32,000 bases of DNA from contig CP169074.1 in assembly GCA_041891055.1 (NCBI GenBank), positions 857,620-889,619 on the forward strand. Direction: 5' to 3'. How positions within the stretch are numbered: position 1 is the stretch's first letter; every line of letters starts with the position of its first letter. A program made the translations under genes and the position numbers. This DNA comes from Halorutilales archaeon Cl-col2-1 (GTDB lineage Archaea; Halobacteriota; Halobacteria; Halobacteriales; Afararchaeaceae). Under the pieces are notes generated by a model. The model had not been told where the DNA came from and made no database searches. It saw only the letters and a list, made by a program, of their open reading frames with translations. Positions 1-32,000 of this stretch are shown here, piece by piece.

Positions 1-1
1 C

Positions 2-502
2 CCCCAGAACTTCAGACCCAACAGTCTCACGACAGCACGCACCAACTACGAGAAGGGCTACTACTACGGCTCGATGATCGACTCGCTATCCGCCTTCGGG
101 GTTCTATCAGCGCGTCTCCAGTCCTTCGATGTCGACCCCGACATCACACGCGAGTACCAGACGTCGAAACGTGAGGCAAGAGCCGAGATACTCGACGCAC
201 AGAGACAGGGGATAGACTCGACCCTACCCGTGAGTCTCTACCTCTTCAGCCAGAACTCCCTCGACGACGAGAGGATGAAGTTCGAGGTCTACGAACAGGC
301 GAAGCTCATAGCCAAGTACAACGCACAGATAAAGGAGCCGCCGTCGAAGACCCCCGCTAAGCTCAAAGAAGTACGTGACCCCATCGTAAATCCGGGTCCC
401 GACAGCATCATCAGACCTGGGACGCCGCTCGCTGTCGCGGCTCTCGTCTTAGTGGGTCTCCTCGCGTCTGTCCTCGTGAGACGTCTCAAGCCCAGACACT
501 GA
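2..502 (+). CDS. C-terminal part of a secreted or surface-anchored protein of unknown function (5' end outside the window). It ends in a single hydrophobic helix followed by basic residues.
   Basis: The frame is open from base 2 to the stop at 500-502, so the ATG at 74 is probably internal. The tail RPGTPLAVAALVLVGLLASVLVRRLKPRH resembles a C-terminal membrane anchor or PGF-CTERM-like sorting signal. I recognise no family motif. Confidence 0.45.
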   Translation, partial: PQNFRPNSLTTARTNYEKGYYYGSMIDSLSAFGVLSARLQSFDVDPDITREYQTSKREARAEILDAQRQGIDSTLPVSLYLFSQNSLDDERMKFEVYEQAKLIAKYNAQIKEPPSKTPAKLKEVRDPIVNPGPDSIIRPGTPLAVAALVLVGLLASVLVRRLKPRH

Positions 503-509
503 TCCAATC

Positions 510-1997
510 ATGCTCGTACTCGGAACCTCGTCACACGTCGGAAAGAGCACCGTAGTCGCGGGGCTATGCCGTCTCCTCTCCGACGAAGGGTACGAAGTCG
601 CACCGTTCAAGGCTCAGAACATGAGCAATAACTCATGGGTGACCTCCGAAGGCGGTGAGATAGGAATATCACAGGCTGTACAGGCGTGGGCGGCGCGTAA
701 GGAGCCATCCGTCGAGATGAACCCCGTCCTCCTCAAGCCGAAGGGCGACGGTGTCTCGCAGGTAGTACTCCTCGGAGACGTACATGGCGACAGGGAGACG
801 GGAGAGTACTACGACGAGTTCGACGAGATGAGACGCCACGCGAAAGAGGCGTACGAGAGACTCGCAGACGAGAACGACGTCGTAGTCGCCGAGGGTGCGG
901 GGGGAGCGGCGGAGATCAACCTACAAGACCGTGACCTCTCGAACACAGAGACTGCGCGGTTCGCCGACTCGCCAGTAGTACTCGTCGCCGACATAGAGAG
1001 GGGAGGTGTCTTCGCGAGCGTCTATGGAACTCTCGAACTCCTCCCCAACGACATACGTGAGAACGTCAAGGGTGTGATCATCAACAAGTTCAGGGGATCG
1101 CTCGACGTCCTGGAGCCGGGACTCGAAGAGCTCGAAGACCTAACGGGAGTCCGAGTCTTAGGCGTCCTGCCCTACACCGACCTCGGCCTCCCCTCCGAGG
1201 ACTCGTTGTCGATAGACGACAAGCCGGCGTCGGAGGACAGATACGATGACGGAGAAGCCGAAGTAGCCGTCGTGCGTCTTCCACGTATCTCGAACTTCAC
1301 CGACTTCGAGCCTCTTGAACGCGAGGAGCGGGTCAAGGTCAGATACGTCGATCTTGCCGACTCTCTCGGAGATCCCGACGCCGTCATTATCCCCGGCACT
1401 AAGAACACAGTCGACGACCTCGTGAGCCTGAAGGAGACTAACCTCTTCAATGAGATTAGATCGTACGACGGCGTCGTCGTCGGTGTGTGTGGAGGGTTCC
1501 AGATGCTCGGCGAGTGGGTAGTAGACGAGGGCAACGAGTCGGTTGACGACGAGACACAGAGGATAGAGGGTCTCGGACTTGTCCCGGTCAGAACACGGTT
1601 CGACTCGTCGGAGAGTGGATACGCCGATGACAGACGGAAGACGACCCGACAGGTCGAGCTAAGAGCCACAGGAGACGGGCTCCTCTCGGATTTCGAGGGC
1701 ACCGTAGAGGGCTACGAAATACATATGGGGGAGACGGACGAGGTCGGAGAGTCTCCGGGACTTGAATCCGCCTTCGGACATGACGGTGTCGTGACAGACC
1801 GTGTCCTCGGAACGTACCTCCACGGTCTCTTCTCGAACGACGGCTTCCGTGACGCCTTCGTAGACGCCATAGGTGGCTGTTCCGAGTCCTCAAGCTCTCC
1901 TGACTCCGATCCCTACGACGATGCGGCACGTCTTCTGAGGGAGAATATTGATACACAGGCTATCATAAAGATGGCTGAGTCGGAGAAAGCAGAATAG
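510..1997 (+). CDS. cobQ: Cobyric acid synthase (CobQ/CbiP)
   Basis: The N-terminus LGTSSHVGKSTVVAGLCRLLSDEGYEVAPFKAQNMSNNSWVT...GEIGISQAVQAWAA...MNPVLLKPKGD matches the CobQ ATP-binding/DTBS-like domain. The C-terminal part has a glutamine amidotransferase signature (GVCGGFQMLG ... GYEIHMG ... GTYLHG). Confidence 0.9.
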   Translation: MLVLGTSSHVGKSTVVAGLCRLLSDEGYEVAPFKAQNMSNNSWVTSEGGEIGISQAVQAWAARKEPSVEMNPVLLKPKGDGVSQVVLLGDVHGDRETGEYYDEFDEMRRHAKEAYERLADENDVVVAEGAGGAAEINLQDRDLSNTETARFADSPVVLVADIERGGVFASVYGTLELLPNDIRENVKGVIINKFRGSLDVLEPGLEELEDLTGVRVLGVLPYTDLGLPSEDSLSIDDKPASEDRYDDGEAEVAVVRLPRISNFTDFEPLEREERVKVRYVDLADSLGDPDAVIIPGTKNTVDDLVSLKETNLFNEIRSYDGVVVGVCGGFQMLGEWVVDEGNESVDDETQRIEGLGLVPVRTRFDSSESGYADDRRKTTRQVELRATGDGLLSDFEGTVEGYEIHMGETDEVGESPGLESAFGHDGVVTDRVLGTYLHGLFSNDGFRDAFVDAIGGCSESSSSPDSDPYDDAARLLRENIDTQAIIKMAESEKAE

Positions 1998-1998
1998 A

Positions 1999-2499
1999 TC
2001 AGTCCTCGAGCCTCTCGATCTCGTGGACGAGTTTCTCGACCGCCTTCCTCGCTATCTCCTCGCGGTTCTCTTCCCTGTTACCGTCTACTTCGACCCTCTT
2101 GACGGCGGTATAGGACTCTTCGGAGCCCCAGTCCCCGGCATACGAGACACCGAGATAAGCCGTTCCCACTGGGTCGTCGTCTCCTCCCGTAGGTCCCGCG
2201 TACCCCGTCGTCGATACTCCCCACGTCGTGCCCGCTCTGTCACGCGCTGCTTTCGCCATCTCTCCGGCGACTTCCTCGCTTACAGCACCGTATCGGTCGA
2301 GACTCTCGCGGTCTATCCCGAGATGTCTCGTCTTCGAGTCGTAGGTATATGTCACGAAGGCGGTCTCGAAGTAGTCGCTCGCACCGGGTGTCCTCGTGAG
2401 AAGATACGCCACCATTCCATCGGTACACGACTCGGCTGTCGCAACTGTCGAGTGGTTTCTCCGGAGAGCGTTTGAGACGCGTCTGTGTAGCTTCGACAT
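1999..2499 (-). CDS. CinA C-terminal domain protein, probable nicotinamide-nucleotide amidohydrolase (PncC-like)
   Basis: TVATAESCTDGMVAYLLTRTPGASDYFETAFVTYTYDSKTRHLGIDRESLDRYGAVSEEVAGEMAKAAR matches the conserved CinA-C core (ESCTGG-like motif, GAVSxEvA). The size of 166 aa is typical. Confidence 0.8.
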   Translation of the reverse strand: MSKLHRRVSNALRRNHSTVATAESCTDGMVAYLLTRTPGASDYFETAFVTYTYDSKTRHLGIDRESLDRYGAVSEEVAGEMAKAARDRAGTTWGVSTTGYAGPTGGDDDPVGTAYLGVSYAGDWGSEESYTAVKRVEVDGNREENREEIARKAVEKLVHEIERLED

Positions 2500-2574
2500 G
2501 GTCTTGGTGTATACTTCCCGGGGACATAGTAGTTTCCGACAGCTTAAACTGACGAGACGGCGTAAATCCGGAGG

Positions 2575-2835
2575 ATGAGAAAGGAGTTCCTCGAAAGGGT
2601 AGGTATCAGGAGAAACGCCGTAGTCGGCGGTGTTCTGGGGCTCGTCGTCGGGGGCTTCTTCTTCTACGTCCGAGCAATCAACGCCACGAACAATACCTAT
2701 CCACTATACCTATACGCAGGTCTCTCCGTCGTCTCCGCCGTCGCTCTCACGGGCTTCGTGACTATAACACTCACGCTCATCAGCTGGCTCAGGCTGGGTC
2801 TGAGAGAGAAAGAAAAAGAGACTGAGACTGACTGA
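2575..2835 (+). CDS. Small membrane protein, two predicted TM helices, charged tail REKEKETETD
   Basis: There are two hydrophobic stretches (VVGGVLGLVVGGFFFYV and LYAGLSVVSAVALTGFVTITLTLISWL). Codon usage resembles the neighbours. I recognise no family. Confidence 0.45.
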   Translation: MRKEFLERVGIRRNAVVGGVLGLVVGGFFFYVRAINATNNTYPLYLYAGLSVVSAVALTGFVTITLTLISWLRLGLREKEKETETD

Positions 2836-4014
2836 CTACGACCGAGCCATCTTCTTGAGACGTTTCTCGCCCGACCGCGTGCCTCTCGCTATCACTGTGT
2901 CGTCGGCTTCGAGACGTGTCTCAGCGTAGGGATTGTATATCCAGCCCTCTTCCCGTCTCACAGCCATGACGTGCATACCCGTCTTGGTCTCCAGGTTGAG
3001 GCTACCAAGCGTCTCGGAGTCGAGCTTACTACCCCCCTCAACCTGAACCTGGGCAATTATCTCGTTGCTCTCCCTCACAGCCTCAGAGAAGACGGGATGT
3101 AGATCGATGTCACGCATAGTGACGTCAGCCATCTCAAGAGCCGCATCGGAGATGACCTCCGACGAGATAGCGAGATGTATGAGACCTCTCAGGTTCGAGG
3201 GGTTCTCGACCTGACACGCCGACTCGAGAACCCAGTCCTCTAAGTCCTGCATGAGGTCGTCCGACTCCGATTCGAGAACCTGAACCTGGCTAGCTATCCT
3301 CTCACTCTCAAAGAGAGTGGCGCTGTAAGCGAGACCCACTGAGAGCTCTGCCTTATTCTTCATCTCGATTATCGCCTTGACCGCCTTATCGAGATCCTCT
3401 ATCGCGCTTGCGACTGCACCTTCGTACGACTTCTCCTCTCCGGTCAGCAGGAGATGAACGTCTCTCAGACCCTCCTCGGGACCCTCACAGAAGACGACGT
3501 CGTTCTTGAGGACACGTGTCTCCTTCTGTGGAGCGAATATCCAGTCGTTGTCACGTTTTATAGCGAAGACGTGAACCCCTGTCTGTGTTTCGAGGTCAGT
3601 CTCCCCGAGCGACTTTCCCGCGATATCGGAGCCCTCGTCGACACACACACGCATCACCGACTCCTTAGCCTCAGGGAGAGCACCCCTCAGCGACTCGGGG
3701 AGACCCATCTCTCTGAGAAGAACTTCGGCTATGTCCTCGGCGGCGTTCGATATCTTCTCGGCGGCTCCTACGATCTGGAAGATTCCGACGAGCTTCTCGG
3801 CGTCATCTGAGCTTCGCGCGGCGAGCATCAGAGCGATACGGGCGTGGTACTGGAGAAAGTTCATCCTATCTTCGAGTTCGAGAACCTCCTGTGCTATCTC
3901 ACGGTTCTTGAACAGAACCGCGGTGTAGGCGAGGTCGACCATGAGCTCGGAGGTGTCCTTCATCTCCGTGAGTATCTCCTTGACGTTACGTGGCTCGTAC
4001 TCTATGCCGCGCAT
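2836..4014 (-). CDS. Duplicated PhoU-like/TrkA-C domain regulatory protein (COG3273-type), the usual partner of MgtE-like permeases
   Basis: Two tandem halves each pair a helical PhoU-like segment with a TrkA-C-like beta domain. The beta domains read GKSLGETDLETQTGVHVFAIKRDNDWIFAPQKETRVLKNDVVF and LDSETLGSLNLETKTGMHVMAVRREEGWIYNPYAETRLEADDTVIARG. MgtE-like permease genes lie nearby. Confidence 0.75.
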   Translation of the reverse strand: MRGIEYEPRNVKEILTEMKDTSELMVDLAYTAVLFKNREIAQEVLELEDRMNFLQYHARIALMLAARSSDDAEKLVGIFQIVGAAEKISNAAEDIAEVLLREMGLPESLRGALPEAKESVMRVCVDEGSDIAGKSLGETDLETQTGVHVFAIKRDNDWIFAPQKETRVLKNDVVFCEGPEEGLRDVHLLLTGEEKSYEGAVASAIEDLDKAVKAIIEMKNKAELSVGLAYSATLFESERIASQVQVLESESDDLMQDLEDWVLESACQVENPSNLRGLIHLAISSEVISDAALEMADVTMRDIDLHPVFSEAVRESNEIIAQVQVEGGSKLDSETLGSLNLETKTGMHVMAVRREEGWIYNPYAETRLEADDTVIARGTRSGEKRLKKMARS

Positions 4015-4124
4015 TAGTACACGGTTGGTCGTCGCTGAGGTAAATCTTTGGTATGTCTTGTCACACGAGTAGGACGTACGTCTGACGCAGGCTATTTGAG
4101 GTTAGAGGTCAACTCTGGATTAAG

Positions 4125-4778
4125 ATGGATGAGCCGTCCGTACGTACTACTCAGAAGGAGACCGACTCGGGCGAGAGCCGAGAGGCAGGGAAGTCCGACA
4201 CGTCTGAGAACGACTTCGACTCGGATGAAGTTCTGGAAGTCGATCTGAAGGAAGAGAATCTGAGAGACGGCTTGTCGAAGCTCGCCGACCTCCACGACCT
4301 CAGACAGGAGTACAAGGATGAGATAAGAAGACTTGAGGAGAGGGTGGAAGAGCTGGAGGATGAAAACGAGAGACTGAGGCGTGAGAAGAGGGAGGCTGTG
4401 TCGAGTCTGGAGGAGATGACTCAGACAGTCGAGGACGAGAGACGTAGTCGGTCGGAGGAGGTCGAGGATCTTAGGGAGAGGGTCGAGTCACTCAAGAGAG
4501 ACAAGAAACAGCTTTACACGAAGCTCAAGTCAAACGAGGCGAAGATCGAGAGGAAGGAGAAGAAGTATAAGAAGGCAGTTGAGGAGCTAGAGGAGAAAGC
4601 CGAGGAACGTATAGAGGGTCTCGAAGACACCGTCGCACGTCTCGAATACGAGAAGTCGAAGCTGATACAGGACAGAGAGGACAGGCGGAAGATAAAGGCG
4701 TACCTCAAGAAACAGAAGGAGTACAGGGAAGCTTCTCTTCCGAGACGTATCAAGTGGTGGCTCCTCGGGAAGGACTGA
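4125..4778 (+). CDS. Highly charged coiled-coil protein of unknown function
   Basis: The N-terminus is acidic and disordered-looking. It is followed by about 150 aa of E/K/R/L-rich heptad-like sequence (EIRRLEERVEELEDENERLRREKREA...ERIEGLEDTVARLEYEKSKL). The short tail RRIKWWLLGKD is amphipathic or hydrophobic. Confidence 0.55.
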   Translation: MDEPSVRTTQKETDSGESREAGKSDTSENDFDSDEVLEVDLKEENLRDGLSKLADLHDLRQEYKDEIRRLEERVEELEDENERLRREKREAVSSLEEMTQTVEDERRSRSEEVEDLRERVESLKRDKKQLYTKLKSNEAKIERKEKKYKKAVEELEEKAEERIEGLEDTVARLEYEKSKLIQDREDRRKIKAYLKKQKEYREASLPRRIKWWLLGKD

Positions 4779-4833
4779 ACTGAGCGACGGATGGCGTAGC
4801 AGGAGTTAAGTCGAGCCACGAGGATAGACGTGT

Positions 4834-5424
4834 ATGGATCAGACGCGCGAGATATTAGAGAGAAGCGCGGAGATCTACAAAGAAGCAGTTCCTGTTCTCC
4901 TGGTCAGCCTCGTCGGTGGTCTCTTCGCGGGTGTTTTTCTCGGAGGGAGCGGCATGAGATCGGCGATGGAGTCGATCCCGGGTCTTCTCGTAATGGTACC
5001 CGCTATGCTCGCTACGAGGGGCAATGTCTACGGCTCTCTCGGGGCTCGTATCTCGACGGGTCTCCATCAGGGTCTCGTAGAGCCGAGGTTCGAGTACGAC
5101 GAGAGGCTGGCTAACGCCGTGACGGCTTCTGTGGTAAACGGCATATCGATTTCAGTTCTGATAGGTGTCGCGTCGTGGCTACTCCTGCCTCTCCTCGGAA
5201 GACAGCCCGCACCTCTCACGAGTCTCGTCGGGATATCCGTCGTGGCTGCTGTTCTTAGTGGTGTCACACTCACATTCTTCCTCTTGGTCGTCCTCTTCGT
5301 GGGATACAGACGCGGACTCGATCCCGACCTCCTCATAGGACCCATAGTAACGACATCGGGAGACGTATTCGGGGTCATCTATCTCTACATAGGCGTCGTG
5401 ATAGTCGACGGAGGCTTTCTGTAA
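4834..5424 (+). CDS. MgtE-like divalent cation transporter membrane domain protein (COG1824-type), subunit 1
   Basis: LATRGNVYGSLGARISTGLHQG and IGPIVTTSGDVFGVIYL match the MgtE/SLC41 permease-domain motifs. About 5 TM helices are present. Confidence 0.8.
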   Translation: MDQTREILERSAEIYKEAVPVLLVSLVGGLFAGVFLGGSGMRSAMESIPGLLVMVPAMLATRGNVYGSLGARISTGLHQGLVEPRFEYDERLANAVTASVVNGISISVLIGVASWLLLPLLGRQPAPLTSLVGISVVAAVLSGVTLTFFLLVVLFVGYRRGLDPDLLIGPIVTTSGDVFGVIYLYIGVVIVDGGFL

Positions 5425-5987
5425 TGTCAGTCGACTCGTCATGGAATTTAAGGAGGCTCGTGGCTTCGACCTTTCCGCTCCTCGTAGTTCTGTCGGCTCT
5501 CGAAATGGGATCAGGTGTGATACTCGAAGGTCTCCGAGACTCCTATCTCAACAACCCGTCTCTCCTCGTCCTTGTTCCCGTAATGATAGGCATGGGAGGT
5601 AACCTCGGCTCTATGCTGTCGTCACGTCTCTCGACGAGGCTCCATCTCGGAACCACGAGACTCGATCCACGCGACCCGGTGGTGGCGTCGAATATAGTCG
5701 CCGTCTTCGGTCTAGCCCTGACAGTCTTCGTTCTACTCGGATTCTCGACGTACGGCTTGGGAAGAACCGTCATACAAGGGAGTCTGAGCCTCGCCACGGT
5801 TCTGACTGTCTCGGTCTTGAGTGGAACCGTACTCGCGTCCGTGGTAGTAGTGGTGAGCCTCGTGGCGACGTATCTGGCTTACGTTACCGGAGTCGATCCC
5901 GACGATGTCGTCATACCCGTAGTGACTAACGTCTGTGATATACTCGGCGTAGTGATACTCACCGCCGTGGTAATCTTAGTCGTTTAG
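5424..5987 (+). CDS. MgtE-like divalent cation transporter membrane domain protein, subunit 2
   Basis: GMGGNLGSMLSSRLSTRLHLG and VIPVVTNVCDILGVVIL match MgtE permease-domain motifs. The start overlaps the upstream stop (TAATG), indicating translational coupling with subunit 1. Confidence 0.8.
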   Translation: MSVDSSWNLRRLVASTFPLLVVLSALEMGSGVILEGLRDSYLNNPSLLVLVPVMIGMGGNLGSMLSSRLSTRLHLGTTRLDPRDPVVASNIVAVFGLALTVFVLLGFSTYGLGRTVIQGSLSLATVLTVSVLSGTVLASVVVVVSLVATYLAYVTGVDPDDVVIPVVTNVCDILGVVILTAVVILVV

Positions 5988-6749
5988 ACTCGACGAGAGC
6001 CAGTTGGCGTACTCCTGAGGCACTCCCTCTATGTCGAGAGCGTCGACGCCGTGTCCCTCGCCTTCGTACTCGTGTATCTCGGCTCCCATAGACTCGCCGA
6101 GAGATCTCGCGTCGCTCCTCGCGGCTTCAGATCGATCCTCGGAGAAATAGCCCACGAAAGCCGGGTCGTCGTAGTTATCAGCCTCCTCGACGACTTCTAT
6201 GCCTCTGTACGAGTTCGCGGGGGACAGGAGGAGAACTGCGTCGGGGTCGCCCTCAGAGACGTAGTCAAGGACGGCGTTAGCGCCTATGCTGGCTCCCGCC
6301 ATACCGGTTCGGGAGTCGTCAGCTCCGTTCTCGAAGAGATAAGACTCCGCCGCGGCGACGTCTTTGACCATCGCACCGAAGTCGGATTCGTCGAAGCTCT
6401 GCCAGTCACCGTCACTCTCGCCGTGACCCCTCAGGTCGATAGAGATTACATCGAATCCCTCCTCCAAGACGAGTGTCGGTAGCTCTCCCCACTGACTTCT
6501 GTCTCCTCCCAACTGATGGGCTAAGACAACACCGGGCGGAGTCGTCTCCCCCGATTCATAGTAGCTTGCGGCTATCTCAACTCCGTCCGAGGTAGTGACT
6601 GTGATGTCTTCCCGCGGCGGCTCCGAGTCAGATCCCGTATCCCCGTCTGTGTCACCCATACATCCCGCAGTCGCCGTAGCTGACATAACCCCGACCAAGC
6701 CGAGTAGTCTACGTCTCGTGTACATGATTCCGTTAGACTCTTGTGGCAT
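5976..6749 (-). CDS. Tat-exported lipoprotein, alpha/beta hydrolase fold (dienelactone-hydrolase-like)
   Basis: The signal is TRRRLLGLVGVMSATATAGC (twin-Arg plus lipobox). Hydrolase motifs are VVLAHQLGGDRSQW, DLRGHGES and a nucleophile elbow GASIGAN, with a C-terminal EGHG histidine. The true start may be the internal Met at 6725. Confidence 0.7.
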   Translation of the reverse strand: MPQESNGIMYTRRRLLGLVGVMSATATAGCMGDTDGDTGSDSEPPREDITVTTSDGVEIAASYYESGETTPPGVVLAHQLGGDRSQWGELPTLVLEEGFDVISIDLRGHGESDGDWQSFDESDFGAMVKDVAAAESYLFENGADDSRTGMAGASIGANAVLDYVSEGDPDAVLLLSPANSYRGIEVVEEADNYDDPAFVGYFSEDRSEAARSDARSLGESMGAEIHEYEGEGHGVDALDIEGVPQEYANWLSSSLND

Positions 6750-6908
6750 GACTTCTACACTAACTCCGAGAGCGTCTAAGTTAAAGTTTTCCAGCAGTAC
6801 GTCCCAAATTTACGTATAATTTATTCACATTTTCGAATTTTACTTGACATATGTCGTAGCTAATACGTCGGAGAAAGCTTTATGTGAACTTCTATGGTAA
6901 CATGAGAT

Positions 6909-7169
6909 ATGTCTGCGACAGAGATTACCAAGGACGAGGCAGATGAGATAGACGCTGACATGGAAATAGACGTGACAGGTGAGGTCTGTCCGTATCCTCA
7001 GCTTGAGGCGAAGAAGGCTATGAAGAAGCTGTCGTCGGGAGAGACCTTCGTAGAGGTCACCGACCACGTCGACTCAGTTGAGAACGTACCCGAGGTCATC
7101 GGTGCCGACGGCGATGTCAAGTACTGGGACGACGACGGCACGTTCCATCTCTACGTCACTAAGGCATAG
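6909..7169 (+). CDS. tusA: TusA/YeeD-type sulfur carrier protein with canonical CPxP cysteine
   Basis: IDVTGEVCPYPQLEAKKAMKKLSSGETFVEVTDH matches the TusA/SirA motif (G-x-x-CPxP...K.al..l..Ge.l.v..D). The 86-aa size fits, and it lies directly upstream of a YeeE/YedE gene. Confidence 0.85.
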   Translation: MSATEITKDEADEIDADMEIDVTGEVCPYPQLEAKKAMKKLSSGETFVEVTDHVDSVENVPEVIGADGDVKYWDDDGTFHLYVTKA

Positions 7170-7225
7170 ACGTAGAAGGGTGTAGTCCGTAAGACAAACC
7201 GGCTGATTCATCTTTAAGATAAAAA

Positions 7226-8461
7226 ATGGCAATAGGATTAGGGGGACTCGTACTTTCGGTAGTCGTGGGTACAGCTATAGGGATATTCATGCAGAAGGGA
7301 AGGTTCTGCTTCGTGCACGCCTTGAGAGATTTTATCGCATTCAAGGACACACGTGTCACGAAGGGGGTCGTCTCGGCGATAGGCGTCACTATGCTCCTCT
7401 GGGCAGGGGTCGCTACGGCTCTTGGAGGCGCAAACTGGTGGACGTCGTCTCTTTCGCTCTTCGGGATTGTGGGAGGCATAATCTTCGGCGTCTCTATGAC
7501 CTACGCCGGGGGCTGTGCGAGCGGTACGCTCTACCGTGCGGGAGAGGGATATGTCCAGTTCTGGATAACACTCGTCTTCATGGGTGTCGGTTACATCGTT
7601 TACAGCGCCCTGTTTCCGACACTCTCTCCGGTCAAGTCGTCGCTAACGTTCTCCGAGGGATTCTCGCTCTTCGAGATGGGTCTCCCGCCGATAGTCATGG
7701 GAGTGATAGGAGCCGGAGTGATCGTCGTGGCTTACGTCGTCCTCGTCGGAAGAGAAGTCACCGAATCAGGAGGCGGTGTCTCTGGTGCTGAGTCGGCACA
7801 GGCAAACATGGGAGTCTTCGGCGCGGGCTGGAACAGCTTCAGCCAAGGTACTAAGTCGTACATATCGGGCTTCTTCAACTCCGAGAAGAGCTTCGGAGAG
7901 AGAATGAAGGAGCCGTGGAGCGCCAAGACAGCGGGTATAGGAATCGGATTTGTTAGCATACCGTGGTTCGTCTACCTCAACACGATAGACGGCTACGCGG
8001 GATCGTACATAGCGATGACAGGTCCCGAGGTCGGCTGGCTAGCACTCATACTCAACCCGATAGTTGACCTCCAGAACGTCTCGCTCACAGGACCTTTCGG
8101 CTACATCGCGGCTTTCTACCAGAACAACCTCTCGATGGGAGCGTCTAACGCAGTGGTTCCGGGTGCAATAGCACCACCGATGCTCCTAGTCGCGTCGCTC
8201 GTCTTCGGCGCGTTCTTAGCGTCGCTCTGGAGCGGCGAGTTCGACGTAAGGATGCCCAAGAAGAAACGCGTACCGAACGCCGTCCTAGGCGGTCTCGGAA
8301 TGGGAGTGGGTTCAAGAATGATACCCGGCTGTAACATAGCCAACATCTACTCAGGACTCTCGATGCTCACGATGAACGCCGTGATAGGTACGGTCGGTAT
8401 GATAATTGGAGTCTACATAATGACCCACTGGATGTACAGAGATATAGGCTGTGAGCTTTAG
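7226..8461 (+). CDS. yeeE: YeeE/YedE family sulfur-compound (thiosulfate-type) transporter, all three conserved Cys present
   Basis: It is polytopic, with the three family cysteine motifs KGRFCFVHAL, GGCASGTLYR and IPGCNIANIY. It pairs with the TusA-like gene upstream. Confidence 0.85.
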   Translation: MAIGLGGLVLSVVVGTAIGIFMQKGRFCFVHALRDFIAFKDTRVTKGVVSAIGVTMLLWAGVATALGGANWWTSSLSLFGIVGGIIFGVSMTYAGGCASGTLYRAGEGYVQFWITLVFMGVGYIVYSALFPTLSPVKSSLTFSEGFSLFEMGLPPIVMGVIGAGVIVVAYVVLVGREVTESGGGVSGAESAQANMGVFGAGWNSFSQGTKSYISGFFNSEKSFGERMKEPWSAKTAGIGIGFVSIPWFVYLNTIDGYAGSYIAMTGPEVGWLALILNPIVDLQNVSLTGPFGYIAAFYQNNLSMGASNAVVPGAIAPPMLLVASLVFGAFLASLWSGEFDVRMPKKKRVPNAVLGGLGMGVGSRMIPGCNIANIYSGLSMLTMNAVIGTVGMIIGVYIMTHWMYRDIGCEL

Positions 8462-9756
8462 AAGTTAGCCGTCACAGAGAAGACAGAGCCGTTCTGGTTA
8501 CCCAGGTATATCCTTTCTCCGACGACTGCGGGCGAAGACCTCATGCCGTAACGCGTATTATGGCTCCAGACCTCTGAGGCATCTTCTCTCGAAATCACGT
8601 AGACGTTTCCGTCTGAGCTTCCGAAACACAGCCTGTCCTTTGTAACCGCGGGGGACGTCCTGACCTCGCTTCCCTCACCGTAGCTCCAGATCTCCTCGCC
8701 CGACTCGGCGTCGACTGCGTAGACGTTTCCATCGTTACTTCCGAAGTAGACAGTCGCATCGGCTAACGCCGGCGAAGAATGTATCTCGTCGCCCGTCTCG
8801 AAGCTCCATAGCTCGGAGCCATCGTCCTTACTCAGCGCGTAAAGGCTACCGTCGGTACTTCCTATGTAGACGGCGTCGTCTCCGAGAGTAGGTGCTGCCT
8901 CTATCTCGTAGCTCTTACCCCATCTCATACTTCCGTCCGTAGTGAACGAAATTACCTGACCGATGTCGCTTGCGGTGTAGACACCCGACTCGTCGACCGC
9001 GGGCGAGACGCGGACTGCGTACTGCTGGTTGCTGTTCCAGGCTTCCTCACCCGACTCGGCGTCGACTGCGTATACACGTCCGTCTGTGCTCCCTATATAG
9101 ACGGTACCGTCGTAGACAGCAGGGGCGGTGTGTATCTCGTCACGTGTCGAGAACTCCCACTCAGGAGTGCCGTTGGAACTGTCGATAGCGTAGAGGTCGC
9201 CTCCGACTGTTCCGACGTAGAGATGATCGCCGTCGTCGCTGACAGCGGGCGAACCCCTCACAGGGTCGCCGAGGCTGACGCTCCAGACCTCGTTTCCTAT
9301 CGTGGCACTGTAACCGTAGACTGTGCCGTCAGTTCCGCCTATGTAGAGTACTGAGTCGTCGACAACTGGCGATCCGAAGACCTCATTTCCTACTGAGACA
9401 GACCAGTCCTCGTCGGGGAACTTAGGAGGTATCTGTGTCGCGGGGTTGTACCCTGAGTTCGACGAGTTCTTCTGGAACGACAGCCATCTGTCCTCGACGT
9501 CGGGAGCCTCCTGAGCCGCGTCGTCGGTCTCAGACTCGTTCTCCGCCTCCTGCATCTCTGTCTCATTCTGATCCGTGTCAGTCACATTCTCGACAGGCTG
9601 TGTCTCGTTCTGGTTCGTGTCAGTCTGGTTCTGAGGCTGTGAGTCGTTCGTCCCATCTCCGTCCCCACCGCCACCCGTACATCCCGCTATACCCGCTATT
9701 CCGACAGAAGTAGCCTTCAGAAACCATCTGCGCGTTCGCTGAGTTCCGTCCGACAT
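8458..9756 (-). CDS. Tat lipoprotein with PQQ-like (BamB-like) beta-propeller repeats
   Basis: The signal is TRRWFLKATSVGIAGIAGC. An acidic T/N/Q/E-rich linker carries several N-x-T/S sequons. About 8 repeats of the pattern V(Y/F)xGSxDGxxYAxDAxxGEExW...SPA follow. Confidence 0.8.
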   Translation of the reverse strand: MSDGTQRTRRWFLKATSVGIAGIAGCTGGGGDGDGTNDSQPQNQTDTNQNETQPVENVTDTDQNETEMQEAENESETDDAAQEAPDVEDRWLSFQKNSSNSGYNPATQIPPKFPDEDWSVSVGNEVFGSPVVDDSVLYIGGTDGTVYGYSATIGNEVWSVSLGDPVRGSPAVSDDGDHLYVGTVGGDLYAIDSSNGTPEWEFSTRDEIHTAPAVYDGTVYIGSTDGRVYAVDAESGEEAWNSNQQYAVRVSPAVDESGVYTASDIGQVISFTTDGSMRWGKSYEIEAAPTLGDDAVYIGSTDGSLYALSKDDGSELWSFETGDEIHSSPALADATVYFGSNDGNVYAVDAESGEEIWSYGEGSEVRTSPAVTKDRLCFGSSDGNVYVISREDASEVWSHNTRYGMRSSPAVVGERIYLGNQNGSVFSVTANF

Positions 9757-9813
9757 ACAACTAAAACAGAATAGAAGACATAAAAATCTATTCCGTCCGA
9801 CAAAAAAGATCTA

Positions 9814-10821
9814 TCAGCCCGATACCTCGCCTAAGAGACGCCGCGCTTCCTGAACCCTCTCGTCGGCGAGGTCAGTGTTACCCTCCGCACCCGCGTCGGC
9901 GGCACGTCGGAACTCTGTTGCGGTCTGACGTAAGGTTCTGAGGCTCGATATAAACGACTCCGCCTGGCTCCTCTGTATCGATCCTTTTCCCTCGGCGGGC
10001 TTGACCCCCATGTACTCGTCGAAGCTGTCGAGGGAGTTGTTGAAGCTCGTGTTCGCCGTCTCGAAAGTATCAGAGGCTTGTCTCCATCTCTCGTGTGAGA
10101 GCTCTCCGTCTTCGAGATAGACAGAGACTGTCCCGAGACCCGTGTAGAGAGATCTCAGACCTTCAACGTACGACTCCCAGCCGTCCCCGAGAGGTCTCAT
10201 GAACGGCATATGCTCCTCGTGCTGGTAGACGAGATGGTCGCGCACGGGGCTGATATCCACCGCGGGATCGTCGAGTTGTGTGAGAGTCGAATTCGTCTCG
10301 GCGTAGACCGACTGCGACTCGTTGAGCTTCTGTCTCGCGCTCTCGACGTCTTCGAGAGCACCGTCGAGGGGATCTACGTTACTCGTAGACGCACGCCTCA
10401 GGTCTCGTCTAGCACGTTCGAGATCTTTGTGTGCCCTTGCGTGGAGTATGTCGCCTTTTGCGACACCGATAACTACGTCCGCGGTCGCTCTCAGACTTCG
10501 TGCCCTTTCGGGGTCTAACTCGCCCTCGTCTTCGAGCTTCTCAGCCATCTCACGTGCCCTCTGTGCCTTGTCACGCGCCTGGATCATATCCTGTTCGACC
10601 TCATCGACGGAGACATCCTCGCCAAAGACGAAGAGTACCGGGGCGTCCTCGACGTCGCTCACAGACTCGTTGAGAAGTCTCAGGGCGCCGTCAACCGTCG
10701 CGTTCTGCCCGGAGTCAGATGATGGGCTCTCCGTTCCCGTTCCGGTCTGTGACCCTCCCATACAGCCCGCAAGAGCCACGGCTAAGACGGCTACGGCGAC
10801 TAAGAGTTTCTTAGTTTTCAT
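9814..10821 (-). CDS. Sec-type lipoprotein, mostly alpha-helical, unknown function
   Basis: MKTKKLLVAVAVLAVALAGC is a signal plus lipobox. An S/T/G linker follows, and the charged body looks helical with several N-x-S/T sequons. I recognise no family motif. Confidence 0.6.
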   Translation of the reverse strand: MKTKKLLVAVAVLAVALAGCMGGSQTGTGTESPSSDSGQNATVDGALRLLNESVSDVEDAPVLFVFGEDVSVDEVEQDMIQARDKAQRAREMAEKLEDEGELDPERARSLRATADVVIGVAKGDILHARAHKDLERARRDLRRASTSNVDPLDGALEDVESARQKLNESQSVYAETNSTLTQLDDPAVDISPVRDHLVYQHEEHMPFMRPLGDGWESYVEGLRSLYTGLGTVSVYLEDGELSHERWRQASDTFETANTSFNNSLDSFDEYMGVKPAEGKGSIQRSQAESFISSLRTLRQTATEFRRAADAGAEGNTDLADERVQEARRLLGEVSG

Positions 10822-10868
10822 CAGTATATAAAAAGAGACGCGAGAGTATCTTATATCTGGCTCTCAGA

Positions 10869-11309
10869 TCAGCACGTCGGAGGCGCAGTCTCGACTGTGA
10901 CGTCAAGAGTCGAAGAGGTGTCGCCCGACGATGCCTCTAGATCCATCTTGTACTGCTGCATTCCCTGTCCCGACTCCTCGTTTATCTCGAGCTGTGTCGA
11001 GCTACCCGGCGAAACCGTGTTGCTTCCGAGGCTCGCCGTCATTCCCGACGGGACGTTCGCTGTCTCTATGGTGACGTCCCCCGGTGCGTCCTCGTTCGCC
11101 GAGACCTCAACCGACGCCGAACGTCCAGCTCCGACGGTCACAGGGTTCGAGCCTATCGATATGAGCTCGTTACTCGTGGCTACCTCGCCCGAGCCGCCTC
11201 CTCCTTGTGTCTGTGCTTCTCCGCTACCCCCACCGCCGCCTCCAGTACAGCCGGCGAGCATCACTAGACCTACTACAACTCCTATAATAAGATGGCGTCT
11301 GTCCACCAT
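10869..11309 (-). CDS. Small lipoprotein with Gly-rich linker and a probable Ig-like beta domain
   Basis: IIGVVVGLVMLAGC is a lipobox, followed by GGGGGGSGEAQTQGGGGSGE. The remainder has alternating beta-strand-like sequence (VTVGAGRSASVEVSANEDAPGDVTIETANVPSGMTASLGSNTVSPGSSTQLEI). Confidence 0.55.
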   Translation of the reverse strand: MVDRRHLIIGVVVGLVMLAGCTGGGGGGSGEAQTQGGGGSGEVATSNELISIGSNPVTVGAGRSASVEVSANEDAPGDVTIETANVPSGMTASLGSNTVSPGSSTQLEINEESGQGMQQYKMDLEASSGDTSSTLDVTVETAPPTC

Positions 11310-11391
11310 ACCTACTTTTGGTTGCCTCTATGTATATTTAAGAATTTCCATGACTTATTCAAATTGTAATAATGATACATAAATTAAGACG

Positions 11392-11706
11392 TCATCTAAG
11401 GAGACCAAAGAAAAAGAGTACTAAGACGAGTAGGTTGAGTATATGTGTGACTCCGACCGTAGTACGGTAGGGGAAGTTGATCATGACACCAAACATGAAT
11501 GATATCTCCTTCATGAAGAATAGACCGAACCCCACGAAGAGAAACATGAAACGTCTGTTCCTCCTCTTGTAGTAGGCGAGAGCGGCGACCACGAAGATAC
11601 CCGCGGCGAGTATAAGGGTGGCTATATGTATCGCCGAGTCGAGCTGAGTCCCCTCTATGCGTGGAGGCTGCATATGGATCAGGGGCTCATACGCCGTCTC
11701 TAACAT
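11392..11706 (-). CDS. Small 3-TM membrane protein
   Basis: Three hydrophobic helices are present, with a basic loop YYKRRNRR after TM1. It resembles the 108-aa protein at 14051-14377 in size and architecture. Confidence 0.5.
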   Translation of the reverse strand: MLETAYEPLIHMQPPRIEGTQLDSAIHIATLILAAGIFVVAALAYYKRRNRRFMFLFVGFGLFFMKEISFMFGVMINFPYRTTVGVTHILNLLVLVLFFFGLLR

Positions 11707-11749
11707 GACGTGAAAAAGAGTAACTTCTCTACGGTATATACGTCTTGTC

Positions 11750-12301
11750 CTACTCTTCGGCTTCCTGGTCTTCGAGTATCCTGTCTATCTGAGAGGTCAT
11801 CTCATTAGCCGAGACGAAGCTTCCGTACTTCTCGTACCTTATCCTTCCCTCTCCGTCGACTATAACGATTCCCGGAGGAGAATGTGTCTGGTACTTTCTC
11901 AGGAATACCTCCGAGCCGGTGTCGGAGAGGTAGGTCATCTCTATGTCGTGTTTCTGCTTCCAGTTTCTGAGTGTCTCCTTGCTCTCGGGTGATATGGCGA
12001 CGAAATGGACGTCGTCGCCTGGGTATCTCTCCTCCATCATCTCCTTCCACGTGGGTATCATCTCGCCACATGTTAGACACGTCGTAGTCATCAGATCGAT
12101 CACGACGACATCGCCCTCGTAGTCGGAGAGCGAGACCGTCTCGCCCTCGACTGACTCAAGCGTGAAACCCGGAGCTGGCTTTGCCTCGGCGGCTGTCTTC
12201 ACGTTGCTATTAAACGCGCCCATCACGCTCAGACCCGCGAGGGCAACTACGAGGACTAAGATAGTCCCCACGACCGCCGTTACGACACTCTTGTCTGACA
12301 T
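11750..12301 (-). CDS. Membrane-anchored thioredoxin-fold thiol:disulfide oxidoreductase (TlpA/ResA/redoxin-like)
   Basis: An N-terminal TM anchor is followed by FTLESVEGETVSLSDYEGDVVVIDLMTTTCLTCGEMIP. This has a CxxC in the position and context of TlpA-family proteins, and a cis-Pro region SPPGIVIVD. Confidence 0.75.
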   Translation of the reverse strand: MSDKSVVTAVVGTILVLVVALAGLSVMGAFNSNVKTAAEAKPAPGFTLESVEGETVSLSDYEGDVVVIDLMTTTCLTCGEMIPTWKEMMEERYPGDDVHFVAISPESKETLRNWKQKHDIEMTYLSDTGSEVFLRKYQTHSPPGIVIVDGEGRIRYEKYGSFVSANEMTSQIDRILEDQEAEE

Positions 12302-12320
12302 CTATTTTTGTTCTTATGTA

Positions 12321-13589
12321 TCACATCAGCATTCTCTTGACCTTGAAACCGGCGTACATCCCCGGGAATATTCCGACTGCGTAGACGAGCCCGACGAGGT
12401 TCGCCTGTGTCGAGATCGCCGTGAGGAATCCCGCACAGTCACACGCGAGTGCGAGACGGACTCCGAGAGCTATGCCGAATCCTCCGAGTATCGAGAGAGC
12501 GTAACGGTTGAGCTTCTTGCCCTTCGGAGGTGTACGTATCTTGAAGTCCTGGTACCACACAGCGGCGAGGAACGCACCGAGTATCGCGACTATGTAAGCC
12601 CACGTACCTATCGCGAGTCCGGGAAGTGCCTTCGTTCCAGCCCACCACCACTCTCCGGGGAACCACTGAGGTACTGTAAATCCGAAGACAGGCCAGACGA
12701 AGTAGCTCGCTATGAAGCCGAGAGGTCCGGCTCCACGGAACATACCGGGGAGTGCGTCGGCACCCCATATCTGGTACGACACGAAGAAGATAGTGTTAGC
12801 GAAGACTGCGATGGTTCCCGCTACTCTGGGATCCCAGAGTCTCTCGGGTGTCGCGAAAGCCTTCTTGAAAGCCGACGAAAGGCTCGCGGCGTCACTCTTG
12901 ACAACTCTTCCTCCGTCGGCGACCTTCTTCTTGACCTCGTTCATCTGGGGCATTCCGCCCTCAGGCGAGTAGTTCTTCGCGAGGTAGTACGATATAGCCG
13001 CGAAGGCTATGGATGCTACGACACCGTAGACGAGAACGCCGAGCTTGACTCCCAGAATTGGCTCACCGGGTCCTTTGAGAGTCAGTAGAGGCGTCGACCA
13101 GGGCCAGCCGAATCCTCCGAATTCCCTGTTGAAACTCACCGCCGGCCTGGCTACGAACGGAACCATCACGACCCAAGCTACGAATATAGCGAAGGTCTGT
13201 AAAACGGCTGAGACACGTCCCTCACCTATCTTGTGGACTAGACTAACCGCTGACGCTCCTCCTAGCGCCGATCCGAAACCGAGTATGAACGACCCTATGA
13301 AGGCTAGGGGTCCTGAAGGCTTCGTGGGCGGCATCTTTCCCGTGAAGAACGTGATTATTCCAACCGAGAGAATTCCGATTCCGAAGAAGTACATGAACCC
13401 TCTCGCTAGCCAGCCGTTGCGCTGGTAGACGAGGTCTCCAAACATCTGAACCGGGTCGAACTGTCCTCTCTGAAGCGCTATTCCGAATATGAGTCCGGCT
13501 ACACCCACAACTCCGTAGACGACTGTGTTAGGACTCGTCGGCTCCATGAAACTGTACTCAGCTAGAAGTACTGATAATGCCCCTATCAT
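12321..13589 (-). CDS. Divergent YeeE/YedE family transporter paralog lacking two of the three family cysteines
   Basis: It aligns by eye with the 7226-8461 protein across all three motif regions. GIALQRGQFDPVQMF corresponds to GIFMQKGRFCFVHAL. LGGASAVSLVHKIGEG corresponds to AGGCASGTLYRAGEG. GVRLALACDCAGFL corresponds to GSRMIPGCNIANIY. The segment WYQDFKIRTPPKGKK parallels WSGEFDVRMPKKKR. Confidence 0.8.
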   Translation of the reverse strand: MIGALSVLLAEYSFMEPTSPNTVVYGVVGVAGLIFGIALQRGQFDPVQMFGDLVYQRNGWLARGFMYFFGIGILSVGIITFFTGKMPPTKPSGPLAFIGSFILGFGSALGGASAVSLVHKIGEGRVSAVLQTFAIFVAWVVMVPFVARPAVSFNREFGGFGWPWSTPLLTLKGPGEPILGVKLGVLVYGVVASIAFAAISYYLAKNYSPEGGMPQMNEVKKKVADGGRVVKSDAASLSSAFKKAFATPERLWDPRVAGTIAVFANTIFFVSYQIWGADALPGMFRGAGPLGFIASYFVWPVFGFTVPQWFPGEWWWAGTKALPGLAIGTWAYIVAILGAFLAAVWYQDFKIRTPPKGKKLNRYALSILGGFGIALGVRLALACDCAGFLTAISTQANLVGLVYAVGIFPGMYAGFKVKRMLM

Positions 13590-13591
13590 TG

Positions 13592-13819
13592 TTATGTGTG
13601 TATCTCGAAGAAGTAGTCTGCTCCCTTCTTCTCGACCTCGTAGTCGTATCCTTCCTGCTTGCAGAGCGTAGGTATGTTCACTTCACCTATACTCGGCATA
13701 TCCGTCACGAACTCGACTGTCTCACCACTACTAGCTTCTTCGAGTCCCTCCTCTGCCATCCAGAGAGGGATAGGGTACTCCTCCCCCCTTGCGTCAACTC
13801 GTTTCATCTGTTTGCTCAT
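13592..13819 (-). CDS. TusA/YeeD-like small protein with the CPxP cysteine replaced (YPIP)
   Basis: VDARGEEYPIPLWMAEEGLEEASSGETVEFVTD aligns with the TusA motif, but Tyr (codon 13775-13777) occupies the catalytic Cys position. A 2-nt gap separates it from the downstream YeeE paralog. Confidence 0.7.
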   Translation of the reverse strand: MSKQMKRVDARGEEYPIPLWMAEEGLEEASSGETVEFVTDMPSIGEVNIPTLCKQEGYDYEVEKKGADYFFEIHT

Positions 13820-14050
13820 TCGTATCCCCCGGCTTTACGTAGACAGGGGTCGACTAATAAACGTATTTGGAGTTCGGACACAACTAATTAGGGATAAGGT
13901 ACAATTTACCTAGAAGTGGGATAGATCCGAGTTATTGTACCCATTTTGGGGTCAAAATGCGGCATATGTATACGTCAGGTTTAATGTTAACCGGAGATAG
14001 TATTCTGGTATGAAGAATATAAGAGAACAACTCATCGAGGGTGGTAGTAA

Positions 14051-14377
14051 GTGGCGCTAGTTCCGCCCGTGCTCGGAATACGTGTCTGTATGATAATCTC
14101 GTCTCTCAACATAGCCCTGCTCACGGGTCTAGCGACAGTATACGGCAGGAATTACAGGCGTATGAAGTCGGCATTCAGCCTCGGTCTCTTGATCTTCTCT
14201 CTCCTATTCGTACTTGAAAACAGCCTCGCAGTCTACTACTACGTCACACAGCAGATAGTGACGTGGAAGCCACACATAGTCCTAGCCACCTCGGAGTTCG
14301 TGGGCTTCTCAGTTCTTGGTCTGATAACCTGGAAGCCAGACCTCTCGTTCAGTCTGAGAGTCCCGAGAATAAGATGA
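14051..14377 (+). CDS. Small 3-TM membrane protein
   Basis: Three hydrophobic helices with a basic loop GRNYRRMK after TM1. The listed start is GTG; an in-frame ATG at 14090 is an alternative start. Confidence 0.45.
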   Translation: MALVPPVLGIRVCMIISSLNIALLTGLATVYGRNYRRMKSAFSLGLLIFSLLFVLENSLAVYYYVTQQIVTWKPHIVLATSEFVGFSVLGLITWKPDLSFSLRVPRIR

Positions 14378-14452
14378 ATTGTACATAACCCCGAAACGAT
14401 CTTGAAAAACCTACTTATGTACTCTGGGTATACGGAGTCGTAGGGGGAAAAC

Positions 14453-14710
14453 ATGGAAAGAGCAAAACAGAAGATAGGAGCTTTAGTTATTGTAGCTCTC
14501 ATAATTGGGGGAATAGGTACACAGATATGGGCAGGTACCGACAAGAACGTCGTAAACGCGGGTTTCTCAGAAGGAGAGGAGAGAAACATACCCACTAACG
14601 AGAGCGGTGATTCTTCGTCGGGATCGTCGTCGAGTATAGGTACTGACGCTGACGTACCCGATGGTGCCGTAGTGTCGTCGTCGAGCGGTGGGGCGTCACC
14701 GACAGGTTAG
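14453..14710 (+). CDS. Small N-terminally anchored or secreted Ser/Gly-rich protein
   Basis: The N-terminal hydrophobic helix IGALVIVALIIGGIG is followed by a low-complexity acidic S/G-rich tail. It lies between the 3-TM gene and ccdA on the same strand. Confidence 0.4.
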   Translation: MERAKQKIGALVIVALIIGGIGTQIWAGTDKNVVNAGFSEGEERNIPTNESGDSSSGSSSSIGTDADVPDGAVVSSSSGGASPTG

Positions 14711-14751
14711 GACAACTTAACTCTTATCCGGGCTAAGAGCCTGTATCTCAC

Positions 14752-15414
14752 ATGGAACTCGAACTTCTGGTATTTGCGGCTACTGCGGGGACAGCCACCT
14801 TCTTCTCGCCGTGTGGCTTCCCGATGCTCGCGGTCTATGCCTCGTACTACCTCCAGGAGGAGGACGAGGGAATAGGCTACTCCCGCGGCTTTGTAGCCGG
14901 AGGAGCGACAGCCGTCGGCTATCTTGGTGTCTTCTTAGCCCTCGGCGGACTCGTCTACGCGGTCGGAAACGCCGTGACACCACATATTCCGAAGCTGGAG
15001 CTGTTCGTCGGAAGCCTCCTCATGGTCTTCGGTGTTCTGATACTCACAGGAAGATCACCGTCGTTTTCGAGCGAGGTCTACATTCCCGAGAGAGGCGGCT
15101 TGACGGGATTCTTCGTCTTTGGTGTCCTCTACGCAGTCGCAGCGTCGGCATGTGTAATACCCGTCTTCGTGAGTCTGATCACCTACGCGGCTTCACAGGG
15201 CAGTCTCGTCTCGACACTGACCGTCTTCGGTGTCTACGCCGCTTCGATGGGTGCGATGATGATCGTAATCTCACTCGCGATAGCCGGTGGAAAGGAGATA
15301 TTCGTCGACAAGATAAAGTCCCATATAGGACTGATAGAGAAGGGCGCGGGAGTCGTAATGGTAGTCGTAGGAGCCTACCAGATAGGCTACTACATCACCA
15401 ACTTTGTTCTCTGA
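14752..15414 (+). CDS. ccdA: CcdA/DsbD-family transmembrane thiol:disulfide electron transporter
   Basis: A six-TM-type protein with the two family cysteine motifs in TM helices: FFSPCGFPML (PCxxP) and ASACVIPVF (CxxP). Confidence 0.8.
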   Translation: MELELLVFAATAGTATFFSPCGFPMLAVYASYYLQEEDEGIGYSRGFVAGGATAVGYLGVFLALGGLVYAVGNAVTPHIPKLELFVGSLLMVFGVLILTGRSPSFSSEVYIPERGGLTGFFVFGVLYAVAASACVIPVFVSLITYAASQGSLVSTLTVFGVYAASMGAMMIVISLAIAGGKEIFVDKIKSHIGLIEKGAGVVMVVVGAYQIGYYITNFVL

Positions 15415-15462
15415 TTCCTCCAAACCGAGGAATTCATACCGAAACCACGTCAACTTCGTCTG

Positions 15463-16431
15463 ATGCTTGAGTTTGGGACTGCGGAAGCACGCAGTGGCGA
15501 GAAGGACACGGGAAGACTACGAGCCGGAGAGCTACGTGACGGCTCCGACTTCGGGATTCCGGTAGCCGTAGTCAACGGCTCGGGCAGAGGCAAGACGCTC
15601 TACATACAGGCGGGGAGCGACGGAGACGAACTAAACGGTGTCTCCGTTGTACGTGAGATTTACAGAAGGATAGATCCTGAGGAAGTATCGGGAAACCTAC
15701 TCATAGTCGGCGTTCTCAACTTCCACGGCTTCCAGAGAGCCGTCCACCGGAATCCTCTCGACGACATCAAGCTCAACAGGGCTTTCCCGGGGTCGAGGGA
15801 CTCCAGCAGTCAGCGTCTCGTCAACCTCGTCTACGAGGAGGGGGTCAAGAGATCCGACCTCGCGCTCGACCTCCATCAGGGATCGACGAGCCGTATGATC
15901 GACGAGGTAAGAGTGAGATGTGGGGAGGATCACTACCTCCACTCCGACTGCATGGATCTCGCACAGACCTTCGGCACCGAGTACATACTCGACGAGAAGG
16001 GAGCAGAGGGACAGCTTGCGAGGGTCGCACCCGACGAGGGTATTCCGACCGTAGACCCAGAGCTTGGAGGTAGCGTAGGTGTCGACGGGGCGTCGGTCGA
16101 GAAGGGCGTGAGAGGAATCTTCAACGTCCTCAAAGGTTATGGATTCATCTCGGGTGAGCCTGCTCTCCCGAGGAAACAGACGCGCGCGACGGGCTTCGAC
16201 ACGTTCTACACGAGACGCGGTGGAATGGTCGACCTCGAAGTCGATCTCTACGACGAGGTCGAGAGGGGACAGACCCTCTTCCAGGTAACAGACGTATTCG
16301 GAGATGTCAAACAGACTGTGACAGCCGACAACAGAGGTGTAGTCTGGCGGATGAGACGTCTACCGATGGTGGCGACAGGAGAGTACGTCATGAGCGTCGC
16401 TACGGGGATAGACGAGATCGAAACCCCGTAG
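15463..16431 (+). CDS. Succinylglutamate desuccinylase/aspartoacylase (AstE/AspA, M14-like) family deacylase
   Basis: GKTLYIQAGSDGDELNGV...LLIVGVLNFHGFQRAVHRNPLDDIKLNRAFPGS...ALDLHQGS matches the family layout (xHGxE, NP.a...R, DLNR.FPG, DLH). Asp occupies the position of the first His. Confidence 0.75.
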   Translation: MLEFGTAEARSGEKDTGRLRAGELRDGSDFGIPVAVVNGSGRGKTLYIQAGSDGDELNGVSVVREIYRRIDPEEVSGNLLIVGVLNFHGFQRAVHRNPLDDIKLNRAFPGSRDSSSQRLVNLVYEEGVKRSDLALDLHQGSTSRMIDEVRVRCGEDHYLHSDCMDLAQTFGTEYILDEKGAEGQLARVAPDEGIPTVDPELGGSVGVDGASVEKGVRGIFNVLKGYGFISGEPALPRKQTRATGFDTFYTRRGGMVDLEVDLYDEVERGQTLFQVTDVFGDVKQTVTADNRGVVWRMRRLPMVATGEYVMSVATGIDEIETP

Positions 16432-16793
16432 TGGGTCGAGACCGTCTTGGGTATATGTCCGAGAAAGAGAAAGAGACAGAGACAGACACAGACATAGAAG
16501 CCGACGACCTCCTACCCGCAGAACGTCTCAGACAGTCGGCTCTCGAAGGCGACGTGACACAGATACACAGAGGTGAGAGACACGCCAATGAGGATGACAG
16601 ATTCGTGATAGACGGCACGACCTTTGAGGTCGTCGAGGTGTACGAGGAGAGACTCGGCGATATGACCGACGAGGACGCACGTGCCGAGGGGTCGGACAGC
16701 TTAGAGGACTACAAGAGACGTGTCGAGAGGGCACACGGTATAGAGTGGGACGACGACAGTACTGCCGTCTTACACAGGTTCGAGCGCGTCTAG
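16431..16793 (+). CDS. ASCH (PUA-like) domain protein
   Basis: IHRGERHANEDDRFVIDGTTFEVVEVYEERLGDMTDEDARAEGSDSLEDYKRRVERAH matches the typical ASCH C-terminal pattern (L.dlt.edA..EGf.sleey). The GTG at 16431 overlaps the upstream stop by 1 nt. The ATG at 16455 is an alternative start. Confidence 0.7.
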   Translation: MGRDRLGYMSEKEKETETDTDIEADDLLPAERLRQSALEGDVTQIHRGERHANEDDRFVIDGTTFEVVEVYEERLGDMTDEDARAEGSDSLEDYKRRVERAHGIEWDDDSTAVLHRFERV

Positions 16794-17731
16794 ACCACTC
16801 GCGTCTCCCTGTCCTTCTCGGGGTACTCGACCACGACCTCCATCCCGTCGTAAGCCACCTCCGTATGCGAGAAGATTTCACGCGCCTGTCTCACGAGGCG
16901 CTCGACGCCGTCGGAGTAACGTGAACTCACATGTGTGAGTGCGAGCATCTCGACATCGGCATCCCTCGCCGTCTTGGCTGCCTCCCTCGCAGTCGAGTGT
17001 CCCGTCTCGTAGGCGCGGTCCGACATCTCGTCGTCGAACATCCCGTCGTGTATCAGTAGTGAGGCGTCGCGCGAGGCTTCGAATATCTCGTCTGTGGTTC
17101 TCGTGTCGCCCGTGTAGACGACCTTACGTCCCGGACGTGGTTCCCCGACGACCTGGTCGGGGGTCACAGTAGTTCCGTCGTCAAGTTCGACACGCTCGCC
17201 CTCGTGGAGCTTAGAGAAGAGGGGGCCGGGTGGCACGCCCAGAGCCTCCGCCTTCTGCCTGTCGAACTTACCCTTCCTGTCGTCCTCCTCTATCGAGTAG
17301 CCGACGCTGTTTACGTTCCAGTGCTTCGTACGGAAGACCTCGACCGAGTATCCCCCCATCTCTATGCTGTATCCGTTGCCTACCTCGTGTACCCTGACGT
17401 CGTAAGCCGGACTGTGTCCCCCCAACTCGACGCAGTCCTCGACGACATTCTCCATCCCCTTCGGGCAGTAGACGTCGACCGGCTCTTCACGTCCCTGGAA
17501 GGTCCAGGTCTGGAAGAGACCCGGGAGGCCGAGTATGTGGTCTCCGTGTATATGTGTCAGGAAGATGGCATCGACACCGAAGCCCGTGCCGTGTTTCATC
17601 ATCTGTCTCTGTATTCCCTCGCCGCAGTCGAAGAGGAGACGGTCACCCTCCATCTCGACCATCACACCGCTCGGGTTCCTCTCGGTAGTCGGGATAGAGC
17701 CTCCGGTTCCCAGAAACGTAACGCGTAACAT
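16790..17731 (-). CDS. rnz: Ribonuclease Z (tRNA 3' endonuclease)
   Basis: LRVTFLGTGGSIPTTERNPSGVMVEMEGDRLLFDCGEGIQRQMM and FLTHIHGDHILGLPGL (the metallo-beta-lactamase HxHxDH motif). C-terminal ALTHVSSRY. The 313-aa size is typical of short-form RNase Z. Confidence 0.9.
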   Translation of the reverse strand: MLRVTFLGTGGSIPTTERNPSGVMVEMEGDRLLFDCGEGIQRQMMKHGTGFGVDAIFLTHIHGDHILGLPGLFQTWTFQGREEPVDVYCPKGMENVVEDCVELGGHSPAYDVRVHEVGNGYSIEMGGYSVEVFRTKHWNVNSVGYSIEEDDRKGKFDRQKAEALGVPPGPLFSKLHEGERVELDDGTTVTPDQVVGEPRPGRKVVYTGDTRTTDEIFEASRDASLLIHDGMFDDEMSDRAYETGHSTAREAAKTARDADVEMLALTHVSSRYSDGVERLVRQAREIFSHTEVAYDGMEVVVEYPEKDRETRVV

Positions 17732-17732
17732 C

Positions 17733-17990
17733 TTAGACGAGATCCTTGATCTTCGTAGCGGGCTTCGTCGACTTTATGTCGGTGTCGATCATTCCGACGA
17801 CTTCGAGGTCTGTGGTTTCGAGGTAGTCCTTGCCCGAGGCTCCCTCGACGACCTCCTTCCGCATACGGAACTCGTGTCCGTCGTACTCGACGTCGACGCC
17901 GTCCCTGTCGAACCTCAGTACTGTTCCCGAGTGGACGACCTCAGACTTATCACTGTTATTATCGGAGTCCTCAGATCCGGAATCAGACAT
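17733..17990 (-). CDS. Small acidic protein of unknown function, immediately upstream of rnz (1-nt gap)
   Basis: The ORF has neighbour-like codon usage and an acidic Ser/Asp-rich N-terminus followed by beta-strand-like sequence. Its tight packing with rnz suggests co-transcription. Confidence 0.5.
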   Translation of the reverse strand: MSDSGSEDSDNNSDKSEVVHSGTVLRFDRDGVDVEYDGHEFRMRKEVVEGASGKDYLETTDLEVVGMIDTDIKSTKPATKIKDLV

Positions 17991-18043
17991 ACATAGACGT
18001 AGGTCGGTTCACCGAATAAGGCTCACGGATTGGAGTAGATGTG

Positions 18044-19390
18044 TCAGACTCCAGCCTCGTCGTCGAGTTCGAGTGCCTTATCGACGGCTTCGTCGGCTGA
18101 TTCGGCTAAGAGCCTGACCATCGTCTCCTTTCCGACGTCCCCCCTGTCGAGAACCGCGTCGGGAGCCTCATCGCGCCCCTCCATCACGACCTTCGCGCTC
18201 CAGCTCATCGTACTCCCCTCAGTCGACTTTATTCTTTCAGGCTCCTCCGATCTGTCGAACTCGACAGTATCCCAGCCGAGACTGTCTACGGCTTTCTCTA
18301 TCCTGTCGTCGAGACGGAGGTTCGCGGCAGCGTTGACCGACTCGTCGTAGTCACGTACTCCCAAGAGGAAACGCGCGACATGGCTTGACGCCCCTAGCCA
18401 GGCTCCCGACGTCGCCTTGACACCATCGGAGAGCCGCGAGATACGCCCTTCGACTCCGGCGACCTCATCTACTGAGACGGCGTACGGAGTCGTGACAGCG
18501 AAGTTGGTGCCGACCTCGGGGACAATCCGTGAGATGTCCTCCGACTCGAAGGTCTCGACTGCGTTCCTGACCTTCTCTACGGCGTCGAACCGCGCCGCCG
18601 AGTTACGTAGTCCAGCCAGGTGGTGGACAGAGCCATTACCCTCGCCGACATCTAGACCGTATCTTATCGCTCGGTGAATGAACTCCTCTCCCCTCGCAAC
18701 AGCAGTCTGGAGATCCTCTCCTTTAGCGAGTTCGGCGGTCACAGCCGACGATAGCGCGCAGCCCGTGCCGTGTGTGTTCTCAGTTTCGAACCTCTCCTTG
18801 TAGAACTTGCGTGAGTTGGCGAGACGCAGGACATCGACTATCTCGTCGGAGTCGTCCTCGGAGTGTCCACCCTTGATGAGAGCCGCGTCAGCTCCGAGGC
18901 TTTCGGTGATTATCTTCGCCGCTCTCTCCATCGATTTCTCGTCGTGAACCTCGACGTCGGCGAGTACCTCAGCCTCGGGTATGTTGGGTGTAACAAGACT
19001 CGCCTCGGGGACGAGTTCATCTCGGAGGAGTTCCTCGGCGTCCTCGTCCAAGAGTCTGTCACCGCTCTGTGCGACCATCACGGGATCGACCACAAGAGGA
19101 AAATCATGTCCGCGTACCTTCTCGGCGACAGCCTCTATTATCTCGGTGCTTCCGAGCATTCCCGTCTTCGCGGCTCCGATGTTGAAGTCGGAGACTACGG
19201 AGTCTATCTGTGCGACTACCTCGTCAGGTGGGACGGGATGTACCGAGTCGACCCCGAGCGTGTTCTGTGCTGTGATATTGGTGACAGCCGAAGTTCCGAA
19301 GACGCCTCTCGCCTCGAATGTCTTGAGATCCGCCTGTATCCCGGCGCCGCCTCCCGAGTCGGAGCCCGCTACTGTTAAGGCTACTTCCAT
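18044..19390 (-). CDS. thiDN: Bifunctional ThiD/ThiN: hydroxymethylpyrimidine/phosphomethylpyrimidine kinase fused to archaeal thiamine-phosphate synthase
   Basis: The N-terminal half has ThiD motifs ([48 protein letters not shown]). The C-terminal domain of about 180 aa has the position and size of the ThiN domain in archaeal ThiDN fusions. Confidence 0.88.
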
Positions 19391-19415
19391 GTGGGACGTA
19401 TAGAGACCGTTCGAC

Positions 19416-19421
19416 TTTTAT
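19416..19421. promoter_or_regulatory. Candidate shared TATA-like element in the 54-bp thiDN/tyrA divergent intergenic region
   Basis: TTTTAT/ATAAAA is the main A/T hexamer in the 54-bp spacer. It is centred about 26-27 nt from the tyrA ATG (19445) and about 28 nt from the thiDN start (19390). That spacing is expected for archaeal TATA boxes driving leaderless transcripts. Confidence 0.35.
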
Positions 19422-19444
19422 CTGTCTCTGTCGTCTTGCCATAC

Positions 19445-20722
19445 ATGAAGATTCTCGTGGTCGGCGGCGCGGGCGCGATGGGGGAGTGGTTCGTAGGGTT
19501 CTTCGAGGAGCGTGGCTACGACGTCTACGTGAGCGACCCCGACGCCGACGACTCAGTTCCTCTCAAACGTGTCGACGACTTCGACATCGTCGTAGTCTCG
19601 GTTCCGATAGACTCGACCGTCGAGGTTATCGAGGAGGTCGCTCCGCGTATGTCGGACGGTCTACTGATGGACATCACGAGTGTCAAGAAGAAGCCCGTCG
19701 ACGCGATGCGCGAGAACGTCTCCGAGGACGTAGAGGTTCTTGGGACACATCCGATGTACGGTCCAAGCGTGCGGTCTATGAGGGGCCAGACCGTGATAAT
19801 CGTTGAGGTACATACGGGAGAGAGAGCCGAGGAGATTGTCTCTCTCTTCGACGACGCAGGGGCTAACATACAGAGAGTCTCGGCTAAGGAACACGACGAG
19901 ATGATGAGCGTCGTCCAGGGTCTGACCCATTTCTCCTACATTACAGTAGGAAGGACTCTCGAACGTATTGACTTCGACGTCGACGAGTCGAGACGTTTCA
20001 TGTCTCCCGTCTACGAGATAACACTCGACTTCGTGGGACGTATACTCAATCAGAACCCTCATCTCTACGCCGATATACAGGAGAACCAGCCCGTAGGCGT
20101 GGTACACGACGCCTTCGTCGAAACTGCGCGTGAACTCAGAGGTCTCGTAGAGGACGGTGACCATGACGGATTTGTCGACGTGATGAACGACTCGGCGAGA
20201 CATTACGGCGACACCAAAAGCGCACTCCGACGATCCGATAAACTCATAGACGCGAAGGTCGAGGAGTACGAGGAGTTACACGAGAGCCTGGGCGACGAAA
20301 GGGGTCTCCGACACGTCTACTCCGATACTGTCCACGTCGGAGTAGTCGACGAGATCGATGGGCAGACGGTCTATCTCGACGAGGGCACCGAGGTCGTAGA
20401 GTTAAACACGAGTAACGTCGAGCTTCTCTCCGAAGACGAACTCAGAGACTGGAAGCTCGAAAGCCTCGAAAGACACGAGAGGGACGTAAGCGTCGTATTT
20501 AGTCACGGGATCGACACCGAGGTTCTCGAAGACGTACTTGTCTCGTCAGACGACGACGTCGTCGAAGTCGAGACTGTCGATATCTACGACGGCGACGCAG
20601 TTCCCGAGGATGCCGTCAGCTACACAGTGCGTCTGGGGATAATAGGTGACGCAGATCCAGGCGAGGTCGTCGGCTCGGTAGTCGAGACACTCGAAGGACT
20701 CGGAGGCGAAATAAGGACATGA
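19445..20722 (+). CDS. tyrA: Prephenate dehydrogenase (TyrA) with a C-terminal extension of about 160 aa ending in an FDX-ACB-like domain
   Basis: The Rossmann motif is MKILVVGGAGAMGEWF. PDH motifs are DITSVKKKP, LGTHPMYGP and HDEMMSVVQGLTHF. I prefer the ATG at 19445 over the upstream alternative start at 19391. The tail RDVSVVF...VDIYDGDAVPEDAVSYTVRL resembles the PheRS beta C-terminal domain. Confidence 0.85.
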   Translation: MKILVVGGAGAMGEWFVGFFEERGYDVYVSDPDADDSVPLKRVDDFDIVVVSVPIDSTVEVIEEVAPRMSDGLLMDITSVKKKPVDAMRENVSEDVEVLGTHPMYGPSVRSMRGQTVIIVEVHTGERAEEIVSLFDDAGANIQRVSAKEHDEMMSVVQGLTHFSYITVGRTLERIDFDVDESRRFMSPVYEITLDFVGRILNQNPHLYADIQENQPVGVVHDAFVETARELRGLVEDGDHDGFVDVMNDSARHYGDTKSALRRSDKLIDAKVEEYEELHESLGDERGLRHVYSDTVHVGVVDEIDGQTVYLDEGTEVVELNTSNVELLSEDELRDWKLESLERHERDVSVVFSHGIDTEVLEDVLVSSDDDVVEVETVDIYDGDAVPEDAVSYTVRLGIIGDADPGEVVGSVVETLEGLGGEIRT

Positions 20723-22074
20723 CTGAACGCGACGAGATACTCGACACGGTGCGTTACACCGCGAAAGCACACGACTTCACGACTGAGGAGATAGACAACT
20801 ACCTCCCCTTCGACGCAGACCCAGACGAAGTTAGGGGAGTGATATCCGACAACGTCTACGACGTCTCAGTGGGCGAGACAGAGGAGGGGGTCTTCACGAG
20901 GGTCGAGGGCGACGAGGTGGAGGTGGACTTCGATCCTGGCATCTCCGACCGTATAGAGTCGAACGTCGGTGGGATACTCGAAGAAGAGATCAAGTCGGAG
21001 AGACAGATTCTGGAGTACATAGACTCACTCAGGGGAAGCTATCCGGGTTCGGGAGTCGAGTACACCGCAGAGGACTGTCTGGCTTACCTCGTCTACCACT
21101 TCCCCGCCTACTACGTCGAGGCGAAACACGTCCTCTCAGACCTGCCTCTCAAGGACAGGATGCGCGTCCTCGATGTAGGCGCGGGTGTGGGAGCGAACGC
21201 ACTGGGTCTCCACGACTTACTTCCGTCACAGACCGCGGTCGAGTACACTGCTGTCGAACCCTCGGAAGCCGCCGAGTACCTCGAACGTCTACTCTCGGAG
21301 ACTCGGACGACCTTCGGTACGAACGTAGAGAAGGAGACAGCCGGCTCATTCTCTCCCGAAGCCGATGAGAGATACGACCTCATACTCTTCTTCAACGTTT
21401 TGAACGAGCTAAGTGATCCTGTCGACGTCCTCGAAGAGTACATCGAGTACCTCTCCGAAGACGGAAGCCTCGTCGTAGTCGATCCCGCCGACCTAGAGAC
21501 CTCGGTTCCGCTGCGTGAGATACAGCGCGAGTTCCACCACGACTACACTGTTTACGGCCCGTGTACGTATCTCTGGGACGAGAAATGCGGAGGCAGATGC
21601 TGGAGCTTCGACTCGGTCGGGTTCGAGCCCCCCGACTTCGCGCGTTCGTACGTCGGTGACAGGGACGCCTACGTCCGCGACGAGGTCAAGTACTCGCATT
21701 TCGTCCTGCGTAAGGACGGCAGAACGCGGCGTTCGTACGACGCCAGAAGGTCGGAGGAGGCTATGATGGACGAGATGTCGGAAAACGTCGGAAGACGGAT
21801 ACGTGTAACGGCGGCTAAGATGAGCGGCGACCTCAGCGATGACGACAAAGGAACCGAGGTCTACAAGGTCTGTGACGGCTCGGCAAAGTCGGAGCACTAC
21901 GCCGTCCTGAGGGACGAGACTGAGTTCAACCGCTATCTCCGAGACGCCGACTACGGCGAGATACTCCGTCTCGAAGACGTCTTAGTACATTACAATCCCA
22001 ACGAGTCGGAAGACGTTCCCGAGTCGTACCACCTTGTCGTCGACGACGAGTCAGTCGTCGCAAGACAAGAGTAA
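20719..22074 (+). CDS. Class I SAM-dependent methyltransferase, Rsm22-like, with Cys cluster and C-terminal OB-like region
   Basis: SAM motif I is RVLDVGAGVGANALGL and the post-I acidic residue is in YTAVEPS. Motif III-like sequence is DLILFFNVLNEL. The Cys cluster GPCTYLWDEKCGGRCWSF is as in Rsm22-type proteins. Its start overlaps the tyrA stop (ATGA). Confidence 0.6.
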   Translation: MTERDEILDTVRYTAKAHDFTTEEIDNYLPFDADPDEVRGVISDNVYDVSVGETEEGVFTRVEGDEVEVDFDPGISDRIESNVGGILEEEIKSERQILEYIDSLRGSYPGSGVEYTAEDCLAYLVYHFPAYYVEAKHVLSDLPLKDRMRVLDVGAGVGANALGLHDLLPSQTAVEYTAVEPSEAAEYLERLLSETRTTFGTNVEKETAGSFSPEADERYDLILFFNVLNELSDPVDVLEEYIEYLSEDGSLVVVDPADLETSVPLREIQREFHHDYTVYGPCTYLWDEKCGGRCWSFDSVGFEPPDFARSYVGDRDAYVRDEVKYSHFVLRKDGRTRRSYDARRSEEAMMDEMSENVGRRIRVTAAKMSGDLSDDDKGTEVYKVCDGSAKSEHYAVLRDETEFNRYLRDADYGEILRLEDVLVHYNPNESEDVPESYHLVVDDESVVARQE

Positions 22075-22107
22075 AGATATTTGATACGTAACTGTGTATA
22101 TCCGACA

Positions 22108-22773
22108 ATGTCAGACAGTGACAGTGACCCGCCTTCGACGCGCGACGAACTCGAAGAGCTGGGTTTCTACGACAACGAGTTCACCGAGTTCCCTCCCGAG
22201 CTCAGCGGAATAAAGAGGTTCAAGGTCGAAGGGAAGACAGAGCCCTTGGTCGAGTCGCTCGACATCTTCGAAGCCAACTTCCTCAGGAAGGAGGTCATAG
22301 AAGCACTCGGAAGAATAGGTGACGACAACGCCGTTGACCGTCTCCTCGACGAGGTAGACGACGCCGACACACGTATAGATGCGATAGAAGCACTTGCACG
22401 GATAGGCTCGCCGAAGGCGTCCGAGAAGCTCGAAGATACTCTTGACCCCGAGGCTAACATCCCCGACAACGTACGTGCGAAGGCGGCGGACGCCCTCGGC
22501 AAGATAGGGGACTCGGGATCGACAGACGCAGTCGTCGGAGCCCTCGAAATGGAGTCGGTACGAGTCAGAGAGTCGGCAGCGGAGGCTCTCGGAAGTATAG
22601 GAGACGAGGACGCCGTCGAGGATCTGGGTAGCCTCCTCGAAGAAGAGACACACGAGTCAGTACGCGTGAGCGCGGCGAAGTCTCTCGCAGAGATAGGCGG
22701 TGAGAGGGCGCGCGGGATACTCGAAGACTACTCCGACGACACGAACGAGCTAGTGGCTAAAGCGGCGTCTTGA
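22108..22773 (+). CDS. HEAT-repeat protein (PBS-lyase HEAT-like repeats)
   Basis: There are at least five repeats of the pattern (V/A)RxxAAxALGxIGDxxAVxxL: EALGRIGDDNAVDRL, EALARIGSPKASEKL, ADALGKIGDSGSTDAV, AEALGSIGDEDAVEDL and AKSLAEIGGERARGIL. I prefer the ATG at 22108. Confidence 0.75.
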   Translation: MSDSDSDPPSTRDELEELGFYDNEFTEFPPELSGIKRFKVEGKTEPLVESLDIFEANFLRKEVIEALGRIGDDNAVDRLLDEVDDADTRIDAIEALARIGSPKASEKLEDTLDPEANIPDNVRAKAADALGKIGDSGSTDAVVGALEMESVRVRESAAEALGSIGDEDAVEDLGSLLEEETHESVRVSAAKSLAEIGGERARGILEDYSDDTNELVAKAAS

Positions 22774-22852
22774 CCTCGGCTAGAATTTACACACAAATTT
22801 AGGCACGAAGGGAAAGATATATTTCTATTTAGTGGTACAGACCTAGTAGATC

Positions 22853-23341
22853 ATGGACAGAAGAGACTTCCTGAAGGCTGCGGGAGCGACATCGATAGCT
22901 GGACTCGCCGGCTGTACAGGCGGCGGGGGCGGAGGAAACGGCGGAGATACCGGCGGTGACGGTGGAGGCGACACCGGCGGAAACGGCGGAGACTCAGGTG
23001 GAGACAGCGGAGGAGACTCGGGTGGAGACTCCGGCGGAAACGGCGGAGGCGGAACCACGGGACTCCCCGAAGGTGTCTCTCAGGAACAGTTCGACACTGG
23101 TCCCGTCCCCGACGCCTACTCGACCGCAACCTCACAGGGTGGTACCGCCAGAAACCCCGACGTCCTCCAGGCAAAGAGTGGCGTCAGCTACCAGTCAGAG
23201 CCGAGTTCGGGTGACCAGTGTGATGGCTGTGTCCAGTACGTACCCGACCAGAACGACGACGGCTACGGCGCATGTGCTCTCGTAGAGGGCTACATCCATC
23301 CCCAGGGATGGTGCTCGCTCTACGCTGCGTACCAGGGCTAG
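22853..23341 (+). CDS. Tat-exported, lipobox-bearing high-potential iron-sulfur protein (HiPIP)
   Basis: The signal is MDRRDFLKAAGATSIAGLAGC (twin-Arg plus lipobox), followed by a GGDxGG linker. The C-terminus DQCDGCVQYVPDQNDDGYGACALVEGYIHPQGWCSLYAAY has the four-Cys HiPIP pattern C-x2-C-x(n)-C-x(n)-GWC-x-x-(Y/W). Compare Halorhodospira-type ...CENCAFW...GRC...EGWCSVYA. Confidence 0.8.
   Translation: MDRRDFLKAAGATSIAGLAGCTGGGGGGNGGDTGGDGGGDTGGNGGDSGGDSGGDSGGDSGGNGGGGTTGLPEGVSQEQFDTGPVPDAYSTATSQGGTARNPDVLQAKSGVSYQSEPSSGDQCDGCVQYVPDQNDDGYGACALVEGYIHPQGWCSLYAAYQG
22919..23053 (+). repeat. Coding low-complexity repeat (GGD[ST]GG/GGNGG units) forming the HiPIP lipoprotein linker
   Basis: It translates to GGGGGGNGGDTGGDGGGDTGGNGGDSGGDSGGDSGGDSGGNGGGG. 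The four consecutive DS units use different Ser codons (tca, agc, tcg, tcc), so the DNA repeat is imperfect. Confidence 0.8.
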
Positions 23342-23379
23342 AAGAGTAGAGTAGTACAGAATCCTTTTCCGACCAACTA

Positions 23380-24042
23380 CTACCTGTTCTGTGTCTCCTT
23401 GAGGTACTCCTCTAGGAGTCCGGGGAACTCACGTCCTCTCATGTAACGCAGACCGAAGTCGCTCGCCCATCTTATTATACCCTCGTCCTCTGTCACGACT
23501 CCGGCGTCGAGTTCACGTGCGAGTATGAGGAGGTCGAAGTCCTCGCGTGAGTCGAGGACTCCCTGGCGGAGCGTGTCGCGGTACTTGTCTCTGAGGTCTG
23601 AGACAACCTTGTCGACCTCGGTCATGTAGTCGTGTTCGTCGACAGTCTCCGCCTTCGACTTCTCTGCTTTCCTGACAGCCTCCTCCGAGACACGGAGACC
23701 ACGGTTGACGCGGTCGCTCATCTCGTCTATGAAGCCATAGACTATCTCGGCGGGAATCATGACCTCGAACCTCGCGGGGTTCTTCTTTATTATCCAAGTG
23801 TTGAGTCGTGAGTAAGTTTCGTCTGAGATATCCCTGTCACGTAACATACCGTCGAGTTCATCGTAGATCGAGGGCGGGAAGTAACACGATATGTTGAGCT
23901 TGAGCTTCGCATCTGCTATGAGGTCAAGAAGACGCGTGAGTGCGTCCTCTAAGCTTTCGCCCTCCCTGCGTATCTCGTCGGTCATGAAAGCCGACGTATC
24001 GACGACGAACCTCTGTTTGAGAGGATGTTCGGGTCTCGACAT
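23380..24042 (-). CDS. PIN-like protein of the UPF0278/HARP family (homolog of Aquifex protein-only, RNA-free RNase P)
   Basis: [14 protein letters not shown] at the N-terminus and [52 protein letters not shown] closely follow my recollection of the Aq_880/HARP consensus (...[37 protein letters not shown]..WA...G). The size of about 220 aa fits. Confidence 0.75.
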
Positions 24043-24107
24043 ACCGAATGAATAGACGTTACGAGAGACAGATCAAGCTTAGGTTTCAGCGTTTGGGTGG
24101 CTGAGAC

Positions 24108-25589
24108 TCAGACGAGGGAATCGCCTGTCATATCGTCGGGTGCCTCAATCCCGAGTAACTCTAGGAGGCTCGGAGCGATGTCGCGAAGCTCTCCGTGTCT
24201 CCCGACCTCGCCTTCTCCGTCTATATGTATGAAGGGCGCGGGGTTGAAGGTATGTGCGGTATGTGGGTCGTCATGATTCCCCATCTCGTCGGCGTTTCCG
24301 TGGTCGGCTGTCACGATAACCTCGGCTCCGTCCTCGACGAGAGCGTTGACGAGCTCTCCCGCACACGAGTCGACGAACTCACACGCCTCGACGGCGGCTT
24401 CGTAGTCTCCCGTGTGTCCTACCATATCGGGGTTAGCGTAGTTGAGTATGAGGAGGTCGTACTCTCCGACGGCTTCGAGTGCCTCGTCGGTGACCTCACG
24501 CGCGCTCATACGGGGTGTCTCGTCGTAGGTCTCGACGTCAGGGCTCGGAACTATGACACGCTCCTCACCCTCGAAGGGCTCCTCTCTGCCTCCGTTGAGG
24601 AAGTAGGTCACGTGGGCGTACTTCTCGGTCTCAGCTATCCGCATCTGTGTCATTCCCTCGTCCGAGACGACTTCGCCTAAGACGTTCTTGGGCTCGACGG
24701 GGTCGAAAGCTACGTCTAAGCCGTACTCGGAGTCGTACTCGGTCATCGTAGTAAAGTCGAGGTCGAGAGATGGATACTCCCGGGTGTCCCAAGAGTCGGA
24801 GTCTATGCCGTTCAGCATACGCGTAAGCTGGCGCGCCCTGTCGGCACGGAAGTTGAAGAAGACGACTGAGTCGCCGTCTTCGAGAGCGGGAGCGTCTTCG
24901 ACGACTGTCGGCTCGACGAACTCGTCTGTCTCTCCCCTGTCGTAGGCTTCCTCGACCGCCTCGCTGGCTGTCTCGGCGTCTCTGCCCTCGCGCTCAACTA
25001 TCGCGTCGTAAGCCATGCCCGTGCGTTCCCATCTCTCGTCCCTGTCCATCGCGTAGTAACGTCCCGAGACCGTCGCAACCGTCGCATCTGTCTCGTCCGC
25101 CTTCTCCTCTAACTCCTCGATATAACCGAGAGCACTCTTCGGAGGAGTGTCACGTCCGTCGAGGAAAGCGTGTACGACCGCCTCGCGTCGGTGGTCTTGT
25201 GCCATCTCTAAGAGGGAGTGGAGATGTCTCTGTGCCGAATGTACACCGCCGTCGCTCACGAGTCCCATGAGATGGAGACGGTCTCCCGACTCGACCGCAT
25301 CGACGAGTGCTTCGTTCTCGAAGAAGGAGCCGTCGTCTATAGACTCGTCTATCCGTTTTATGGGCTGTCTGACTATCCTCCCCGCGCCTATGTTGAGATG
25401 TCCGACCTCGGAGTTTCCCATCTGACCCTCAGTGAGACCGACGGAGGGTCCGTGTGTCGTGAGAAGACCGAACCTGCCCTCGCGTCTCCATCTGTCGAAG
25501 TTGGGTGTCTCGGCGTTTGCGACCGCATTCCCCTGAGTCTCGTCACGTATTCCCCAGCCGTCGAGTATTATGAGCGCGGCGTGAGTCAT
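24108..25589 (-). CDS. gpmI: 2,3-bisphosphoglycerate-independent phosphoglycerate mutase (iPGM)
   Basis: LIILDGWGIRDETQGNAVANAETPNFD, GQMGNSEVGHLNIGAGRIV, LMGLVSDGGVHS and ADHGNADEM are hallmark iPGM motifs. It is full length at 493 aa. Confidence 0.92.
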   Translation of the reverse strand: MTHAALIILDGWGIRDETQGNAVANAETPNFDRWRREGRFGLLTTHGPSVGLTEGQMGNSEVGHLNIGAGRIVRQPIKRIDESIDDGSFFENEALVDAVESGDRLHLMGLVSDGGVHSAQRHLHSLLEMAQDHRREAVVHAFLDGRDTPPKSALGYIEELEEKADETDATVATVSGRYYAMDRDERWERTGMAYDAIVEREGRDAETASEAVEEAYDRGETDEFVEPTVVEDAPALEDGDSVVFFNFRADRARQLTRMLNGIDSDSWDTREYPSLDLDFTTMTEYDSEYGLDVAFDPVEPKNVLGEVVSDEGMTQMRIAETEKYAHVTYFLNGGREEPFEGEERVIVPSPDVETYDETPRMSAREVTDEALEAVGEYDLLILNYANPDMVGHTGDYEAAVEACEFVDSCAGELVNALVEDGAEVIVTADHGNADEMGNHDDPHTAHTFNPAPFIHIDGEGEVGRHGELRDIAPSLLELLGIEAPDDMTGDSLV

Positions 25590-25700
25590 TTCTGGTTCTT
25601 GTTGAGTATCGAGACGTAGAAGATATAACAGTTCTGTATCTGTATCTCGTGTGCTGCGGTATCTATGGTGTTTTTAGTCCTCGACGCGTATGTAGTTTAG

Positions 25701-27188
25701 GTGAAAGTATTGGTACTGGCACGTCGCAGCCGTCTCGTCTTGCTCATCTCCGTAGCCCTGTGTCTTGTCTCTGTGTCTGGACCCGCATCCGCCGAGATAG
25801 GCGAAGTAGACGGCTACTCCCATGACGACAGACTCGACATAAACACCTCCGACGGACTCTCCGACAACGAGGCGGAGGCTCTCGTCTCACGTAGCATGGC
25901 ACGTGTCGAGTACATACGCGGGGTTGAGTTTAACTCGGAGATTCCCGTGAGGAGTATATCACGGTCGGAGTACCACGACAGGATGTCGGAGAGGGAGAGA
26001 AGATCTAACAGTAACAGAAACAGTAGTCTCTCCGACTGGAACAACCAGGTCTGGGAAGCCCTCTTCATAGTCGGAGAGAACGACGACATCACCGACGAGA
26101 TACACGGCGTCATCAACTCGAACGTCATAGGCTACTACTCCCCCGAGAACGACACCGTCTTCCTCGTGAGCGGTGCCTCGAAGATAGACGAGTCGACACT
26201 CGTCCACGAACTCGTCCACGCCCTCCAGGATCAGAGAGGTAAGCTTGAGGAGTTCAGAAACACGTCACTTCTCACACAGGATCAGCAGCTCGCGTCGGAC
26301 GCAGTCGTGGAGGGCGAGGCGAACTACATCATGTACAGGTACGAGGAGAGATGCGGCGACGGATGGGACTGCCTCGAAGGCGGATCGTCGTCGACGTCGG
26401 GGTCAGGGTCAGACGTCAACCTCGGTGTACTGATGACTATGTACGAGCCCTACTCAGACGGTCCCGGATACGTAGCCTCGCTCGTCGAAGACCGAGATGG
26501 GTACAGATGGAGCCGTCTCGAAGAAAGGTACGACGACCCGCCCGAGACGACTGAGGAGGTCATACATCTCGGTGGCTCAGGCGACGTCCCCGAGATTGAG
26601 TTCAACGACACGTCGTCACGTAACTGGAGTCTCTACGAACACGGCTACGACACAGTCGGCGAGGCGTCTGTCTTCACGATGTTCTGGTACCAGAGCTACA
26701 GATACGGGATCGATGCCACCAACACATCGGACTTCAGACAGCCCTCACGTCGGTACGGTATCTACAGATACGTCAGCCGAGCCTCCGCTGGATGGGGCAA
26801 CGACAGAGTCTATCCCTACAAGACAGACGGCGGCGGGAACGGTTACGTCTGGAAGACTGTCTGGGACTCCAAGAGCGACGCCGACGAGTTCTACGACGCC
26901 TACACAGAGGTTCTCGAAGGACACGGAGCCGAGAGACACGGAGAGGCGTGGGTGATACCCGACGGCGAGTTCGCCGACGCTTTCCACGTCACGAAGGATG
27001 GAAAGACAGTAAAGATCGTCAACGCGCCCGACATCGAGAGTCTGAGCGGGATAGACCAGAGTATAGAGAGGTCAGAGCCAGTCAGAGGTGTCTCAGTGGG
27101 ATTTGGGACGCCCGAGAGGATAGCCGTCGGGGTCTTTGTCGTCTTCGTGGCTCTCTTATCGGCGGCAGCATACCTCGGACGTGACTGA
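25701..27188 (+). CDS. Secreted, C-terminally anchored putative zinc metalloprotease (HExxH ... EGxAxY, MA-clan-like)
   Basis: It has a GTG start and an N-terminal signal (LVLLISVALCLVSVSGPASA). The motif LVHELVHALQD (HExxH) is followed 30 residues later by VVEGEANYIMY, which is Peptidase_MA_2-like. The C-terminal tail is VGFGTPERIAVGVFVVFVALLSAAAYLGRD. Confidence 0.55.
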   Translation: MKVLVLARRSRLVLLISVALCLVSVSGPASAEIGEVDGYSHDDRLDINTSDGLSDNEAEALVSRSMARVEYIRGVEFNSEIPVRSISRSEYHDRMSERERRSNSNRNSSLSDWNNQVWEALFIVGENDDITDEIHGVINSNVIGYYSPENDTVFLVSGASKIDESTLVHELVHALQDQRGKLEEFRNTSLLTQDQQLASDAVVEGEANYIMYRYEERCGDGWDCLEGGSSSTSGSGSDVNLGVLMTMYEPYSDGPGYVASLVEDRDGYRWSRLEERYDDPPETTEEVIHLGGSGDVPEIEFNDTSSRNWSLYEHGYDTVGEASVFTMFWYQSYRYGIDATNTSDFRQPSRRYGIYRYVSRASAGWGNDRVYPYKTDGGGNGYVWKTVWDSKSDADEFYDAYTEVLEGHGAERHGEAWVIPDGEFADAFHVTKDGKTVKIVNAPDIESLSGIDQSIERSEPVRGVSVGFGTPERIAVGVFVVFVALLSAAAYLGRD

Positions 27189-27236
27189 TACACCGGGCGC
27201 GCCAGATTCAAATACTTTCGTCTGGGAGTAAGTCGC

Positions 27237-29723
27237 ATGTCCAGAGTCCTCTGGTTCGACGAGATAGGATCGGGTGACACGGCGTCAGTCGGAGGGAAAA
27301 GTGCTAACTTAGGTGTCCTCGCAAACGAGGTCGACGTCCCCGTTCTCCCGGGATTTGCGACCACCGCCGAAGCCTACGACGACTACATAAGACACAACGA
27401 CCTAGACGACGAGATACGTGAGACTCTCTCGGGGATCGACACCCACGACACAGCCGACCTCCGGAGACGTGGCAGTAAGATACGTTCACTCATACTCGGT
27501 GGCGAGATGCCGGACGACCTCCGCGACGAGATAGCCGAGTCTTACTCCGAGCTCAGCGACCGTCTCGGGGTCGAGAACCCCGGCGTAGCCGTGCGTTCAT
27601 CTGCGACCGCGGAGGATCTCCCGGGGGCTTCTTTCGCGGGACAGCAGGAGACCTTTCTCAACATCTCGGGGGAGGAAGAAGTAGTCGAGAGCGTCAAGGG
27701 ATGTTACGCCTCCCTCTTCACTGACAGGGCTATCTCGTACAGGGAGGACAAGGGATTCGACCATCTCGAAGTCAAGCTCTCAGCCGCTGTCCAGAAGATG
27801 GGGAACGCAGGTGAGGGGGTCTCGGGAGTGACCTTCACGATAGACCCCGACACGGGTTTCGAGAACGCCCTCGTCATAAACGCGAGCTACGGCTTCGGCG
27901 ACCTCGTCGTACAGGGGGAGATCAACCCCGACGAGTTCACAGTCTTCAAGCAGAACCTCGGTATTATAGAGAGAAGGCTCGGCGACAAGCAGGAGAAGCT
28001 CGTTAGACGCGAGGGAGAAAACGTCAGTGTCGAAGTGCCAGACGAAGACTCGGGGTCTTTCTGTGTCTCCGACGAACGGGTCAGAGAGGTAGCAGAGTAC
28101 GGAATGCGTGTCGGGGAGCATTACGGCAGACCCATGGACGTCGAATGGATACTCGACGGGGACACCGACGAGGTTTTCGTGATACAGGCGAGACCCGAGA
28201 CTGTCGAGTCGGAACGTGACCCGAACGTAGTAGAGAAGTACCGTCTCAGGGACGAGTCGGAGGTCTTGTCGAGAGGCAGCGCGGTAGGGTCGAGGATAGG
28301 TGCGGGAGTCGCACGCGTCTTAGAGTCGCCGGAAGAGATCGACGAGTTCGGTGAAGACGAGGTTCTGGTTACTTCGAGAACAGACCCCGACTGGGAGCCC
28401 ATAATGAAGAAAGCCGCGGCGATAGTCACAGACAAGGGCGGAAGGACGTCCCACGCCGCGATAGTCTCGCGCGAACTCGGTATTCCGGCTGTGATAGGAA
28501 CCGACGACGGTACTTCTGTGATAGAGACGGGCGACGAGGTCACAGTCGACGCCTCGGAGTCGGAGGGAAAGGTCTGGTCGGGGATTCTCGACTTCGAGGT
28601 CGAGACACACAGACTCGACGAGATTCCGGAGACAGATACTGAGGTTCTCGTCAACATAGGTGTGCCGTCTAAGGCGTTCGAGGTCGCACAGCTTCCCGTA
28701 GACGGAGTGGGTCTCGCACGTGAGGAGTTCATAATCTCGTCGGAGGTCGGCGTACATCCTCTCAAGCTGATGGAGGAGGGAAGAGAGGACGAGTACGTCG
28801 AGTCTCTCAGGTCGGGAGTCGGGAAGATAGGAGCGGCGTTCTACCCCGACGACGTCGTACTCCGTCTCAGCGACTTCAAGTCGGACGAGTACGCCGAGCT
28901 CAGAGGAGGAGACGAGTACGAGACCGAGGAGTCGAACCCGATGCTCGGATTCAGGGGGGCGGCGCGTTACTACGACGACGAGTTCTCGGCGGCGTTCGAA
29001 CTCGAATGTAGAGCCATAAGGAAGGCGATAGACAGCCTCGGACTCGACAACCTCAAGGTGATGGTGCCGTTCTGCCGAACCGTCGAGGAGGGCGAGAGGG
29101 TACGTGAGAAGATGAAGGAGTACGGTCTCGACGAGGGCGACATGGATATCTACGTCATGGCTGAGGTTCCGTCGAATGTCGTCGCCGCCGACGGCTTCGC
29201 GCAGAACTTCGACGGCTTCTCTGTCGGAACCAACGACCTGACACAGCTTACACTCGGTGTCGACAGGAACAGCGACAGGCTCTCGGAACTCTTCGACGAG
29301 AGGGACGTCGCTGTCAAGAGATCGGTGAGATCGCTCGTAGAGAAGGCGAAGATACTGGGTCTCCACACCGGAATCTGTGGCGACGCTCCGAGCACACACG
29401 AAGGATACGCTGAGTTTCTCGTCGAGACGGGTATAGACTCGGTCTCAGTCTCGTCGGACGTCGCCCTCGAAACTATACTACGTGTCGCGGAGGCGGAGGG
29501 AGAGATGGACGGAACGGTAGAGTCAGATATAGATATGGTCGGCTGTGTGAGGGAAGTCATCGAAGTCCTCGGAGAGGAAAAGGCCACGTCAGAAGAGCTG
29601 AGTCAGAAGACGGGGATGGATACAGAGGACGTCTCTCAGGCACTCGGCTGGCTCCTCAACGAGAACTGGGTCGAAGTCGAAAAAGGACACAGAAAGAAGG
29701 AATACAGCCTGTGTCTCTACTGA
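27237..29723 (+). CDS. ppsA: Phosphoenolpyruvate synthase (pyruvate, water dikinase) with a C-terminal extension of about 75 aa
   Basis: The N-terminal ATP-grasp start is VLWFDEIGSGDTASVGGKSANLG. The phosphohistidine swivel motif is GGRTSHAAIVSRELGIPAV. PEP-utilizer C-terminal motifs are SVGTNDLTQLTLGVDR and ICGDAPS. Confidence 0.92.
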   Translation: MSRVLWFDEIGSGDTASVGGKSANLGVLANEVDVPVLPGFATTAEAYDDYIRHNDLDDEIRETLSGIDTHDTADLRRRGSKIRSLILGGEMPDDLRDEIAESYSELSDRLGVENPGVAVRSSATAEDLPGASFAGQQETFLNISGEEEVVESVKGCYASLFTDRAISYREDKGFDHLEVKLSAAVQKMGNAGEGVSGVTFTIDPDTGFENALVINASYGFGDLVVQGEINPDEFTVFKQNLGIIERRLGDKQEKLVRREGENVSVEVPDEDSGSFCVSDERVREVAEYGMRVGEHYGRPMDVEWILDGDTDEVFVIQARPETVESERDPNVVEKYRLRDESEVLSRGSAVGSRIGAGVARVLESPEEIDEFGEDEVLVTSRTDPDWEPIMKKAAAIVTDKGGRTSHAAIVSRELGIPAVIGTDDGTSVIETGDEVTVDASESEGKVWSGILDFEVETHRLDEIPETDTEVLVNIGVPSKAFEVAQLPVDGVGLAREEFIISSEVGVHPLKLMEEGREDEYVESLRSGVGKIGAAFYPDDVVLRLSDFKSDEYAELRGGDEYETEESNPMLGFRGAARYYDDEFSAAFELECRAIRKAIDSLGLDNLKVMVPFCRTVEEGERVREKMKEYGLDEGDMDIYVMAEVPSNVVAADGFAQNFDGFSVGTNDLTQLTLGVDRNSDRLSELFDERDVAVKRSVRSLVEKAKILGLHTGICGDAPSTHEGYAEFLVETGIDSVSVSSDVALETILRVAEAEGEMDGTVESDIDMVGCVREVIEVLGEEKATSEELSQKTGMDTEDVSQALGWLLNENWVEVEKGHRKKEYSLCLY

Positions 29724-30115
29724 TCCCTGTCCGTGTCGAGGCTCAACTCGGGCTCCCTCAGGATTAGCTCGGTGCCGTCTCTCTCGGAGCTACGGGCTCT
29801 GCGTTTAGCTTCGCGGTTTATCCGCCGGAGGTAGTCGACGTCGATACCTCTGTAAGTCGACGGTATCTCTTCGAGGTATATCAGGGCACTCGTCGAGAGG
29901 CTCCTGACTCCCTCGGGATTGCCTCTCGTGAGATGGACATAGACCGCCGCAGTCTGTATCAGACCCTGGAGGAAGTTCTTGTTGTCACCCACGACTCCGT
30001 GCCACTCGTCCTCCCAGACCTCGTGAGCCTCGAAGTACTCGCCTTCGTTGAAGAGACGGACACCCTCGGCTAGGTCGTCGGTAATACGATCGTGGTCGTG
30101 GAATTTGTCTGACAT
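29717..30115 (-). CDS. DUF309 domain protein
   Basis: GVRLFNEGEYFEAHEVWEDEWH...FLQGLIQTAAVYVHLTRGN matches the characteristic DUF309 signature. Confidence 0.75.
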   Translation of the reverse strand: MSDKFHDHDRITDDLAEGVRLFNEGEYFEAHEVWEDEWHGVVGDNKNFLQGLIQTAAVYVHLTRGNPEGVRSLSTSALIYLEEIPSTYRGIDVDYLRRINREAKRRARSSERDGTELILREPELSLDTDRDQ

Positions 30116-30116
30116 A

Positions 30117-30347
30117 TCAGTGCCTGTAAAGCTGTATTCTCTCGTCGCCTCTTACGACACAGAAGCTGAAAGGCTTGTCGGGGCTGAACGAGTTACACGT
30201 CTCCCCCGACTCCATCACGACCTCGAACTCACGTCCACACGCCGGACAGTCGAGTCCCTTCATGTTCCTGAAAGACCTCTTCGTGCCGGCGTCCTTCACG
30301 AGCTTGAGCTTACGTCTCTCGGAGTCGAGGTCGATAGGCGAGCACAT
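30117..30347 (-). CDS. Small zinc-finger (CPxCG-type) protein
   Basis: This 76-aa ORF has LDCPACGREF plus further downstream Cys residues. It is tightly packed between icd (14-nt gap) and the DUF309 gene (1-nt gap). Confidence 0.5.
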   Translation of the reverse strand: MCSPIDLDSERRKLKLVKDAGTKRSFRNMKGLDCPACGREFEVVMESGETCNSFSPDKPFSFCVVRGDERIQLYRH

Positions 30348-30361
30348 CTCTCGAATCTGAG

Positions 30362-31606
30362 CTAAGACCTTATCTTCTCGGCGACGAGTTCAGCGAACTC
30401 ACTAGTCGAGACCTTCTCTCCGCCGTCTATCTGTCTGTGGATGTCGTAGGTAACTGTTCCGTCCTGTATCGTCTCCTCGACTGCGTCCCTGACGAGATCG
30501 GCGGCGTCGTCCCAGCCGAACTCCTCGAGCATTATACGTCCCGTGAGTATCATCGCGGTCGGGTTGACCTTGTCCTCTCCGGCGTACTTCGGCGCGCTTC
30601 CGTGGACGGGCTCGAAGACCCCTAAGACGTCGCCTATGTTACTACCGGGTGCGACACCGAGACCTCCGACCTGTCCCGCGGCGGCGTCCGAGAGGTAGTC
30701 GCCGTTGAGGTTGGGAAGAGCGAGTATGTCGTACTCGTCTGTACGTGTCAGGATCTGCTGGAGCATGTTGTCGGCTATCCTGTCCTTTATGACGACCTTG
30801 TCGTCGGGCTTCTCGCCGTCGTACTCGTCCCAGAGCTCGTCTTCTGTGATGACCTTCTCGGGGAACTCGTCCTCGGCGAGTTCGTAGCCCCAGTCACGGA
30901 AGGCACCCTCGGTGAACTTCATTATATTGCCCTTGTGGACAAGTGTGACCGAGTCGCGGTCTCTGTCTATCGCGTACTCTATCGACTTCCTCACGAGCCT
31001 CTTAGTCTTGTGTTCGCTTATGGGCTTGACACCGATTCCGGCGTCGTCGGGTATGTCACAGTCCATCTCGTCGTTGAGGAACTCCCTGACGTCGTCGACA
31101 TCGTCGGTTCCCTCCTCCCACTCGATTCCGGCATAGACGTCCTCGGTAGCCTCCCTGAAGACGACCATGTCCATCTCCTCGGGCGACTTGACGGGCGAGG
31201 GGACTCCGTCGAGGTAGTAGACTGGACGTATGTTGGCGTAGAGGTCGAGACCCTTACGTATCGCGACGTTGAGTGAGCGGAATCCCGCGCCGACGGGTGT
31301 CGTGAGGGGTCCTTTGAGGGCGACCTTGAAATGGCGTATCGCGTCGAAGGTCTCGTCGGGGAGGAGCTCTCCGTACTCGTCCTCGGCGCGCTCCCCGGCG
31401 TAGATCTCGGTCCAGTGTATCTCGCGTCCCGTCTCCTCGGCGGCGGCGTCGAGAACCTTCCTCGCAGCGGGCGAGACGTCCTGTCCTATGCCGTCTCCCG
31501 TGATGTAGGGAACTATCGGGCTGTCGGGGACTACGAGGTCTTCGTCCTCGACCTGTATGACCTCTCCGTCTTCTGGTACTTCTACGTTGTCGAAATCGGC
31601 TGCCAT
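30362..31606 (-). CDS. icd: NADP-dependent isocitrate dehydrogenase
   Basis: PYITGDGIGQDV, GPLTTPVGAGFRSLNVAIRKGLDLYANIRPV, ATEDVYAGIEW, NLNGDYLSDAAAGQVGGLGVAPGSNIG and HGSAPKYAG are canonical prokaryotic ICDH motifs. Confidence 0.92.
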   Translation of the reverse strand: MAADFDNVEVPEDGEVIQVEDEDLVVPDSPIVPYITGDGIGQDVSPAARKVLDAAAEETGREIHWTEIYAGERAEDEYGELLPDETFDAIRHFKVALKGPLTTPVGAGFRSLNVAIRKGLDLYANIRPVYYLDGVPSPVKSPEEMDMVVFREATEDVYAGIEWEEGTDDVDDVREFLNDEMDCDIPDDAGIGVKPISEHKTKRLVRKSIEYAIDRDRDSVTLVHKGNIMKFTEGAFRDWGYELAEDEFPEKVITEDELWDEYDGEKPDDKVVIKDRIADNMLQQILTRTDEYDILALPNLNGDYLSDAAAGQVGGLGVAPGSNIGDVLGVFEPVHGSAPKYAGEDKVNPTAMILTGRIMLEEFGWDDAADLVRDAVEETIQDGTVTYDIHRQIDGGEKVSTSEFAELVAEKIRS

Positions 31607-31627
31607 ACTACAGACTGAGTCGCGCGT

Positions 31628-32000
31628 CTAATGGTTCTTGCGCTCTCGGGCTTCGCGTCCGAGTGAGACAAGGGTCTCGAAGGTCGAGTACGTGAAGGTA
31701 ATATGTGTCAGTTCGTCGTCGTCGGGTAGGGAGCCGAAGACATCTACGGCGTCGACCTCGTCGTCGGTCTCACGCACCTCGTCGCCTATCTCCCCGACGA
31801 AGGCTCTTCCCTCGATGACGTGGTCTTCTCCCTCGACGTCGTAGGTCTCTTCTATGACGGCGAAGGGATCGGGGTCGACGAGTTCATAACCCGTCTCCTC
31901 CTCGAACTCCCTCGCCGCCGCGTCGGCGTAGGTCTCTCCGTCCTCAACCTTTCCGCCGGGTATCTCCCATCCCCTGTCGTCGTCGGAGTTCCTGACGAGA
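31628..32000 (-). CDS. NUDIX hydrolase, C-terminal part (5' end outside the window)
   Basis: The ORF track lacks this gene because it has no start in the window. The reverse-strand translation reads ...[33 protein letters not shown]...ERKNH*, which contains a complete Nudix box GX5EX7REUXEEXGU. The stop is the complement of cta at 31628-31630. Confidence 0.75.

Follow-up and report, generated by a model that had tools for sequence, protein, structure and literature searches.

Can a YeeE-type transporter and its TusA-type carrier work without their conserved cysteines? To our knowledge, all current models of YeeE/TsuA, SoxT, PmpAB and TusA-partner transport rest on these residues, and a gene pair of Halorutilales archaeon Cl-col2-1 raises the question directly. 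A first-pass annotation of the window (the whole stretch of 32,000 nt of contig CP169074.1 that was analysed) had described two YeeE/TusA-like pairs, one canonical and one in which both partners have lost key cysteines. A sequence check confirmed its open reading frames, the 2-nt spacing of the second pair and the motifs of the canonical pair. The four genes are as follows:

tusA2, 13592-13819, minus strand: 75-aa protein of the TusA/YeeD fold that reads RGEEYPIP, with Tyr15 replacing the catalytic CPxP cysteine
yeeE2, 12321-13589, minus strand: 422-aa membrane protein of the YeeE/YedE fold
tusA1, 6909-7169, plus strand: canonical Cys-type TusA/YeeD-like carrier with GEVCPYP, Cys27 at 6987-6989; used as internal comparison
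yeeE1, 7226-8461, plus strand: canonical YeeE-like transporter with three cysteines, C28, C97, and C369, as aligned to 6leo

The second pair is joined by the sequence TAA-CA-ATG, which leaves a 2-nt spacer between tusA2 and yeeE2. TusA2 scores 45.8 bits against the Pfam family PF01206 (gathering cut-off 28.6), and YeeE2 scores 64 bits against PF04143 (Sulf_transp, cut-off 27) with profile positions 1-309 of 310 covered. The canonical partners belong to the same families (tusA1, PF01206, 54.6 bits; yeeE1, PF04143, 163.7 bits), and YeeE1 carries the motifs GRFCFV, GGCASG, and PGCNIA. YeeE2 falls far below the NCBIfam cut-offs for TsuA (NF052577, 47.7 vs. 400; NF041049, 21.4 vs. 645). In the deposited annotation the yeeE2 product is a "YeeE/YedE thiosulfate transporter family protein" and the tusA2 product a "sulfurtransferase TusA family protein." We considered and rejected a recent duplication of pair 1: YeeE1 (P0085) and YeeE2 sit on different branches of the neighbor-joining (NJ) family tree and are no more than 22% identical. 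A sigma-70 promoter and terminator scan returned 3 and 4 sites vs. shuffled means of 2.3 and 2.3, the sigma-70 model being inapplicable to archaea, and an Rfam search around the pair, in the window and in two related loci (L001 and L002), detected neither riboswitches nor RNA elements of other kinds.

In the canonical system thiosulfate is handed inward by a line of cysteines (C293 on the outside, C91 midway, C22 at the cytoplasmic mouth, and C17 of the partner YeeD) together with R20, R28, and R98, and its capture by YeeD C17 is covalent. For site mapping, YeeE2 was profile-aligned to the solved StYeeE (6leo, 8j4c). The cytoplasmic St C22 corresponds to D45 (codon 13455-13457) and the central St C91 to S113 (codon 13251-13253), and the outer St C293 is kept as C383 (codon 12441-12443); D45, S113, and C383 are re-entrant loop tips of YeeE2. 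The by-eye alignment behind the first-pass annotation was upheld by the profile and by fold comparison, and its Cys to Asp change at site 1 stands. At site 2 the loss of Cys was correctly seen, but the replacing residue is Ser113 and not Ala. Of the two cysteines in the third site, ACDCAG, the first is the retained C383; the second, C385, is unconserved and reads ACDVAG or ACDIAG in orthologues. Since C383 and C385 are the only two cysteines in YeeE2, no realignment can restore the three-Cys set.

The three sites are strongly conserved in the family: among the ~95 nearest full-length members, Cys is found at site 1 in 88 out of 93, at site 2 in 94 out of 95, and at site 3 in 52 out of 53. One family member, P0150, from a 1.8-kb contig, has Asp at site 1 and keeps its other cysteines. 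In the clade to which YeeE2 belongs, the site substitutions are invariant in all five members, and their identity in five independent assemblies led us to reject sequencing error. Going by these aligned sequences, the loss of Cys at these sites is not a matter of chance. The clade-specific changes are R43Q, C45D, R51G, C113S, G116S, G382A, and N384D. Two of them fall on relay arginines: the St R20 position is Q43 in YeeE2, and the St R28 position is G51, invariant in the clade and Arg in 75 out of 94 relatives. The cytoplasmic mouth now carries Asp45-Pro46. The LC loop holds an invariant R285 (codon 12735-12737), and StYeeE has R215 in its LC loop; the basic residues that remain or are new in YeeE2 are R41, K120, R125, R285, and R352. 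Replacement of Cys by Ser at each site inactivates EcYeeE (PMC7449682) and likewise SoxT1B (PMC11582611). In published work StYeeE C22A still complements, so the loss of site 1 by itself is not decisive.

The carrier has also changed at its catalytic position. In the alignment, Tyr15 of TusA2 (codon 13775-13777) takes the place of the catalytic Cys in YedF, TM0983, TusA, and StYeeD (C17), in agreement with the reported Cys to Tyr change in GEEYPIP; the motif is Y15-P-I-P and the Tyr is invariant across the clade. YeeD uses C17 for catalysis and also needs it for binding (PMC11073785). The term "Cys-less" used for this carrier is right for the catalytic cysteine but not for the whole protein, which retains one clade-invariant cysteine, C53 (13661-13663, in NIPxLC), aligned to the non-catalytic C56 of E. 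coli TusA. Among PDB sequences, E. coli YedF (1je3) matches the TusA2 clade best, and the nearest other TusA proteins outside the clade are all of the Cys type. Helix alpha1 of TusA2 is acidic, its charge inverted relative to the basic canonical alpha1. Halophilic acidification was rejected as the source of these acidic residues because homologues from Hydrothermarchaeota-like hosts, which are presumably non-halophilic, carry the same residues.

Cys-depleted YeeE2 proteins form one small clade: in a set of 1.84 billion representatives they make up a single cluster at 50% identity. Its five members come from three Halorutilales strains (loci L003, L004, and L005) and two Hydrothermarchaeota-like contigs (L001 and L002); pattern scans with the clade alignment over GTDB species representatives and JGI metagenomes found no further members. 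A Tyr-type TusA partners the yeeE2-like gene in every one of the five loci, and the TusA neighbours in the sister canonical YeeE clade are Cys-type. The idea that Cys-depleted transporters always pair with Cys-replaced TusA proteins is therefore true in this clade (5/5) but fails as a general rule: P0082, an unrelated Cys-free YeeE-like protein, has no TusA neighbour, and the pairing rule is limited to the yeeE2 clade. Between the two lineages the proteins are 53-57% identical, with long invariant motifs, and the reading frames of the pair are intact in five independent assemblies. The dN/dS values are 0.08-0.11 in both lineages (tusA2 ~0.10, yeeE2 0.08-0.10), compared with 0.098 and 0.064 for the canonical pair, and the values of neighbouring genes are similar to those of tusA2-yeeE2. 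Both tusA2 and yeeE2 are under strong purifying selection. The intact frames and low dN/dS bear out the view that the pair is functional rather than decayed; the label "co-degenerate" had to be dropped in favour of concerted remodelling with the docking residues retained.

The predicted structures give the same picture of a well-folded pair. The AF2 model of YeeE2 (pLDDT 80.9, pTM 0.83) has 6leo, 8j4c, and 8k1r as its top Foldseek matches (probability 1.0, TMt 0.77) and shows loop/short-helix elements at residues 43-56, 111-122, 280-302, and 381-394, in keeping with the family hourglass of nine TM helices and four such re-entrant elements. The key residues lie at the N-termini of the short helices in this model. 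Such N-terminal ends favour anions, and Asp or Ser located there may be mere N-caps. Homology and the loop-tip positions in the model suggest that D45, S113, R285, and C383 would share one pore. The TusA2 model (pLDDT 91.2) superimposes on EcTusA (3lvj_C) with a TM score of 0.84 and on YeeD in 8k1r with an rmsd of 1.1-1.2 Å. The docking surface can be followed on both partners. EcYeeE R21, R101, E104, E271, and R275, which dock YeeD, are needed for function (PMC11073785), and their YeeE2 counterparts are R41, K120, E123, D348, and R352, three identical and two conservative. On the transporter-binding side of the carrier, StYeeD E15, D42, and E48 are kept in TusA2 as E13, D40, and E46.

The genes flanking the pair in the window are listed below:

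DUF7471-like small membrane protein, 11392-11706, minus strand: weak Pfam match (23.3 bits, below the cut-off of 27); downstream of the redoxin gene
ResA/TlpA-like thiol-disulfide oxidoreductase, 11750-12301, minus strand: membrane-anchored, with CxxC; Pfam AhpC-TSA and Redoxin, best NCBIfam models ResA and TlpA
DUF8036 membrane protein, 14051-14377, plus strand: divergent from tusA2; precomputed Pfam assignment PF26119 in L004/L005, no match in our own Pfam scan
FSEGE small single-pass membrane protein, 14453-14710, plus strand: N-x-G/A-F-S-E-G-E motif just past the membrane helix
CcdA/DsbD-type transmembrane thiol-disulfide electron conduit, 14752-15414, plus strand: PF02683 DsbD_TM, 28.7 bits

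A gap of 19 nt separates yeeE2 from the redoxin gene, which follows it on the same strand in a gene order repeated in L003, L004, and L005. The redoxin gene is probably in the same operon as yeeE2, in the Halorutilales loci only. The CcdA-like gene (syntenic in L004 and L005) and the DUF8036 gene are also restricted to Halorutilales loci, and the CcdA-like protein could keep the extracytoplasmic redoxin reduced. The DUF7471-like gene is syntenic in L003 and L004, and its product is an uncertain part of the system. Genes for LysR and TauE occur in the Hydrothermarchaeota-like loci only; there a LysR-type regulator stands divergent and directly upstream of the pair (L001 and L002), and the LysR proteins of L001 have as best match the selenium-associated NF040786 (152-163 bits, below the cut-off of 250). 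No regulator was found next to the pair in the Halorutilales loci, no sox or shdr genes in the window or related loci, and no metal-handling genes (chaperone, P-type ATPase, or metal regulator) near any locus. The sole gene-context feature common to both lineages is the FSEGE protein, which has no Pfam family and was not found in the sister canonical loci. Because a relative of it adjoins the yeeE2-like gene, directly downstream, in L001 and L002 (BLASTP E = 7e-5), we regard the FSEGE protein as a candidate third component.

The pair is under strong selection despite the loss of three cysteines, and so the membrane fold probably works without the usual sulfur relay. Our preferred reading, which we consider probable, is that tusA2-yeeE2 encodes a working membrane protein and its cytoplasmic partner in which docking has been kept and the cytoplasmic half of the conduction path rebuilt without thiols. 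The pair would descend from a canonical YeeE/TusA (TsuA/TsuB-like) pair, with TusA2 docking on YeeE2 in the canonical manner. The outer C383 is kept, and Ser113 at the centre, Asp45-Pro46 at the mouth, and Tyr15 on the carrier stand in place of the thiols. If so, no persulfide or thiosulfonate would form at the canonical TusA2 site and the S-H-S relay could not run between YeeE2 and TusA2; the ligand would therefore be moved or sensed non-covalently, via hydroxyl and carboxylate groups, and TusA2 would act as a docking cap or receptor instead of a sulfurtransferase. Thiosulfate entering by the canonical route is then probably not the ligand, and the FSEGE protein may sit on the outer face as a third subunit. 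The testable parts of the first-pass interpretation all held; the changed substrate or non-covalent mechanism that it suggested is still an inference.

The nature of the ligand can be suggested with low confidence. It may be a small S- or Se-related solute that has no sulfane sulfur or is protonated, such as bisulfite or hydrogen selenite, a guess prompted by the S/Se-flavoured neighbours (TauE, the selenium-type LysR, and the ResA/CcdA pair). The acidic alpha1 of TusA2 speaks against the carrier being reached by an anionic ligand; alternatively, its charge inversion could reflect charges swapped at the interface, which would insulate the two paralogous pairs from each other. The most complete version of the preferred reading is a system that works without thiols and has up to three components (YeeE2, the non-catalytic Tyr-type TusA cap, and the FSEGE subunit), with a non-thiosulfate ligand (for example an S/Se oxyanion in protonated form, or even a cation) and a docking interface that is kept but charge-swapped, and so insulated from the canonical pair. 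We put this version forward tentatively, at somewhat less than an even chance.

Four other explanations were weighed. The pair might be a non-functional relic that arose by duplication and has been decaying since its catalytic residues were lost, as the absence of residues essential in characterised homologues would allow. This is highly improbable: all five assemblies have unbroken frames, the two distant archaeal lineages that they represent still share 53-57% identity and long invariant motifs, the genes are spaced by 2 nt, both models are confident and well folded, and a dN/dS of ~0.1, equal to that of the canonical pair and of housekeeping neighbours, effectively refutes decay. If the pair works, thiosulfate or sulfane sulfur might still be imported, with the outer Cys and the LC-loop Arg recognising it, the rest of the protein acting as a passive channel gated by TusA2, and other enzymes processing the sulfur. 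Cys383 and Arg285 are indeed invariant, StYeeE tolerates C22A, and the context is sulfur-flavoured (TauE and LysR; the ResA/TlpA-like redoxin and CcdA), recalling the neighbours of soxT1A. However, none of the three systems tested works without the central Cys, for which Ser is no substitute in EcYeeE or SoxT1B, the relay R28 has become Gly with an Asp added at the cytoplasmic mouth, and YeeD needs C17 for binding as well as for catalysis. A canonical pair is already present in the same genome, and we consider continued import of the same substrate unlikely.

The charge changes in the YeeE2 and TusA2 sequences, with carboxylates gained (D45, D384, the GE[ED]Y loop, and the acidic alpha1) and arginines lost, could instead mark a path for a cation or metal, for example a thiophilic or borderline metal bound at the retained outer Cys that the adjacent redoxin and CcdA-like protein of Halorutilales keep reduced. 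We hold this to be quite unlikely, since no locus has metal-handling genes nearby, R41, K120, R125, R285, and R352 are still present or new, the key residues sit at anion-favouring helix ends in the model, where Asp and Ser may only cap the helices, and the alpha1 inversion is equally explicable by insulation between paralogous pairs. The divergent LysR gene that adjoins the pair on its upstream side in L001 and L002 raises a further reading, in which the pair is a sensor or signalling module that reports an external compound to a regulator, as proposed for SoxT1B-SoxR; a signalling precedent for a YeeE-like protein exists (PMC11582611). The signalling proposed for SoxT1B relies on all three cysteines, however, and the Halorutilales loci have no adjacent regulator. 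A LysR gene in divergent orientation usually does no more than control the adjacent operon, which also counts against a sensor, and this role is improbable as well.

A working pair with a thiol-free cytoplasmic half thus remains the preferred reading. As far as sequence can tell, tusA2-yeeE2 appears to be a functional and previously uncharacterised variant of YeeE/TusA. The suspicion that no such subfamily had been characterised held up: no curated model or searchable paper describes one, and literature searches on YeeE in haloarchaea, TusA without the conserved cysteine, and the strain name found no Cys-less YeeE/TusA pair. The clade offers a natural test that separates the transport and docking parts of the fold from its sulfur-chemistry parts, and the canonical pair in the same genome makes a direct side-by-side comparison straightforward. 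The finding also bears on annotation: TusA2 without its catalytic Cys is unlikely to be a canonical sulfurtransferase, and thiosulfate import in the known way is unlikely for YeeE2. With five sequences from two archaeal lineages the clade is very rare, and its general importance is limited by this. If the thiol-independent reading is true, no natural YeeE/TusA system before this one would have been shown to function without the cysteine relay, and TusA2 would be the first member of the TusA family whose role at a transporter is purely structural or gating.

Among known systems, TsuA/TsuB (YeeE/YeeD) of E. coli and Spirochaeta thermophila (6LEO, 8J4C, 8K1R) has the same adjacency of TusA-like and YeeE-like genes and matching predicted folds, and in YeeE2/TusA2 its outer Cys is kept and its docking residues are kept or conservatively replaced. 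The differences are that the other three of the four aligned cysteines have given way to Ser (at C91), Asp (at C22), and Tyr (at YeeD C17), the LD and LC loops read ACD and FRG where the canonical loops have GCN and G[IV]T, YeeE2 has a central insert of ~80 residues, and helix alpha1 of TusA2 is acidic, not basic. The putative selenium pair YedE/YedF (FdhT/FdhU) supplies the best NCBIfam models for both proteins, each far below its cut-off (YeeE2 with YedE/FdhT, NF033796, 52.3 vs. 350; TusA2 with YedF, NF008242, 27.9 vs. 79); YedE and YedF retain their cysteines, unlike YeeE2/TusA2 (PMC5322559). In Hyphomicrobium denitrificans (SoxT1A/SoxT1B), an extracytoplasmic thioredoxin-like protein and a small single-pass membrane protein adjoin soxT1A (PMC11582611), much as the redoxin, CcdA-like, and FSEGE genes accompany the pair in the Halorutilales locus, but SoxT differs from YeeE2 in its three essential cysteines and in the setting of its genes within sox/shdr clusters. 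The nearest YeeE2 relatives are those of the canonical sister clade (P0005, P0006, P0009, and P0010; 94-70 bits in an exhaustive search, and the NJ tree). Unlike the YeeE2 pair, the sister clade has no FSEGE protein, keeps all three Cys, and has CPxP-type TusA partners (TGEICPYP, RGETCPFP, and LGETCPIP); its loci, for example the dsrEFH-tusA-yeeE locus L020, nevertheless share the tusA-yeeE gene order with the YeeE2 pair, and its TusA proteins have the IPxxC second cysteine in common with TusA2.

The window carries two YeeE/TusA-like gene pairs at a distance of 4 kb, a canonical one (pair 1) and a Cys-depleted one (pair 2):

6909-7169: tusA1, canonical carrier, motif GEVCPYP
7226-8461: yeeE1, canonical transporter with Cys28, Cys97 and Cys369
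12321-13589, minus strand: yeeE2, 422 aa, PF04143 at 64 bits (above the gathering score)
13592-13819, minus strand: tusA2, 75 aa, PF01206 at 45.8 bits (above the gathering score)

The tusA2-yeeE2 junction reads TAA-CA-ATG (tusA2 stop, CA, yeeE2 start). In the deposited annotation YeeE2 is a "YeeE/YedE thiosulfate transporter family protein" and TusA2 a "sulfurtransferase TusA family protein". No evidence backs a 308-aa ORF antisense to yeeE2 (12162-13088, plus strand), which is almost certainly a shadow of the GC-rich coding strand.

Alignment of the YeeE2-clade profile with the Spirochaeta thermophila YeeE structures (StYeeE; 6leo, 8j4c) pairs Asp45, Ser113 and Cys383 with C22 (site 1, cytoplasmic), C91 (site 2, centre) and C293 (site 3, outer), respectively. 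The first-pass annotation had read site 2 by eye as Cys to Ala, which is corrected here to Cys to Ser; in its third site, ACDCAG, the first Cys does stand at C293 and the second varies among orthologues. YeeE2 holds two cysteines in total, too few for any realignment to bring the motif back. The proposed Cys-to-Tyr change in the carrier is borne out by the TusA2-clade profile, in which YedF of E. coli (1je3), TM0983, TusA and StYeeD have their catalytic Cys at the Tyr15 position. The lone Cys of TusA2, Cys53, falls on C56 of E. coli TusA, the second of its cysteines and not known to be the catalytic residue. The AF2 models of both proteins are confident (YeeE2, pLDDT 80.9 and pTM 0.83; TusA2, pLDDT 91.2). 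Foldseek matched the YeeE2 model to StYeeE (probability 1.0, target-normalised TM 0.77), and the TusA2 model to E. coli TusA (TM 0.84) and, at 30% identity and an rmsd of 1.1-1.2 A, to YeeD in 8k1r. D45, S113 and C383 are each the final loop residue ahead of a short helix (46-56, 114-122 and 384-394), which locates them in the model at re-entrant loop tips, where the StYeeE cysteines sit (PMC7449682).

The variant was found at five loci: the window, two more Halobacteria MAGs with the same gene order (L003, 98% and L004/L005, 94% amino-acid identity), and two Logan contigs (L001 and L002) with 80% mutual identity and 54-58% identity to the window protein. The L001 AMP phosphorylase gene is closest to Hydrothermarchaeota-type MAGs (77 and 69%) and L002 has Thermococcales-type C/D box sRNA families, so the variant clade covers two distant archaeal lineages. 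The L002 sRNA (1385-1439, plus strand) matches the Pyrococcus-type Rfam families sR41 and sR3, which fits a euryarchaeal (Thermococci/Hydrothermarchaeota-like) origin of the contig. At 1442-1687 (minus strand) L002 also has a second TusA-family ORF (PF01206), not adjoining a YeeE-like gene, in which the CPxP cysteine is likewise missing (...NMQGYSGTYLK...).

At every variant locus a TusA-family gene with the motif RGE[ED]YP[IY]P lies directly upstream of the transporter. Searched as a profile, these carriers recovered none but themselves ahead of canonical RGEVCPYP proteins, which score no more than 47 bits. In a neighbour-joining tree the variant transporters form a long monophyletic branch, sister to four transporters (P0005, P0006, P0009 and P0010) that retain three cysteines; the TusA genes upstream of these retain Cys too (TGEICPYP, RGETCPFP, LGETCPIP), and one sister-clade pair lies within a dsrEFH-tusA-yeeE cluster. 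A recent copying of pair 1 was rejected as the source of pair 2, since YeeE1 falls on a different branch.

A k-mer search of 5.8 billion clusters matched YeeE2 to only three, its own (representative 98% identical) and two at 53% identity, and an exhaustive HMMER search of 1.84 billion 50%-identity representatives gave one cluster below 1e-30, the following match scoring just 94 bits. When about 95 nearest full-length relatives were aligned to the YeeE2-clade profile, Cys was present in 88 of 93 at site 1, 94 of 95 at site 2 and 52 of 53 at site 3. Clade-invariant changes at strongly conserved family positions are C45D, A49M, R51G, C113S, G374A, G382A, N384D and S397N, with R43Q, G116S and R120K as near-misses under the same criterion. 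The StYeeE cytoplasmic relay residues R20, C22, R28, C91 and R98 read Q43, D45, G51, S113 and K120 in YeeE2. Its LC loop is LPGMFRGAGP with an invariant Arg285 (G[IV]T in relatives), in uncertain register to St R215/T222. Among other YeeE-like proteins, the site-1 Cys alone is replaced in P0024 (Ser), P0090 and P0114 (Gly) and P0150 (Asp), which fits experiments showing site 1 to be the most dispensable. The unrelated P0082 (L022 831-2054, a high-GC bacterial contig) has lost Cys at all three sites (RAELSFV, ARGSLMV, TGLGTVTG) and lacks a neighbouring TusA gene; the family has therefore lost cysteines at least twice, with differing partners.

Decay of pair 2 is excluded. By the Nei-Gojobori method, comparisons of yeeE2 within Halorutilales give a dN/dS of 0.08-0.10 and the L001-L002 comparison gives 0.11; the corresponding tusA2 values are about 0.10 and 0.09. 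These values of about 0.1, which support the purifying selection expected at first pass, are in the range of yeeE1 (0.098), tusA1 (0.064) and neighbouring genes (0.05-0.15). No frameshifts or stops were seen in tusA2 or yeeE2.

In Halorutilales a membrane-anchored ResA/TlpA-like CxxC redoxin lies 19 nt downstream of the pair, into which the operon likely extends, followed by a DUF7471-like membrane protein; divergent to the pair are DUF8036, a small membrane protein and a CcdA/DsbD-type protein. In L001 and L002 a divergent LysR regulator and a TauE-family gene precede the pair, and L001 additionally has a ModA/sulfate-type solute-binding protein. The best model for the L001 LysR proteins is the selenium-associated LysR (background in PMC5322559) at 152-163 bits, well above the next model and below the cut-off of 250. 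The sole accessory gene common to both archaeal lineages encodes the FSEGE protein:

Window 14453-14710, plus strand: single-pass membrane protein with N-x-[AG]-F-S-E-G-E just past the helix
L001 9256-9471; L002 about 9254-9472; L004 4039-4308, minus strand: relatives

Its tail is variable and of low complexity, no Pfam family covers it, and the sister canonical loci lack it. The FSEGE protein may be a third subunit of the variant system.

Other features were recorded in the window and L004. In L004 9111-11033 an IS605 OrfB/TnpB-like gene separates the two YeeE/TusA pairs, and the PQQ beta-propeller gene beside it is called at only 181 aa. The window version (8458-9756) has 432 aa, which points to a truncation in L004 associated with the insertion. 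In the window, two short MgtE-domain genes side by side (4834-5424 and 5424-5987, plus strand), split in the same way in L004, are apparently a split divalent-cation transporter, and a PhoU/TrkA_C regulatory protein is encoded nearby (2836-4014, minus strand). The ORF at 22853-23341 (plus strand) combines a twin-arginine signal with a HiPIP (high-potential iron-sulfur protein) domain, unexpected in a haloarchaeon. A PEP-utilising enzyme (pyruvate, water/phosphate dikinase type; 27237-29723, plus strand) has a DUF2582 winged-helix domain at its C-terminus.

From sequence comparison and the models, the best-supported reading is that pair 2 is a functional variant that would assemble like YeeE-YeeD. 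YeeE2 would have no S-H-S relay to use at the centre and the cytoplasmic mouth, covalent ligand capture on TusA2 would not be possible, and TusA2 would serve as a receptor or docking cap. A sulfur/selenium flavour comes from the outer Cys that was kept, from the extracytoplasmic redoxin and CcdA, and from TauE and LysR in the neighbourhood. Rival readings are that the pair moves a cation, forms a passive thiosulfate channel or has a sensor role. Lost arginines and gained carboxylates speak against passage of thiosulfate, or another dianion, by the canonical route. Our preferred guess for the YeeE2 ligand, held with low confidence, is a protonated oxyanion without sulfane sulfur, e.g., bisulfite or hydrogen selenite. 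The helix after the carrier motif is basic in canonical carriers (RKKLQ, QKKLKK, KKAMKK) and acidic in all Tyr-type carriers (AEEGLEE, AEEKLEE, AEENLKE), including the Hydrothermarchaeota-like ones, whose hosts are presumably not halophiles. Alternatively, the acidic alpha1 helix of TusA2 could be a charge swap that insulates two paralogous pairs within one cell. No curated model separates the variant clade and no description of a Cys-depleted YeeE/TusA clade was found in the literature searched, in agreement with the initial view of an uncharacterised subfamily. The variant is rare yet cleanly defined, with a canonical control pair inside the same genome.

The published relay has four cysteines in line, running from C293 on the outside through C91 in the middle to C22 at the cytoplasmic mouth and then C17 of YeeD; R28 and R98 are proposed to steer thiosulfate to C17 (PMC7449682, PMC11073785, PMC11582611). 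Ser is not accepted at any of the three Cys of E. coli YeeE; in StYeeE, C91A and C293A are inactive and C22A is tolerated (PMC7449682). Each Cys-to-Ser change abolishes SoxT1B function (PMC11582611). YeeD C17 is the catalytic residue and also necessary for binding, which is impaired by mutation of seven StYeeD residues; docking requires EcYeeE R21, R101, E104, E271 and R275 (PMC11073785). Compared with the latter set, YeeE2 has R41, K120, E123, D348 and R352, all five kept or conservatively replaced. Compared with the StYeeD set, TusA2 keeps E13, D40 and E46 and alters V16 to E14, C17 to Y15, Y43 to M41 and R49 to V47. The pattern of change is selective: the docking scaffold stays, and the cytoplasmic thiol/arginine relay and the carrier nucleophile are replaced by carboxylate and hydroxyl groups.
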